A program made the translations under genes and the position numbers. Positions 1 to 59,694 of a stretch of DNA of 59,694 nucleotides are shown here, piece by piece. The stretch is taken from NCBI GenBank assembly GCA_964014165.1, contig CAXGZM010000001.1, positions 1 to 59,694 of the forward strand, given 5' to 3'. Numbering within the stretch: position 1 is the stretch's first letter; the number at the start of each line of letters is the position of its first letter. The notes below the pieces were generated by a model, which had not been told where the DNA came from, searched no databases, and saw only the letters and a list, made by a program, of their open reading frames with translations. This stretch comes from an uncultured euryarchaeote. GTDB lineage: Archaea; Thermoplasmatota; Poseidoniia; Poseidoniales; Poseidoniaceae.

Positions 1-5
1 CGTTC

Positions 6-2333
6 TTGGCCTGTCTCGATTCAGACGATGATCAGCATCGGCAAACCTTGCTCGGTCTTGCAAAAAGCGAGCCTCAACGCATTGATCTCGAGGCCTTGAG
101 CCTCGCTCACGAAGCCGATTATCAAGGTGCACTGGCTTACCTCAACGAGCAGCTCAAATCCCATCCGGAAGAGATTCCAATGCTGATGAGAAAGGCGAAT
201 CTGCAACGTCGGTGCGGGATGAATGAGGAAGCGATTCTCACCTGCGAGCAGGTCCTGAAAATTCAACCGACACACCAAGGGGCAGCCATGCTGCGAACCG
301 ATGTTGGCACCAAAGTTTGGCCCGAGGAAAAAGCGCTGAAGGAATATGAGTTGATGGTCGAGCAGTTCCCTCACGTTGCAAAGTTTCACCACCAACTCCT
401 GAACTACGTATATTCTGCTGCCGCGGACATGAAGTGGGCTCAATCAGTGGTCAGGCGCGGGTTGAATCACCACCCAAGGAGCATTCGATTGCAAATGTAC
501 GATGCGTTGATCGCAGCACAACTGGGGGATCATGAAATCGCAACAGAGAAGATCGCTTCGCTTCGGCAAATGCACCCTGATCATTACGAGGTACTGATGG
601 CTTCGGCCCAAATTGAGAAAATAGCAGGCAGACCGAGACAACAACTTGGCTTCATCAACCGCTACCTTGCTCGTACAGGGTATGCAAAAATTCAATCCAG
701 TTCGAGGCACAGGATTTCACCTGAATTCTTGAAGTGTCCCCTGTCAAAGAGTCAGGCATCGCACGGTATGGTATCCGTGATCATGACGACATACAAACGA
801 GATCCTCTCCTTGACGTTGCAATTTCGAGCATTCTCAACCAGACCTATCCTGAGATTGAACTGATCGTTGTCGACGATGCATCGCCCGACGATAATTTCG
901 AACGCCTCCAAGAAAAAGCCGAGGCAGACCCTCGAATTCGTCCGTTTCGAATGCAGCAGAACGGTGGGACCTACCTCGCAAAAAATTACGGCCTCCAGCA
1001 AGCGAAGGGGAAGTTCATTTCGTTCATGGACAGCGATGATTTTGCACATCCACAAAAACTCGAACGGCAGGTCGCCCAGTTTGTGACAAACAAGCAACTC
1101 CAGGGCGTTATTCACCAGTGCATTCGAATCGACGAAGATTCCAACATTGAGTTTCGCGGGGTGGGCTCGTTCAGAATGTCATGCATCTCCTTGATGATCC
1201 GAGCCAGCGTTATTGAGAAAATGGGTTACTTTGATTCATTGCGCGTTGGTGCTGATACGGAATTCATCGAGCGGATTGAAGCCGTCTTTGGTCCCAAATC
1301 GTTCCTTGAATTGCCTGATTTGACGCTGTTCATGATGCGCCATTCGACCTCGCTCACCGGCGGTGGGCCGTTCCACATTTCCTGGCGATCCATCGCAGGT
1401 CATAGACTGAAACATCACGTGAATTTTCGGCAATGGCACGAATCCATTCGCCGAGGGCAGTCGGACGGTTATTTGCCCGCTCATCTCGTAGAGCGGCCGT
1501 TTGAGGTCAGCGATTTGCAAATGTCAACCCACCACCAATGGAACGAGGGCACTCCGTTGTTTTCTGACTTGATCAAGTCGAGAAAGGAGAACTGGTGGAC
1601 GAAGGGCAAGGACATGTGGCAGAAGTCGCTCAGTTCAAAATTGGGCGGAAGGGAGTACGTGAAACAACTCGGCTACAAAGTTCCCGTCCTGTATTGGCGG
1701 GGAGAGGACCCGAACGACATCCCCGCCCTCGATTCACTTCCCGAACGCTTCGTCCTCAAGCCCGCAGAGGGATGGAGTTCCAACCACGTGTACTGCGTCG
1801 TTAACGGACACGACCTTTTGACTCACAAGCCCGTCACAAAAGAAGCGATTCTGAGCGAACTTGAGAAGGATGAATTCCAATCCACAAAAAAACCAGAAAT
1901 CATGATCGAGGAGTTGCTTGAACCAGAGAGGGTCGATGTGGAGTCGAACATTCCGCGTGATTACAAGTTCTATTGTTTCGGCGGACAGGTCGTGATGGTC
2001 CATGTATGCCTCAGGGTATCAGAGGTTGATGCAACGAAGAATGTTCATCACTACCTCGATGCAAACTTCAAACCCATGCCCTTCCAGGTGTTCAAAGGCC
2101 GCCCGCTACCGAAGAAACTGCCACCAAAACCCGACTGTTGGAATGAAATGATGGAAGTGGTTCAGTCCATTGGTCGGGAACTCAACATCTTCATGCGAAT
2201 TGATTTCTTCCCAACCCGTCGTGGTGCGGTGTTTGGGGAATTCACCCCCACGCCTCATGGCGGAAATGGCTACCTCGAGGAGGCTGACCGATACCTCGGT
2301 ACCTTCTGGATTGGTGAGGAGGGGGTGGCGTGA
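6..2333 (+). CDS. TPR-repeat / family-2 glycosyltransferase / TupA-like ATP-grasp three-domain fusion protein (5' end may lie upstream of the window)
   Basis: Single 775-codon ORF with the frame open to base 1; the first in-window start is TTG at 6. aa 1-230 are TPR-like helical repeats. aa ~255-470 form a GT2 core (VSVIMTTYKRDPLL, IELIVVDDASPDD, FMDSDD). aa ~525-775 match my recollection of the TupA-like ATP-grasp signature (RDYKFYCFGGQVVMVHV ... MRIDFF). Stop TGA 2331-2333 overlaps the next ATG. Confidence 0.7.
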   Translation: MACLDSDDDQHRQTLLGLAKSEPQRIDLEALSLAHEADYQGALAYLNEQLKSHPEEIPMLMRKANLQRRCGMNEEAILTCEQVLKIQPTHQGAAMLRTDVGTKVWPEEKALKEYELMVEQFPHVAKFHHQLLNYVYSAAADMKWAQSVVRRGLNHHPRSIRLQMYDALIAAQLGDHEIATEKIASLRQMHPDHYEVLMASAQIEKIAGRPRQQLGFINRYLARTGYAKIQSSSRHRISPEFLKCPLSKSQASHGMVSVIMTTYKRDPLLDVAISSILNQTYPEIELIVVDDASPDDNFERLQEKAEADPRIRPFRMQQNGGTYLAKNYGLQQAKGKFISFMDSDDFAHPQKLERQVAQFVTNKQLQGVIHQCIRIDEDSNIEFRGVGSFRMSCISLMIRASVIEKMGYFDSLRVGADTEFIERIEAVFGPKSFLELPDLTLFMMRHSTSLTGGGPFHISWRSIAGHRLKHHVNFRQWHESIRRGQSDGYLPAHLVERPFEVSDLQMSTHHQWNEGTPLFSDLIKSRKENWWTKGKDMWQKSLSSKLGGREYVKQLGYKVPVLYWRGEDPNDIPALDSLPERFVLKPAEGWSSNHVYCVVNGHDLLTHKPVTKEAILSELEKDEFQSTKKPEIMIEELLEPERVDVESNIPRDYKFYCFGGQVVMVHVCLRVSEVDATKNVHHYLDANFKPMPFQVFKGRPLPKKLPPKPDCWNEMMEVVQSIGRELNIFMRIDFFPTRRGAVFGEFTPTPHGGNGYLEEADRYLGTFWIGEEGVA

Positions 2334-3706
2334 TGGACATTGACGACATTGACGCCAACACGTCCTTCCATGAAGAGGCCTCCCTCCCGAGTTCCGCTCT
2401 CCAACCGAGTACCATGGCGCTCCAACACGAAAGGTACCTCAGGGAAAACCGCCGATTGCGAAATTCTGCTTCCTTTCGATTAGGCCTCTTGCTGACCAGA
2501 GCAGTGTCTCGGCCGTGGCGTATGGTACTCTTTCCGTTTCAGGTACTCCATCTCGGTTATTCTTTGATTTTGGAGCGTTTAGGCCATCGTCCCAAGCCCT
2601 ACTCGCTCTCCAGTGAAAGCGACCGATCGGTTACCTACGTTCCTCCACAGAAAGACTGCGTCGTCCTGTTTCCAACCAACGGTGTTGGTTTTGGCCACTT
2701 CACTCGGATGTATGCTTTTGCGAAGCGAATACAAAGACAGCAACCGAACACAGAGATCGTTTTCTTCACCACCATGCCGACCCTCCACTTGTTGTACAGC
2801 GAAGGATTTCCAACCTACCATGTGGCCGGTAGGAAGATGCACAAGGATCTCTCGGCGGCAGCATGGAACGCACTGGTAGAGGAACAGCTGAACTTGGTGT
2901 TCAATCTTCACCGTCCGAAAATGTTCGTGTTTGACGGGGCCTATCCCTACCGAGGTATGTTGAATGCGCTCCAGGGCCGTTCGTACCTCAACAAGGTATG
3001 GATGAGGCGCGGAGCGTTCAAAACCGGGAGTAACATTCCTGTTGACAGCATCCAGCATTTTGATTTGATCGTCAGGCCGGAAGACAGCGTTGCTGCGACT
3101 TCGAATGAACTTGAGCACACCGTCCCGGTTGAACTCATTCCTCCCATCGTGCTTTTGGAAGCCGATGAGTTGTTGCCTCGAAATTCAGCAAGAGCCCGTC
3201 TCAGACTTCCGAAGGACGCCAAGGTTGTCTACGTACAGCTCGGAGCCGGGAAAATCAACGACATTCAATCGGAGGTTCGCCTCACCGTTGATGCTCTGCT
3301 TGCCAATGAGGATGTCGTGGTGGTGCTGGGTGAGAGCATGCTCGGTGGCCGCCTGGACTTGGATGTTGATCGTTTGGTTGTGATTCGAGATTATCCTAAT
3401 TCCATGTACTTCAATGCCTTCGATGCAACCGTTCAAGCCGGTGGTTACAACTCCTATCATGAAGTTCGTAAGTTCGGTATGCCAACCGTGTTCTACCCGA
3501 ACATGTCCACCGGAATGGACGACCAGCTCGCACGCTGTTTGGCCGCAGAGGACGAGGGGTGGGGGCTTGTCGTGCGCGAACGAACCGCACAACATATCGC
3601 AGCGGCAATCGACCGGCTTCTTCACATGGAGCGTCGACCGATCGTAGAGGAAGATGATGGCGCGACTTCATTGACCAAGCAGATGATTCAGAGGGGATGG
3701 CTTTGA
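2333..3706 (+). CDS. GT-B fold glycosyltransferase (GT1/GT28 MurG-like C-terminal domain)
   Basis: ATG 2333 overlaps the upstream stop (TGATG), with GAGGAGG about 10 nt upstream. Glycine loop FPTNGVGFGHFTRM. The C-terminal AGGYNSYHEVRKFGMPTVFYPN...DDQ resembles GT28-type nucleotide-sugar binding domains. The N-terminal segment SFRLGLLLT..PWRMVLFPF is shared with the paralog at 5372-6538. Confidence 0.55.
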   Translation: MDIDDIDANTSFHEEASLPSSALQPSTMALQHERYLRENRRLRNSASFRLGLLLTRAVSRPWRMVLFPFQVLHLGYSLILERLGHRPKPYSLSSESDRSVTYVPPQKDCVVLFPTNGVGFGHFTRMYAFAKRIQRQQPNTEIVFFTTMPTLHLLYSEGFPTYHVAGRKMHKDLSAAAWNALVEEQLNLVFNLHRPKMFVFDGAYPYRGMLNALQGRSYLNKVWMRRGAFKTGSNIPVDSIQHFDLIVRPEDSVAATSNELEHTVPVELIPPIVLLEADELLPRNSARARLRLPKDAKVVYVQLGAGKINDIQSEVRLTVDALLANEDVVVVLGESMLGGRLDLDVDRLVVIRDYPNSMYFNAFDATVQAGGYNSYHEVRKFGMPTVFYPNMSTGMDDQLARCLAAEDEGWGLVVRERTAQHIAAAIDRLLHMERRPIVEEDDGATSLTKQMIQRGWL

Positions 3707-4227
3707 GTTCGTATTGGATGCTTCCTCGCATCGCCTTTGATTGGATTGAAAGCACCATACCAAAAGGCGCCGTCGTGCTTGAATTTGGGAGCGGTGAAGG
3801 AAGCATCAGCCTCGCTCAGGACTACGACTTAATCTCGGTTGAGCACGACGAGGGTTGGGTCGGCCATGCAAAAAATTCCACGTATCACTTTGCCCCCATC
3901 GCTCACAACAGTGTTTCAGAGCAGCACGGCGACGTTGGTTGGTATGAACCGGCATTTTTTGATGCCCTCCCTTCGTTTGTGTCCCTCATTCTCATCGATG
4001 GGCCGCCGGGGAGAATTGGCCGAGCAGGAATGTTGGCACATCTCGAACGCCTTCCCGAGTGGCGGTACATGCTTGTTGATGACACAGATCGAAAAGCAGA
4101 GGCCAATCTCTCAAGAAAACTCCAAGATTACTTTGATTGTGAACGCCAACGTGTTGAAACCTCGGAAAAGAAATTTGACGGGTCAATACGAATGTTTGAT
4201 GTGCTCAGCAGGAGGATGGTACCATGA
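3697..4227 (+). CDS. small SAM-dependent methyltransferase-like protein (DUF579 / polysaccharide methyltransferase-like motif order)
   Basis: The ATG lies inside the last 10 nt of the upstream gene. Motifs VVLEFGSGEGS (G-loop), LILIDGPPGRIGRAG and MLVDDTDRKAE occur in the same order as I remember for the DUF579 family. Assignment is from motif memory only. Confidence 0.4.
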   Translation: MALSSYWMLPRIAFDWIESTIPKGAVVLEFGSGEGSISLAQDYDLISVEHDEGWVGHAKNSTYHFAPIAHNSVSEQHGDVGWYEPAFFDALPSFVSLILIDGPPGRIGRAGMLAHLERLPEWRYMLVDDTDRKAEANLSRKLQDYFDCERQRVETSEKKFDGSIRMFDVLSRRMVP

Positions 4228-5375
4228 CGAAGGGGGTCGAAGATATCTCGGCGCATTCCACAACTTCATCGCAGCCTTATCTGCATCGAAAATTCTGGAT
4301 GGAAGCTGGCAACACCTTGGTGTTCAGTTGGAACAACATCGAGGTATTTTTTGAAATGCCCGAGGACTGGGTGTACTCAGAAACGCACACTGATTTGTTC
4401 CAACTGGCGCATCATCTCCTCGTGGAACCTTGGGACAAATCCGTCATGGATCAATGGCAACCAACAAGACAGCCCGGATGGCGTCCCGGATTGGCATTTT
4501 CCGGTGGCGTTGATTCGGCAGCAGCGCTCTGCTTAATGCCGGACAGCACCGTGTTGTTGTACCATGAACGTTGTGCGCTGAGCGGAAAACTCAGTCATGC
4601 AAACGCCCACCGTTTTTTTGAACACATTGAATCAACCACCGGTCGCAGGGTTCACCGCATTCGTTCAAACCACGAGAAAATTCGACAGACGCAAGGTCAA
4701 TCAATCGGATTCTCAACGGATTATGCCTGTGCTGTGCACGCTGTACTTCTCGCTGATTATTTTTCTCTGGACAGCATTGCGACCGGCATGCCCTTGGAAA
4801 ATTCATACCTCTTCCACGGGCACCAATATCGCGATTTCGCCTCATCTCGATTTTGGAACCATTATTCCAAGATGTTCGCTGATGTGGGATTGCCGCTCTA
4901 CCAGCCCGTGGCAGGCTGTTCGGAGGTGGTGAATTTGGCCATCGTTCAGCATCACGGTTGGGACGGTTGGGCACAATCCTGTCTCCGTTCACCGACACCC
5001 GGGAAAGTGTGTGGCTCGTGTTGGAAATGCTTCCGGAAAAACACATTGCAGGGGGACGACTACACCATGAGCAGCGAAATTTCAACGTTTTTGAAAAAGA
5101 AACCGTTGAAGCAAGCCGTAAGCACCCTGTACTCCATCCAGCGAGGGAAACTGCTGGAACAACATCGGAATTTCAAAAAGGATTTTGAGCACTTGGCAAC
5201 TTTTCTGCAAGAGGATTGGTCCTACCTTGAACGGTACTTGCCGGATGCCCTTGGCTTAATTCCATCCAAGTACAAGACCTTCACCGAATCTCGGTTGAAT
5301 CAGTCGGTGGCTGTGATGCAAGTCGACGATGTGTCAAGATTGCAAATGACAAATCTCTATCCCGAGCTGACCTAG
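4224..5375 (+). CDS. PP-loop ATP pyrophosphatase superfamily protein (QueC-like / sugar-amidotransferase-like)
   Basis: ATGA overlap with the upstream stop and AGGAGG 10 nt upstream. PP-loop LAFSGGVDSAAALCLMP. The C-terminal Cys cluster SCLRS..GKVCGSCWKCFRK resembles the QueC Zn site. At 383 aa it is similar in size to WbpG/WbuX-type amidotransferases. Confidence 0.55.
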   Translation: MTKGVEDISAHSTTSSQPYLHRKFWMEAGNTLVFSWNNIEVFFEMPEDWVYSETHTDLFQLAHHLLVEPWDKSVMDQWQPTRQPGWRPGLAFSGGVDSAAALCLMPDSTVLLYHERCALSGKLSHANAHRFFEHIESTTGRRVHRIRSNHEKIRQTQGQSIGFSTDYACAVHAVLLADYFSLDSIATGMPLENSYLFHGHQYRDFASSRFWNHYSKMFADVGLPLYQPVAGCSEVVNLAIVQHHGWDGWAQSCLRSPTPGKVCGSCWKCFRKNTLQGDDYTMSSEISTFLKKKPLKQAVSTLYSIQRGKLLEQHRNFKKDFEHLATFLQEDWSYLERYLPDALGLIPSKYKTFTESRLNQSVAVMQVDDVSRLQMTNLYPELT

Positions 5376-6538
5376 TTGACGATCTGGTCAATCCACGGCT
5401 TGATTGCGATGCGATTTGTTAGAGGCACGCCTCCAGGAAGGTGTGAGTAGACGGTTGAAAGACACAATCGAATTTCAACAGGGTCATCAGCACTCGCAAA
5501 CATCACAAAGAAGCGTTCGGTTGCCCTTCGTATTTTGTGGAGCACATCGAGCCTGGTCCCCGGAGGAATCAAACAAACCACGGGGAGGTTTGCAGCAAGG
5601 GCTGTAGCGATGAGTTCGGAGGACGGTGGAAGAATGGCTGCTCCATAGGAAGCCATGGATTGTGGACAAAGGATGCCCGAAGCGTTGGTTGATTGTCGAA
5701 CGCGTGCGCTGGTGAATTCAACGAGTTCGAGAGGCGGGTCGAAGGATTTCAACAGCGCCTGGAGGTTGACTTGAGGCGACGATGCTCCGGTGTAGCGGGT
5801 ACCGTCCAAAACCACCGAGGGAGGATCCTTGCGAAGTTGTGTGTCTCCGGGTTCCAGCAAACGATAGGCTGACGGGCTTTCAAACGAAAATTCCAGCACT
5901 TTGTCAAACAAATGTGCACGTTCCGTGGCGCTTCGGTCTTCGATGCCGTCCACCCTCAGCCAATACCACTGTGAATCCTTCCTGGTCTTCATGTTGGCAA
6001 TCATGCCTGCGTAAGGGAAAGGGCCATCAAAAATGATGTATTTCGGGCGGTGAGTTGCCAAAACGAGCGTAAGGAGTTGATTCCACTCAGCGTTCAAGAC
6101 CGCTGCACCGATGGAGGCGTTGTGCTTTTTGCTCGAGACCGGGTAGGTGATGATGCCACGCTCTTGTTGTTCGTTTTGCACGTTTCGAGGAAGAATTTGA
6201 ATGAATTTACGTGAGGGTGAATTTCTCCACTCACCTGCCATTTTTTGACATCTGTGAAACGAACTATCTCCCTCTTCATCCGTGCAGATGAACAGCAAGC
6301 ATTGTTCATCCATGGGGGGGCGTGCCTCTGCGCTCGGTTGCGATGATAATCGATTTGAAAAGAACTGGATGTTCATTTGGATGAACAGAAAAGGAAACAC
6401 GATGATTTTCCAAGGTTTTCGAAAGAACACCTCTGTCAACAGCACCCCCAACTGGAATGAATACGTCGCTCTGATTCGAGTCAATTCAACGAGCAACTCC
6501 TGCTCTTTCTCGGTGGTAAACTCTTGGTGAGGAATCAA
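5372..6538 (-). CDS. GT-B glycosyltransferase paralog of 2333-3706, with a degenerate glycine loop
   Basis: The track ORF runs to 6637, but its first 33 codons overlap the ABC ATPase gene. TTG 6538-6536 overlaps that gene's TGA (ATTGA) and has AAGGAGG 7 nt upstream. The N-terminal YSFQLGVLLT..PWKIIVFPF motif and overall collinearity match 2333-3706. The G-loop position reads EEGDSSFHRC. Confidence 0.5.
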   Translation of the reverse strand: MIPHQEFTTEKEQELLVELTRIRATYSFQLGVLLTEVFFRKPWKIIVFPFLFIQMNIQFFSNRLSSQPSAEARPPMDEQCLLFICTDEEGDSSFHRCQKMAGEWRNSPSRKFIQILPRNVQNEQQERGIITYPVSSKKHNASIGAAVLNAEWNQLLTLVLATHRPKYIIFDGPFPYAGMIANMKTRKDSQWYWLRVDGIEDRSATERAHLFDKVLEFSFESPSAYRLLEPGDTQLRKDPPSVVLDGTRYTGASSPQVNLQALLKSFDPPLELVEFTSARVRQSTNASGILCPQSMASYGAAILPPSSELIATALAANLPVVCLIPPGTRLDVLHKIRRATERFFVMFASADDPVEIRLCLSTVYSHLPGGVPLTNRIAIKPWIDQIVN

Positions 6539-7263
6539 TTTGATGCCTCCTTCAGGGCGTAATAGGCCTTGATGGCGTCTTGAGGTTCGCCATCGTGGAC
6601 TACTTTTCCGTGATCGAGAAGAACGACCCGATCGCAAATATCTCTCATCAATCCGAAACTGTGAGAGACAATGACAACCGTGCTTGCGCCTTTGACCATG
6701 TCGAGAATTCTTTTCTTTGATTTTTCTCGAAAATTCGGGTCTCCAACACCCAGCACCTCATCGATCAACAGGATGTTTGGTTTAATCGCTGAAGCAACCG
6801 CCAATCCAAGACGTGCTTTCATGCCTGCAGAGTACGTTCGCAGTGGCTCATCAATGAAGGAGCCGAGCTCACTGAACTCAATGATTTCATCCAGTTTCCC
6901 CCTCATTTCGGCTTCATCGTGGCCGAGAATTGAGCCATAGAGCAGTGCGTTCTCTCGTCCTGTTTGATGCGCGGAGAATCCAGTTCCAAGTCCAGCAAGC
7001 AGCGAAATATCCCCGGCTGCGTGCACCGTACCTTCGTCGGGAGGGTAAATTCCTGAAATGACGCGAAGCAAGGTGGATTTCCCTGATCCGTTTGTGCCGA
7101 TGATACCGACCACGTCACCCTGGTTGATTTCCAAGTTGATGTCCGACAGAGCAGTGAACCGGCGCACTTTCTTCTTGAAGAAATCAGCAAGGATTCCAAA
7201 CATGTTCCGCTGCTTGGGAAAGTGCAACGTGATGCCTTCAAGGCGGATTGACGGTTCTGTCAT
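6535..7263 (-). CDS. polysaccharide/teichoic-acid-type ABC exporter ATP-binding protein (TagH/KpsT/Wzt-like, no C-terminal glycan-binding domain)
   Basis: Walker A GTNGSGKST, signature YSAGMKARL, Walker B ILLIDEV, H-loop VSHS. ATG 7263 overlaps the permease stop (ATGA). The longer track ORF (to 7431) adds only an Arg/Pro/Gly-rich overlap. Confidence 0.85.
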   Translation of the reverse strand: MTEPSIRLEGITLHFPKQRNMFGILADFFKKKVRRFTALSDINLEINQGDVVGIIGTNGSGKSTLLRVISGIYPPDEGTVHAAGDISLLAGLGTGFSAHQTGRENALLYGSILGHDEAEMRGKLDEIIEFSELGSFIDEPLRTYSAGMKARLGLAVASAIKPNILLIDEVLGVGDPNFREKSKKRILDMVKGASTVVIVSHSFGLMRDICDRVVLLDHGKVVHDGEPQDAIKAYYALKEASN

Positions 7264-8117
7264 AGGTACTTCACCGCCCCTCGCTCGTATTTTGAAAACA
7301 CCATTGTCCCAACCAAATAAACGAGAAGGGTGGCAACGACGCTCGAGAGGATGACTTCGGGCGGGAGGTCCACGGATTTGCCCTCCAGTCCGTGGCGCAC
7401 CATGGTGATGGGGAGCACCATCGGGTTCCACAACGCAGCCTCACCCCAAGCCCCTCGCTCAAGAGCCATCTCAGCAGTCCACATGACCGGCGAGAGAAAG
7501 AATCCCGCTCGGGTGATAAACCGAACGAGATGCTGGACGTCACGTTGTACGCAGTTCAGAGGGGCCATCAACATGCCAAAACCTAGGGCCATGAAGCCAG
7601 CCAACAAAATACCGACTGGAACCCAAAGAAGGTGAACGCTCAACGGTAGATCGTAAATGAAAAGGAGAGGAAAAACGATGAGACAACTCATCAACGTGAC
7701 CACAACATTCGCACCCACGCCCGATACAGGAAAAATTGAGCGAGGGAAATACACCAAATGCATGGTGCGGACGTTCCCCGTGAGGGAATTTGTCGCAGCG
7801 TTCAATGATTTTGAAAATGACCCCCAGACGATGACGCCCATCAACACCCACACGGCGTACATCTTGTCGGGATTTCCACTCAACATGATGAATAAAAACC
7901 AGTAAACAGAGGCCAGCAGTGCAGGTTCAATCACCGTCCAAGCATAACCAAGCGCAGCGTTCCTGTATCGGCCGCGAACTTCTCGCCGAATCAGGTTCCG
8001 TAGCAAAAAGCGATTTGTTCGAATTTCCGTTAAGGTATGGATGGGTGCGAAGAGCGGATTTGATTTCACTCCGATTTGGCGGAGAACAGGCGCGGCCGAA
8101 GCGTTCTCCTCCATCAT
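7260..8117 (-). CDS. ABC-2 type polysaccharide export permease (Wzm/TagG/KpsM-like)
   Basis: About 6 TM segments. The N-terminal RNLIRREVRGRYRNAALGYAWTVIEP signature is typical of ABC-2 glycan exporters. Translationally coupled to the ATPase. Confidence 0.8.
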   Translation of the reverse strand: MMEENASAAPVLRQIGVKSNPLFAPIHTLTEIRTNRFLLRNLIRREVRGRYRNAALGYAWTVIEPALLASVYWFLFIMLSGNPDKMYAVWVLMGVIVWGSFSKSLNAATNSLTGNVRTMHLVYFPRSIFPVSGVGANVVVTLMSCLIVFPLLFIYDLPLSVHLLWVPVGILLAGFMALGFGMLMAPLNCVQRDVQHLVRFITRAGFFLSPVMWTAEMALERGAWGEAALWNPMVLPITMVRHGLEGKSVDLPPEVILSSVVATLLVYLVGTMVFSKYERGAVKYL

Positions 8118-8135
8118 CGGCGCCTTGATTCATCC

Positions 8136-8143
8136 CTATATGA
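8136..8143 (-). promoter_or_regulatory. TATA-like element upstream of the ABC exporter operon
   Basis: CTATATGA on the plus strand, ~22 nt upstream of ATG 8117, in the 177-bp divergent region. Confidence 0.3.
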
Positions 8144-8294
8144 TTGAAGCGGACCAATCGTTCAATGATGCAGCATTCAGCGGGTGTTCGAATCAATGCA
8201 CCTGGAATTTATGGGTTGGGTTGAAGAGAAGAACGGATTTGGAAAGGCCATGGGATGGCATCAGCGCTTCGCCTCGCTGGCGTCAAATGCCGAC

Positions 8295-9605
8295 ATGACC
8301 GTCGGTATCATCGGCTTGGGCTACGTCGGCCTCCCGACTGCCATCGGTTTCCACGATGCTGGGTTTACGGTGTGGGGCGTGGACGTGTCTCAGCGCACCG
8401 TGGATGCGGTGAAAGCCGGGAAAAACCCAACAGGTGATCCGGACGTGGATGACATTGTCCCCCAACCGGGCACCGACCGCTGGCACATCACGACCTCAAC
8501 GGCCGAGGCGGTTCCAAATTGTGACATCGTCCTCGTCACGGTTCCGACGCCGGTCACGCACGACCTCAAGCCCGATCTTTCCTACGTTGAGGCAGCCGGA
8601 AGAGCGGTCTTCGAAGCGATTCCAAAAGGTTCCAACACCATCGTGGTGCTGGAGTCCACGGTGTATCCCGGGGTGACGGCTCATACGTGGTTGCCGCTGA
8701 TTGAAGGCTTGGGCATGACCATCGGCGTGGACGTTGAAATTGCTTATTGCCCGGAGCGCTTCAACCCCGGCGATGCTGCCCACGGCGTTCGTTCCGTGGC
8801 GCGAGTTATCGGTTGTTCCAATCCCGAGGTGGGTGAAGCGCTGGTCCAACTCTACAGTCAACTCACGAGCGAAGACGTCCGCTATGTGGGTAAGCTTGAG
8901 GTCGCTGAGGCGGCCAAGGTCATTGAGAACGTTCAGCGCGACATCAACATCGCCCTGGTCAACGAACTCGCTCGGATTTTCCCGGCCATGGACGTGGATG
9001 TTGAAGACGTGCTGTCGGCCGCAGCGACGAAGTGGAACTTCCATCGCTACACCCCTGGCGTCGGCGTGGGCGGCCATTGTATTCCCGTTGACCCGTATTA
9101 CATGATTCAGCGAGCAGCCGATGTCGGCGTGCCTGCCGGGCTCATTGCCGCCGCTCGTGCCGTGAACCGGTCCATGCCCAACCACGTGGCTCAAGTGCTC
9201 GTTGACATTCTGTGGAAGGCTGGTCTTTCGGCTGAATCCACCAAGGTGCTGTTCCTTGGTTGGTCCTACAAGGCCGAGGTCGGCGACCCTCGTGAAACGC
9301 CAGCAGAACCGCTGGCGGAGGCACTCCAGCAACGCGGCATCCACGTCAGTGTCTACGATCCGCACATCGATCCCGAGACCTTCCCTGATTCGGTGGACGT
9401 GATTCAAGACCTCTCTCTGGCCGAAGGCCATGACCTCGCCGTGTTGGTGACAGCCCACACGGCGTGTGTTGACCTTGACTGGTCGACCCTCGCCCGGCAA
9501 ATGGAGACACCACGCATTTACGACGGTCGCCGTGTGCTCGATTTGGAATCGCTGAAGGAAGCTGGCTGGCAGTGCTATGCCGTCGGACGCCCAATCCCTT
9601 CGTGA
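8295..9605 (+). CDS. nucleotide-sugar 6-dehydrogenase (WecC/WbpA/Cap5O-like UDP-N-acetylhexosamine dehydrogenase clade)
   Basis: Rossmann N-terminus MTVGIIGLGYVGLP, catalytic GGHCIPVDPYY, and a C-terminal UDP-binding domain. The track ORF starts at 8184. ATG 8295 gives the canonical N-terminus; 8250 is an alternative. Confidence 0.85.
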   Translation: MTVGIIGLGYVGLPTAIGFHDAGFTVWGVDVSQRTVDAVKAGKNPTGDPDVDDIVPQPGTDRWHITTSTAEAVPNCDIVLVTVPTPVTHDLKPDLSYVEAAGRAVFEAIPKGSNTIVVLESTVYPGVTAHTWLPLIEGLGMTIGVDVEIAYCPERFNPGDAAHGVRSVARVIGCSNPEVGEALVQLYSQLTSEDVRYVGKLEVAEAAKVIENVQRDINIALVNELARIFPAMDVDVEDVLSAAATKWNFHRYTPGVGVGGHCIPVDPYYMIQRAADVGVPAGLIAAARAVNRSMPNHVAQVLVDILWKAGLSAESTKVLFLGWSYKAEVGDPRETPAEPLAEALQQRGIHVSVYDPHIDPETFPDSVDVIQDLSLAEGHDLAVLVTAHTACVDLDWSTLARQMETPRIYDGRRVLDLESLKEAGWQCYAVGRPIPS

Positions 9606-9626
9606 ACCGGTTCACACGCTGTTTTT
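9602..9626 (+). terminator. perfect 14-nt palindrome overlapping the stop codon, followed by T5
   Basis: GTGAACCGGTTCAC at 9602-9615, then TTTTT at 9622-9626, just after the dehydrogenase gene. Confidence 0.3.
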
Positions 9627-9690
9627 CCGATGTTGTCGGTGATGCGCTGAGGAACGTTAAACTGCAACGGGCTCTCATTGCCATTGGTAG

Positions 9691-10806
9691 ATGGAACAAA
9701 AGGAGCCGGCCGCGCTGTCCATCGGGCAGTTTGCATTGAGCATGGGCGTTTTCCTCGTCGTGTTTTTGTTTCTTTCCGGTTCGGTTGTTCCGACCGTGGT
9801 GAACGACGGCCTGATTGAAGGGAACTTCATCCGAAGCGGCCGTTATGCTGTCACGCACCCAGCCATGGAATCCATCGCAGCCGAGGAAGGCGAGGCTGTT
9901 GTTGTGATCGGCTCCTCCATTCTTCAATATGCTACGGACGGCCTGTGCATCGGTCAACACTTGGATGATGACAACACCAAGGTCTACAATCTGGCCATAG
10001 GAGGTGCGAACCCCTACACGGAAATGATTCAGATTCCATCGTTAATCGACACGAAACCAAAAGCCGTCATCGTTGACCTTGGCCCGAATTCGTTGTGGAA
10101 TTTTTACGAATCCGACAGCCTTGATGAATACATTCAGTTTCGATTTACCATTCTAAGCCTGACGCTTGATTTGGGGAGAGAACCGGCTTGGAGCGACTTG
10201 ATTCGTGAACGGGACCAATCCTTCATTGCATCCAGTTTGGAAGAGCGAATTCACCTAACAGCATCGTACTCTCAGGTTGCTCTTGATAACGCGCTGGCAG
10301 CCGAATTTCATGATGAATTGGGCGTAGCATACATCGATCGGAACATGCCAGGCGTTGACGATGAAGGTTGGCTGGACTATCTGCAAAACCCCGGGTTTTT
10401 ACCTCCCTTGTTTGAGTTGAAAAATCAAACAGAAGTGGACGCATGGTTTGAGGAAAACATGCCGAAACGCGCGAAGTATGGCGTCTACAACCCGTTGCCC
10501 AACGGGACGCTCAATCATGCAGCGCTGGACTACACCGTTCGCTCCTTGACCGAAGCAGGTATCGAGGTGTTCATGCTCGCCATTCCACACCATCCACAGG
10601 TGTATGACTACCTTCAACCCAGCCAGATTGACGGGCATAACGTCACGCTGAACCGGTTTGAGCAGGAATACGGGGCCGTCCCTGTGAATTGGTTTTGGGA
10701 ATCATGGGACCAGGGGATGTTTCGAGACCGTAACCACCTAGGCGATCAAGGTCGAATCCATGCATGTGAGCGAATCGCTGACATGTTGAACGAACAATTG
10801 GGGTGA
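9691..10806 (+). CDS. membrane-anchored SGNH/DltD/AlgJ-like protein (probable partner of the MBOAT)
   Basis: N-terminal TM anchor, then VVVIGSSILQY (nucleophile-like Ser), NLAIGGANPY, and a C-terminal FRDRNHLGDQG (DxxH). Lies immediately upstream of the MBOAT gene. Confidence 0.45.
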   Translation: MEQKEPAALSIGQFALSMGVFLVVFLFLSGSVVPTVVNDGLIEGNFIRSGRYAVTHPAMESIAAEEGEAVVVIGSSILQYATDGLCIGQHLDDDNTKVYNLAIGGANPYTEMIQIPSLIDTKPKAVIVDLGPNSLWNFYESDSLDEYIQFRFTILSLTLDLGREPAWSDLIRERDQSFIASSLEERIHLTASYSQVALDNALAAEFHDELGVAYIDRNMPGVDDEGWLDYLQNPGFLPPLFELKNQTEVDAWFEENMPKRAKYGVYNPLPNGTLNHAALDYTVRSLTEAGIEVFMLAIPHHPQVYDYLQPSQIDGHNVTLNRFEQEYGAVPVNWFWESWDQGMFRDRNHLGDQGRIHACERIADMLNEQLG

Positions 10807-10810
10807 GCAC

Positions 10811-12265
10811 TTGGATTTCGTCACCCCTTCGTACTACCTCTATTTTCTCCCGCTGGTGGTTGTTCTCACGTTTGGCCTCGCCTCAAGGCAACGTCGCCGC
10901 CAAATTCTGATCCTTCTCGTGATGAGTTATGTGTTCTTCTGGCTCGCCTCGGGATGGCACCTCATTCTTCTCCTCGTGTCGACATGCATCGATTGGACCG
11001 CAGGGCGAAAAATGCACGAAACGGACGATACAAGCAGGCGAAAGCGATGGCTTCGAATCAGTTTAGTCACCAACCTTTCCCTGCTTGGCGTGTTCAAGTA
11101 CCTTGATTTCATCATCGAAAGTTGGAACCTTGTTTCCCTTCGCCTCACCGATGGTCTTGAGGTTGGTGCGTTGGGATTGGCCTTGCCGGTGGGGATCTCC
11201 TTCTACACCTTCCAGACCATGTCCTACACCATTGACGTTTATCGTCAGAAACAGAAGCCGTACGATTCATTCCTCGACTTTGCCTGCTACGCTGCGTTTT
11301 TCCCGCAACTTGTAGCCGGCCCCATCGTCCGAGCGGATCATTTCCGGGAGCAAATCAAGGAACCGTTGGCCCCGTCTGCATACCGATTTCGTCTTGGATT
11401 GACGCTCATCATTTACGGGATAAGCAAAAAACTCGTCATCGCCGATAACGTCGCCGTCCATGCCAACGAGGTTTTCGTTGAAGGCGAACATTTGGCCAAC
11501 ATCGGGTTGGTGTGGTGGGCCACCTTGTGTTTTGGTATCCAAATTTACTGTGATTTTTCCGCCTACACGGACATCGCCATCGGGTCTGCACATCTGATTG
11601 GCGTTGAATTACCAGAGAATTTCAAAACGCCCTACGCTGCCACTTCCCCCCAAGACTTCTGGCGCCGGTGGCACATTTCACTCTCGACGTGGTTGCGAGA
11701 TTACCTCTACATCCCGCTCGGCGGGTCGCGAAACGGTCGAAACCGCATGTTGTTTGCGTTGATGATGACGATGCTTCTTGGCGGCCTTTGGCACGGAGCT
11801 TCGTGGAACTTTGTGCTGTGGGGTTTTGTCCACGGCCTGCTGCTCATCGTCCATCGCTTTGGGAAAGAAATTGGTCCCGTCAAGCAATTTTTCACAGCTT
11901 CCGGCCGGGGGGGCGTCGTTCTCTCGTGGCTGATCACTCAATTTTTCGTGTTCTTTACTTGGCTGATTTTCCGAGTGGAAGACACGGCCGTCCTCGTCCC
12001 ATCGATGAAGACCTTCCTCGGTTGGGGTGGCCACTTTGACTGGATGGAGATGTACGAGTTTCTGCCCGACATCAAATTCCTCACGTTCGCCTTGGCAGGA
12101 TGTTTCATCCTTCTTCACGGTGTGAGTGGCTGGATGGGGGGAGGAAAAGCGTGGTTGGCCCGTCAACATTCGGTTGTTTGGGGTTCAGTTTGTGGATTCA
12201 TGCTGTGTTTGGCCTTTTACCTTCGTCCGGCGGAAACGATTGACTTCATTTATTTCCGATTCTGA
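10811..12265 (+). CDS. MBOAT family O-acyltransferase (AlgI/DltB/PatA-like)
   Basis: Polytopic membrane protein. The hallmark FWRRWHISLSTWLRDYLYIPLGGSR contains the catalytic His. TTG start lies 5 nt after the upstream stop. Confidence 0.85.
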   Translation: MDFVTPSYYLYFLPLVVVLTFGLASRQRRRQILILLVMSYVFFWLASGWHLILLLVSTCIDWTAGRKMHETDDTSRRKRWLRISLVTNLSLLGVFKYLDFIIESWNLVSLRLTDGLEVGALGLALPVGISFYTFQTMSYTIDVYRQKQKPYDSFLDFACYAAFFPQLVAGPIVRADHFREQIKEPLAPSAYRFRLGLTLIIYGISKKLVIADNVAVHANEVFVEGEHLANIGLVWWATLCFGIQIYCDFSAYTDIAIGSAHLIGVELPENFKTPYAATSPQDFWRRWHISLSTWLRDYLYIPLGGSRNGRNRMLFALMMTMLLGGLWHGASWNFVLWGFVHGLLLIVHRFGKEIGPVKQFFTASGRGGVVLSWLITQFFVFFTWLIFRVEDTAVLVPSMKTFLGWGGHFDWMEMYEFLPDIKFLTFALAGCFILLHGVSGWMGGGKAWLARQHSVVWGSVCGFMLCLAFYLRPAETIDFIYFRF

Positions 12266-12351
12266 AACGTGGAGGCTTCCCGTTTCTATTGACCAAGTGT
12301 TATACAACGGCTCCATGACGGAGGGGTGTAGCCAACCTGCACGGTGTAACA

Positions 12352-13599
12352 ATGAAGTATCAACTCAAGTGCTTGAAGACGGGCGATCTCATCGAGGACG
12401 CCTACACGCTCCACTACACGGACAACGCCCTCCTTCGAGCCGTCTACAGCGAACCCTTTGCGCTCCAGGAGAACGCCGAGGGCGTCTGGAAGTACCTCTC
12501 GTGGCTGCCCGTTTCGCAGGCCAACGACTACGTCGCCGGGACCGTGACCTACCGTGCTGAAGCACTGGGCGAAGCGATGGGCCTCTCCAACCTCTGGGTG
12601 ACCTACCACGGCTACTGGCCGGAGAGGGGCGGCCTCTGCCCCACCGGGAGTTTCAAGGACATGGAAGCGGTTCCAACTCTCCAACGTATGCACGACCACG
12701 GCTGCCAGGGCCTCATCTGCGCCAGCGCCGGCAACACGGCGCGTGCTTTCACCCACTTTTGCGGTCTCGACGGTACCCCGCTCATCGTCGTCGTGGGCAA
12801 GGACCACGGTCATCGCATCTGGGCGCGTCCCGAAAACAATGCAGAGAGCGTCCGTGTTGTCGTGGTTGAGGACGGCGATTACTACGACGCCAAGACCGTC
12901 GCCAAGGGCATCGCTGCACAACTTCCGGGCTGGCAAATGGAAGGCAGCGTTCACAACGTCGCTCGCCGTGACGGCATCGGTAGTCTGATGGTCGATGCCG
13001 CCTTCACCATCGGGAAATTGCCCGACCACTACTTCCAGGGAATCGGTGGCGGACCGGGTCCCATTGGCATTCACGAAATGGCGGAGCGGCTGATCGAAGC
13101 CGGTTTGTTTGAAGGGCCTGCACCCCGTCAGCACGTTTCTCAGAACGTTGAGCATCACCCCATTCACAACGCTTGGCAGGCGGGGCGCGACCACCTCGTC
13201 CCAGAGGATTTTCCCGCCGAGGAGGTCGAGGTGTACTCCGACTACCTGCTCAACAAAGGCCCGGCCTACGGTCAGGTCGGTGCGGTTTACGACATCCTCA
13301 AGGCTTCGAAGGGTCAAACCTACGTCGTTGAGCGAGCCGATGCCATCGCCGCCCGTGAAACGATCGAATCCATTGAGGGCATCGACATCATGACGCCCGG
13401 GGCCGTGGCCGCCGCCAGCCTGTTACAGGCAGTGGCGTCAGGCGAGGTCGACAAGGACGACTGCATTCTGTTGAACATCAGCGGTGGCGGCGTGGATCGG
13501 CTGAAGGCCGACCTTGAAACGCGGGTGGTTGAACCGTGGTTGCGTGTGTCCAAAGCCACTGGCGTCGATGCCATTCTCGAAAAACTCGCCAGCGAATGA
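12352..13599 (+). CDS. threonine synthase-like fold-type II PLP enzyme (cysteate-synthase-like subgroup possible)
   Basis: PLP-lysine motif CPTGSFKDMEA, then SAGNTARAF. At 415 aa, size and layout fit the ThrC/cysteate synthase group. The antisense 343-aa ORF is a GC shadow. Confidence 0.65.
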   Translation: MKYQLKCLKTGDLIEDAYTLHYTDNALLRAVYSEPFALQENAEGVWKYLSWLPVSQANDYVAGTVTYRAEALGEAMGLSNLWVTYHGYWPERGGLCPTGSFKDMEAVPTLQRMHDHGCQGLICASAGNTARAFTHFCGLDGTPLIVVVGKDHGHRIWARPENNAESVRVVVVEDGDYYDAKTVAKGIAAQLPGWQMEGSVHNVARRDGIGSLMVDAAFTIGKLPDHYFQGIGGGPGPIGIHEMAERLIEAGLFEGPAPRQHVSQNVEHHPIHNAWQAGRDHLVPEDFPAEEVEVYSDYLLNKGPAYGQVGAVYDILKASKGQTYVVERADAIAARETIESIEGIDIMTPGAVAAASLLQAVASGEVDKDDCILLNISGGGVDRLKADLETRVVEPWLRVSKATGVDAILEKLASE

Positions 13600-13662
13600 A
13601 TCACCTCCGTTCGGGCGCAGGTTCAAAGAAGGTGCTCCCTTAGGTTGGTTTGAGGCGTGGAC

Positions 13663-13980
13663 ATGGTTGAAGCGGCATGGGTTGAAGCAGAAGTGCTGAA
13701 AGCCGTCCCCGAAGCCACGGTTGAGGTCATTGATTTGCACGGCTCTGGCGACCACTTCCACGTGCGCGTCATCTCCGAGACCTTTGAGGGCGTCCGCCCC
13801 CTTCAGCGGCAAAAGCAGGTGTTGGCCGTCATGAAACAACACATCCCGCATCCCGTTCACGCACTTGACCTCAAGTGCATGACCCCTGCCCAAGCCGAAA
13901 CGGCTGGCGACACGGCCTTTGACCCGCACGGCGGCGGGCAAGGCATCCACATCCGCCGCATACAGAGAAACAAGGAGTGA
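13663..13980 (+). CDS. BolA family protein
   Basis: VIDLHGSGDHFHVRVISETFEGVRPLQRQKQV...VHALDLKCMTP matches the BolA core. ATG 13663 has GAGG 7 nt upstream. Confidence 0.75.
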   Translation: MVEAAWVEAEVLKAVPEATVEVIDLHGSGDHFHVRVISETFEGVRPLQRQKQVLAVMKQHIPHPVHALDLKCMTPAQAETAGDTAFDPHGGGQGIHIRRIQRNKE

Positions 13981-13985
13981 ACCCC

Positions 13986-14306
13986 ATGAACTGGACCCCA
14001 GAAGAACTGCAAAGCCTCGTCGACGACCACCCCCTCGTGCTCTTCATGAAGGGCAGCCCCAACCAGCCTCAGTGCGGGTTTTCCAACCGTGCAGCGCAGG
14101 TGCTCCAGAGCCTCGGTGAGGAATTCGCTTCGGTGAACGTCCTCAGCGACCCGCGCGCCATCCCTTCCATCTGCACGTGGTCGGACTTCCCCACCATGCC
14201 TCAGGTCTTCGTCCACGGCGAGCTCATCGGCGGGTCGGACATCGCCCTCGAGATGCTCCAAGACGGGAGCCTCCGCGAGATGTTTGACGCCGGCCGTCAG
14301 GCCTGA
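13986..14306 (+). CDS. monothiol (CGFS) glutaredoxin, Grx4/GrxD type
   Basis: VLFMKGSPNQPQCGFSNRA active site and FVHGELIGGSD. AAGGAG lies 8 nt upstream of ATG 13986, and the BolA stop is 5 nt upstream. Confidence 0.85.
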   Translation: MNWTPEELQSLVDDHPLVLFMKGSPNQPQCGFSNRAAQVLQSLGEEFASVNVLSDPRAIPSICTWSDFPTMPQVFVHGELIGGSDIALEMLQDGSLREMFDAGRQA

Positions 14307-14379
14307 GTGGAAACGCCATCTCAACCTCACCTGAATGGGTGCTTTTGTTAAGGGTCCGAGGCGTCGGAGGGTTGTTCCT

Positions 14380-14976
14380 ATGTCGGATTCACCCTCTCCA
14401 TCGCTGTTCCGCAAGTGGGCCATGCGTCAGTACTGGCGCATGCAACAATCGCAAGCCGTGGTCGGTTTGCTGCTCTGGGGCACGACCATCACCCTCCTGG
14501 TGTGGCCCTACGTTCGCTGGCGCTTCGAAGCCTCGTGTGCCGATGCTGTTTGTTTCAACGACACCATCGTCGGCATCCCGGCGACCTACTTTGGCCTCCT
14601 CACGATTTTCCTGACGGTCATGTTGGGCGTGCTGACCATCGGCTACCTCTACGACCAGGTGTTCTCCCTGTGGACGGAATGGCGCAGCGTTGACATGGAA
14701 CGAAACCCCTACGTCACCTACGCCTTGACGCCCAACTGGATGATGATCACGGCGCTACAGGCTGAAATGCTCCGACGTCAGTCCGAAGGCGACGAGGCCA
14801 TGCAGGCCCAAGCTGAATGGTTCCTCAAGTGGTGCAAGCAGTACGCTGACGGCGAGATGTTCGCCCGTGCCGTGCAGCAGTGGGACGCCGACATGGGCCC
14901 AACCCCGACGTTCTGGTTCACCGACGACGCTGCGATGCAGCGCGCACGGGACCTCAAGTTTGAGGACGAGGCCTGA
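14380..14976 (+). CDS. hypothetical membrane protein (2 predicted TM helices)
   Basis: ORF with GGAGGG 9 nt upstream of ATG 14380; the track start is 14335. Hydrophobic segments VVGLLLWGTTITLLVW and YFGLLTIFLTVMLGVLTIGYL. No recognisable motif. Confidence 0.4.
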   Translation: MSDSPSPSLFRKWAMRQYWRMQQSQAVVGLLLWGTTITLLVWPYVRWRFEASCADAVCFNDTIVGIPATYFGLLTIFLTVMLGVLTIGYLYDQVFSLWTEWRSVDMERNPYVTYALTPNWMMITALQAEMLRRQSEGDEAMQAQAEWFLKWCKQYADGEMFARAVQQWDADMGPTPTFWFTDDAAMQRARDLKFEDEA

Positions 14977-15011
14977 CAAATCTTCATCATCCGCTGGCCG
15001 GAATCGACCGC

Positions 15012-15296
15012 ATGGCTCGTCCTTCTCGCTGGAGTGAAGAGCGGAAAGCCAACCGTGAACAAGCGGAATGGATCGTCGGCTGGCTGCGCAAAAACGGACC
15101 GGCCACGACGCCTGAAATCATCGAGGCCCTCGAAGCCGAGGGCCGTGCTGTTCGGGCGCACATCTTGCAGCGTGCGCTCAGGAAGTCGCCGTTCGTTCAT
15201 CGCATCGGTTCAGCGGAAGGCGTGCGAGGAACGGTGAGTCGCTGGGCTTGGGGGCTGGATGAAGACGATGCAGCCGAGGCCGGCGGAAGTGATTGA
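15012..15296 (+). CDS. small hypothetical protein, possible winged-helix DNA-binding fold
   Basis: A 94-aa ORF that fills the gap. WIVGWLRKNGPATTPEIIEALEAEG looks wHTH-like. Weak evidence. Confidence 0.3.
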   Translation: MARPSRWSEERKANREQAEWIVGWLRKNGPATTPEIIEALEAEGRAVRAHILQRALRKSPFVHRIGSAEGVRGTVSRWAWGLDEDDAAEAGGSD

Positions 15297-15320
15297 AAGC
15301 CTGCTTCCCATGGACCGCTC

Positions 15321-16775
15321 ATGACCGAGACGCTGCCGCGTTCGCCCTCCAGCGGGCGCGACGCTTCGTGGCTGGTGGGTGCAGACCTGATGGCCGTGGC
15401 GCTGGCGTTCGTCGGCCAAATCATGCTCACTCACGCCCTGTTGGCCGAGCATTACGGTTGGATGGTTCTCGCGATTGACCTCTACGCTTCCTTGTTTTTG
15501 GTCATTGATTTGGGTCTACCGACCTTGCTTGCCCGCGACGGTACGCGTGCGCCCGCCCTGGTCCCTGCCGCCGTGTGGCGCACGTACCGGTTGCAGGCCA
15601 TGGCGACCCTCCCCTTCGTGGGATTGGCTCTGTTGCTCCGTCCCGAACAGTGGTTGAACGTGGATGCACCGACCGTGTTGCTGTTGCTGGCGGCCTTGGT
15701 TGCGCTCGTTCACGTCGCTTCGTACGCACCTCGCTCGGGTTTGCGGGTGCTGGGTGAAGCTCGACTCGAGGCCTTGACCAAGGTGGCTGAACGTGGCGTA
15801 ACGGTCGCTGCCTACGCCGTGCTGGTGTGGAACGGGTCAACCTCTGCAACGGCGTTCACAGCTGCCTTTCTCGGTGGGGCTATCACGGGCTGGGGGCTGG
15901 CATTGTGGTGGCTGCTCCGCGTGGCCCCTCCTGCGCCCGCCCGCCTTGAATGGATGCAAATGGGCGACGATTGGGCCTCGTTTCGTACACTCATGATGGC
16001 AGCGCTTCCCTTTGCCATCACTTTGGGCATTTTACCTTACGTCATTCGCATCGAGAAATTCATGGTTGCCGCTTCGGGCGATGCCACCCTCGGTGCGGTC
16101 TTTCACGTCGCACAACTGGCATGGCTGGCTGGTTTGGTGGTGCCTGCTGCCATTCGGTCTGCCCTCTTGCCCGTCCTCGGTGCTGCACGGGATCGGCCCG
16201 AACGGCATCGGCGAGAGATGAATCAGGCTGCAGACATGTGTTTTGGCTTGCTGCCGTTCGGATTGTTTGGCGGCTACCTCATCATGAGGATCTTTGCACC
16301 GTTGGCGTTTCCATCCGAGTACCTCGACGGCACTTACGGTGCTTCGGCGGTGGACGTGTTCACCGTCTTGCTGGCAGGTTGGGCGCTCACGTTGTTGGCG
16401 ACGCCGACCTACACCAGCCTCATGGCAGGACCTCGTCCTTGGCGCTTCACGCTGTTCATCGTTCTCGTGTTGCTGGCCGCCGTGGCCTTTGGTTACGGAT
16501 TGGTGATGGAAGGGCCGGCAGATCCCGGACGGAAATTGTACGCTGCTGCGCTGGCAAGTTGCCTTTCTGCAGGCGTTTTGCTGGTGCTCTCGTGGCACAT
16601 GAGCGATGCGTGGGCGTGGGTTCGCACCCGCCAAGACGACTGGTCCTTGGCGATGCTCGGCAGTGCATTTGCGGTGATTGGGCTTGTCTCAACCACCTTT
16701 TGGTGGGTCCTCGGATTACCGCTCTTTTTGTTCACGAAACGAGGCTGGCGAGCAGTTCGCTCCACGCTTGACTGA
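15321..16775 (+). CDS. polytopic membrane protein, oligosaccharide flippase (MOP/Wzx)-like
   Basis: About 12-14 hydrophobic helices across 484 aa, next to a GT4 gene. Composition and length fit polysaccharide-biosynthesis flippases. No sharp motif. Confidence 0.5.
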   Translation: MTETLPRSPSSGRDASWLVGADLMAVALAFVGQIMLTHALLAEHYGWMVLAIDLYASLFLVIDLGLPTLLARDGTRAPALVPAAVWRTYRLQAMATLPFVGLALLLRPEQWLNVDAPTVLLLLAALVALVHVASYAPRSGLRVLGEARLEALTKVAERGVTVAAYAVLVWNGSTSATAFTAAFLGGAITGWGLALWWLLRVAPPAPARLEWMQMGDDWASFRTLMMAALPFAITLGILPYVIRIEKFMVAASGDATLGAVFHVAQLAWLAGLVVPAAIRSALLPVLGAARDRPERHRREMNQAADMCFGLLPFGLFGGYLIMRIFAPLAFPSEYLDGTYGASAVDVFTVLLAGWALTLLATPTYTSLMAGPRPWRFTLFIVLVLLAAVAFGYGLVMEGPADPGRKLYAAALASCLSAGVLLVLSWHMSDAWAWVRTRQDDWSLAMLGSAFAVIGLVSTTFWWVLGLPLFLFTKRGWRAVRSTLD

Positions 16776-17793
16776 CAGCCCTCATCGAAGCGAATTCGAG
16801 CTGTTCGTCCACCGAGGTCGTTCCGGTCCATCCGGTGCGGAGGGCTGCTTCGATACCGTCAGCCAACGCTTCGGGGTCCTCATCGCACACCCACGCTTCG
16901 GGGAGGTATTCCTTCACTTCGCCCACGTCAACGCTGACCACGGGCGTTCCGCACAACAGCGATTCTCTCGCAACCAACGGGCCAGCTTCTCGCAGGGAGG
17001 TGATGAGCGTCACGTCAGCGGTGAGCATCCGGTCGTAGACGATGTCGCGGGGTTGGTGGCGCAACGAGGTGATGCCCACGATCCACCCGCGTTGTTCCAA
17101 TGCCTCCCCTGTCTGCAAGGCGAGCAAATGCCGCTTTTCGCGGCGGCGGGGGTCTGCGGGAAACAGGATGTCAATGGGTTCCTTCTTCCACGTTTTTTTC
17201 ATCGGGGCAACCGGGCGACGCCACTCGTTGTGGATGTCCGTCACACAGGGAACGGTCGCCGTGCGCTTCGGGGGTTCGGGAAGTTTCGAAGCGATGTTCG
17301 ACAAGCGTCCGGTGGCGCAAACCAACACGTCGCAGGACGATGCTGCCGTTCTGATGTGGTCTCCGACGCCCTTGAGGTTGAGACCGACATCCAGGTCGTA
17401 GCCGTGGACGACGCCGACCCAGGGAACGCTCCAGCGCTCAGCGAGTCGTTGTGCGAGGTGAGCGACGGGCCAGAGGGTGTGACAAACGATCACGTCCGGT
17501 CGCCAATCGCCGAGTTGTTTTTCCACCCATCCAGCTTTCCGACGAACGCTGGAAACCGTGAGTTTTGGGTAAGGGTGGTCGGGCAGCGCAAAAAATCGGG
17601 GAACAAAGGTTTCGATGCCGTTGTGCAGCCACCGCTTCGGGGCCTTCGCTACGCCCATCATGGTGGAGCGACGAGCTTCGGCGTAGCGGGGCATGCGGGG
17701 AAGAGGGTTCACCACTTTCACGTCGTGTCCCATGGCCTTCAACAGGTGAACGTGGTCCTCCACGAAGATCCCGCGTGTTGGGTTACGCGGCAC
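16732..17793 (-). CDS. family 4 (GT-B) glycosyltransferase; the true start is probably upstream of the first canonical start codon
   Basis: PRNPTRGIFVEDHVHLLKAMGHDVKVV, and an EX7E-type region SLREAGPLVARESLLCGTPVV. The conserved first beta strand (IQILVVSLLYP) is encoded at 17826-17794, upstream of GTG 17793 (see findings). Confidence 0.75.
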   Translation of the reverse strand: MPRNPTRGIFVEDHVHLLKAMGHDVKVVNPLPRMPRYAEARRSTMMGVAKAPKRWLHNGIETFVPRFFALPDHPYPKLTVSSVRRKAGWVEKQLGDWRPDVIVCHTLWPVAHLAQRLAERWSVPWVGVVHGYDLDVGLNLKGVGDHIRTAASSCDVLVCATGRLSNIASKLPEPPKRTATVPCVTDIHNEWRRPVAPMKKTWKKEPIDILFPADPRRREKRHLLALQTGEALEQRGWIVGITSLRHQPRDIVYDRMLTADVTLITSLREAGPLVARESLLCGTPVVSVDVGEVKEYLPEAWVCDEDPEALADGIEAALRTGWTGTTSVDEQLEFASMRAVSQAWSELLASLVS

Positions 17794-17838
17794 GGGGTAG
17801 AGCAGAGAGACGACGAGGATCTGGATGGACAGCCCTCC

Positions 17839-18510
17839 TCAGTTGAGCGCTTGATGAATTTCGGCGAGGTTGTCAACCACGCTGGCTCGGTCGTTGAACA
17901 GACCCGAGCCAACGACACAGTTCGTGACGCCCCAGTCGCGCAGCATGGCGATGTTGTGGGCTTTCACGCCGCCGTCAACTTGGATCTGTACGGGGCGTCC
18001 ACCGGCGGCAACTTGCGCCTCAATCGCTTCAGAGAGCCGCCGAATTTTACTCTCAACGTTGGGAATGAACGACTGTCCCCCAAACCCGGGGTTCACGCTC
18101 ATGATGAGCACGAGGTCGACTTCAGTCAACACTTCCAACGCTGCTTCGACGGGCGTGGCTGGGTTCAACACGACCCCGGCCGTAGCGCCGCCTTGGCGGA
18201 TGGCACCGAGCAGGCGGTGGAGGTGCTTGACGGCTTCAACGTGCACCGAGAGGTGGTTACAACCCGCATCGATGTAGTCTTGAAAGCAGGCTTCTGCGTT
18301 TTCGATCATCAGGTGAGCGTCAAAGACGGCGTCCGGTCCGAGCGCTTTTCGAAGGCTGCGAATCACGGGCGGGCCGAACGTCAGGTTCGGGACGAAGTTG
18401 CCGTCCATCACGTCGAGGTGCAGCCAGGTGAGGCCTGCATCAATGGCTTCGTTACAGTCGTTGGCCAAGTCTGCGAGGTCGGCGGTGAGGACACTGGGTG
18501 CAATGATCAT
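17839..18510 (-). CDS. rpe: ribulose-phosphate 3-epimerase
   Basis: MIIAPSVLTADLADL...LHLDVMDGNFVPNLTFGP...SVNPGFGGQSF...VDGG. ATG 18510 gives the canonical N-terminus; the track ORF starts at 18600. Confidence 0.85.
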   Translation of the reverse strand: MIIAPSVLTADLADLANDCNEAIDAGLTWLHLDVMDGNFVPNLTFGPPVIRSLRKALGPDAVFDAHLMIENAEACFQDYIDAGCNHLSVHVEAVKHLHRLLGAIRQGGATAGVVLNPATPVEAALEVLTEVDLVLIMSVNPGFGGQSFIPNVESKIRRLSEAIEAQVAAGGRPVQIQVDGGVKAHNIAMLRDWGVTNCVVGSGLFNDRASVVDNLAEIHQALN

Positions 18511-18627
18511 GTCATCCCTCAACCTCACCCAGCCATCGCCATTTGAAGAGACTTGCCATCTTGAGCACCATTCATTTTGGCGCAAATGCCTATAGTGCAT
18601 CCCTGTTAGGCCGATTTAGGTGAAGGC

Positions 18628-18957
18628 ATGGGTGAAGTAAGGAACGTCAGCGACAGCGAATTCAACGACACCGTCAACAGCACCGAATGGGTCATCGTTG
18701 ACTTTTGGGCACCGTGGTGTGCGCCCTGCAAAGCCATCGGACCTGTCCTTGAGTCCGTCGCACAGGAACGAGAAATCCTCGTGGCGAAGGTTGACACCGA
18801 GCAGAACACGTCGACGGCTGCCCAGTTGGGGGTTCGCAGCATTCCAGCTCTGTTCATGTACCGCAACGGATCCATCGTTTCTCAGAAGACCGGCAGCATG
18901 CCCAAGGCCAAACTCCTCTCGTGGATTGACGAGGTCATGACAGCCGACGATTTCTGA
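18628..18957 (+). CDS. trxA: thioredoxin
   Basis: VDFWAPWCAPCK active site, 109 aa, AGGTGA 5 nt upstream of the ATG. Confidence 0.85.
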   Translation: MGEVRNVSDSEFNDTVNSTEWVIVDFWAPWCAPCKAIGPVLESVAQEREILVAKVDTEQNTSTAAQLGVRSIPALFMYRNGSIVSQKTGSMPKAKLLSWIDEVMTADDF

Positions 18958-18959
18958 AG

Positions 18960-20531
18960 TCAGGCCAAGCGGTTCTTCCGCTCTTCATGTTGCTCACCCA
19001 CGTCGCGGAGCAACCGCTCACGCAACGCCTCGTGGAGCCACATGCCCTCTTCCAGTTCCAGCAACAAGCCGTGCTTGAGCAAATTTTCCGGTGGCGTCCC
19101 GTTCCAACCGACGCCGGTCGCCAACGTCTCCCAAGCCACGGGTGCGTCAGCAACGGCCAGCGTTGCCAGCAGTTCTTTCTCTTGCTCGGGCAATCGGAGG
19201 AGGATTTCTTCATCAAGGAAGCGAAGCCAGTCTTTGTGAGTGGGTTGACCGTACAACTCCAGCAATTCCATCGCCAACGGGTGACCGCCGGTCGCTGCGT
19301 GAACGTCTTCGGCCGCTGGCGCATGGCCTCCGTCAAGGTTGGACAGCCACGCCTCGGTGGCCTCAAGGCTGAGTCCCTTCAGCGGAAGTTCGCGAACCGT
19401 GTCCCGAATGTGCACGTCCCGTCGGTCGTAGACGGTGAGTTCCGTTCGCGAGACCAGCAGAACGCGCAACGGCCCCTTTTGCGCGAGTTGCAAGAGCGAG
19501 CCGAGCAGGTGTCGAGCTTTCTCGCTGATGTGGTGCACATCATCCAAGACGATGAGCCAGTACGGGGGCGGGCCGCCAACGCTGTCCTTGAACCGCTCTC
19601 GGATGGTGTTGGCGTCGGTCATGTAGGCCATCAGACGGCGTCGCCAAGCATCCACGTCCATGTCGGCGCCAGGTGTCAGCGGCAACGTTTCGATGATGCG
19701 ATAGGGGTCGTGCGTTTCGTCGATTCCAAACCGATGAAGCAGGCTGGTTGCCAGCCCAAGTGCTCGGTCCCATGGCTGACACGTGTACCAGCACACCGAA
19801 AGATGCGGGTCGGTTTCCATGTGTTGTTGAAGCCAGTGAGCGATCAGCGTTGATTTCCCAATGCCAGCAATGCCGTGAACGACCATGCAGGGGTGCCGGT
19901 CAGCGAACCACGTGTGCAGGGTGTCCAACTCAGCGTCCCGTCCATAGACCGGTCGCGTCGGTGGAGGTTGGTTTGCATAGGTGGCGTGGACGCCCACGAG
20001 CGGTGTTAGTCGACCGGGCTGAGGCATGCCGTTGTCCTGTGTTTTTCGAATGCTGCCAAAGCGTATGTCGCCGTACGTCAGCACCCCCTCGTGCTGGGCG
20101 TGGAGAAGAATTTGCAGGAGCGTCAGGTCGGTTTCAAGCAAGTCCGGGGCTTCGGCGGCTTTCACCTCCAACAACTCCCCTTCCATGTTGCGCACCAGCA
20201 CCTTTGTTCCGTCCAACGCCACCTGACGCTGGCGTGCTCGAAGGCGCCCTTCTTCGGTCAGCTGCCACGTTTTTTGTCGTCGCTCATCGCCTTGAACCGC
20301 TCGGGTGTGTTCCTCAACGAGAAGGTCCTTGAGCAGGTCTCGCATCGTTCGGCTGACGTTGGGTGGATGTTGGGCACAAGCCTCAGCAATACCGGGGCGC
20401 GTGAGGGCCGGCGGAACCATGTAGCGGTCCGCCCATTCATCGTTGGCCAGTAGATGAAGCAGCACCCTGTCCTTGGCTGCGACGTTCACCTTGGGGATGT
20501 CGCCCGCCATGTTTCCGGCTGTCTTCCACAT
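18960..20531 (-). CDS. N-terminal winged-helix + NB-ARC-type STAND P-loop NTPase (putative signal-transducing regulator)
   Basis: A wHTH-like region at aa 20-100. Walker A HGIAGIGKSTL, Walker B WLIVLDDVHH, LLVSRT (sensor-like), and GGHPLAMELL, which resembles the GLPL motif of NB-ARC/AP-ATPases. Short helical C-terminus. Confidence 0.6.
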   Translation of the reverse strand: MWKTAGNMAGDIPKVNVAAKDRVLLHLLANDEWADRYMVPPALTRPGIAEACAQHPPNVSRTMRDLLKDLLVEEHTRAVQGDERRQKTWQLTEEGRLRARQRQVALDGTKVLVRNMEGELLEVKAAEAPDLLETDLTLLQILLHAQHEGVLTYGDIRFGSIRKTQDNGMPQPGRLTPLVGVHATYANQPPPTRPVYGRDAELDTLHTWFADRHPCMVVHGIAGIGKSTLIAHWLQQHMETDPHLSVCWYTCQPWDRALGLATSLLHRFGIDETHDPYRIIETLPLTPGADMDVDAWRRRLMAYMTDANTIRERFKDSVGGPPPYWLIVLDDVHHISEKARHLLGSLLQLAQKGPLRVLLVSRTELTVYDRRDVHIRDTVRELPLKGLSLEATEAWLSNLDGGHAPAAEDVHAATGGHPLAMELLELYGQPTHKDWLRFLDEEILLRLPEQEKELLATLAVADAPVAWETLATGVGWNGTPPENLLKHGLLLELEEGMWLHEALRERLLRDVGEQHEERKNRLA

Positions 20532-20596
20532 GTGTTCAAGACTTTGTTCATTTGGTGTGGCGGCACGTTTTGTTTGAGCATTTTTGCAAAAAGCAC

Positions 20597-20604
20597 TTTA
20601 TATT
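20597..20604 (+). promoter_or_regulatory. archaeal TATA-box candidate for the WD40/TSP3 gene (near-leaderless)
   Basis: TTTATATT followed by an A8 run, centred ~23 nt upstream of ATG 20623 in a 91-bp divergent intergenic region. Confidence 0.45.
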
Positions 20605-20622
20605 GAAAAAAAAGCCAACAGC

Positions 20623-23600
20623 ATGGCTTATTCCGGCGCCTCGCTTTCGACTCGAAAACATCGAGCAGTTCTGCTGGCTTTCCTCTTCCTTCTGTCGCTC
20701 ACCAGCCTTGCGAGTCAGGCTGCGGATTCGGATGGCGATGGCGTTGATGACAACGTGGACGATTGCCCGTGGGCAGCTGGCACCTCCACCGTTGACAAAG
20801 ACGGCTGCCCGGACCGAGACGGCGACGGTACGTCGGACTTCAACGACGTGTGGGTGATCGGCAACCCGAACTTCCAAAACGAATTCACCATCACCTCCAG
20901 CAGCGACTACTACGGCGTTGATTACCATCCAACGGGCGAATTCATTGTGACCGGCGCAGAGGATGGATTTGTCCGAATTTGGAACGCCAGCACCTGGACC
21001 ATCGTCCGCTCAGCGAACACCAACACCGACGTGTTTGGCGTTGATTTCTCCCCCGACGGCATGTACGTGGCGGCCGCCCTCAACGATGACACCATCAACA
21101 TCTACCACGCCAGTAACTTGACCTCAATCCACGGCGCCATCAGCGTGGACGTCGGCAGCGGTGACCAGGTCAACAACGTGGAGTTCTCACCCGACAGTTC
21201 GACCGTTGCTGTGGCCATTGGCCGCTCAGGAAACGGAGGCACCAACGGGGAAGTTGCCGTGATCGACGTTCAAACCGGTACCGAGCTCTACGCCGTTAAT
21301 CCCAACGGCGAGGATCGGTTCTATGACGTAGCACACTCGCCGGATGGCCAACACATGGCGCTGGCCGGCAACAGTGAAATCTACATTGTCAACACGACGT
21401 CGAGAGCGACAACATGGACGTTCACCAACCCACCTGCGGCCGTCAACGCCGTGGCTTGGTCGCCTGACGGAAACTACATTTCGATGTGCGGCGGTTGGGA
21501 AGGACAATCCGCCAGCTTTGACATGTACCAGTACGCCAGCGGTTCATGGAATCGCATTTGGCAGAAAACCATCTCGACATCCTGCGCGTCAACCACGTTC
21601 TCTGCTGACGGTTCTCAGGTGGTCGCCGGCATGTACTGGTACCAATCGGACGGCAACACGGCTCGGGTGTATGAATCCGATACCGGCACACAGATCGACT
21701 CGTTCAGCGGACCGCGTCCCGGCAGTTGCACCTCGGGAAGCAACAACCAGTGCGGCATCATGTACGGCGTTGCATGGAGCCCCGACTCCACCCACATCGT
21801 CACGGCCAACGGACGAAACGACGAGGGCGTCTACTTCTGGTTCGCCGACATCGACGAGGACAACGACGGCTACAACACAACGGATCAGGGCGACGGCATC
21901 GTCGATGCCTTCCCAACCGACGGAACGCAGTGGAACGACACCGATGCTGACGGCTTCGGCGACAACCCCGCACCAGCCAACGAGCCCGACGCATGTCCCA
22001 ACACACCGGGGGCCTCGACCCAAGATCGCTTTGGATGCCCTGACAGCGATGGCGACGGTTGGTCGGACGAAGGCGACTGGGCTCCGGCCGATCCGCTCCA
22101 GTGGGCGGATGCCGACGAGGACGGCTACGGCGATAACTATCGGTTTGAACTCAACGAATACCAAATCCACGTGAACCAAACCGGTGATGCTTTCCCCAAC
22201 GATCCAACGCAGTGGAACGACACCGACGGCGATGGCTTTGGCGACAACTACGACAACGCCTCGTGGAATTCCTACCGTCCATCAACGTGGCCCGGTCTCT
22301 TGCTTCCTGCTGCCAACCAGCCCGATGCTTTCCCGCTCGATCGCACCCAGCACATGGACTCCGACGGAGACTGGATTGGCGACAACCCCAACAGTGATCG
22401 TGCTGACGCTTGCCCTTACGAATACGGCGACTCGCAGTACGATCGACTCGGATGCCCCGACACCGATGGCGACGGCTATTCCGACCCCAGTGCTTCGTGG
22501 CCCAGCACCACGGACTGCTACGGCGCAGACGCTTTCCCTGACGACCCCACGCAGTGGTGCGATGAAGACAACGATGGATTCGGCAGCAACCCTGACGGGA
22601 ACAACCCCGATGACTGCCCGAACAACGCCGGCAGCTCCACCATCGACCGCGCAGGCTGCGTTGACCGAGACGGCGACGGGTATTCCAACGCCGGAGACCC
22701 CTTCCCCGACGACGCAACCCAATGGTCGGACCGAGACGGTGACAACCGAGGCGACAACGCGTCGGGCAACAACCCGGACGCCTTCCCTGACGACACGAGC
22801 CAGTGGAAGGACAGCGACGGCGACGGCTACGGCGACAACCCCGGAGGCAACAACGGGGATTTGTTCCCGACCGACCCCACGCAGTGGAGCGATGAGGACG
22901 GCGACGGCTACGGCGACAACACGGACGGCAACAACGGCGACCTTTGCCCGCTTGACTACGGTGAATCCCAGGCTGAACTCAGCCGTGGCTGTCCAGATTC
23001 CGACCTTGACGGCGTGACCGACCCGCTTGATGCCTTCCCTGACGATCCGTTCCAGTGGGCCGACACCGACGGTGATGGCTACGGTGACAACACGAACGTT
23101 CCCAGCGGAGACGACTGTGTGGATGTCTTTGGCAAGTCGTTTGAAGAAGGCCGTTTGGGATGCCCGGATGCCGACTTGGATGGCTACGCTGACGTTGACG
23201 ACGTCTTCCCCAACGATCAGGAACAATGGGAAGACTTTGACGGCGACGGCTACGGCGACAACTACTACTGGGAGAATTCCACGGTCGCTGATGAGGAAAA
23301 TCCAGGCATGTTCCTGACCCTGCGGGAGCAACGCGGGGACGCCTTCCCACAAATCGCCAGCCAGTGGTCCGACATGGATGGCGACGGTTGGGGCGACAAT
23401 CAGAGCAGTTCCAATCGCGTTGACAACTTCCCGCTTCGAGCGAGCCAGTGGCTGGACTTTGATGGCGACGGCTACGGCGACAATGCAACCGGCTACCAGT
23501 TCGACGCTTGCTACAAGGTGCCGGGAACGTCCACCACCGGGGACTACGAGGAGTACTTCGGATGCCCGGACGCAGACGGGGACGGAACAGCCGATGAATA

Positions 23601-24051
23601 CGATCCTTGCCCTTGGGACCCCGAGGTTTCACAGGGCTCTCGCAGCACGGCTGTCTGTGGCATCAAGGAAGACCCAAGCCTCGCCTCCAACGACGACGGT
23701 GGGGCTGGATCGCTCCTGAGCGGCAACGGTTCGACGCTCCAAATCATGGGTGGTGTCATCATCTTCTTGCTTGCACTCATCGTTGTTGCGCAAGTCGCCA
23801 AGACCGCTGGCCGTCGAAAGGCTGTGGCCTCCAAGCGGGACGACCAACTCGCTCAAGCGTCGGTCGCAGAGGAAGAAGAACGACGTCAAGCATGGATTCA
23901 ACACTACATCGCCGAAGGGAATTACGCAGAAGCTCGAGCGCTTGGTTGGGAGGGAACCGAAGGGTTGCCCGAATGGAAACAATACGAAATGCAGCAACAG
24001 GCTGCACAGGACGCAGCCATTCCAACCATGATGGACCTCGAAAACCTCTGA
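20623..24051 (+). CDS. giant surface protein: signal peptide, TSP3 repeats, 7-blade-like WD40 propeller, ~590-aa TSP3-like Ca-binding array, C-terminal TM anchor and ~80-aa cytoplasmic tail
   Basis: Signal peptide MAYSGASLSTRKHRAVLLAFLFLLSLTSLASQA. WD-like blades include GAEDGFVRIWN, FSPDGMYVAAA, WSPDGNYISMCGG and WSPDSTHIVTANG. There are dozens of DxDxDGxGD units. TM segment IMGGVIIFLLALIVVAQVA. Confidence 0.7.
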   Translation: MAYSGASLSTRKHRAVLLAFLFLLSLTSLASQAADSDGDGVDDNVDDCPWAAGTSTVDKDGCPDRDGDGTSDFNDVWVIGNPNFQNEFTITSSSDYYGVDYHPTGEFIVTGAEDGFVRIWNASTWTIVRSANTNTDVFGVDFSPDGMYVAAALNDDTINIYHASNLTSIHGAISVDVGSGDQVNNVEFSPDSSTVAVAIGRSGNGGTNGEVAVIDVQTGTELYAVNPNGEDRFYDVAHSPDGQHMALAGNSEIYIVNTTSRATTWTFTNPPAAVNAVAWSPDGNYISMCGGWEGQSASFDMYQYASGSWNRIWQKTISTSCASTTFSADGSQVVAGMYWYQSDGNTARVYESDTGTQIDSFSGPRPGSCTSGSNNQCGIMYGVAWSPDSTHIVTANGRNDEGVYFWFADIDEDNDGYNTTDQGDGIVDAFPTDGTQWNDTDADGFGDNPAPANEPDACPNTPGASTQDRFGCPDSDGDGWSDEGDWAPADPLQWADADEDGYGDNYRFELNEYQIHVNQTGDAFPNDPTQWNDTDGDGFGDNYDNASWNSYRPSTWPGLLLPAANQPDAFPLDRTQHMDSDGDWIGDNPNSDRADACPYEYGDSQYDRLGCPDTDGDGYSDPSASWPSTTDCYGADAFPDDPTQWCDEDNDGFGSNPDGNNPDDCPNNAGSSTIDRAGCVDRDGDGYSNAGDPFPDDATQWSDRDGDNRGDNASGNNPDAFPDDTSQWKDSDGDGYGDNPGGNNGDLFPTDPTQWSDEDGDGYGDNTDGNNGDLCPLDYGESQAELSRGCPDSDLDGVTDPLDAFPDDPFQWADTDGDGYGDNTNVPSGDDCVDVFGKSFEEGRLGCPDADLDGYADVDDVFPNDQEQWEDFDGDGYGDNYYWENSTVADEENPGMFLTLREQRGDAFPQIASQWSDMDGDGWGDNQSSSNRVDNFPLRASQWLDFDGDGYGDNATGYQFDACYKVPGTSTTGDYEEYFGCPDADGDGTADEYDPCPWDPEVSQGSRSTAVCGIKEDPSLASNDDGGAGSLLSGNGSTLQIMGGVIIFLLALIVVAQVAKTAGRRKAVASKRDDQLAQASVAEEEERRQAWIQHYIAEGNYAEARALGWEGTEGLPEWKQYEMQQQAAQDAAIPTMMDLENL
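20725..20848 (+). repeat. N-terminal thrombospondin-type-3-like Ca-binding repeats (coding)
   Basis: DSDGDGVDDNVDDCP ... DKDGCPDRDGDGTSDFND. Confidence 0.6.
21841..23620 (+). repeat. degenerate coding array of ~30 TSP3-like DxDxDG(Y/F/W)GDN units
   Basis: GAC/GGC-rich periodic DNA. Every reading frame on both strands stays open for 200-350 codons here, a by-product of the repeat. Confidence 0.7.
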
Positions 24052-24109
24052 CGTACCACACACCGATTGCACCGCTGACCTTTCAAAGGAGAACGGGCCA
24101 TGTTTTCAC

Positions 24110-26662
24110 ATGGGCGAGAAGCCGGCAGGCCGATTGTTGATGTTAGCGGGGTTGCTGTTGACCTCGTTGTTCATCGGCATGGTCTCGGCCGATGAGGGCG
24201 ACGTGGTCCTTGCAGCGAGCGTGGTGAACCCGCCCGACCATCCATGGTACGACCCCGCCCATCCGCTCATTCTTGAGCCCCGCTTGACCAACAATGGCCC
24301 CGACGTGTCCCTCTTGATGAATCCGGCGTGCCCCGTGGTCCTGAACGTCTACAACGCGAGTGATGTAATGGTGGTTGACGGCTCATCCGAATGTCCTCAA
24401 CGCGAACAGGGCCTCGATCTTTTTGCGGGTGAGCAGATCGCCCTTGAAGCCGTCTCATGGTCGATGAAAGACAACGCGGGTGGCTGGCTTGAGAGCGGAA
24501 CCTACACCGTTGAACTTCTCCATTCCGTCGGGGCATCGTTCGCCACGGAGGTGACGATCCAGACACCGTTTTCCCTTCCGCAGGAATTGACGTACGCCGT
24601 ACAGACCGCTCAGCGAGGCGATGACGGCCAACTTGTCCACCTCGTGAGTTTGTACAACCCCACGGCAGAAAGCGTCTCGCTTGCAGACATGACGGCATGC
24701 TGGCTCGAGATTTCGGTCAACGATGCTCACCGCCTGGGAGCACCCTGCACCGGTGGCGTGAGCAACTTGATGCCCGGCGAAGTCATGCTGGTGGACCAAG
24801 TCTCGGCTGCTTTGACATCCAAGGTCTCGATTTCAACGCCCGGTGATTCGTTTGTGTTCAACAGCGCCGAAGCGTCGGCGACCACCACGGCCTCGCCCAC
24901 GCTCGAGATGGAACTCGCACTCAGCGGCAACGAACTGCCCGCGTACAGCCCGAGCGAAGTGCTGGTCAGCGAAGTGCTGTTGCGCTCATCCTCTTCCGAA
25001 GCCGTCCAGGTGGAATTCACCGATTCGTGCAAGGCCGAACTTTGGGTGGTGGACGACCTTGGCCATGTGGTTTATGACAGCCGCTCGGGCAAAGTCTGCA
25101 CACCGATCGATCTCGAAGTCGTGGTTGAATCAGATGCCCCGGAACAACTCACGTTGCCACAATGGAATTTCTACGACAGCGAGGGGTGCATGGTTCAACC
25201 AGGGACCTACACCGTGGTTGCTGAAGTACCTGAACACGACCTGATCACCAGCAAGACCGTTGAATTCCTCTCGGTGGAAGCCAACCCGTGCACTTCGCCG
25301 GACGCCGCATCACTCACCGCATCGCTGACGTGGCAGGACGACCGCACCGTTCGCCTCAACGCCGAGGCCTTCACCAACCAAGCCGACCATCTTCGAATGG
25401 CCCAACCGTGCACCTTTGAAGTCGCTTTCCTCGACGAGGAAGACAACACCGTCCACCTCTTCCAAACCCTGTGCGATGCCTACGACGGCCGCAAAATCCT
25501 CCTGCCGGACGCATCCCAATCCCTCAAATTCGATGCGGTCGACATCAGCATGGTTCAGGACGGCTCACCGCTCCTCCCGGATGGCTTCTACACCCTCAGC
25601 CTCACGATGTTGTCAACCTCTTCCTCCACGACCACCCTCCCGTTGGCGTGGCCGGCTGATTTTGGCGAACAGGAAACGGATGAGGCGGTGGCAGAACCAC
25701 CCGAGACGTTCGAACTAACGGGCAGTTGGACCGGGTTGCTCACGGACGAGGGGACGTGTTACGTCATGGACTCGGACGGCGAGACTTACCTGTTGTCCAA
25801 CGCTCGTACGCTTCCATCGTGGCAACCGAGCGCCTTGAACCAAGGCGTCTACGTCGTTGTCGAAACCGTGCCTTCTCCCGCTTGCAGCGACTATCTGGCG
25901 CCATCGGTTGAAGTGGTCGAGGTCCGCATGGAACAACCCCTCGTCAGCGAAGAAACCGCAAGCGTTGAAGTCAACGAGGAGCCAACCACTGCTGTTGCTG
26001 AATCCAACACCGTCGTCACGGCCGTGAGCGTGGTCGTGACCGCCTCCGTCCTCTCGATGTTTGTCGTGGTCGCCGCCACCAACGAAGGATTGCGATTGCC
26101 GGCCACTGCTGCCGGCTTGTGGTTCCTCGGCCTCGTCGGCAAAACCCATGAAACCACGGACGGACGATACCAGCGCGGTCGACTGATGGGCTACCTCACG
26201 GCCAATCCGGGATGCCACTTCAGGGCCCTCATGAGCGCCCTTGACATGAGCAACGGGCAGATCACGCATCACCTTCGTATTCTTGAGGCTGAAGAACACG
26301 TCTGGCGAAAGGGCGACGGCCGCCTGGTCCGATTTTATCCACTCACCAACAAACTCAATCCCAACACCAGCGAAGAAGATCTTCCCGTTCCACCGCTTTC
26401 TCCTGACCCGAACAGCCTGCAAGGAAAGATCCTGAACTTGCTGGACCAAGGCGGGGATTTGGGGCAATTCCCTACGCAGGCCGAACTCGCAAAGCGCCTT
26501 GAAAAAAGTCAACAGTTGATCTCTCATCACCTGCGGACCTTGCAAAAATACGGGTTGGTCGAGCGTCGGAAGATGGGAGTCAAGAACCGCTACAAACTCA
26601 CTCGGGAAGCGGTCTTCCTGTTGGAGACGAGTGACGACTTTGCCCACGACGACCTCCTCTGA
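24110..26662 (+). CDS. membrane-tethered protein: signal/TM, four Cys-pair Ig-like (BsuPI-like) ectodomain repeats, 2 TM segments, two C-terminal ArsR-type wHTH domains
   Basis: N-terminal LLMLAGLLLTSLFIGMVSA. Repeated C-x(15-22)-C ... (S/P/D)G(T/F)YT(V/L) modules. TM VVTAVSVVVTASVLSMFVVVAAT. wHTH 1 is CHFRALMSALDMSNGQITHHLRILEAEEHVWRK. wHTH 2 is QAELAKRLEKSQQLISHHLRTLQKYGLVERR. Confidence 0.55.
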   Translation: MGEKPAGRLLMLAGLLLTSLFIGMVSADEGDVVLAASVVNPPDHPWYDPAHPLILEPRLTNNGPDVSLLMNPACPVVLNVYNASDVMVVDGSSECPQREQGLDLFAGEQIALEAVSWSMKDNAGGWLESGTYTVELLHSVGASFATEVTIQTPFSLPQELTYAVQTAQRGDDGQLVHLVSLYNPTAESVSLADMTACWLEISVNDAHRLGAPCTGGVSNLMPGEVMLVDQVSAALTSKVSISTPGDSFVFNSAEASATTTASPTLEMELALSGNELPAYSPSEVLVSEVLLRSSSSEAVQVEFTDSCKAELWVVDDLGHVVYDSRSGKVCTPIDLEVVVESDAPEQLTLPQWNFYDSEGCMVQPGTYTVVAEVPEHDLITSKTVEFLSVEANPCTSPDAASLTASLTWQDDRTVRLNAEAFTNQADHLRMAQPCTFEVAFLDEEDNTVHLFQTLCDAYDGRKILLPDASQSLKFDAVDISMVQDGSPLLPDGFYTLSLTMLSTSSSTTTLPLAWPADFGEQETDEAVAEPPETFELTGSWTGLLTDEGTCYVMDSDGETYLLSNARTLPSWQPSALNQGVYVVVETVPSPACSDYLAPSVEVVEVRMEQPLVSEETASVEVNEEPTTAVAESNTVVTAVSVVVTASVLSMFVVVAATNEGLRLPATAAGLWFLGLVGKTHETTDGRYQRGRLMGYLTANPGCHFRALMSALDMSNGQITHHLRILEAEEHVWRKGDGRLVRFYPLTNKLNPNTSEEDLPVPPLSPDPNSLQGKILNLLDQGGDLGQFPTQAELAKRLEKSQQLISHHLRTLQKYGLVERRKMGVKNRYKLTREAVFLLETSDDFAHDDLL
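24272..25624 (+). repeat. four divergent ~75-100-aa Ig-like modules (protein-level repeat)
   Basis: Each module has a Cys pair: C74/C95, C197/C213, C307/C330, C434/C455. Modules 1, 3 and 4 end in a G(T/F)YT(V/L) strand. Confidence 0.45.
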
Positions 26663-26749
26663 TGTTGGTGCCGTACCGGCTGAAGCGAGGCGTGGATTTC
26701 ATAGCGTGCTGCTCAGTGGCCACGGATGTCCAGTGGGCGGTGATTGAGC

Positions 26750-29575
26750 ATGTCAGCCGAAGCAGAACCTGTGGACGAAGTTGGGTGGCAGCAACAATGG
26801 GACGATGCCGGCCTGTTTCACGCTGACATTCACAGCGACCGCCCCAAGTTCTACTGCCTTGAGATGTACCCCTACCCGTCGGGAAAAATGCACATGGGAC
26901 ACGTCCGAAATTACTCCATTGGCGACGCTGTGGCCCGTTTCAAGCGTTTGATGGGGTATGATGTGCTCTACCCCATGGGCTTCGACTCCTTTGGTATGCC
27001 AGCAGAGAACGCTGCGATCTCCGAGGGCGGTCACCCTCACGACATCACGGAACGCAACATGGCTTCCATCACCCAACAGATCAAGCGGATGGGATTTTCC
27101 TATGACTGGCGTCGAACCCTCAAGAGTCACGACCCACGCTACTACAAATGGAATCAGTGGTTCTTCACGAAGTTCATGGAAATCGGCCTTGCGACGCGTG
27201 AATTCTCTCCGGTTAACTGGTGCACGTCCTGCAACACGGTGCTGGCCAATGAACAGGTGAAAGCTGGCCGATGCTGGCGTTGCAACGGCCCCGTGAGCCA
27301 GAAAGAGATGAACCAGTGGTTCCTTGATCTCCCTTCCTACGGCCAGGAACTTGAAGACGGCCTCGATACCATCGGTTTCCCCGAGCACGTCAAATCGCTC
27401 CAGCGCGACTGGTTGGGCCGGTCCGAGGGTGCGAACATCCGCTTTGGAATCGTTGATGATGACCGTGATATCGAAGTGTTCACCACTCGGCCTGACACGC
27501 TGTTTGGTTCAACGTTCGTCACCCTCGCTCCCGAACATCCTCTTGCGGAATCGTTGGTCGCTGGAGGCGAGCACGAGGCTGCCTGGAAAGCCCTGTACGA
27601 TGAGGTGGCGTCGATGGCAGAGTTTGATCGGATCAAGAACATGAACAAGAAGAAGGGCGTGTTTTCCGGACGCTACGCCATCCACCCCTTGACGGGTGAA
27701 CATGTCCCGATTTGGATCGGGAACTTTGTCATCGCTACCTACGGTACAGGGGCCGTCATGGCCGTGCCCGCCCATGACGAGCGGGACCACGACTTTGCCA
27801 AGCAATACGGCATTCCCATCAAGCGTGTCTTGGTGATGGAAGAAGGCGGCAACCCGGATGCACCGGTTGACAGCGCCGAAGTTGACCTTGGTTGGATGGT
27901 GAACAGCCCACTGGATGGTTTCGATGGCCTGCACGGCTCGGAGGCCAAGCAAGCCGTCTGCGATGCTCTCGAGAAGGTCGGACGCGGTTCGCAAACCATC
28001 AACTGGAAGATTCGGCCGTGGCTCATCTCCCGACAGCGGTACTGGGGGACGCCCATTCCCGTCATTCACTGCGACGATTGCGGCCCGGTCCCGGTTCCCG
28101 AAGAGGACCTCCCGGTGGAACTCCCACGGGACGTGGTGTTCGGTCAAGGCAACCCGCTGACGACGTCCGAGTCGTTCCTGAACGTGGACTGTCCCAGCTG
28201 CGGCAAACCTGCTCGCAGAGAGACCGACACCATGGACACGTTCATCGATTCCTCGTGGTACTTCCTCCGCTACACGGATGCGCTTAACGACGAGCAACCG
28301 TTTGAAAAGGCGATTGCCAACCACTGGATGAACGTTGATTTCTACTGCGGCGGCATCGAGCACGCTCAAATGCACCTCATCTACGCTCGATTCATGACCA
28401 AAGCGCTTCGCGATCTTGGTTTGGTGGACGTTGATGAACCGTTCAACGAGCTTCTCTGTCAGGGCATGGTCAACAAGGCTGCCCCGTTCTGTCAGCCTTG
28501 CGGCGTCACCCTCCCGACCGTCTACGAGGGGCAATCCTGCCCGCATTGTGATAGTGAACTTGGTTCACGCTCTGCGAAAATGAGCAAATCGCTGGGCAAC
28601 ACTGTCTCGCCCGAGGACATGATTGACCGCTACGGTGCCGATACCGTCCGCTTGTTCATTCTCTTTGCAGCAAACCCGACGGCCGGCATGGACTGGTCCG
28701 ATGCGGCGCTGGACGCCAATCACCGCGTCATGGTGCAAATGCGCAGCATGCCCGAGCAGTTGATGGCTTGGCCCGAGATTGCCTCACCGCTGGACGGTTG
28801 GTTGGAAGCCCGCTTCGCACAACGAGTGCACGAATTCTCCCAGGCCATGGACGCGTATGACCTGCGACGTGCGGTGGAAATCTCGCACTACGAGATCATC
28901 AAAGACATCAACTGGTACACGCGACGCGGCGGGCAAAACGTGGACGTTGCACGCCGTTGGCTTCCCACCTGGGCCCAGATGGTTTCCGTTTCAACGCCTC
29001 ACCTTGCTGAAGAATGGTGGGCGGCGATGGAAGGCACGAGCGGCCTTGTCGCAGGCAGCACCATGACGGTCCCCAACCAACTCTCCGACGACCAGCAAAC
29101 CTTGCTCGATGGCGAGCAATACATCCGTGACGTGTTGGAGCAGGCCCGAAAGGTTCGTGTCGTTGCCGAGCGCCATTTGGGTCAGCCAGCCAGCGAGGCT
29201 ACGTTCGTGGTCTCACCGTCATGGAAACGAACCATGGCTCAAGCAGCCTTGTCGTTCATTCAGGACGGCGGGCACCCGAAACAGTTCATTCCAATCCTGC
29301 AAGCGCTTCCAATGGCGCAGGGCGAGCGAAAAGGCGAGATGATCGGTTTCTGGGGCAAGAAAATGCTGCCACAGGTGTTCAAATGGGACGATGCCTCGAA
29401 GGGCGTGATCGCTTCAACGCTTGACGAGGTCGCTGTTCTTGCTGCAGCTCGAGCGTTCATCGCAGATGAACTTCAACTCGCCTCCGTTCACGTGGTGCTC
29501 GGTGAAGGTGATGATGACGACACCGGGCGTGCAGGCTCGGCCATGCCGCTTTCACCGGCGGTCGTTTACGCTTGA
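26750..29575 (+). CDS. leuS: leucyl-tRNA synthetase, bacterial-type
   Basis: YPYPSGKMHMGHVRNYSIGD (HIGH), RDWLGRSEG, TTRPDTLFG, GTGAVMAVPAHDERD, WLISRQRYWGTPIP and KMSKSLGN. Collinear with E. coli LeuRS as I remember it. ATG 26750; the track TTG is at 26744. Confidence 0.9.
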   Translation: MSAEAEPVDEVGWQQQWDDAGLFHADIHSDRPKFYCLEMYPYPSGKMHMGHVRNYSIGDAVARFKRLMGYDVLYPMGFDSFGMPAENAAISEGGHPHDITERNMASITQQIKRMGFSYDWRRTLKSHDPRYYKWNQWFFTKFMEIGLATREFSPVNWCTSCNTVLANEQVKAGRCWRCNGPVSQKEMNQWFLDLPSYGQELEDGLDTIGFPEHVKSLQRDWLGRSEGANIRFGIVDDDRDIEVFTTRPDTLFGSTFVTLAPEHPLAESLVAGGEHEAAWKALYDEVASMAEFDRIKNMNKKKGVFSGRYAIHPLTGEHVPIWIGNFVIATYGTGAVMAVPAHDERDHDFAKQYGIPIKRVLVMEEGGNPDAPVDSAEVDLGWMVNSPLDGFDGLHGSEAKQAVCDALEKVGRGSQTINWKIRPWLISRQRYWGTPIPVIHCDDCGPVPVPEEDLPVELPRDVVFGQGNPLTTSESFLNVDCPSCGKPARRETDTMDTFIDSSWYFLRYTDALNDEQPFEKAIANHWMNVDFYCGGIEHAQMHLIYARFMTKALRDLGLVDVDEPFNELLCQGMVNKAAPFCQPCGVTLPTVYEGQSCPHCDSELGSRSAKMSKSLGNTVSPEDMIDRYGADTVRLFILFAANPTAGMDWSDAALDANHRVMVQMRSMPEQLMAWPEIASPLDGWLEARFAQRVHEFSQAMDAYDLRRAVEISHYEIIKDINWYTRRGGQNVDVARRWLPTWAQMVSVSTPHLAEEWWAAMEGTSGLVAGSTMTVPNQLSDDQQTLLDGEQYIRDVLEQARKVRVVAERHLGQPASEATFVVSPSWKRTMAQAALSFIQDGGHPKQFIPILQALPMAQGERKGEMIGFWGKKMLPQVFKWDDASKGVIASTLDEVAVLAAARAFIADELQLASVHVVLGEGDDDDTGRAGSAMPLSPAVVYA

Positions 29576-32275
29576 TCACGCCTCTTCGTCCATGGATGGA
29601 CGTGGAGGTGGCATGTCGTTCATCATCGGGACCTTCGGCAGCGGAGGACCGGGCCGTTTCGCGTTGGTGTACACGGCGTAAACGATGACGGCGCCTGCAA
29701 GGAGGAAGATGACCGTCGAGGCGCTCAAGCCGTCATCGTCGGTTTCACCTGCGGGGTCGAGAACAGTCGCTTCGCAGCCTCGCTCGTCAACCACCGCATT
29801 CACCGGTGAGTTTCCACAGAAATCGTAAGCGTTCACGACGCCGTCGCTGTCATCGTCGAGCTGGTACTGACTGCAACCGTTGGAGGAAACGGTTTCCTCG
29901 CTGTTGGTGTTCGGGCAGCGGTCCAGTGGATCGAGCACACCGTCCTGATCGTCATCGTCGTCTTCAACGGCGTCAATGCAGCCGTCCCCGTCGTTGTCTT
30001 GTCCGGGTTGAGCGGGGCCGATCAAGCCTCGTGGGCAGCGGTCCATCGGGTCTTTGATACCGTCCTGATCGTCGTCGGCGTCTTCGAGGTCGTCATGGCA
30101 TCCATCGCCGTCGTTGTCCAACATGGAGGCGTTATCGCCCCAGTTTTTCTCTCCCATGGGGCAGGCATCGTTGATGTCCAACACCGAATCGTCGTCGTCG
30201 TCCTCATCCGTTGTTTCGTCGAGGCAACCGTCCCCGTCGTAATCGTTCCACGTGAAGGAGATCCACGATTGAATGTCGTTGGGACAATTGTCGTCGGGGA
30301 CAGCGATACCGTCGCCGTCTTTGTCAGCGTCGCAGGCATCCCCAATACCGTCGTTGTCAAGGTCGGCTTGAGTTGGGTTGGCCGCAGCGGGGCAATTGTC
30401 CGCCTGGTCAACGAAGCCGTCGTCGTCGTTGTCCTCATCGGAGCAACCGTCGGATTCGATGTCGTTCTCATCGGTTGAAACCCACCCAACGGGTCCCTTT
30501 GGACACACATCATATTCGTCAAAAATGCCGTCTTCGTCGTCGTCCAAGTCCTCGGTAATGTCTCGGCAACCGTCGCTGTCGTGGTCGGACAGCGCGTTGG
30601 CCGCCCAACCGACGTCACCCGTGGGGCAATCATCGTTCACGTCCAGCACCCCATCACCGTCCACGTCCTCGTCGCATGCATCGCCGTAGGCATCACCGTC
30701 GAGGTTGGCTTGGTCGTTGTTGGCGACACCGGGGCAGTTGTCGAGTCCGTCCAGCACTCCGTCGAGGTCAAGATCGGTTTCGTACAGCCACACGCCCATG
30801 TCGTACTGGTCTCGCTGGTCGAACGGATGGGCCCCGTAGGCTCCGTTCCCGTTGGAGATGAACGAAATGACAGGCGAGCCGGTAGCACTCATGCTGAGCG
30901 TGTCCGGGAGGTCATCACCTTGCCCGCCGGCAGCGATGGCCCAGTCCCACGTGCTGTTCGCTTGGCGTCGGCCGAGGAAGATGTCGTGATGGTTGCCATC
31001 GTTCAGTCCGTCGATGTCCGTGAGGGTGTAATCACCCAGCACCAACGTCCCCGTTGTTTTTCCAAGGATGAGCGAATCGCCCTGTTCGGTGAGGTGGATG
31101 GCAACGGCATGGTCGGCAGCCCCACCGCCAAAACCGGTGGCGTGCAACCATTCACCCTGCGACGAGACGTGGGCTTCGTAGAAATCAACCCAGACCGACG
31201 GAGCGAGTTCAATCTCCCCAAAGGTCATGTTTTGCAGGTAATCGCCCACGACGGCCACACCACCGTCGTAGCGACCGTCGCAATCGGCTGCCGTTGAGTC
31301 CCCTGTGCCGCCCGCACCGGTGGCCCATAACCAACCGCCCGAGTTGTATTTGGCGACCGCCACGTGTGCGGACCCTTCGCTGGTGAGCTCGTTTTCACCA
31401 AAACTTACGAGTTCAAGGAACGAGGTCGTGAAGTAGGTCTCTCCGTTGTAATCAGCGCACAGAGCGCCGTTGTTCTCGAGGTTCTGGCTGGAAAAAACCG
31501 TGTGCATGTGGCGGTGATTGCCCGTGCTGTCCATCACCAGAATCGCGATGGAGTCTTCGGAAAGGCTGCCGGGAGCGAGGTCGTCGCCGGCCGTCAAGGA
31601 GTCCCGATGGAGCAGCGCCAGGTGAACTTCATCGTTCGGGCCGACCATCATATCGATCACGGAAAGTTGGTACGGGTTGGAGAAACTTGTTGCCCACATC
31701 CACTCGCCCATCGATGTCATGCCTGCGACAAACACGGCGTTTTCGTGTTCATCAGCGGATTTGTTGATCGGTTCAAGTTCTCCAAGGGTCATGTTGCATG
31801 CATCGCCTTTCGTCATGTCGCAGTATGTTCCGGCGATGATGATGGTTCCGTCACTTAAGCGGTCCATGGCATTGATACCGTCGAGTCCGCTGCTGGTGCC
31901 CGCAACGGTTTCGGTCCACGTGCCGTTTTCATCGATCCAGGCGAGGAAAAAATCAATTCCAAAATTCGAATCTTCACTGGAAAAGCCGATGACGTCACCG
32001 TGGAATTCAACGGTCTGTTCAAACATTCCACCCACGAGCATGCTGCCGTTGGGTAACGGAACCATGCCGCGCACCCGCTCATAATTTGCACCTCCAGCAC
32101 TGGCCAACCAGCCGCTGGTGTTGTCGGCTGAGGAAAGACTGGGACTTGGGACGTTCAACAAGGGCTCGTCCACCTCCGTGCCGGTCAACGAGAGGGGTGC
32201 GAGCAGCATCATGCTCACGACCAAGAGAGGAAGGAGGGCGTTGAATCTCACACAACTTCCAGCCTGCCTTTGCAT
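29576..32275 (-). CDS. giant surface protein: signal peptide, beta-rich (propeller-like) domain, canonical TSP3 repeat array, C-terminal TM anchor and Pro-rich tail
   Basis: ATG 32275 gives the signal peptide MQRQAGSCVRFNALLPLLVVSMMLLAPLSLTG. Repeats of the type DNCPGVANNDQANLDGDAYGDACDEDVDGDGVLD. TM VIFLLAGAVIVYAVYT. Tail KRPGPPLPKVPMMNDMPPPRP. Confidence 0.65.
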   Translation of the reverse strand: MQRQAGSCVRFNALLPLLVVSMMLLAPLSLTGTEVDEPLLNVPSPSLSSADNTSGWLASAGGANYERVRGMVPLPNGSMLVGGMFEQTVEFHGDVIGFSSEDSNFGIDFFLAWIDENGTWTETVAGTSSGLDGINAMDRLSDGTIIIAGTYCDMTKGDACNMTLGELEPINKSADEHENAVFVAGMTSMGEWMWATSFSNPYQLSVIDMMVGPNDEVHLALLHRDSLTAGDDLAPGSLSEDSIAILVMDSTGNHRHMHTVFSSQNLENNGALCADYNGETYFTTSFLELVSFGENELTSEGSAHVAVAKYNSGGWLWATGAGGTGDSTAADCDGRYDGGVAVVGDYLQNMTFGEIELAPSVWVDFYEAHVSSQGEWLHATGFGGGAADHAVAIHLTEQGDSLILGKTTGTLVLGDYTLTDIDGLNDGNHHDIFLGRRQANSTWDWAIAAGGQGDDLPDTLSMSATGSPVISFISNGNGAYGAHPFDQRDQYDMGVWLYETDLDLDGVLDGLDNCPGVANNDQANLDGDAYGDACDEDVDGDGVLDVNDDCPTGDVGWAANALSDHDSDGCRDITEDLDDDEDGIFDEYDVCPKGPVGWVSTDENDIESDGCSDEDNDDDGFVDQADNCPAAANPTQADLDNDGIGDACDADKDGDGIAVPDDNCPNDIQSWISFTWNDYDGDGCLDETTDEDDDDDSVLDINDACPMGEKNWGDNASMLDNDGDGCHDDLEDADDDQDGIKDPMDRCPRGLIGPAQPGQDNDGDGCIDAVEDDDDDQDGVLDPLDRCPNTNSEETVSSNGCSQYQLDDDSDGVVNAYDFCGNSPVNAVVDERGCEATVLDPAGETDDDGLSASTVIFLLAGAVIVYAVYTNAKRPGPPLPKVPMMNDMPPPRPSMDEEA
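29773..30748 (-). repeat. canonical TSP3 repeat array (coding)
   Basis: Repeated D.D.DG..D..D.CP units, for example DSDGCRDITEDLDDDEDGIFDEYDVCP. Confidence 0.7.
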
Positions 32276-32347
32276 AAGAACCCCTCGTGCTGAGGACCGC
32301 TCGGGTAGGGGGGAGCCTTCATTGAGTGTCGCCGGAGAGGGGCGACC

Positions 32348-33391
32348 ATGAGTGATGGTTCCCGACCGCGCCGGCGACAGCAACAGCGGCGGAACTCATC
32401 CTCAAAGCGTCGCTACGGCGGGCCCAAGCGCTCGCAGCAATTGGAGCGGTTTGCGGCCGATGTTGCTTCGATGAACGCCGAGGCAGAGGCCCGCTTTGAC
32501 CGGACACCTGCACCCATGGCCTTCCCAGAGGACATGGAACCTCCTCGCACCTTTCGTCTCTCGTGGACGCCTGAACCCGTCCCGCTGAAAGCTGAAGAGC
32601 GCGTGGCCAGCATGGTGGTCAAGCGGGGCGATTTCGGGTGGCTCACCGATGAGCGCGTTGACGCCATTGCTTCTCAAGTCGCATCGGAAAACATGACGTT
32701 GGAGCAAGCGCTTTCGCTTCGATCGGCCCTGCTCCAGCAAAAAACGGTGTATTCCCATCATCGCTTGAAGTCAAAAGCCCGTGAACTTGCACGCCTGTAT
32801 CGGGAGGGAACGTCCGTCGTTGAGCTCTCCAAAAAGTACGATTTCCCCCCGGTGAACATCTTTCGCGTTGTACTTGAAGCGATGGGATGGTCGAAGAAAC
32901 GCATCAAGGAAAGCCTGCGCAATCCTTCCTCCATGAAACAACGGGAACGGGATGAATTCGAAGCGGCGGAAGCCGTGGATCGCGTCTCCAGCGTGGACCA
33001 GTCCGAGACCCAGGTCAAAGCCGATCTCTTTGAGGACATCCTCGCCGACTGGTTTGAAGAACAGGGCATTCGTTTGCGTCGACAACCGGAGATGGTCAAA
33101 GAGCAGTCTGAACGATTGGGTCGGCCCGTGCGGACCCCTGACCTGCTGTTTTTGGATCACGTTTACATCAACGACCAACCCGTCGCTTGGATTGATGCGA
33201 AGCACTTCTACGGTGCTGACGTTGAGTTCCAGCGCAAGAAGATGAAGAAGCAGATGAACCGGTACATCGAGGAGTGGGGCAGCGGAGCGATCATGTTCCG
33301 TCACGGGTTTTCAGAAAACCTGTTTCTGCCCGGTGTGTTGATGCTTGACGCCAGCCCAATCGACCTCTCACGCCTCAATCCTGATGATTGA
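32348..33391 (+). CDS. CDIN1/C15orf41-like (TPD-motif) PD-(D/E)xK nuclease-fold protein with basic N-terminal tail and HTH-like middle region
   Basis: The C-terminus RTPDLLFLDHVYINDQPVAWIDAKHFYG...QMNRYIEEWGSGAIMFRHGF matches the TPD ... WIESKA.FG ... fGpG.v.yw.GF pattern I recall for the eukaryotic TPD family. Arg-rich N-terminus. Confidence 0.5.
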   Translation: MSDGSRPRRRQQQRRNSSSKRRYGGPKRSQQLERFAADVASMNAEAEARFDRTPAPMAFPEDMEPPRTFRLSWTPEPVPLKAEERVASMVVKRGDFGWLTDERVDAIASQVASENMTLEQALSLRSALLQQKTVYSHHRLKSKARELARLYREGTSVVELSKKYDFPPVNIFRVVLEAMGWSKKRIKESLRNPSSMKQRERDEFEAAEAVDRVSSVDQSETQVKADLFEDILADWFEEQGIRLRRQPEMVKEQSERLGRPVRTPDLLFLDHVYINDQPVAWIDAKHFYGADVEFQRKKMKKQMNRYIEEWGSGAIMFRHGFSENLFLPGVLMLDASPIDLSRLNPDD

Positions 33392-34403
33392 CCGGTGAAA
33401 TGCTGGTGATGAGGCATTGAAAGCCTCGTTGACGTACGTGTTCACTCAGCGTTTCCAGCGACTCTGTTTCCAGTCCACCGTCCAGCGAGCGAGGAAGAAC
33501 CGCCACCGAACTGCCCAGCATGCAAAGACGAACCGCCATGGTCGACTGCCATCCACCGTCTTGTACGGCCTCGAGGACATGGCGATGAATGCGGGCGCGC
33601 TCCGCTTCATCCAGCATACCCGATGCAGTTGCGAAGGTTCTTGACGCCAACAGGAGGTCAGGCCAACGCCTGACAGACCACGGTTCGGCAGCAAGGGACG
33701 AAACGCCGGCTTCCCCGGCGACGGTAATGGATCGCTGCCATTCCGGGTCATCGATGTACGTCGATGTGTGCCGTTCTTCGAGAGGGTCCCACGCCAGCAG
33801 CACCGGTACGTCGGCCTCGAAGGAGGCGGCTTGACCGGGCCATCCCGGTGCGCCCGGTGCCAACCTCAATTCAACGCCTCCCACCGAAGCTCCAAGCACG
33901 TCCCCGAGTCCCGCTCCGTGAGCACGCTCGATGCGATGCGCGATTTTCAGGTACTGGGTCAACCGCCCGCGCCCCGTTAGTGCGTGAACCAGTCGCCCCG
34001 CAGCGATAAGGCCGGCTGCCGACATCCCAAACCCTTGGCTGGTTGGGCATTCAAGGATGACGTTCATTTCGACCCGCTCGTCTTCGCGCAAGAGCGTCGC
34101 ATCATAGCAAGCCTCAATGAAATCAAGGTAGAGATCGATATGTTCCACGTGTTCGCCGTGCATGTTAGCGACCGAAACGACGGGTGGTTCCGGTGCTTGT
34201 TTTTCGACTCGCTGATCAGGGGTAATGCCCGCATTGTAAACGCCGGCGGAATCGGTCCGATGGAGGGTTCCAGAAATTTCGACACCATGGTGGATGGAGA
34301 ATCCGGCGCCTTTGCTGCCTTGGCTACGCATCAACGCCGTGGATTTGTCGACGGTGAACAGAAGCGTGATGTGGCCACCGCATCGTTGGGTTGTGGTGGT
34401 CAT
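33375..34403 (-). CDS. GHMP-kinase family protein, archaeal pantoate-kinase-like
   Basis: GGHITLLFTV near the N-terminus, GSKGAGFSI, and the GHMP motif TSQGFGMSAAGLIAAG. ATG 34403 avoids overlap with the rpoD stop. Confidence 0.45.
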   Translation of the reverse strand: MTTTTQRCGGHITLLFTVDKSTALMRSQGSKGAGFSIHHGVEISGTLHRTDSAGVYNAGITPDQRVEKQAPEPPVVSVANMHGEHVEHIDLYLDFIEACYDATLLREDERVEMNVILECPTSQGFGMSAAGLIAAGRLVHALTGRGRLTQYLKIAHRIERAHGAGLGDVLGASVGGVELRLAPGAPGWPGQAASFEADVPVLLAWDPLEERHTSTYIDDPEWQRSITVAGEAGVSSLAAEPWSVRRWPDLLLASRTFATASGMLDEAERARIHRHVLEAVQDGGWQSTMAVRLCMLGSSVAVLPRSLDGGLETESLETLSEHVRQRGFQCLITSISPVNHQD

Positions 34404-34446
34404 CCCTTCGTGCGAAGGGGTGCTGGCTGATGAATGCCGCGATGGT

Positions 34447-35379
34447 TCAAGCAAGAGCGGACGCCAGCTCTTCGCTCAGGTTGTTGAAGCGATGCTTGAG
34501 TTCCTCAAGAGCAGCGTTGAACGCAACCTTGGGATCGAGGCTGCCGTCGGTCTCGTAGGAAAACACGTAGGAACCTTCGACGGGTTCGAGGGTGATGGCA
34601 TCGTCAAACGCCGCTTCACGACCGGTTCCCTCGCCCACTTGGTGGAGGGCCTTCTCGAGGTCCATCACGTGGTTGACATCGGTCAATTTCTTGTCTTTTC
34701 CGAAGAGCTTGGCGTTGATGGCCGTGCCGTCGGTGGTGGTCAATCCGAGGTCGAAGAGAACACTGGCCTTCTTTGGCTTGTTGAGAACGGCAATGCGGTG
34801 CGGGCGGAAGCCCACTGCAGCCACAGGCGACCACTTGGCGTGGTCTCGTCCTCGACCGACCACTGCGAAGGCGTAGAATTCGAGGAATTGACCCTTTGCA
34901 AGAACGGTGAGTGGAATCGACTTGTGTTCGTCGCGAATGTCGTAGAAGGGGTCGGAGATGGTCGTAATATCGCCGGCGTAAACGGTCTTGTACTCCTCTT
35001 CAGAGTCAGCCGAGGGGCCTCGGGCAGAGAGGGTGTAGAGCACTTGGCACATCGGGCAACCCCTGTCTCGCTCAACGACATCCTTGCAGTTCGGGCACTG
35101 GTCGGGTGCATACAGCGGCTCCTCGAGGTTGGTGGGAATGGGAATCATGGCCAAACGGTGAGCCAGCACTTCGTCGGGAAGGACGTTCACCGATTCAACG
35201 ACTTCGCCCTTGTTGTCCTGAGTGACGCCTTGGGAGAAGTCCACGCGAGTGATGGCGAGTTTGGGGACGTCGGCGATCAGGGCTCGGCGGATGGCGTTGA
35301 CCTGGGAGGCGTTGGTCTCGCTGATCAGGATTCGAATTTCGTGACCCTGTGGCCAACCTTCAACAATCTCGGTCTTCAT
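34447..35379 (-). CDS. rpoD: DNA-directed RNA polymerase subunit D (Rpo3)
   Basis: NASQVNAIRRALIADVPKLAITRVDF, EVLAHRLAMIPIP, and a Cys cluster CPNCKDV...GCPMCQ. Position after S13-S4-S11 is as in archaeal operons. Confidence 0.85.
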   Translation of the reverse strand: MKTEIVEGWPQGHEIRILISETNASQVNAIRRALIADVPKLAITRVDFSQGVTQDNKGEVVESVNVLPDEVLAHRLAMIPIPTNLEEPLYAPDQCPNCKDVVERDRGCPMCQVLYTLSARGPSADSEEEYKTVYAGDITTISDPFYDIRDEHKSIPLTVLAKGQFLEFYAFAVVGRGRDHAKWSPVAAVGFRPHRIAVLNKPKKASVLFDLGLTTTDGTAINAKLFGKDKKLTDVNHVMDLEKALHQVGEGTGREAAFDDAITLEPVEGSYVFSYETDGSLDPKVAFNAALEELKHRFNNLSEELASALA

Positions 35380-35397
35380 CTCTGTTCAACTCCTTCA

Positions 35398-35784
35398 TCA
35401 GACACGGCGGCCACGTCGGCCACCCTTTTTCTTGGTACCATCGTGGGCGATGGGGGTGACGTCTTCGATTCGGGTGATGGTCATGCCTGCACGAGTCAGT
35501 GCACGAATGGCGGCTTGAGCGCCAGGACCGGTGTTGTTGGACAGGTTGCCACCGGGAGCACGGTACTTGACGATGAGTTCGGTGAACTCCTTGTCCTTCA
35601 GTGCGTCAGCCATGCGTTCGGCGGAACGGGTTGCGGCGAATTGGCCACCCTTGTCCTTGCCGGCCTTCACCACTTCACCGCCGTTGCAGGTGGTGATGGT
35701 TTCGGCACCGGTCAAATCCGTGGCCGTCATGAGGATGTTGTTGTAGGAGCTGAAGATGTTGACAATGGCTTTGCGGGACATCAC
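35398..35784 (-). CDS. rps11: 30S ribosomal protein S11 (uS11)
   Basis: IVNIFSSYNNILMTATD, GPGAQAAIRALTRAGM, DVTPIAHDGTKKKGGRRGRRV. Confidence 0.9.
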   Translation of the reverse strand: MMSRKAIVNIFSSYNNILMTATDLTGAETITTCNGGEVVKAGKDKGGQFAATRSAERMADALKDKEFTELIVKYRAPGGNLSNNTGPGAQAAIRALTRAGMTITRIEDVTPIAHDGTKKKGGRRGRRV

Positions 35785-36431
35785 TCGCCACCTCCTTCAA
35801 TGGCTTCTGTCGAGGCTTCGGCGGCCTCCTTGACTTCTTCTGCGAACTCCGGCGTGGCTTCTGGACTGACGTCCTCGTCTTCGTAGTTGGCAGCCTCGCG
35901 AACACCCTCAATGGCCTTGCGGATGGGGTGGTTGGGGTCGTTGAGCGGGGAGGCGGGATGATAGCGGAGTTCGCCTTCTTCGTCCCGGCTCACGGCGTAG
36001 GAAGGAATGGTGATCTTCTGGTCGCCGATGCAAATTTGTCCGTGCGTGACCAGCTGTCGGGCTTGCTTCATGGTGCAGGCGAGGCCCTTGTAGTACACTT
36101 GCGCTTGGAGGCGGCGGTTCAACACGTCTTCCGTGCTGAGCGAGAGAATGTCGCCAAGGTCGGCATCGGATTCGATGAGTCCTTTGTGGTGAAGCGAGCG
36201 GAGCAGGTCTTCACGCTCTCGCTTACCGTGGCCTTCGGTGGTGTCGATGTTTCCGATCAGGCGCATGGCTTGGCGTCGGTGTCGGCGAAGTTGGGACTTG
36301 GCCTTCCAGATCTCTTTCATGTTCTTGAGACCGTGGTTGCCTTGGATGGCGTGCTCCTCTTCGATTCGGTCAGCCTTCCAGGGGTGAGAAGGCGTGTCGT
36401 ACTTGGGTCGTGAAAACTTTGGCTCTCCCAT
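35781..36431 (-). CDS. rps4: 30S ribosomal protein S4 (uS4) with acidic C-terminal extension
   Basis: MGEPKFSRPKYDTPSHPW, HGLKNMKEIWKA, and an S4 RNA-binding domain. 4-nt overlap with S11. Confidence 0.9.
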   Translation of the reverse strand: MGEPKFSRPKYDTPSHPWKADRIEEEHAIQGNHGLKNMKEIWKAKSQLRRHRRQAMRLIGNIDTTEGHGKREREDLLRSLHHKGLIESDADLGDILSLSTEDVLNRRLQAQVYYKGLACTMKQARQLVTHGQICIGDQKITIPSYAVSRDEEGELRYHPASPLNDPNHPIRKAIEGVREAANYEDEDVSPEATPEFAEEVKEAAEASTEAIEGGGE

Positions 36432-36446
36432 CTTGATTCCTCCTCA

Positions 36447-36923
36447 TCACTTCTTTCGGCTGACACCCAGGGTCAGGCCGCCACGGCCGTTGGAGCGACC
36501 ACGCTGGCCGCGAACTTTGTTGCCGGAGGCGTGTCGGACACCGCGGTAGCACTTCATGGTGCGAAGGCGGTTGATGTCGTCTTGGAGCGTGAATCGGACT
36601 TGTTGTCCGGTGAGGTGAATCTCGTTGCCCGTCTCGAGATCACGCTGCCGGTTGAGCATCCAGAGGGGGACGCTGTCGGCGTACGATTCGATGGCGACTC
36701 GGAGTTGCTCTTGCTGGTCGGTGTCGAGGAAACCGGCGAGGGCGTAGGGGTCGAACCCGGTGTTCTTGCAGATTTGAACGGCGGTACGTGCACCGACGCC
36801 CTTGACGGACGTCAAGGCGGTTGCCAGCGGCTTCAAGCCGTCCATGTCCGTATCTGCCATTCGCAGAATGTAAGAAAAGTCATCACCAAGGTCCTCATCC
36901 TTAGGTCGTGCCATGTCGTTCAC
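36447..36923 (-). CDS. rps13: 30S ribosomal protein S13 (uS13)
   Basis: ILRMADTDMDGLKPLATALTSVKGVGARTA, YRGVRHASGNKVRGQRGRSNGR. GAGGTGA lies 6 nt upstream of the ATG. Confidence 0.9.
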   Translation of the reverse strand: MNDMARPKDEDLGDDFSYILRMADTDMDGLKPLATALTSVKGVGARTAVQICKNTGFDPYALAGFLDTDQQEQLRVAIESYADSVPLWMLNRQRDLETGNEIHLTGQQVRFTLQDDINRLRTMKCYRGVRHASGNKVRGQRGRSNGRGGLTLGVSRKK

Positions 36924-36969
36924 CTCAACGTTAACACCACAGTGTCAAGCATCCCTCCGACCAACCTCC

Positions 36970-36978
36970 CATATATCA
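36970..36978 (-). promoter_or_regulatory. TATA-like element upstream of the S13-S4-S11-rpoD operon
   Basis: The minus strand reads TTGATATATGG ~48 nt upstream of the ATG. The leader contains GAGGTGA. Confidence 0.3.
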
Positions 36979-37022
36979 AGACCGCGATGATGAGATTCGC
37001 GCCACTGAGCCGCGAAACGGGG

Positions 37023-38315
37023 CTAAATTGGGACCGTTTCATCCGACGTGTTGGGAGAAACACAGAGCAAGAGGACCTTGCCGTGAGGGTGGCGAGCAAC
37101 AAAACCGGCTCTGTCCCCGTGCCGCCGCTTGAGTTGTCGGTCGAGCGAGCCCTGCAGTTTTGGCTGAAGCGCCGGGTCCAAATCAAACCGCAGTTTGACC
37201 GAAGAAAGCCGATGTTCGAGAGCGATGGTGACCAGTCGGTCAACCGTGGTCTCGTCCAGCGGAAACGTGAGCAGTTCAACCACCCTTCCCGTGGCTTGAA
37301 CGAGCCGCTTGTCGCTTGGTTTCAATCGAAGCGGTTCATCGTGATGGAGCTGAGGTCGTCGCCCTTCAAGCGTGGCCCAACGGCCTGCATCATCCGGTGT
37401 GACGACCGCTAACCAGTCGGCCATCAATCCACTTTCAAGCAGCGCAGCGTCCAAGATGCTGACGTGTTCGTTCCTCTTGGGAGGGTGATGGCGTTCCTCA
37501 AGGTCGCTGGTGGCTGCGGTTGACCTCAGCACCACGGGCGCCTCGGCCATCGAGGGGGGGACGCGTACGAACCGCCGAGCAGCCTTCGGGTCCGCTACGC
37601 CGCCCAGCCACAAGGCCAACCTGTCAACGCGTCCCCGTCCGCGGGACGTCCATTCCCAGGTTCTTGCAATGCCCGGCCACGTGGCGTCAACCATCGCTTC
37701 CACCTCCGCTCGTTGCGAGGCGGTCAACCGTGGGGACAGGTCGAGCAGGACCGCAGGCCCTGCGTCGGTTTCGGTGAAATGAGGCGCCCAGGCGGTCAGC
37801 ACGCTGTGCAGCGGAGGTTGCATTTCTTCGAGGGCATGCGTGCGACTGTTTCTTGGTCGTGCGGGATCAAGGTGAAGAAACGCCACGGTGGTCAACGGTC
37901 CTTCCAGGGATTGCAGAACACCCTCGGCATCCGTCCCATCCCCGCTGACGATGCGGCTGGTGAGGTACCAATCCTCACTGCCCGCACGGCTGTGTTCAGC
38001 CATTGAACGCACGTTGACCGCACTCGCTCTCGCACGTTCCTCAGCCAGTTCCACCCCGAGAACCGGCCGTTTGAGGGCCGTGCCGTACGCAGCCAGTTGA
38101 ATGCCACTTCCACAGGCGCAGTCCAGCACCCACCCGTCCGGCAGTCCGCTTTGAGCAACCATCCTCGCACGAAGCGCTGCGACCTGCCAGGGCGTCGCCA
38201 GTGGCCGCCCTTCGTTCGCATGATAGAACACCAAGCCCTCCGGAGCAGTGCTGTCTTGAGCGCGTTCAACCAGCCCTTCGGTGGTGGTTTCGCTCGGTGT
38301 CATGCTCCGGTGCAA
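37023..38315 (-). CDS. class I SAM-dependent methyltransferase with large C-terminal extension
   Basis: VLDCACGSGIQLAAYG (motif I), GVELAEERA, FLHLDPARP (motif IV-like). The C-terminal ~230 aa are unassigned; a THUMP-like domain is possible. Confidence 0.5.
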   Translation of the reverse strand: MHRSMTPSETTTEGLVERAQDSTAPEGLVFYHANEGRPLATPWQVAALRARMVAQSGLPDGWVLDCACGSGIQLAAYGTALKRPVLGVELAEERARASAVNVRSMAEHSRAGSEDWYLTSRIVSGDGTDAEGVLQSLEGPLTTVAFLHLDPARPRNSRTHALEEMQPPLHSVLTAWAPHFTETDAGPAVLLDLSPRLTASQRAEVEAMVDATWPGIARTWEWTSRGRGRVDRLALWLGGVADPKAARRFVRVPPSMAEAPVVLRSTAATSDLEERHHPPKRNEHVSILDAALLESGLMADWLAVVTPDDAGRWATLEGRRPQLHHDEPLRLKPSDKRLVQATGRVVELLTFPLDETTVDRLVTIALEHRLSSVKLRFDLDPALQPKLQGSLDRQLKRRHGDRAGFVARHPHGKVLLLCVSPNTSDETVPI

Positions 38316-38324
38316 GGGTTCACC

Positions 38325-38945
38325 TCACAACGCCACGATGTCGGACCGTGTCAGCAGCGATTCAAAGGGGATGCCTGCTTCTGCAAAGGCGGCCTCGGCC
38401 CCTTCTTCCCGGTCAAGGATGCTGATGACGCCGACCACACGGCAGTTCGTGTCTTGATGAATGCGCTCCACGGCAACGATGGACGACCCGCCGGTGGTGG
38501 TCACGTCCTCGACGATCACCACGTCCCCGCCGGTTTCCAAGGAAGTCCCCTCAATCCCGGGTGGGTTGTTCGTTTTTCGCCCCCCTCGGCCTTTCGGGTT
38601 CTTTCGGACCATGAAGCCGCGCAGATCGCTTGGGGCGTGAACCGACGTGACCACGATGGCGGTCAAGGGCACGGCACCCAATTCAAGACCGCCGACGAGG
38701 CTGGCGCCCATCGCTTGAATGCGAAGGTTGAGCAATTCGCCCATGATGCCGGCTGCTTCGGGGTGCATCATGACCGGCTTCGTGTCGAAGAACCAGCGAG
38801 ACTCACGTCCACTGGCAAGGGTGAACGCTGCGTCGTGCCCACCGTCAAGGAAAGCCAATTCGTGGACCAGTTCGGCCAACCTCGGCCAGCGATGATGCTT
38901 GCGAACGGTACCGTGAACGCCCATGCAGGGTTCCTTGGTGGACAC
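38325..38945 (-). CDS. pyrE: orotate phosphoribosyltransferase
   Basis: FTLASGRESRWFFDTK and the PRPP motif VVIVEDVTTTGGS. ATG 38924 is an alternative start. Confidence 0.8.
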   Translation of the reverse strand: MSTKEPCMGVHGTVRKHHRWPRLAELVHELAFLDGGHDAAFTLASGRESRWFFDTKPVMMHPEAAGIMGELLNLRIQAMGASLVGGLELGAVPLTAIVVTSVHAPSDLRGFMVRKNPKGRGGRKTNNPPGIEGTSLETGGDVVIVEDVTTTGGSSIVAVERIHQDTNCRVVGVISILDREEGAEAAFAEAGIPFESLLTRSDIVAL

Positions 38946-39009
38946 GACATGAACTTTCCTTCTTGACTAACGCCATCCCTCGCCACCGAGTTGATGATAA
39001 AGGGTCGGC

Positions 39010-42000
39010 ATGAACTCCTCCCGAGCGACCATGAGCGAGACGGACCAAGGCGTGAGTTTGGGGGCAAAAAACCCCCTCATCGGCGTCGACGTTGAGCGTT
39101 TGGAACAAGAGATGCACACCTATCATCAGTGGCTTGACGAACGGGCCGATGATGCATACAGGGTCGCAGAACAGGCGCGCCAGCAAGGCCTGGACCACAA
39201 GGACAGGGTTGAGATTCCTCGAGCCTCCGATTTGGCAGGTCGAACCGAGAAACTCCTCATCGAACATCTCGAGGGCTACGAAGTCGCCGACGATATTCGC
39301 AACCTGCTGAACGAACACGACCGCGAAACCACGTCCATCATCATCGCCCAGTCGGTTGCTCGCGGATTCCGAGACACGGGATACGACTTGGAGAAATCCA
39401 TCGATGTCGGCCTTCGCGTCGGTCTGGCCGTGTTGACCGAGGCGGTTCTTGTGGCGCCTCTGGAGGGCATCAGTGAGGTTCGCTTGCTCAACAACATCGA
39501 TGGCTCCCAGTTCGTTTCCGTCCATTTTGCAGGTCCAATTCGGGCTGCAGGTGGAACCGCCCAAGCCCTGGCCGTCCTCATCGCCGACATGATTCGCCGG
39601 GAGCTCAACATCGGCCACTACCAGCCCACCGACCCCGAAGTCGAGCGTGTCAAGGAAGAATTTGGCCTCTACCGCGGCAACCTCCAATACCGACCATCGC
39701 CTCAAGAAATCGACGAAATCGTCCGGGCATGCCCGGTGATGATCAACGGTGAATCCACCGAGCGCATTGAATGTGCAGGCTACGGCAACGTTCGAAACAT
39801 CGACGAAGCGCGCATTCGAGGAGGCGTGTTGCTGGTGATCGGCGAAGGCATGTGCTTGAAGGCGCCGAAGATTCAGAAACACACGGAACGACTGAGCGTG
39901 CCAGGTTGGGATTTTGTTGCTCAATTTGCAGCCCGAGGCAAGGAAGTCGATGACCCCGGGAAAGCCACGTTCAAGAGTCAACAAATTCAGCCGATTACCA
40001 AGTTCATGAAGGACATCATCGCCGGGCGACCGGTCTTCGGTGCGCCGCTTCAACCCGGAGGCTTTCGACTTCGCTACGGTCGTGCACGACCGTCAGGTTT
40101 GGCTGCGGCATCGACCAACACCGCTTCGATGCTTGCTCTGGATGATTTCATCACCATCGGGACACAGATGAAAATTGAGCGCCCGGGGAAGGCCTGCGCC
40201 ATCACGCCCTGCGACGAGGCAGAAGGCCCGTGGGTTGTCTTGGAGGACGGACGATTCTTGCGCGTTGACGAACCTTCAGCCTACGCCGGTCTTCGCCATC
40301 GGGTCAAACAGGTGTGGGACAACGGAGAGTTGGTCATCGGGTACGGTGAATTCATGGAGAACAACAAGCGTCTCGTGCCGGCCGGCTACACGATGGACTG
40401 GTGGGCCAGCGACATGCTCGAAAACCTTCTGGGCGAGGAGGAGATCAATGCTTTCCTCGACGTGCTGGGTGAAACCAGGTCCGATTGGCCTTCGGGCATC
40501 CCTGGTTTGCCACCCGCTGAAGCCGAGGACGGACGAACCCAATTCTGGGTTCGATGCGACTGGCACGAGCGTTTGCGCCGGTGCGATTTGACATGGTCGC
40601 AGGCTCAACGTTTTGCTCGTCGCTTTGCGACCTCGCTCCCGCCCCCCCACAACCCGTGGTTCAAGGACCTCCCCATCGAGTGGCTCCCCGCTTTTTTGAC
40701 TCAGATTGAATTGGCCGTCATTGAAACTCAATCGGCTGACGAACACGCACCCAACGGCGCTCGTCCGCCGCCCGGCGAACGTCGTCTGCGAATGCCCGGT
40801 GGAGCGCGAGATTGGACCGCAGCGATGATGGACGAACTTGAGCCAGAAACGCTTCCATCGCTCGACACCGTACAGCTCCCGGGACCTCACGGTGAACCCG
40901 AAGCGCCGATCATGTCCAGTGCACTGCCTGAAGGCTGGACCCTTCACCAGCACGGCTTGGTCAAGGGCGCCATGATGTTGCTTGGCTTGCCTCATCATCA
41001 TGAGGGTGATGACTTGGTCGTGAGCGCAGGATGGGAAGCACTGCTGGAGGGGCTCGGGTTCTCCTTCGAGGGGGACCGCCCGCTGCGGACAAAAAACGCT
41101 CAGCATGTCGCAGCAGAGCGAATCCATGCGTTGCGCCAAGCCAAGGAGGTGTTGGACGAGGAGCGCGCTCGAAAGGGAGTCCTGGAAAAAGAGCGCGCCA
41201 CCGTTCGTATCGCAGCGGAAACCGGTGCTCGCCAACGCGGTTTGGGCATTGCAGAAACCGACCAGGTGGGTCGAGATGCCGCAGCCTCGGTCCCCGACGA
41301 GGGTCCACGCGACCCTGCTGCGTACCTTGCAGCCCAACGCCTTGAGGACGAGCACGCTGTTGAGGGCATCATGGTGCTGGTTCGTTCCCTCTCAGACCTT
41401 CGATGGGAACACAGTGCGCCCGTCCGCGTCGGCTGCAGAATGGGGCGTCCTGAGAAGGCAGCCCCGCGGGTCATGAACCCCATGACCCATTCGCTGTTCC
41501 CCATCGAATTGAACGGCGGGAACCAGCGTCTGCTCAACAACGCCATCGACAAACGAACCATCCGGGTTCAACTCGGTCGACGTACGTGCACGGTCTGCGG
41601 CAAAGAATCCCCTTACCTGCGTTGTCACCACCGTGCCGTTGACGATCACGGCGAGAGCAAAGCAGGTGAAACCTGTGGCGGCCTCACCACGGCCAATCCT
41701 TCGAAATCCAACGCTTATCGGCGCGGTGAAGTCCAATCGGTGCGCATGGATGAGATGGTGGAGGACGCCCGCATTCGTCTCGGAATTGACCGTCTGCCGG
41801 CACAGGTCAAGTGCGTGAAGAAACTCAACAGCCGGGATCAAACACCCGAGGCCATCGAAAAGGGCATTCTTCGTGCAAAACACGAGCTGCCGGTCTTCAG
41901 GGACGGCACGGTTCGCTACGACATGAGTGACGTGCCGACCACCCATTTCACGCCGCGAGAGGTTGGCGTGCCGTGGAAGACCTTGCACGGGCTGGGCTAC

Positions 42001-43128
42001 ACCCACGACTACCGAGGTACGCCGCTGACGGACGATGAACAGATGCTCGAACTGTTCCCTCAAGATTTCATCGTCGCCAAAGGCGCAGCGGATTTCCTTC
42101 TTCGAACGGCGAACTACATCGATGAACTGCTGGTTCGTTTTTACAACATGGAACCCTACTACAACGCTGACAAACCCGACGACTTGGTCGGCCACCTCAT
42201 CTGTGCGTTGGCCCCTCACACCAGCGGTGGCGTGTTGTCCCGAATCATCGGTTGGGCGGATTGCTCAGGCGGTTATGCTCACCCGCTGTTCCACGCAGCC
42301 AAACGTCGAAATTGCGACGGCGATGAGGACGCCATCATGCTGCTGATGGACGGCTTGCTGAATTTTAGCCGTGACATCCTTCCCGCCAACCGTGGCGGTC
42401 AAATGGATGCACCGCTCGTTCTCACGACACGACTGAACCCTACAGAAGTGGACAAAGAGGCTCTCAACGTGGATTCAGCGTGGTTCTACGAGCGCGATTT
42501 CTACGAGGCGACCTTGAGCCAACCCCACCCCAAGGACATCCAAGGCCGGATGGATTTCGTTGAACGCCGGCTTGGAAGCGTGGCGGCCGTTCGGGGATAC
42601 GGGTACACGCATGACTGCCACGCCATCGACCGGGGGCCTGCCCTCTCGGCCTACAAGACCCTCGAGACGATGATCGACAAGATGAACGGGCAGTTGGCCC
42701 TTGGTCACCGCCTCCGCGGCGTAAACGTGCGGCAGGTGGCATCAAGCGTTGTGCGCTCGCATTTCCTCCCTGACCTTCGCGGCAACCTCAACGCCTACGG
42801 TCGTCAGAAAGTTCGTTGCCTCAAATGCGGTCACTCCTATCGAAGAATGCCAATCTCTGGAAAGTGCATACAACCCAAGAAAGAGACCGGGAGAGGGTTG
42901 TCCCGAATGGGCGTTGCGAAATCGGAGGGCGGCCTGTGTAACGGCAATTTGGCTCTCACCGTATCCGAGGGGGCCGTCCGAAAATACATCGAAGTGATGC
43001 GGTTTGTCATGGATCACTACGGCGTGGATTTGTACACGCGACAAAACGCAGAATGGTTGGCCTCAAGCGCTGATTCGCTGTTTAACAACGACCGTGCGAA
43101 GCAGCTTTCGCTCTCCGATTTCTTGTGA
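39010..43128 (+). CDS. polC: DNA polymerase II (PolD) large subunit DP2
   Basis: 1372 aa. N-terminal Y..WLDERADDAYRVAEQARQQGLD...VEIPRASDLAGRTE. The C-terminal Zn modules (CTVCGKES..LRCHH, KCLKCGHSYRRMPISGKC) and KRRNCDGDEDA are typical of DP2. Confidence 0.9.
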   Translation: MNSSRATMSETDQGVSLGAKNPLIGVDVERLEQEMHTYHQWLDERADDAYRVAEQARQQGLDHKDRVEIPRASDLAGRTEKLLIEHLEGYEVADDIRNLLNEHDRETTSIIIAQSVARGFRDTGYDLEKSIDVGLRVGLAVLTEAVLVAPLEGISEVRLLNNIDGSQFVSVHFAGPIRAAGGTAQALAVLIADMIRRELNIGHYQPTDPEVERVKEEFGLYRGNLQYRPSPQEIDEIVRACPVMINGESTERIECAGYGNVRNIDEARIRGGVLLVIGEGMCLKAPKIQKHTERLSVPGWDFVAQFAARGKEVDDPGKATFKSQQIQPITKFMKDIIAGRPVFGAPLQPGGFRLRYGRARPSGLAAASTNTASMLALDDFITIGTQMKIERPGKACAITPCDEAEGPWVVLEDGRFLRVDEPSAYAGLRHRVKQVWDNGELVIGYGEFMENNKRLVPAGYTMDWWASDMLENLLGEEEINAFLDVLGETRSDWPSGIPGLPPAEAEDGRTQFWVRCDWHERLRRCDLTWSQAQRFARRFATSLPPPHNPWFKDLPIEWLPAFLTQIELAVIETQSADEHAPNGARPPPGERRLRMPGGARDWTAAMMDELEPETLPSLDTVQLPGPHGEPEAPIMSSALPEGWTLHQHGLVKGAMMLLGLPHHHEGDDLVVSAGWEALLEGLGFSFEGDRPLRTKNAQHVAAERIHALRQAKEVLDEERARKGVLEKERATVRIAAETGARQRGLGIAETDQVGRDAAASVPDEGPRDPAAYLAAQRLEDEHAVEGIMVLVRSLSDLRWEHSAPVRVGCRMGRPEKAAPRVMNPMTHSLFPIELNGGNQRLLNNAIDKRTIRVQLGRRTCTVCGKESPYLRCHHRAVDDHGESKAGETCGGLTTANPSKSNAYRRGEVQSVRMDEMVEDARIRLGIDRLPAQVKCVKKLNSRDQTPEAIEKGILRAKHELPVFRDGTVRYDMSDVPTTHFTPREVGVPWKTLHGLGYTHDYRGTPLTDDEQMLELFPQDFIVAKGAADFLLRTANYIDELLVRFYNMEPYYNADKPDDLVGHLICALAPHTSGGVLSRIIGWADCSGGYAHPLFHAAKRRNCDGDEDAIMLLMDGLLNFSRDILPANRGGQMDAPLVLTTRLNPTEVDKEALNVDSAWFYERDFYEATLSQPHPKDIQGRMDFVERRLGSVAAVRGYGYTHDCHAIDRGPALSAYKTLETMIDKMNGQLALGHRLRGVNVRQVASSVVRSHFLPDLRGNLNAYGRQKVRCLKCGHSYRRMPISGKCIQPKKETGRGLSRMGVAKSEGGLCNGNLALTVSEGAVRKYIEVMRFVMDHYGVDLYTRQNAEWLASSADSLFNNDRAKQLSLSDFL

Positions 43129-43749
43129 TCAGCGCAAGGGTTCTCTCCACGGGGAATCTGCCTCTTCCCACCTCAGAGCATCTTCATCTTCGGTGTATCC
43201 AACGGCCTTGAAGGGTGATGTTTCGGTTGGTACCGTGGGTTTGGAGGCTGCGCGTCGACTCAACAGGAAACGCACACCCTGTTCGCCCCACGCCAAAAGA
43301 ATCAGCAACGCAGAGAGGACGACATGACCGAGGGTCTGAACAGCCGCAAGGGGCGTCAGATCAAGCTGTTGTTGAACCAGGACGCCATCTTCGATGATCG
43401 TTTCGACCGTGTAGGTGCCCGGTTCAAGTTCGCCGTTCCAAACGGGCACCTGGTCGGTGAGTTGTCCCGCCCACGCGTGAATCAGGGTTTCGTTCTCGAG
43501 TTTGATGGAATAGCTGACGTTCGCCTCGTCCAGGGAGTTGCTGGAAAAGACGGCTTCGAACGATGCCGGAATGGGCGCTGAAGAGCCAAAAACTGGCGAG
43601 ATGTCGACCTCTCGATAGGTTTGGAACTTGTCTTCCGCGTTGATTTCGTTGGGTGCAGATTGCCCTGCAACGTTCAGCCAAAGTGCGTTGATGAGCAGGA
43701 CAGCCACCGTCCAGAGGAGTACGGTTTGCCACGACCATGCTCGCTCCAT
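43129..43749 (-). CDS. hypothetical bitopic membrane protein with one Ig-like domain related to the repeats of 24110-26662
   Basis: N-terminal TM TVLLWTVAVLLINALWL, ectodomain with GELEPGTYTVETII, C-terminal TM VVLSALLILLAW. Confidence 0.4.
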   Translation of the reverse strand: MERAWSWQTVLLWTVAVLLINALWLNVAGQSAPNEINAEDKFQTYREVDISPVFGSSAPIPASFEAVFSSNSLDEANVSYSIKLENETLIHAWAGQLTDQVPVWNGELEPGTYTVETIIEDGVLVQQQLDLTPLAAVQTLGHVVLSALLILLAWGEQGVRFLLSRRAASKPTVPTETSPFKAVGYTEDEDALRWEEADSPWREPLR

Positions 43750-43803
43750 GGCCTTGTGGTGATGGGTTTCCTCTTAGGCTTATGTTCTTGTTACGCACGG
43801 GAT

Positions 43804-44538
43804 TCATGACCGGTTTCGCCGGGTCCAATGCGGGTCAAGGAGGTCCAAAACGCGCGCCATCCACGTGAGTTTTGCGAGTTTCCGTTCGGGGTTGGTGGTG
43901 CCGGACCACGGCCCCACCTTGTCGGTGGAGTAGCCCAAAAACGAAACGCGTTCGTGAGGAATGCCCAAGGCCAGCAGGAAACATGCCGCTCGATCGCCGT
44001 CTGTGAACCCGCCGACATTGAACGCATCATCGTACACGTCATCGCACTGGTGCGTGAGGACCAAAGGGACACCACCGGAGGCCGACCATCGTTGAAGGCA
44101 AGTTTGCCAGGTTGCAGTGTTGTCGCCGTGAGCGTGGACGACCAGCGGAACGTTGCTCTCAACCGCCTTCGACAGGTGCGGCTCACCGTCGAGGTCGGTT
44201 ACCACACAGACAACGTCAACACGACCAAGACACGCTCCCACGGCTCCATCAGCGGCCACGAACACGGTCCCCTCTTCCCAGGGCTGTTCGATGTCATTCT
44301 CGGTGACACCGGCGCCGACGAGAACGATGTGTCGTGCTTGCATCAACGCGTCATGGATGCGTTCCAGCGTTTGTGCACGAGCTGCAGGCGTCCAACCGGA
44401 GGCCTCAGCCCGCGGGTGTTTATTGCAGGCCAAGCGCAGCATCGATGCACTCTGCTGGTCGGCTTGGTAGCTCCACCCAAAGTGGGCTCGCACGTCGTGC
44501 TGGAGCGCCACCAACGGTGTGGGAGCAACCAGCCTCAT
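43804..44538 (-). CDS. MptE-like 6-hydroxymethyl-7,8-dihydropterin pyrophosphokinase family protein (DUF115)
   Basis: VLVGAGVT, VAADGA, VVTDLDG, VHAHGDN, GGFTDGDRA. The start is uncertain: ATG 44538 gives 244 aa, while track start 44628 would overlap priL. Confidence 0.55.
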   Translation of the reverse strand: MRLVAPTPLVALQHDVRAHFGWSYQADQQSASMLRLACNKHPRAEASGWTPAARAQTLERIHDALMQARHIVLVGAGVTENDIEQPWEEGTVFVAADGAVGACLGRVDVVCVVTDLDGEPHLSKAVESNVPLVVHAHGDNTATWQTCLQRWSASGGVPLVLTHQCDDVYDDAFNVGGFTDGDRAACFLLALGIPHERVSFLGYSTDKVGPWSGTTNPERKLAKLTWMARVLDLLDPHWTRRNRS

Positions 44539-44586
44539 GAACCGACTGGAGCGGCTGCAGGTCAAGAACTCCACCCAATGTGGAAC

Positions 44587-44594
44587 TTCATAAT
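44587..44594 (+). promoter_or_regulatory. TATA-like element upstream of priL
   Basis: TTCATAAT centred ~26 nt upstream of ATG 44616. Confidence 0.3.
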
Positions 44595-44615
44595 CCGTGG
44601 CTCCTTCGTACCTCC

Positions 44616-45830
44616 ATGCCCGTCCCATCCTCTCCGCCTTCCATCGCGGACGAGGTCACGCTTGCTCGCTATCCGTTCCTGCCTCAGGCAGCGGACTGGA
44701 TCCGTAACATGGCGGTTCGACACAGCATCGACCTGAACGAACTGCTCGAAGGAACGTGGATGGAACAGGCGCGTCAGCGGGCACGCATCCGCCTCATTGA
44801 CTCGGTACAATCCAAGGAGGGGGTACAGGTCGTTGGCGGCGACATTCACACCGAAGAAGGGCGCCTCATCGAGGCCTTCTCGTTCTACTACGCGCGACTG
44901 GTGATGTGCGCGAGTGAGGACGAGCGTCTCATTGCACGCTGGGCCCAAGCTGAGGCTGCAAGAGCAGAGCAGCTGCTGATTCAAGATGCCACCAACCTAC
45001 CGGCGGTGGCCAACACGTACCTTTCGCAAGTGGAATCCGTGAGCGGGCTCCCCTCTTCCTCGCCGGCCGTGTCGGGCATGTCCATGCATCAACTTCGACA
45101 GTCGCCATCGCAGGAGTGGCGCGTTGGCCTGGCTGACTTTATCGAGGTCTGCCCGAAGATCACCGGAAATCGATGGCGTCTGCCAAACGTGGACGTTGAG
45201 CACGGCTGGGTAAAACTCCACAACGAGCGCCAATATGCGTCCTCTGCAAAACTCGCAAGGTTACTTCGTGAGCGAATCAAAGCTGGCATTGAAGCGGAGG
45301 CACTCGAAAAGATGGCGGAGGTCACCACCGACCTCGCCGTCCGTCTTGCAGAACCGGTGGGCATGGTTCGGAACCTCATGGCCAACAAAGCCAGTGAGGC
45401 CATCGCTCTGGTCGGCGCAGAAGAGAGTGACTGGCCTCCTTGCATGCAGAAAATCATTGCCGACCTCGCCGGCGGCGTGAACGTCAATCACTTTGGACGG
45501 CTGTTTTTGGCGTCCATGTCGGCCACGCTCGCTCTGCCACAGGAGTCCTGCGTGGGCTTCTTCCGGGGCGCGCCGGATTTCAGTGAAGCGACCACGTCGT
45601 ACCAGGTTCAACACGTCTATCAGCACGAATACACGCCGGCAGGGTGCGGGAAACTCAAGGTGAACCACAACTGTCCCGTGTTGCCGGGGGACAACAGAAC
45701 GTGCGATCAATCGTGGATGGACCACCCTCTGAAGTACATCCGCGCAACACAACGCTGGAAACGCTTGACGGAACGACCCGCTCCGAGCGAAGCACCTGCA
45801 GGCGACAACAACACCAATTCCGAAGGTTGA
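44616..45830 (+). CDS. priL: DNA primase large subunit PriL
   Basis: ARYPFLPQAADWI, WPPCMQKIIADL, NHFGRLFLASM, PDFSEATTSYQVQHVY..YTPAGC..NHNCPV (Fe-S Cys ligands), HPLKY. Confidence 0.8.
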   Translation: MPVPSSPPSIADEVTLARYPFLPQAADWIRNMAVRHSIDLNELLEGTWMEQARQRARIRLIDSVQSKEGVQVVGGDIHTEEGRLIEAFSFYYARLVMCASEDERLIARWAQAEAARAEQLLIQDATNLPAVANTYLSQVESVSGLPSSSPAVSGMSMHQLRQSPSQEWRVGLADFIEVCPKITGNRWRLPNVDVEHGWVKLHNERQYASSAKLARLLRERIKAGIEAEALEKMAEVTTDLAVRLAEPVGMVRNLMANKASEAIALVGAEESDWPPCMQKIIADLAGGVNVNHFGRLFLASMSATLALPQESCVGFFRGAPDFSEATTSYQVQHVYQHEYTPAGCGKLKVNHNCPVLPGDNRTCDQSWMDHPLKYIRATQRWKRLTERPAPSEAPAGDNNTNSEG

Positions 45831-45879
45831 TTCCCACTGGAGGGGTGTTCTTGAAATCAAATGATGAGGAGGTTGAGCC

Positions 45880-47478
45880 ATGGAGCGAGGTGCAGGGTCC
45901 CGTGCAGCACCCTCCAAACCTCCCGTGTCGTACAGAATTGTTCGGCGGTTCTACCGTTTTCTCACCGGTGTGTGGTTCCGTGAGGTCAACGTCGTGGATG
46001 ACGAGCATCTCCCTCCAGAAGGTGGGCGTTTGTACATCACATGGCACCCCAGCGGATTGATCGACCCGATGCTGATGACCGCTGTGCTTCCGGGCCAACT
46101 CATCACCGTTGCCAAACACACCTTGTTCCGGGTCCCCTTGCTTGGTCGCTTGCTGAGTTTCTCAGGCGTGGTTCCCGTTGAGCGTGCCAACGACACCAAC
46201 GACCCCGAAGGTGCGCGCCAGCGAAATGCAAGCCGCCTTGCGACCCTTGCGTCCAACCTGGCTCAAGGAAAGGACGTGTTGATTTTCCCTGAGGGCTCAA
46301 CGCACAGCGGTTCCGATGTTCGTCGCGTTCGGTCCGGGGCGGCACGAATCCTGCTGGCAGCTGTTCGAGAAGCCGACTCGGCGGGACACCCTCGTCCCAG
46401 CGTTATTCCGGTTGGCCTCCACTATTCCGAAACCCAACGTTTTCGGGAGCGAGCGGCCGTCGTTATCGAGCGAACGATGCCGTTTCCCGCTCCCCCCGTG
46501 CTTGGTGATGACCTCGCTGAGCAGGACCGCCTCGACCGCATGTGGGTGGATGAGGTCACCGCCTTGTTCGCAGCTGAGCTCCAACGGGTGAATCACGCCA
46601 AAACATCCTGGGCCGAGCGGACCTTGATCTGGCGAGGCCGAAGCTTGGTTTACGCCGAAAAACAACGACTCGCGGGGGACGATCTCACCAAACCGTCGTT
46701 TTCTGCCTCGGTGATGGCCGCACGCCGGCTGCGGGCCGGTTGGGAATTCATGGCAGAACATCGACCGGAGGAAACGCATCGTTTAGCCGAGCGGTGCCGC
46801 CATCACTTTGCAGAATTGGAGGATCGCGGCATCACGCCGTACGACGTGGATGCTCGTCCTGAGCGCCTGTCTCCCGTGGCGTACACGAAATTCTTCCTCC
46901 AGTGGCTTTGGGCGTTTTCGTGGATGTTTGGACTGGTCACATGGAGCGCCATTGCGGGGAATTTTGCGCCCTACAAAGTCAACGGATGGTTTAGCAAGAG
47001 CATGAAACGGCGCGCTGTCGATTCTTCCGCCATCGGGAGCATGAAGGTGCTTTCCGCCATCGTTTTCTTCCCCGTTTGGTGGGTGGTTTCTTCGGCGTTC
47101 ATCACGTGGTCCCTGCTCAGTGCCGCCAGCCCGCTCAATGCCCTGCTTCTCTCGCACTGGCTGCTCCTCAGCATCACGAAACTGCCTGCCATCGGCGTCT
47201 TCCTGGTGTTCATGCTGTGGTGGCCAATTTCAGCGAGGTTGCATCTCAAACTGTACGCACGCTTGGTCGTCGCTGCTCAAAATTTGAAACGCTGGAGCCG
47301 ATGGAAGGACGACTCCAAGGATTGGGCAGCGCTGGTCAGTGAGCAGCGTCAACTGTCGGCTGAACTGGTGAATCTCGGGACCGAACTGGTCCTCCCTGGC
47401 GACCCGGATTGGAACGACCCGCTCCCTGGCCGTGATGACGCCGATGCCGTTCGCTTCCGCTCCGTGCAAGCCGTTTGA
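45880..47478 (+). CDS. PlsC-superfamily (lysophospholipid/glycerol-phosphate) acyltransferase with C-terminal multi-TM domain
   Basis: YITWHPSGLIDPM (HX4-5D-like motif I), VLIFPEGSTHSG (motif III), VIPVGLHY (motif IV). The C-terminal ~200 aa contain 4-5 hydrophobic helices. GAGGAGG lies 9 nt upstream. Confidence 0.6.
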   Translation: MERGAGSRAAPSKPPVSYRIVRRFYRFLTGVWFREVNVVDDEHLPPEGGRLYITWHPSGLIDPMLMTAVLPGQLITVAKHTLFRVPLLGRLLSFSGVVPVERANDTNDPEGARQRNASRLATLASNLAQGKDVLIFPEGSTHSGSDVRRVRSGAARILLAAVREADSAGHPRPSVIPVGLHYSETQRFRERAAVVIERTMPFPAPPVLGDDLAEQDRLDRMWVDEVTALFAAELQRVNHAKTSWAERTLIWRGRSLVYAEKQRLAGDDLTKPSFSASVMAARRLRAGWEFMAEHRPEETHRLAERCRHHFAELEDRGITPYDVDARPERLSPVAYTKFFLQWLWAFSWMFGLVTWSAIAGNFAPYKVNGWFSKSMKRRAVDSSAIGSMKVLSAIVFFPVWWVVSSAFITWSLLSAASPLNALLLSHWLLLSITKLPAIGVFLVFMLWWPISARLHLKLYARLVVAAQNLKRWSRWKDDSKDWAALVSEQRQLSAELVNLGTELVLPGDPDWNDPLPGRDDADAVRFRSVQAV

Positions 47479-47495
47479 GGGCGATGCTCGGGGCG

Positions 47496-47501
47496 TTTTT
47501 T
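47496..47501 (+). terminator. oligo-T tract (T6) after the acyltransferase gene
   Basis: GGGGCGTTTTTTCAC lies 18 nt after stop 47478. Archaeal termination typically uses oligo-T. Confidence 0.3.
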
Positions 47502-47556
47502 CACAAGGTTTGAATGAAAGGACCGCGGTGGAGTTACCAAACGGGGGTGCACACGA

Positions 47557-48678
47557 ATGACGAGAACGTTGGTCATCACGGTTGACCGAGACAACGATCT
47601 TGGGTTGAAAACCTCCATTCGCGGCCCCGTCGTCGGCCGTCGAAACGTTCTGACAGCGGCGCTTAAACTTGGCATCGCCGATCCCGAGGAAAGTGACACC
47701 AACGCCATCCTTGGGGCCCTTTCCGTCAACGACAAACTCGTGGACGCCAAGACCGAGGAAGACGAGATCGAGGTTGCGATTCTGACCGGTGATGAAAAGG
47801 TCGGGGTTCGCTCCGACCGTGCCATCGCTGCACAACTCGACGAAGTGGTATCGGCGTTCCAACCCGACCAGGCGATTCTGGTCACCGACGGTGCCGAGGA
47901 CGAGAGCGTTCTTCCCATCATCACCTCGCAGGTTCGCATCGACCATGTTGAGAAAATTATCGTGCGACAGTCGAAGGGCATTGAAGGCACCTATTACTAC
48001 ATCGTCAAGGCGCTTGAGGATCCCAAGTGGCGCTCGCGCTTCATGATCCCGTTGGGAGCCATCTTGGCCATCTTCGGTTTGGGCATCATGCTCCCGAATG
48101 AAATCGGTGGTGTGGTGATCGGTGCTTTGCCGCTCGTGCTCGGTTTGTACATCTTCAGCAAAGGTGCTGGCATTGAATCAACGGTCAACCGTGTCATTCA
48201 GGAAATGCGAGAAAACGCTGACGCGGCCATGTTTTCTTCGCTGTTGTGGACGGCTACCCTCTTCAGCGCCATCTTTGCCGTCGCAGAAGGGTGGCGCGCA
48301 TTCGGACTGGCAGAAGGAACGGCCGACTCTCAATCGGTGTTGTGGCTCAGCGTGATCCACTCGTCGCTGGCGTGGACCGTGATTGCGTTCTTGACCTCGA
48401 CGGCCGGGTTCATGCTTTTGCGCCTCAAGCGAGGCTCGTTCTCTGGCAGTCTTATCGTCCTGAGCGTGTTCGGTATGGTGGTCTATTCCTTCCTCAACGC
48501 TGCACTTGACATCGCCATTCGGGTGCTCAGCGGGACGTCTTACGAATTCAGCGTTGAGATGATTCTCGACGATTTGACGACGCCCATCATCTGGGTGGTC
48601 GTGTTGTGGATGGTCACCACCGTGGTTCGCACCTTGCAGACCCGCCAAGCCCAAGCCGAGCGCTACTGGGGCATCTGA
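47557..48678 (+). CDS. DUF373-family archaeal integral membrane protein
   Basis: The N-terminal soluble domain LVITVDRDNDLG.K...GPVVGR..N..AALKLGIADPEESDTNA is followed by ~6 TM helices, as I recall for DUF373. Confidence 0.5.
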   Translation: MTRTLVITVDRDNDLGLKTSIRGPVVGRRNVLTAALKLGIADPEESDTNAILGALSVNDKLVDAKTEEDEIEVAILTGDEKVGVRSDRAIAAQLDEVVSAFQPDQAILVTDGAEDESVLPIITSQVRIDHVEKIIVRQSKGIEGTYYYIVKALEDPKWRSRFMIPLGAILAIFGLGIMLPNEIGGVVIGALPLVLGLYIFSKGAGIESTVNRVIQEMRENADAAMFSSLLWTATLFSAIFAVAEGWRAFGLAEGTADSQSVLWLSVIHSSLAWTVIAFLTSTAGFMLLRLKRGSFSGSLIVLSVFGMVVYSFLNAALDIAIRVLSGTSYEFSVEMILDDLTTPIIWVVVLWMVTTVVRTLQTRQAQAERYWGI

Positions 48679-49143
48679 TCAGAGCAAGAACCTCGGCAAG
48701 ACCTTCGCTACCGTGTTGTGGCCAACCACGCCAATGAGCGTACCTTCGTCATCGACCACGCCGATTTGATTGAAATCGTGGGTCAACATCAAGGCACCCG
48801 CCTTCAGCAGCGGTGTGCTCGCTCGTACGGTCAGTGGCGGGTGCGTCAACACCTGTTGCGCCGGAATGGAATGCATCCAAGCGATATCACGATTCACGGT
48901 TTTCTTCGCCACCATCTTCAGCAGGTCAACCGCATGAATGCGACCCATGGGCGCCCCGTCGTCATCGACGATGAAAATGTGGTCCCACTCGTGCTTGGTC
49001 AGCACGTCGAGCACGGTCGCCATTGAGTCGCTTGCGAGAAGGGCGTGGGCGTGTTGCATGACGTCACCGCACATCACGCTGCGCACGCCCTTACGGGAAG
49101 CGGGCGTTTTGTTCGCCTTACGAGAAAAGGGTCGAGATGCCAT
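48679..49143 (-). CDS. CBS-pair domain protein
   Basis: Two CBS motifs: HIFIVDDDGAPMGRIHAVDLL and QIGVVDDEGTLIGVVGHNTV. Confidence 0.75.
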   Translation of the reverse strand: MASRPFSRKANKTPASRKGVRSVMCGDVMQHAHALLASDSMATVLDVLTKHEWDHIFIVDDDGAPMGRIHAVDLLKMVAKKTVNRDIAWMHSIPAQQVLTHPPLTVRASTPLLKAGALMLTHDFNQIGVVDDEGTLIGVVGHNTVAKVLPRFLL

Positions 49144-49288
49144 GGTGTTTCAAGCGCCCCCGTCAGACGACCTCTTTTGAACCCTTCCGAAAAACCCCCT
49201 CTGGTTTCATGAATCCGGAAAATAAAACCGGTCCAGGCCGATGCTTTGACCCTCAAGGAATAAAACGCAGTGGGGATGACAAGTGTCC

Positions 49289-49720
49289 ATGCCACCGGTT
49301 CCTGAACACGAACTGGCCGCCGTCAAAGGCATGACGGGTTACGACCAGATGCTGGAAATCGATCGGTTGTGCAAAGCGTACGGGGTCGACCAAGCGACGC
49401 TGCAAGCTGCCATCGCCAGCGCAGAACCCGCCGCTTCGGGACCCCCGGGTACGCCCCAACCGCCATCGGCTGCTTGGGACACCACTCACAAGGACGTGCC
49501 CGGCTTTGAACAAGCCACCTCACCGACGGTGCCGAAGTTCGTTGACAAACAGCAACTCCATTTTGAGTACGACCCTTCCCGGGAAGCTGCTCAGCGCCGG
49601 GAACAAGTCAAGCAAGCCATTCTCTGCCCGGCATGCGGTGTTGCCTTGGGCATCCCGGACATACGCCCCATCAAAGTCACCTGCCCGGCATGCATGTTCG
49701 AAACCACCTACACGCACTGA
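49289..49720 (+). CDS. hypothetical protein with C-terminal CxxC...CxxC zinc ribbon
   Basis: CPACGVALGIPDIRPIKVTCPACMFET. Pro/Ala-rich linker. ATG 49289 (track GTG 49283). Confidence 0.35.
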   Translation: MPPVPEHELAAVKGMTGYDQMLEIDRLCKAYGVDQATLQAAIASAEPAASGPPGTPQPPSAAWDTTHKDVPGFEQATSPTVPKFVDKQQLHFEYDPSREAAQRREQVKQAILCPACGVALGIPDIRPIKVTCPACMFETTYTH

Positions 49721-49731
49721 AAGCGAGGTTC

Positions 49732-50574
49732 ATGTACGGGCCTCGAGCAGCGGCGTGTATGCACGAGGGCTCCCCGCGACAATGGCCGTACGCCTCAAAC
49801 AACTCACCTCTCCCACTGCCGGAACACCCAGTTCTCTTTACGAAAGAGGCGGTGATTCGCCTCAGCAAGTTCACCGGATCGATGACGCAGGAACCTCTCT
49901 CCGGCGAGACACTGGCCGCTTACGTGGGTGCTTACGGCACGGAAGATGCTACGCTGGACGAGTTGCTCAACCAAGCAAATGCTCCGCTTCTGAGCGATCG
50001 ACGCCCCATCCTGCTTCAGGGCGAACTTGCCAACCCCTACCGCCTCCAGGAGATGCGCATGGGCCCCCTGCCACTCCTTCCCGTTCGCCTGGAAGGCATC
50101 TGCAGAACATGGGCAGACGGGTTGGACCCGCGCGACGCTTACCCCGGAATCCACCACGTCACGCTGGCCAGAACACCCGGTTGGTGGGAGGTTAGCCACG
50201 TCGGTATGGCCTCCAGAGAGCAACTCAAGCTGATCCGTGACTGGCTTGACAACGGCGTCCGATCAACGTGGCGCCCGGTCAAGTTGGGAGAGGGCACGAT
50301 CCGGTTTGAGCACGACGCCATGCTCCAACCACCCACAGCCTCGGACGTGGAATGGGACGGCAGCACCGAACGTGTTTCCATTCCGCCGCCTGAACCGACC
50401 GGCCCACCGATTTCCTTGGAGGAACTGCTGGTGGTCGTTCACACCCGCCAAGGCTGCTACAATCATCGAGGACGGCTCTCACGCTGCGTTCACATGCACC
50501 AGCGGGCGTTCCACGAAGGCCTGTTTCGCAAAGGTTCGTCCCATCGCTGGGATGACATCCTCACGCTTCGATGA
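49732..50574 (+). CDS. hypothetical protein
   Basis: ATG 49732 has GAGG 4 nt upstream, directly after the Zn-ribbon gene. The longer track ORF (49633) overlaps that gene. No recognisable motif. Confidence 0.3.
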   Translation: MYGPRAAACMHEGSPRQWPYASNNSPLPLPEHPVLFTKEAVIRLSKFTGSMTQEPLSGETLAAYVGAYGTEDATLDELLNQANAPLLSDRRPILLQGELANPYRLQEMRMGPLPLLPVRLEGICRTWADGLDPRDAYPGIHHVTLARTPGWWEVSHVGMASREQLKLIRDWLDNGVRSTWRPVKLGEGTIRFEHDAMLQPPTASDVEWDGSTERVSIPPPEPTGPPISLEELLVVVHTRQGCYNHRGRLSRCVHMHQRAFHEGLFRKGSSHRWDDILTLR

Positions 50575-51676
50575 CGTTCCGAACATAATGTTCCACGCGC
50601 TCCTCGCCCCACACCAGTTCTTCTTGATTGGAAAGTCCTGCTTTCGCCAGCACGGCCGCATCGATCCCTGATGGGAACGGCGTGTGATGGACGGCGCCGC
50701 TGTGAATCAGGAACACCTCATCCACCAAGCCGGCTTCGAGGAACCGGTGCACGGTCGTTGGACCGCCTTCAATCAGCACGCGCTGGATGTCCCTGTCGGC
50801 GAGTTGGTGCAGCAAGGACGGGAGTCCCGTGAACGATTCCTGCATCAGCAACAACTCGCCCTCGTCGTGGAGCATCGTTGCGTTTGGGTTGATGCGTTGT
50901 TGCGGGTCAATGACCACGCGCAGCGGTTGACGCGTTGCAGGAACCAAACGGACGGTCAGTTGCGGGTCATCGCGGTTCACGGTCTCGACGCCAACCAGCA
51001 CCGCATCGCAGTCCCTTCGCAATTCGTGCACCTTTTCGAGGCAGCCCCGAGAGGTAAATCGCCGCGGCGCCTCTGAACGGTCATCCACCGAGCCGTTGAC
51101 GTCCAGCGCCATCTTGACGGTGATGAGTGGCCTTCGGTGTGTGCACCAGTGCATGAAGGCCCTCATCTGCTCGTGCGCCTCTGCTTCCATCAGGCCAACA
51201 CGTGTGGGGATTCCTGCTTCCTCAAGCACCCTGCACCCGTCACCACGAACGGTGGGGTTTGGGTCGTGATGAGCGATGATGACTTCACTGACCCCTGCCC
51301 ACATGAGGGCTTCCGTGCAGGGGGGTGTTCTGCCGAAGTGGTTGCACGGCTCGAGCGTCACATAGGCGGTTGCTCCGTTTGGAGAATGGCCTTTTTCTTC
51401 CGCATCGTGAATGGCCATCTGCTCTGCGTGCAATCCGCCCAGGTGGTCGTGCCAGCCTTCGGCTATCACGGCCCCGTCCTTGACGAGGACGCACCCCACC
51501 AGTGGATTCGGGCTGACTTTTCCGCGGCCGCGCTCGGCCACCAAGAGCGCGTGCTCCATGAACACACGATCGCTATCGGTCCAGTCAACGCTCACGCTTG
51601 GCCCACACACCTCATGTTCATCACTGCTTGCATCACCGCCTGAGCAGTCAAACCGAAGAACGGCCATTTTATTCAC
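50561..51676 (-). CDS. ribD: bifunctional riboflavin biosynthesis protein RibD (pyrimidine deaminase + reductase), bacterial-type fusion
   Basis: The deaminase has HAEQMAI and TLEPCNHFGRTPPC. The reductase C-terminal domain has LIEGGPTTV. Confidence 0.85.
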   Translation of the reverse strand: MNKMAVLRFDCSGGDASSDEHEVCGPSVSVDWTDSDRVFMEHALLVAERGRGKVSPNPLVGCVLVKDGAVIAEGWHDHLGGLHAEQMAIHDAEEKGHSPNGATAYVTLEPCNHFGRTPPCTEALMWAGVSEVIIAHHDPNPTVRGDGCRVLEEAGIPTRVGLMEAEAHEQMRAFMHWCTHRRPLITVKMALDVNGSVDDRSEAPRRFTSRGCLEKVHELRRDCDAVLVGVETVNRDDPQLTVRLVPATRQPLRVVIDPQQRINPNATMLHDEGELLLMQESFTGLPSLLHQLADRDIQRVLIEGGPTTVHRFLEAGLVDEVFLIHSGAVHHTPFPSGIDAAVLAKAGLSNQEELVWGEERVEHYVRNVIEA

Positions 51677-51680
51677 TCCG

Positions 51681-51708
51681 ATTAAAAAAATAATTGAATT
51701 GAATAAAG
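51681..51708. promoter_or_regulatory. AT-rich divergent promoter region between ribD and the lipid kinase gene
   Basis: ATTAAAAAAATAATTGAATTGAATAAAG is the most AT-rich stretch in the window, 5-30 nt upstream of ribD ATG 51676. Confidence 0.35.
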
Positions 51709-51762
51709 TGCAACCTCCCGTGCTGGAGAAGCCTTCAAGGGGCCACGAAGGTTGTCAACATC

Positions 51763-52821
51763 ATGACGAACCCGTCCGGAGAGGGCCTCAGCGAGCCGCT
51801 TGAATTTGCGCCGGACCTGTCCTCGAAACGAAAGAAGGGCGTTCATCGGCCGGTGTTCGCCGATGTGTTCACCGAGGATGGTGAACGCCCCTCAATGCCA
51901 ACGAAAGTGCATTTGCTCGTGAACCCCTTTGCGGGAAAAAAACGAGGACGGGCGGTAGCGACCGAGGTCATCGAACACCTGAAACAGGCAGGCGTCGAGG
52001 TTTCAGCGACCTATTCTGCCTACAGCGGCCACCTGGTCACACTGGCCGCTGCTCTGGCGGTTAACGAGGGTGAGCTGATTGCAGTGGTGGGTGGCGATGG
52101 CTCCCTCTCCGAAGTGATCACCGGTCGGATGGGAACAAACACCAAACAGCGCGACACGTTCGCCATTGTTCCAGCAGGAACGGGGAATTCACAAGCACAC
52201 GACCTCGGTCTTACTTCGCTTGAGGATGCCGTTGAAGCCATGTTGCGAGGGCGACGTCAAGCACTTGACTTGGCGAGGGTTGAGTTGACCGAGGGTTTGC
52301 CTGGATCAACAGGGGAGCCGATGGTGCGGTATTCTCACAACCTGGTCACGTGGGGCTTGGGGGTTGATTCGACCATTCAGGCTGAAAAAATGCGTTGGAT
52401 GGGTCCGATCCGATACGACGTTGGTATCGTGTTGGCCATTCTTGCCGCACGTCGAAGAACGGCGACCTTGCGCCTGGACGACCGTCTCATCACCGATGAT
52501 TTTACGCTGTTTCTGGTTCAAAACAGCCAAACAGGCGGCTCGCAACTTCCCCTCGCCCCGGGCGCTTCGATGGACGACGGCCTGATGGACATCGGCATTC
52601 TGAAAAAAATGACCCGAAGGGACGTGTTCAAGGCCTTTGGGATGCTGAAGAGCGAGGGCAGACACGTGTACCACCCGCGGGTCGATTATCATCGATTTAC
52701 GACGCTGTCCATTGAAACCGATCACCCAACGGCCATCAACATCGACGGGGAAAACATCGGTTCAACGCCTTTGAGCATGGAAGTTATGAAACAGGCCACC
52801 TATATTATGCGTCCTGCATAG
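51763..52821 (+). CDS. diacylglycerol-kinase catalytic-domain lipid kinase (YegS/BmrU-like)
   Basis: HLLVNPFAGKKRG, VVGGDGSLSEV, IVPAGTGNSQAHDLG. Confidence 0.75.
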   Translation: MTNPSGEGLSEPLEFAPDLSSKRKKGVHRPVFADVFTEDGERPSMPTKVHLLVNPFAGKKRGRAVATEVIEHLKQAGVEVSATYSAYSGHLVTLAAALAVNEGELIAVVGGDGSLSEVITGRMGTNTKQRDTFAIVPAGTGNSQAHDLGLTSLEDAVEAMLRGRRQALDLARVELTEGLPGSTGEPMVRYSHNLVTWGLGVDSTIQAEKMRWMGPIRYDVGIVLAILAARRRTATLRLDDRLITDDFTLFLVQNSQTGGSQLPLAPGASMDDGLMDIGILKKMTRRDVFKAFGMLKSEGRHVYHPRVDYHRFTTLSIETDHPTAINIDGENIGSTPLSMEVMKQATYIMRPA

Positions 52822-52838
52822 TGTACATTCATTATGAA

Positions 52839-54314
52839 TCAGAAGGAGAAGTCAGAAAATTCTTCTTCATCATCGTAGGTAGCCGCTGGCGCTTCATCGA
52901 CGGTTTCCGGCTCGGGTGCGGCAGATCTGGCTTTTTTCACCGCTTTTCGACGTCGGACCGTTGGTTGCTTCTCGGTCTCTTGGGCGGGTTGCCCCACGTT
53001 GGAGGTGCTCGGTGGTGAACTGCGTCGCTGTTGACCGATGGAGGCAGGGAGCGAGGAGGTCGGTGCCTCTTGGGCGCTCATGCGGTCCATTTCCTGTGCA
53101 GCGTCGGTGGCCACAACGGAGCTCTTTCTTCCACCTGGCCCGGCACCGCCAGGCCCAGAGGTGCCGGTTGATGTGGATGCGAGAACGCTGTCAAGGTCAA
53201 ACCCGCCGAGGGCATCCTCGTCCTTGGTTTTCTTTTCTTCCTTCTTGGGAGGGCTGCGCTGTTTTGCCTCCTCTTTCGCAGCAGCTTTCCGTTCACGGTC
53301 CATGCGTCGTTGTCGTTCTTCTGGTGATTCCATTCCGGCTTTTCTTGCTGCTTTTGCATCGGACTTCACGCTGGCGGCCTTCTTCATCCCCTCGGCGCCG
53401 ATCAGCGTAGCCATGGACTGTTTCGCCGATTTCATCATCATCTGCTTGGATGTGATGAACAGACCGGCCGAGCCTCCAAGGCCGACAACGAGGAAGAACA
53501 AGATGAAACCACCACGGCCGAGGAAGGGGACATCGCCTTGCACCCATTCGTCGTCAGCCTCGCCGCTGGCCGACACCGTTGCATCCTCGAGCGTAATCTT
53601 GCTCACAAACACCAACGCATCTTCACGGTTGCTGGTGCCCACGGTCATCGCACACCCGTTGTCGGCCTTGTGCCACGTGGCTTGGTAGCCGTACTGGTTG
53701 TTGCTTGAATTGCCGGCGGCGACCAGGTAGCCGTGGATGACCACCGGTTGGTGCCACTCGTTCAAGGCCGTCATGCCGGCAAGAACATGCTCGGTCGTTG
53801 GAATGAGCCCGAGAATGAACCAGTCGGTGCTGGATTCCGAATCGACCTCGTCGAGGTCAACGCTTCCAGCGCCGGTTTCAGGTTGCAAAGGCAGCGACCA
53901 CTGCTTCACATCGATACGCGCACCATCGCCGTCCACCACGGCAGCGGCTTGGTCAAACGACATCGATTGGATGGCCACTGCCGTGGTCACACCCAGTTCG
54001 AGGCCCTTTGCGCCCATGACCGTGTCGTGGGCGTCGTAGAACTGGCTGGAAGCCAAGTAGCCGGTGAAGGTGATCGGCTCACCTTGTCCAGCCGCCAGGG
54101 TGCCGCCGTCCGTTCCCGGTGTGCAGCCCACCGGCTGCAAGTCGCTGATGGTCCTTGTCTCGCCAGAGAGCGTTGTTTTTACCGTTGTGCTCTCCATGGA
54201 GAAGTCGACATCAACGGCGCCATCACCGCTCCCCCATCCCGCCGTTGAAGGACCTAGGCAACCGGCGAGGGCCATGCTGGCGATGAGGCAAATGGCGAGC
54301 AGGGCTCTGCGCAT
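52839..54314 (-). CDS. putative lipoprotein with ectodomain, one TM helix and ~210-aa Lys/Glu/Ser-rich disordered cytoplasmic tail
   Basis: ATG 54314 gives MRRALLAICLIASMALAGC (lipobox-like LAGC). TM GGFILFFLVVGLGGSAGLFI. The longer track ORF would run into the tRNA gene. Confidence 0.45.
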   Translation of the reverse strand: MRRALLAICLIASMALAGCLGPSTAGWGSGDGAVDVDFSMESTTVKTTLSGETRTISDLQPVGCTPGTDGGTLAAGQGEPITFTGYLASSQFYDAHDTVMGAKGLELGVTTAVAIQSMSFDQAAAVVDGDGARIDVKQWSLPLQPETGAGSVDLDEVDSESSTDWFILGLIPTTEHVLAGMTALNEWHQPVVIHGYLVAAGNSSNNQYGYQATWHKADNGCAMTVGTSNREDALVFVSKITLEDATVSASGEADDEWVQGDVPFLGRGGFILFFLVVGLGGSAGLFITSKQMMMKSAKQSMATLIGAEGMKKAASVKSDAKAARKAGMESPEERQRRMDRERKAAAKEEAKQRSPPKKEEKKTKDEDALGGFDLDSVLASTSTGTSGPGGAGPGGRKSSVVATDAAQEMDRMSAQEAPTSSLPASIGQQRRSSPPSTSNVGQPAQETEKQPTVRRRKAVKKARSAAPEPETVDEAPAATYDDEEEFSDFSF

Positions 54315-54375
54315 GGCTTGATGAGGGCGGGTGGAGTTTGAGAAGTCTTCCCTGCGGAAAGGCACGTCGTGGTGG

Positions 54376-54461
54376 TGGCGCAGTCGGAGAGATTTGAACT
54401 CCCGAGTCACGGGGACACCGGATTTCAAATCCGGCGCAATACCAGGCTATGCGACGACTGC
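54376..54461 (-). tRNA. tRNA-Ser (anticodon UGA), class II, CCA encoded
   Basis: Folded by hand. Acceptor GCAGTCG/CGACTGC; D-arm GCA-TAGCCTGGTAT-TGC; anticodon stem CCGGA/TCCGG with loop TTTGAAA. A 14-nt variable arm, T-arm GGGAG-TTCAAAT-CTCTC, discriminator G, then CCA. Confidence 0.8.
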
Positions 54462-54502
54462 TTTGCTCTTCGGGTGGCGCCCCGCTTTTTCTTCTTTCGC
54501 CC

Positions 54503-56056
54503 CTAGTCTTGGTCGTTGGACGAGCGCAGGAACCGAGAGGCCACGGTGGCCATCAAGAGCACGCCGACGACCAGCGTTGCGGGCATGAACGGCACCACCT
54601 CGGTTGTGTTCCCTCCGAGTTGCTCCTTTTCCAAGATTTCTCGCACGTCAGCCGTGAAATCCTCAGCGCGCCAGTTGTCGCCGGTCCATGCAACCGTGGG
54701 CTCAAGATCATCGTTGAGGATGTAGGTGATGGTGGAATGACCCACGTTGTAATCTTCCGTGGTTTCGGACACACAACTCAGCTGATCGCCCTCCGCCCAC
54801 GTGTACCCTTCGTCGCACATGCAATGCTTCGAGGCTCCGCTGCCCATTTCCCAACCGTTGCCGTTGCAGACCGTTTCGTTGGCGTTTTCTCCGGCCATCG
54901 GTGAGGGAATGGTGGAGGCGTTCACGTAGGACGGTGCCCATGCGATGTGCTCCGGTTCAAGGAAGTCGTCCATACCGACGTTGGACGATTCCCATGCTGT
55001 TTGGTTGTCATTCCAAGCGTAGAGGTTCCACCACCAACTGTAATCTTCAGGAGCATCGTGGTCGGCAAGGCTGCTCAAGAAGTGACCGTAAGACGAATCC
55101 TCAATGGTGCGGTTCACCGATGCAGCCGTTAGTGCACCTTCGGTCAGGTGGTAGGCGTTGAACGTGGTGAGTCCTTGGTGTGCCGTGGTTCCGTTCGGCC
55201 ACAGAACGCTGACACTGGACGCTTCACTTGCGTTGGGTTGTGGGAGGTCGGAACGGTTGCTCGTTGACGGCATCCATGCCAAATGGGGGTACTCGGTGGC
55301 ATCCAAATCGTCCATGCCGACGTTGGAGGCTTCCCACGTGGCGTTGGTGTCGTTCCACAGATTGAGTTCCCAGTACCACGACCAGTCTGAGGGTGAATCA
55401 ACACCGTTGATGCCGTGAAGCATTCGCCCCCATTCGCTGACCGACGTGTTGAGGGTCCAGTTCGCTTCTTCCGCCATCAAATTGGTCGCCGTCCACCCCG
55501 ACCATGCGAACATGTGTTGGGAAGAATCGTTGGTGGCGTCGACCACGGTCACGGACGCTTCACCGGGCTGGTAGTCGGCAACGTGCATGTCGATGACGTT
55601 CTGTTGGACGACGACGGCGAAGGTGGCCCAAACGTCTTCCAGCTCTTCTGCGCTTCCCGTGAGGTGCGGCCACGAAGCACCCATGCGCTCGCTGTATTCC
55701 TTGAGCACCTCGGGCGTGTCATGATCGGGATCGACACTGATCGAAACAAAGGTGACATCCTCTCGCTCTTCTTCGGTCAACGAGTTCTCAACCTCAATGA
55801 GCGATTGGGTAAGGACCGGGCACACGTCCGGGCAGCGCGTAAAGATGAACGACACCACCACGACACCTTCGGCATCCGTGTTGAACAGGTACTGATCGCC
55901 GTTCTGGTCGGTCAGCGGGCCGATGTCGATGGCTTCTCGGGCGAGTTGCTTGCCGTTGTATGCAGTGGCTGTACCTGCAAGGAGCAAGGCGACCATCAAG
56001 AAGGCAAGGATGTTTTTTTGTTTCATGTTGATACTCAACTCCGTGACGAAGTCCAA
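54503..56056 (-). CDS. SCO1/SenC copper chaperone with ~270-aa nested insertion (two Trp-rich DUF4430-like modules + EGF-like Cys knot) and C-terminal TM anchor
   Basis: N-terminal TM segment. SFIFTRCPDVCP (CxxxC), VSISVDPDHDTP, HLTGS. The canonical EDYNVGHSTITYILNDD His motif appears only at aa 435-450. C-terminal TM ATLVVGVLLMATVA. ATG 56026 is an alternative start. Confidence 0.65.
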   Translation of the reverse strand: MDFVTELSINMKQKNILAFLMVALLLAGTATAYNGKQLAREAIDIGPLTDQNGDQYLFNTDAEGVVVVSFIFTRCPDVCPVLTQSLIEVENSLTEEEREDVTFVSISVDPDHDTPEVLKEYSERMGASWPHLTGSAEELEDVWATFAVVVQQNVIDMHVADYQPGEASVTVVDATNDSSQHMFAWSGWTATNLMAEEANWTLNTSVSEWGRMLHGINGVDSPSDWSWYWELNLWNDTNATWEASNVGMDDLDATEYPHLAWMPSTSNRSDLPQPNASEASSVSVLWPNGTTAHQGLTTFNAYHLTEGALTAASVNRTIEDSSYGHFLSSLADHDAPEDYSWWWNLYAWNDNQTAWESSNVGMDDFLEPEHIAWAPSYVNASTIPSPMAGENANETVCNGNGWEMGSGASKHCMCDEGYTWAEGDQLSCVSETTEDYNVGHSTITYILNDDLEPTVAWTGDNWRAEDFTADVREILEKEQLGGNTTEVVPFMPATLVVGVLLMATVASRFLRSSNDQD

Positions 56057-56108
56057 TGGGGATTAAACCTCTCATGGAGTGGCTTATCTTTTTTTGTCTT
56101 CTCTCGGT

Positions 56109-56504
56109 TCAACGTTCCATGGCGAAGTCCCAGTTGGGCGTGCACCACTCTGGAAGTGCCTGAACGGACCCAGGGTTGGAGAGACCGATGCCCCAGAGCA
56201 TCAAGAGCACGAAGAGCACCGGGAACAGGGCTGTTCGGGTGTAGATTCGCGGATCGCCTTTCAAGTGCATGAAATAGGCTGCGATGCCGTAGCCCTTGAT
56301 GACGCCCACGCCAATGAGGATGGCCCACACGGCGTAGAGCGTGATGTGGATGTCCGTACCGGGGATTTTCTCAAAGAAGACGGCCGCCACTTCGAACAGT
56401 GTGAAAAACATCAGCACGACGAAGTTCCAGAAGTAAATGTCAAAGTTGCCGGGCAACTTGTCCACGATCGATTCAAAGATTCCAGTTGTTTCGTGTTCTC
56501 CCAT
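56109..56504 (-). CDS. small 3-4 TM protein, prokaryotic cytochrome oxidase subunit IV-like
   Basis: Sits between subunit III and SCO1. GVGVIKGYGIAAYFMHLKGDP resembles the COX4_pro motif. Confidence 0.5.
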   Translation of the reverse strand: MGEHETTGIFESIVDKLPGNFDIYFWNFVVLMFFTLFEVAAVFFEKIPGTDIHITLYAVWAILIGVGVIKGYGIAAYFMHLKGDPRIYTRTALFPVLFVLLMLWGIGLSNPGSVQALPEWCTPNWDFAMER

Positions 56505-56513
56505 AGTCTCACC

Positions 56514-58103
56514 TCAATACAGATAGAAGGCTGGGAAGATGACCACCCAAGCCAAGTCAACAAAGTGCCAGTACAGGCCGAAGTACTCGATGCCCTGTGC
56601 GTTCTTTTCATCGTAGCCGACGGTGTCGGCCTTGAAGATCAAGTAGAGCATCACCAACAGGCCGACGAACACGTGAACGCCGTGGGCGCCGGTTGAGATG
56701 TAGAAGATGGAGGCTGCCTGACCGGTGTAGTCGATGACGCCTTCTGCTGGCTGGACGCCGATGGAGAAGCCTTCTGCCACCAAGTGGCTCCACTCAACGA
56801 GTTTGAGGACGATGAACATTGAACCGAGCAAGAAGGTGGCGAAGAGGTAGTTGCGGACCGCAGATTTCTGGTCCGGCATGAGTTTGCCCATCAGGCCTTC
56901 TGGTGCCGTCCAATCCTTCTGCTTGGCCGTCTTGAGTGCCAGCACGATGGTGTAGGACGAGATGATGAGAGCAAAGGTGTTGATGGCACCGGGCAAGATG
57001 GTCATGAAATCACCGTGGCCGCCAACGCCGTTGAGCGTACCGCCGTTGGGTCGAAGGAAGTCGGAGGCGGTCAGCACGTTGACCGAGTCGCAGTTTCCTG
57101 CGGAGTACTGCCAGTCCGTGCACCATTCCGTACGCATGCGAAGGTAGGACGAGAAGAACGTGGCGAAGACCATGACTTCGGACATGATGAACACCCAGAT
57201 GCCCGCCTTGCGAATGTGCTGGCCCTCGAAGGGGTCCGAGGTGGCGATTTGCTCGTGGTTGCCGATAAATGGCAAGTCCTCGCGCCACCAGTTGGCGACA
57301 CCTGCGGTGACGACTGTCAAGCCGAGCATGCTCAATCCAAGGTCGCCAATGTTAGCGTCTACGCCGCTCAGCATGTTGCTGAGGGTGTTGGCGAACATCG
57401 GGAAGCCCATGAGGAACAGGAGAATACCGAGGGAGAACACGATGGGCGAACCCGAGCCGTGGTGCTCATGGTCGTCGCCACCATAACCGTGGTCGTCATG
57501 GCCCTGGTCTTCCGGGTAAATTGAATTCATGAAGCCGCCAAGACCGATGAACGCCATGTACGTGACGCACATCAGCAGGATGGTGATGCCGGCCGTCCGC
57601 CACGTCAGGTAGGAAAGATGGGCGTCGACCTTGTCCATTTTCGCGTCGTACTTCTCGTCGGAGAGTTGGAGTTTGATCTGTTTCTTCTCCTCCTTGTCCG
57701 CTCTAAGTGGCTCTTTGGCATCGGCGAGTTGATCTTTGATTTGTTTCTTCTCTTCCTTGTCCGCTCTGAGGGCCTCAAGTTGTTCGCTGGTCGTATTGCT
57801 GTCGTCTGCAGCCTCGGTGTAGTTTGCATTGGCCTGGTTGTAGGTCGCGTTGGCTTGGTTGTAGGTCTCGTTGGCTTGGTTGTAGGTCTCGTTGGCTTGG
57901 GTATAGTTGGCCGTTGCTTCGGTGTACCGCTCCGTGACCCTTTCGTAGTCCAGTTTCTTTTCGTCCCAGTCAGCATGCTTGACGTTGGCAACACCCACGC
58001 TCATGGTGGCGAAGGCCAGGATACCGACGGCGAGGAACACGCCACCGTAAAGCACGGCGCGCATCCAAATGCTGTTTTTTACGTCCGCTTCTCCGCCGCT
58101 CAT
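56514..58103 (-). CDS. ctaE: heme-copper oxidase subunit III with ~225-aa N-terminal extension (TM, repeat-containing coiled segment, TM, His/Asp-rich loop)
   Basis: The C-terminal ~300 aa hold the subunit III motifs: WVFIMSEVMVFATFF, STGAHGVHVFVG, YWHFVDLAWVVIF. ATGA overlap with the subunit I stop. Confidence 0.8.
   Translation of the reverse strand: MSGGEADVKNSIWMRAVLYGGVFLAVGILAFATMSVGVANVKHADWDEKKLDYERVTERYTEATANYTQANETYNQANETYNQANATYNQANANYTEAADDSNTTSEQLEALRADKEEKKQIKDQLADAKEPLRADKEEKKQIKLQLSDEKYDAKMDKVDAHLSYLTWRTAGITILLMCVTYMAFIGLGGFMNSIYPEDQGHDDHGYGGDDHEHHGSGSPIVFSLGILLFLMGFPMFANTLSNMLSGVDANIGDLGLSMLGLTVVTAGVANWWREDLPFIGNHEQIATSDPFEGQHIRKAGIWVFIMSEVMVFATFFSSYLRMRTEWCTDWQYSAGNCDSVNVLTASDFLRPNGGTLNGVGGHGDFMTILPGAINTFALIISSYTIVLALKTAKQKDWTAPEGLMGKLMPDQKSAVRNYLFATFLLGSMFIVLKLVEWSHLVAEGFSIGVQPAEGVIDYTGQAASIFYISTGAHGVHVFVGLLVMLYLIFKADTVGYDEKNAQGIEYFGLYWHFVDLAWVVIFPAFYLY
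57663..57788 (-). repeat. 63-bp direct repeat, 2 copies, coding LRADKEEKKQIK.QL
   Basis: The copies start at 57663 and 57726. Roughly the first 48 nt are near-identical. Confidence 0.7.
57819..57923 (-). repeat. 21-bp tandem repeat, about 5 copies (3 near-perfect), coding heptads YNQANET
   Basis: gtaggtctcgttggcttggtt at 57861 and 57882. 57840 differs at 1 position. The flanking copies are degenerate. Confidence 0.8.
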
Positions 58104-59694
58104 TCTTCCGCCCCCTTGGCTTCAGCAGACCACAGTTTCTCCTTGAGGGACGGTCCGTCGTGCTTGTGATGCCCGAACTCTTCGTTCTTGTCGTGCTGCG
58201 TTGGAATGTCGTGGAACGACGGGGTGGGTGGAGGTGAGGTGGTGGACCACTCGAGCGACCATCCGCCCCACGGGTCCTTGCCAACGGGCTCGCCTCGACG
58301 GGCCGAGTAGAGGATGTTCCACACCAGCAGGAGCTGGCTGATACCGAAGATGAAGGCAAAGGTGGACACCGCCATGTTGTACTCGGCGAAGCCGGACTCG
58401 ATGGTGTAGGTGTGGGTTCGTCGAGGCATCCCCATGATACCAAGGGCGTGCATGGGCCAGAAGGCTGCGTTGTAGGAGGCAAAGCCGATGAGGAAGTGCC
58501 AGAGGCCGAGGGTTTCGTTCAACTTTCGGCCGGTGGCCTTGGGGTACCAGTAGTAAACGGCGGAGAACAGTGCAAAGACGGTACCGCCGATGAACACGTA
58601 GTGGAAGTGCGCCACCACGAAGTACGAATCGTGGAAGTGGATGTCAAGACCGGCCACGGGGAAGAACATGCCCGAGATACCGCCGAGGGTAAAGGTGACC
58701 AGGAAGCCCAGCGACCACAAAGTGTGGGTCTTCATGACGAGCGAACCGCCCCAAAGGGTGGCCAGCCAGTTGAAGATCTTCGCACCGGTCGGGATGGCGA
58801 CGAGCATGGTCATGATCATGAACAGCGCACGCCAGAACGGATCCATGCCGGAAGTCAGCATGTGGTGGCCCCAGACGATGAAGCCGACGATGCCGATACC
58901 GGCCATGGCGAACACCATGGACTTGTAGCCGAAGATGGAACGTCGAGCCGAGGTGGCAAGCACTTCGGAAACGATACCGAAGGCTGGAACGATGACCACG
59001 TAGACTTCGGGGTGGCCGAAGAACCAGAACAGGTGTTGGAAGAGCAACGGGTCGCCGCCAGCCACGAAGAACTGCGTTCCAATGGTGTGGTCGAACAGCA
59101 GGAAGGCTACGCCGATGATGAGGGCAGGCAGGGACATGAAGAGCATGAACACGCTGATGAAGACCGACCAAGTGAACAAGGGCATCTTCATCCAGGTGAC
59201 ACCGGGCGCACGCATCGTGAACACGGTGGTGATGAAGTTCACGCCACCCAAGGTCGAGGACGCACCGAGCATGAGCATGCCCGAGATGAACGCCGTTGTA
59301 CCGGGGTTGGAACCGTAATCGGCGAGGGTGGAGCCCAGGTTGGCCTCGTTGAGCGAGGAGTAGGGCGGGTACATGACCCACGTGATGTCAGCGCCTTCAC
59401 CCGAAAAGACGCCGGTGAAGATGAGCGGTGCGGAGAAGACGAGCAGCCACAGGCCCATGGCGTTGATGCGGGGGAAGGCCAGGTCTTTGGCACCGATTTG
59501 AAGCGGGAGGACGTAGTTCATGAAGCCAGCAATCATCGGCATGGCAGCCAAGAAAATCATCGTCGTGCCGTGGAGCGTGAAGAAGGAGTTGTACTCGTCG
59601 TAGGTCAAGAAGTCGTTCTCCGGCAGGGCCAGTTGAATGCGGAACAGCAAGGCCAACAATCCACCAACGAGGAAGAAGAAGAACCCGAACAGGA
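58100..59694 (-). CDS. ctaD: heme-copper oxidase subunit I (5' end beyond the window)
   Basis: HGTTMIFL, WFFGHPEVY, HHMLT, VAHFHYV. The frame stays open to the window edge (LFGFFFFLVGGLLALLFRIQLA), so the track Met at 59659 is not the start. Confidence 0.9.
   Translation of the reverse strand, partial: LFGFFFFLVGGLLALLFRIQLALPENDFLTYDEYNSFFTLHGTTMIFLAAMPMIAGFMNYVLPLQIGAKDLAFPRINAMGLWLLVFSAPLIFTGVFSGEGADITWVMYPPYSSLNEANLGSTLADYGSNPGTTAFISGMLMLGASSTLGGVNFITTVFTMRAPGVTWMKMPLFTWSVFISVFMLFMSLPALIIGVAFLLFDHTIGTQFFVAGGDPLLFQHLFWFFGHPEVYVVIVPAFGIVSEVLATSARRSIFGYKSMVFAMAGIGIVGFIVWGHHMLTSGMDPFWRALFMIMTMLVAIPTGAKIFNWLATLWGGSLVMKTHTLWSLGFLVTFTLGGISGMFFPVAGLDIHFHDSYFVVAHFHYVFIGGTVFALFSAVYYWYPKATGRKLNETLGLWHFLIGFASYNAAFWPMHALGIMGMPRRTHTYTIESGFAEYNMAVSTFAFIFGISQLLLVWNILYSARRGEPVGKDPWGGWSLEWSTTSPPPTPSFHDIPTQHDKNEEFGHHKHDGPSLKEKLWSAEAKGAEE

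Follow-up and report, generated by a model that had tools for sequence, protein, structure and literature searches.

A probable nested insertion of DUF4430 modules and a cysteine knot at the predicted copper site of an oxidase-linked SCO protein from Marine Group II archaea

Gene Locus and Translation Start

The open reading frame at positions 54503–56056 on the minus strand of the window (the whole stretch of DNA that was analysed, 59,694 nucleotides) comes from a Marine Group II archaeon of the Poseidoniaceae and encodes the SCO1/SenC protein of its cox operon. Counted from a TTG codon it comprises 517 aa, and three cytochrome oxidase genes lie upstream on the same strand.

54503..56056, minus strand: split SCO open reading frame, whole; 517 aa from TTG, probable ATG at 56026 giving 507 aa
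56109..56504, minus strand: cytochrome oxidase subunit IV gene, directly upstream of SCO in the same operon
56514..58103, minus strand: cytochrome oxidase subunit III gene; long extension at the N-terminus
58100..59694, minus strand: cytochrome oxidase subunit I gene, truncated where the contig ends; coxII lies upstream in relatives

The homologues begin at M11, and a GGAG is found 13 nt upstream of the ATG at 56026; therefore, the protein probably starts at this ATG and is 507 aa long. Residue numbers throughout refer to the 517-aa TTG frame, which is the numbering of the original prediction. The gene order in the relative L011 is coxII, coxI, coxIII, coxIV, and then SCO, and the CoxII of L011 contains the CuA motif CAEYCGNQHSMM. 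Poseidoniales coxA has been described as an A1-type gene that originated in bacteria (PMC9287336). We propose that the SCO protein would serve, as a copper chaperone or thiol-disulfide factor, the CuA site of the A1-type haem-copper oxidase whose genes lie directly upstream.

Split SCO Fold

Two separated segments of the protein resemble SCO proteins, and a short residual loop follows the first of them.

55595..55939, minus strand: SCO thioredoxin fold, N-terminal two thirds (aa 40–154); Pfam SCO1-SenC profile positions 6–111
55820..55834, minus strand: CxxxC copper/redox motif C75-P-D-V-C79; both Cys invariant
55556..55594, minus strand: residual loop (aa 155–167) with the VID-x-H158 motif; His at least 90% conserved and present in MGIIb variants too
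54623..54757, minus strand: SCO fold, C-terminal third (aa 434–478), comprising the His strand DYNVGH440STITYIL, a second strand, and a helix; Pfam profile positions 112–131 with the insert removed

The original prediction held that an SCO fold is split here by a nested insertion of ~270 residues, and each line of evidence obtained supports this. The Pfam SCO1-SenC model (PF02630, gathering cut-off 22.8 bits) matches the intact protein at 89.8 bits over profile positions 6–111 of 134, with the match ending at aa 154. Deletion of aa 155–431 in silico raises the match by 12.5 bits to 102.3 bits and extends it over profile positions 6–131. BLASTP aligns the 222-aa SCO paralog of this genome in two collinear segments, 14–148 and 434–474, and the paralog strand DDYTVNHETGTILV aligns with the His strand. 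In place of aa 155–431 this paralog has a loop of 25 residues. Across an alignment of 50 homologues, C75, C79, and H440 are invariant. Finally, solved SCO structures are the best Foldseek matches of the full model, where the low-rmsd (~2 Å) superposition covers only ~105–120 residues and the target-normalised TM-score is at most 0.65, and the model contains a strand-strand-helix arrangement at residues 443–447, 453–458, and 464–477 with pLDDT values of 85–91.

These observations argue strongly for a thioredoxin fold built from two separated pieces, aa 40–154 and 434–478. It is likewise highly likely that the flexible loop preceding the His ligand houses ~275 extra residues, which fold as a lobe of their own, and that C75, C79, and H440 represent the canonical SCO copper ligand set. 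We infer that aa 437–478 pack onto the N-terminal SCO half, and we infer likewise where the knot described below stands relative to the CxxxC motif. As a consequence of the insert, 361 residues separate C79 from H440, close to the ~360 predicted, in place of the ~85–90 residues at which the His usually follows the CxxxC motif. In human SCO1 and in the Sco protein of B. subtilis, the same distance is ~86–87 residues. All of the motifs quoted in the prediction are present: FIFTRCPDVCP (with C75 and C79), SISVDPDHDTP, HLTGS, IDMH158VADY, and the two Trp-rich modules. The strand with the His ligand, EDYNVGH440STITYILNDDLEPTV, is found as well, but at aa 434–455 and not 435–456, one residue from its predicted position.

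The prediction also contained a weaker alternative, namely that H158 is the ligand and the rest of the protein an extension at the C-terminus. On this reading the SCO fold would be complete within aa 40–200, and aa 434–478 would form part of the unrelated extension. The high conservation of H158 would fit such a protein, as would the behaviour of relatives with one module, whose Pfam SCO alignment continues into ADHSLVIMLPDN, the first strand of the module, to profile positions 126–130. The same HxVxVLYPD strand, however, opens the module in ZnuA-type proteins, and therefore belongs to the module. The unspliced first 219 aa match profile positions 6–112 only, and Foldseek alignments that extend into aa 155–200 have rmsd values of 10–12 Å, so that a complete fold is not seen within aa 40–200. 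Moreover, a thioredoxin fold requires a final strand-strand-helix, and it is aa 434–474 that align with the His strand and helix of the short SCO protein of this genome and complete the Pfam profile. We consider a ligand role of H158 in a self-contained N-terminal SCO domain very unlikely and retain the split fold. Within the split fold, H158 may still be a ligand, a transit site, or a residue with another role of its own.

Inserted DUF4430-Like Modules

The larger part of the insert consists of two Trp-rich modules of ~108 aa.

55229..55555, minus strand: inserted module 1 (aa 168–276), Trp-rich, DUF4430/transcobalamin-beta-like
54893..55216, minus strand: inserted module 2 (aa 281–388), homologous to module 1

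The proposed homology between the modules holds, as evidenced by an hhalign comparison of aa 168–276 with aa 281–388 (probability 99.9%, E 2.4e-31, 36% identity). Their resemblance to DUF4430 and transcobalamin-like domains, which the prediction had put forward, is borne out by structure comparison, by Pfam, and by profile links. When modelled alone, the insert gives a pLDDT of 89.6 and a pTM of 0.84, and the top 19 matches of this model in a Foldseek search of the PDB are all beta domains of transcobalamin, intrinsic factor, or haptocorrin, or the DUF4430 protein 3u7z. The probabilities of these matches range from 0.75 to 1.00 and their E values from 5e-3 to 0.2, those for DUF4430 being modest (5e-3 to 2e-2), and the TM-score of the insert model to isolated transcobalamin-type beta domains is ~0.5. 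The two modules of the query itself give no match that reaches the Pfam DUF4430 (PF14478) cut-off of 23.8 bits; module 1 of the orthologue P0086 does, at 24.3 bits, and DUF4430 is matched at E ≤ 0.1 in 11 of the 50 orthologues. A profile of the module reaches P0129, P0201, and P0215, which carry DUF4430 at 101–469 bits, and the proteins linked in this way hold 4–10 canonical copies of the domain. Membership of the modules in the DUF4430, transcobalamin beta-domain family is thereby well supported. The subfamily is small: 1.84 billion proteins yielded only 183 representatives at E ≤ 0.001.

Like other members of the family (PF14478; the beta domains of transcobalamin, intrinsic factor, and haptocorrin; 3u7z), the modules are small and beta-rich in fold and carry the G-W-x-Y-x-x-N / G-x-D / x-W signature. 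They differ in being divergent, rich in Trp and in sequons, and nested inside other domains without an alpha-toroid partner. Most of the invariant module positions are Trp or Gly, and H325 in module 2 is the sole invariant residue that could ligate a metal.

By analogy with the cobalamin carriers, the modules might have as their ligand a corrinoid or some other flat organic compound, such as the organically complexed copper of seawater, and so feed or regulate the chaperone. Apart from the match in fold and family to cobalamin-carrier beta domains, the many exposed-type aromatic residues (Trp makes up 6–8% of each module) and the recurrence of the module in solute-binding proteins would be consistent with this. 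The carriers, however, hold cobalamin mainly between their alpha and beta domains, and the alpha toroid is absent here; a search of the module profile against the sequences of solved structures found no relative; and most of the conserved Trp residues fall on core positions of the DUF4430 signature. Binding of such a ligand is thus improbable in our view. A search of the literature on DUF4430 found nothing on a prokaryotic function.

HCMC Knot

Between the second module and the His strand lies a Cys-rich piece, CNGNGWEMGSGASKHCMCDEGYTWAEGDQLSC, which spans aa 397–428.

54767..54874, minus strand: 4-Cys 'HCMC' knot (aa 395–430), the most conserved segment of the protein

The invariant residues of the knot are C397, G401, M404, G405, H411, C412, M413, C414, and C428, and its Met, His, and Met residues are unchanged in MGIIa, in MGIIb, and in a third family. 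The knot has a mean pairwise identity of 0.67, compared with 0.57 for the N-terminal part of the SCO fold, and rough dN/dS values, for which several dS values are saturated, are 0.01–0.08 in the knot and 0.06–0.20 in the modules. The original description as an EGF-like Cys knot is right as to the presence of a Cys-rich piece, but the EGF label reflects a resemblance in pattern only. The knot shares with EGF-like domains a C-x-C-x2-G-Y...C pattern and, in the predicted model, two beta hairpins; it has four Cys and not six, and all Pfam EGF matches fall far short of their cut-offs. The best Pfam EGF-type matches have E 0.02 and ~15 bits (the cut-off for EGF_TEN is 65 bits), and the Foldseek matches to EGF structures are weak. 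A search of the knot profile against solved structures returned neither an EGF domain nor any other relative, the best E being 0.25 for a Sushi domain. The four Cys may form two structural disulfides, for which the pairs C397–C412 and C414–C428 would be expected, with the Met and His residues serving to pack the knot.

Sequons and Membrane Attachment

The protein contains 13 N-x-S/T sequons, where at least nine had been predicted, and 12 of them fall within the insertion. Shuffled ectodomain sequences contain 5.4 ± 2.1 sequons and reach 13 in 4 of 2000 cases, and five of the sequons are retained in 37–47 of the 50 homologues. The insert is probably heavily N-glycosylated. A helix is found at each end of the protein.

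55958..56026, minus strand: N-terminal signal/anchor helix (aa 11–33); ends in a conserved A-x-A / Y-x-G in the alignment; helix at 11–30 in the model
54506..54598, minus strand: C-terminal P-F-M, hydrophobic helix, and basic tail (aa 487–517); degenerate PGF-CTERM-like sorting signal or anchor

The end of the first helix would be a signal-peptidase site. The second helix had been predicted to be a transmembrane anchor of the C-terminus; a hydrophobic helix is indeed present, but a degenerate PGF-CTERM archaeosortase signal appears to be more likely than a plain anchor. The C-terminus of the query consists of P-F-M, the helix, and RFLRSS, and it gives no match to the PGF-CTERM model TIGR04126, just as a search of the whole protein against NCBIfam gives no match. 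This model is matched by 4 of the 50 orthologues (best E 1.3e-5), and an explicit PGF motif occurs in the variants P0158, P0160, and P0169. The same genome encodes an archaeosortase A (ArtA, TIGR04125; 85.4 bits vs a cut-off of 75). PF09721, used as a probe for archaeosortases, gave no match, and it missed the Haloferax control likewise. The ectodomain is probably released from the N-terminal signal peptide and held by a C-terminal anchor of the PGF-CTERM type, and the whole of it would lie outside the cell.

Distribution of the Insert and of Its Module

The split layout is a conserved feature of the Marine Group II archaea. It occurs in 267 species-level genomes and in >300 protein clusters of 500–550 aa. 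Searches of the literature found no paper on an unusual SCO protein in Marine Group II or Poseidoniales and none that describes this insert layout. Misassembly, a missed-stop gene fusion, an intein, and a mobile element were considered as origins of the insert; no point supports any of them, and we assign them a negligible probability. The reading frame is continuous in the 267 species genomes and the >300 clusters, and purifying selection on the insert, the lack of stops, and the DUF4430 fold, which is not a Hint fold, speak against an intein or artefact.

Variants with a single module are found in MGIIb and in one other genus; the knot is present or absent in them, and they have His/Met-rich linkers. 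In the knot-less forms, linkers rich in His, Met, and Asp occupy the place of the knot, beside the His ligand. The Pfam SCO alignment of the one-module relatives, which runs into the first strand of the module, could pass for a complete fold.

The module also occurs outside SCO proteins. It is nested in the metal-site loop of ZnuA-type proteins, beside His-rich runs, and is found in a protein with NosD/MopE motifs, in a solute-binding protein that is not of the ZnuA type (SBP_bac_6/8 type), where it is again nested, and in surface proteins with multiple DUF4430 domains and CarboxypepD_reg domains. The His-rich loop of ZnuA-type (cluster A-I) proteins resembles the SCO insert in being a loop next to a metal site with low-complexity, metal-binding sequence, and in Poseidoniales that loop holds the same module with His-rich flanks. 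The scaffold and the metal of ZnuA differ, and the ZnuA loop also has EF-hands.

Possible Roles of the Insert

In the surface ocean, where copper is nearly all bound to organic ligands and often scarce, Marine Group II archaea rank among the most abundant heterotrophs. The only oxidase-linked copper chaperone of this lineage has a large, strongly conserved lobe at its copper-ligand loop, and PCuAC is not detectable. In Thermus and Bradyrhizobium, the Cu(I) chaperone PCuAC (PF04314) partners Sco in the loading of CuA. It gives no Pfam match in this genome or in any of 70 genomes of the Poseidoniales, of which 67 have a completeness of 90% or more; this is an absence of Pfam matches, and an analogue may exist.

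We propose that an element of the insert beside H440 is the first landing or hand-over site for copper, in a lineage that would have neither a recognisable PCuAC nor an enclosed periplasm. The element would be the knot, with its invariant Met404, His411, and Met413, or, in the knot-less relatives, the linker rich in His, Met, and Asp. The DUF4430 domains would then be a rigid glycosylated scaffold that presents or shields the site, or that docks on a similarly decorated oxidase. Such a copper site is a serious possibility, if somewhat short of probable. The likeness of the knot to PCuAC is a proposed functional analogy, in that both would offer extracellular, oxidation-resistant His and Met ligands beside Sco; the knot is not a member of that family, has no sequence or fold relation to it, and lacks the H(M)x10Mx21HxM motif.

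The insert could instead be a passive lobe without metal or ligand chemistry, either a rigid, N-glycosylated spacer or shield or a surface on which the decorated oxidase or the cell envelope docks, of a type added to many Poseidoniales surface proteins, with an SCO core that works as it does in bacteria. Several observations point in this direction. All but one of the 13 sequons fall in the insert and several are conserved, and the invariant Trp and Gly residues of the modules are typical of a DUF4430 core. CoxI, CoxII, and CoxIII of the Poseidoniales lineage likewise carry large extensions, and bacterial DUF4430 arrays co-occur with SLH cell-wall anchors. The module is nested in unrelated binding proteins, of the ZnuA and the SBP_bac_6/8 types as well as in the multi-DUF4430 proteins with CarboxypepD_reg domains, and for the latter two a general surface decoration fits as well as a metal role. 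A passive lobe accounts less readily for the knot, however, which is the most constrained part of the protein and whose invariant residues go beyond Cys and Gly to include Met, His, and Met. A pure spacer would also have no need of the His/Met/Asp-rich linkers that stand next to the His ligand in the knot-less forms, and the point of insertion is the one loop that bears the Cu ligand. We regard a passive lobe as a realistic possibility that we lean away from.

The copper-site proposal can be taken further. A disulfide-stapled His/Met site, formed by the M404-H411-x-M413 face of the knot or by the linkers, would bind Cu(I) where the cell surface is open to the sea and hand it on to the neighbouring Cys2His site, and so stand in for the PCuAC that is missing. 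The Trp-rich DUF4430 module, as a nested domain specific to this lineage, would have been taken up more than once into metal-site loops (SCO, ZnuA, NosD/MopE-like) for the scavenging of trace metals in the surface ocean. This extended form is tentative and, taken with all of its parts, rather unlikely. The explanation as a whole, that is, the architecture, the location, and the function of the insert together, seems to us fairly probable.

If the lobe does capture or deliver copper, it would represent a new way of loading CuA without a periplasm and the first functional context for the prokaryotic DUF4430 family. If it is a glycosylated scaffold only, the SCO fold would be seen to tolerate a three-domain insertion beside its active site, and a single small domain would have entered several unrelated binding proteins within one lineage as a nested insert. 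Both of these points would be of use for the annotation of genes that are now named just 'SCO family protein' or 'hypothetical'.

Relation to Other SCO Proteins

The protein has much in common with canonical SCO proteins (B. subtilis Sco/YpmQ, 1xzo and 1on4; human SCO1, 1wp0 and 2ggt; Thermus Sco1, 2k6v; Bradyrhizobium ScoI, 4wbj): the thioredoxin fold with a CxxxC motif where helix 1 begins, the His ligand on a D/G-H-S/T strand that is followed by a strand and a helix, the link of the gene to an oxidase, and an extracytoplasmic domain tethered to the membrane. It differs from them in a pre-His loop that is longer by ~275 residues and folds into three extra domains (a spacing of 361 vs ~86 residues), and in a probable C-terminal, PGF-CTERM-like anchor, where the canonical proteins have an N-terminal one only. 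Other SCO paralogs of Marine Group II (L101–L104 and L002) share the SCO core and the insertion point before the His strand, and the same genomes encode them, in some cases as tandem neighbours of the long form. These paralogs, in contrast, are 220–250 aa long, lie outside the cox operon, and carry short inserts that are either Asp-rich, of the thrombospondin-type-3 or MopE-like kind, or Asn-rich.

The SCO Gene and Its Operon

The gene encodes the SCO copper chaperone of a cox operon; the ligand set is intact, and a nested three-domain lobe, itself under selection, splits the fold. Residue numbers throughout follow the 517-aa, TTG-based numbering of the original prediction.

Features of the window around the split SCO gene
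54503-56056, minus strand: split SCO ORF, 517 aa counted from TTG
54376-54461, minus strand: tRNA-Ser (anticodon TGA), 42 nt downstream of the SCO stop codon
52839-54428, minus strand: protein directly downstream of SCO; counterpart in a relative at L011:7592-9163
56514-58103, minus strand: CoxIII, 529 aa, with a long N-terminal extension

Homologues start at M11, whose ATG (56026) has a GGAG 13 nt ahead of it, so the true protein is probably 507 aa long. The SCO gene is preceded on the same strand by coxI, which the contig end truncates, and by coxIII and coxIV. In the cox locus of a relative (L011), the order is coxII-coxI-coxIII-coxIV-SCO, followed by a 524-aa protein of no assigned function, and the CuA motif CAEYCGNQHSMM is present in CoxII. 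The SCO core would act on CoxII as usual, by inserting copper or by reducing the CuA cysteines. Poseidoniales are reported to have obtained their coxA, an oxidase of the A1 type, from bacteria (PMC9287336).

The N-terminus is signal-peptide-like, with a conserved A-x-A preceding Y-x-G, and the C-terminus runs from P-F-M through a helix into a basic tail. C-terminal anchoring after processing is plausible, because orthologues carry explicit PGF-CTERM signals and archaeosortase A is encoded in the genome of the window (G000).

Oxidase subunits CoxI, CoxII, and CoxIII are every one enlarged: CoxI of the relative (L011:1901-4219) is 773 aa with ~230 additional N-terminal residues, and its CoxII (L011:918-1898) is 327 aa with ~100 additional residues within the cupredoxin domain. 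The 524-529-aa protein downstream of SCO, whose position is kept in L011, has no Pfam match; from a lipobox-like start it runs through an ectodomain and a single transmembrane helix to a long tail rich in Lys and Glu. At a further locus (L091), a translated tRNA-like string suggests the same tRNA-after-SCO arrangement.

The SCO Fold Is Interrupted

The original prediction held that a nested insertion interrupts the SCO fold and puts ~360 residues between the CxxxC motif and the copper-ligand His. Every motif that it quoted is found in the translation, and C79 and H440 are 361 residues apart, where the equivalent distance is ~86-87 residues in Bacillus subtilis Sco and human SCO1. The interruption is borne out by a spliced profile match, by alignment with a paralog, by the invariance of H440, and by structural comparison. 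Pfam SCO1-SenC aligns aa 48-154 with profile positions 6-111 of 134 and then ends, and phmmer matches to solved SCO proteins likewise end near aa 150. Deleting aa 155-431 in silico lets the match cross the junction unbroken to position 131 and lifts the score from 89.8 to 102.3 bits; left uninterrupted, the first 219 residues (H158 and the beginning of module 1 included) match only to position 112. G000 also encodes a second, ordinary SCO of 222 aa (contig C135), and BLASTP pairs the two proteins collinearly, 14-148 with 3-154 and 434-474 with 179-219, with DDYTVNHETGTILVD aligned to EDYNVGHSTITYILND. Between these pieces lie 25 residues in the paralog versus 286 in the long SCO. Among 50 homologues of 42-94% identity, C75, C79, and H440 are invariant.

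The AlphaFold model of the full protein (pLDDT 84.6) places strands at 443-447 and 453-458 and a helix at 464-477 (pLDDT 85-91), the strand-strand-helix unit that every thioredoxin fold requires. Solved SCO proteins rank first in Foldseek with this model, with just ~105-120 residues superposing at ~2 Å and a target-normalised TM-score of ≤0.65. A complete SCO fold inside aa 40-200, the outcome named in advance as fatal to the prediction, is therefore not what these comparisons show: the profile ends at position 112, and alignments pushed into aa 155-200 have an rmsd of 10-12 Å. On these grounds the two SCO halves would pack physically against each other. The highly conserved H158 may be an additional ligand or a transit residue.

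The paralog (L002:399-1067) starts with a lipobox-like sequence and contains a loop rich in Asn; its neighbors are a fragment of a propeller-like gene and a His-containing secreted protein of 210 aa.

Domains of the Insert

With a probability of 99.9% and E 2.4e-31, hhalign confirms the predicted homology of the two modules (aa 168-276 and aa 281-388). Modelled by itself from 44 sequences, the insert reaches pLDDT 89.6 and pTM 0.84, and each of its top 19 Foldseek matches is either the bacterial DUF4430 protein 3u7z or a beta domain from transcobalamin, intrinsic factor, or haptocorrin, with modest E-values (5e-3 to 0.2) and a TM-score of ~0.5 against the isolated beta domains. Pfam DUF4430 matches 11 of 50 orthologues at E ≤ 0.1, with 24.3 bits in one representative (P0086), above the gathering score of 23.8. 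A single-module profile run against 1.84 billion representatives recovers just 183 proteins at E ≤ 0.001, some of which carry 4-10 canonical copies of DUF4430 (101-469 bits). Structural, Pfam, and profile links thus identify the modules as a divergent, Trp-rich DUF4430 subfamily, in keeping with the resemblance to DUF4430/transcobalamin-like domains put forward in the original prediction. That the insert also binds a ligand in a transcobalamin-like manner is improbable.

The third domain, described beforehand as an EGF-like Cys knot, is indeed Cys-rich but does not belong to the EGF family; the likeness is one of pattern, with four Cys (C397-x3-G-W-x-M-G-x6-H-C-M-C-D-x-G-Y-x9-C428), two hairpins in the model, and no EGF model reached in profile comparison. 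Sequence search found no solved structural relative of the knot. Its C, G, M, G, H, C, M, C, and C are invariant across two-module and one-module knot-bearing forms. Mean pairwise identity is 0.57 in the N-terminal SCO part, 0.47-0.48 in the modules, 0.67 in the knot, and 0.56 in the C-terminal SCO part, and in dN/dS against four relatives (a rough Nei-Gojobori estimate, several dS being saturated) the modules give 0.06-0.20 and the knot 0.01-0.08.

The protein contains 13 N-x-S/T sequons; 12 of the 13 lie in the insert, where at least nine had been proposed, the expectation for the whole ectodomain being 5.4 ± 2.1, and five are conserved in 37-47 of 50 homologues. From this excess and conservation, we infer that the insert is heavily N-glycosylated. 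A purely structural role, as a glycosylated scaffold, shield, or docking lobe, is the main rival to the copper-related role favored below; the lineage decorates many surface proteins, all three oxidase subunits included, and we rate such a role only slightly less likely than the copper-related one.

Distribution and Variants

Homologues are annotated "SCO family protein [Candidatus Poseidonia sp.]", and the full architecture, at ~500-550 aa, is common to >300 clusters. Relatives are encoded in 267 species-level genomes, the first MG-II genome (CM001443) among them, with labels that are nearly all Poseidoniales, Marine Group II, or Euryarchaeota. When 300 genomes of the class were surveyed with the insert profile, the full two-module form was found in 135 of 140 genomes of the window's own family (f1; named relatives Poseidoniaceae). 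The second family of the order (f2), probably Marine Group IIb (MGIIb), gave weaker matches in 96 of 114 genomes, in frames of ~365-400 aa, and a third family has one genus with a match (4 of 9 genomes). Shorter proteins of other families have the same split SCO with one module, either retaining the knot (L089, L091, L101-L104, P0154, P0163, P0233) or lacking it (L090, P0155, P0160, P0162, P0164); in the latter, His/Met/Asp-rich linkers border the module at one end or at both, immediately ahead of the His strand. MGIIb genomes have, next to the long SCO, a 242-250-aa SCO whose corresponding loop holds an Asp-rich, Cys-containing insert. Our literature search found no paper describing the split architecture, which is a variant of a known family and no new kind of system.

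In the tandem SCO loci of the second family (L101-L104; genomes G048, G133, G018, G012), the 242-250-aa form has a thrombospondin-type-3/MopE-like insert, and the longer SCO (364-375 aa) carries a degenerate DUF4430 module and the HCMC knot before the His strand. A contig labelled "Verrucomicrobiales bacterium" (L010, NZEQ01000060.1) encodes the archaeal SCO at 71% identity and is probably mis-binned.

The Module in Other Proteins

Metal-binding proteins of the ZnuA type carry this module too, inserted in their inter-lobe loop beside EF-hands and His-rich runs. The module also occurs inside an SBP_bac_6/8-type solute-binding protein (P0165, 486 aa), beside three MopE-type metal motifs in a NosD/beta-helix protein (P0156, 1196 aa), and in multi-DUF4430 surface proteins.

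Other proteins with an expanded ZnuA-type loop or DUF4430 domain
L093:1074-3752, plus strand: ZnuA-type protein with expanded loop, followed by a metal-ABC ATPase gene
L092, minus-strand frame: ZnuA-type protein with expanded loop
L098:1405-3072 (G000 contig C6), minus strand: 555-aa DUF4430 protein, DUF4430 score 24.2 bits (cut-off 23.8)

We tentatively favor a role in which the insert would help bring copper to the SCO site, a reading that could well hold without being the expected outcome. It is favored because either the knot, with its invariant Met-His-Met set, or a His/Met/Asp-rich linker always stands just before H440; because H411 and M413 would share one face of model strand 411-414, with C412 and C414 opposite; because PCuAC, the Cu(I) chaperone that loads CuA beside Sco elsewhere, was found in 0 of 70 Poseidoniales genomes (67 of them ≥90% complete); and because the module recurs beside the metal sites of other proteins.

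Within G000, the module is carried by SCO alone. The ZnuA gene of this genome is broken across contig ends (C104:7-474 and C143:207-455; loci L099 and L100) between profile positions 85 and 118, the site of the repetitive insert in relatives, so the assembly probably broke there on that insert. Further ZnuA-type proteins with the expanded loop are P0128, P0134, P0161, and P0166. In Poseidonia, the genus of the window, this loop is expanded to several hundred residues; the Trp-rich DUF4430 module occurs in it once or twice, along with His-rich runs, pairs of EF-hands, and a small VCYD...C...GxxW motif. In the 555-aa protein of L098, a canonical DUF4430 at the C-terminus is combined with a signal peptide, a propeller-like ectodomain, and a transmembrane segment.
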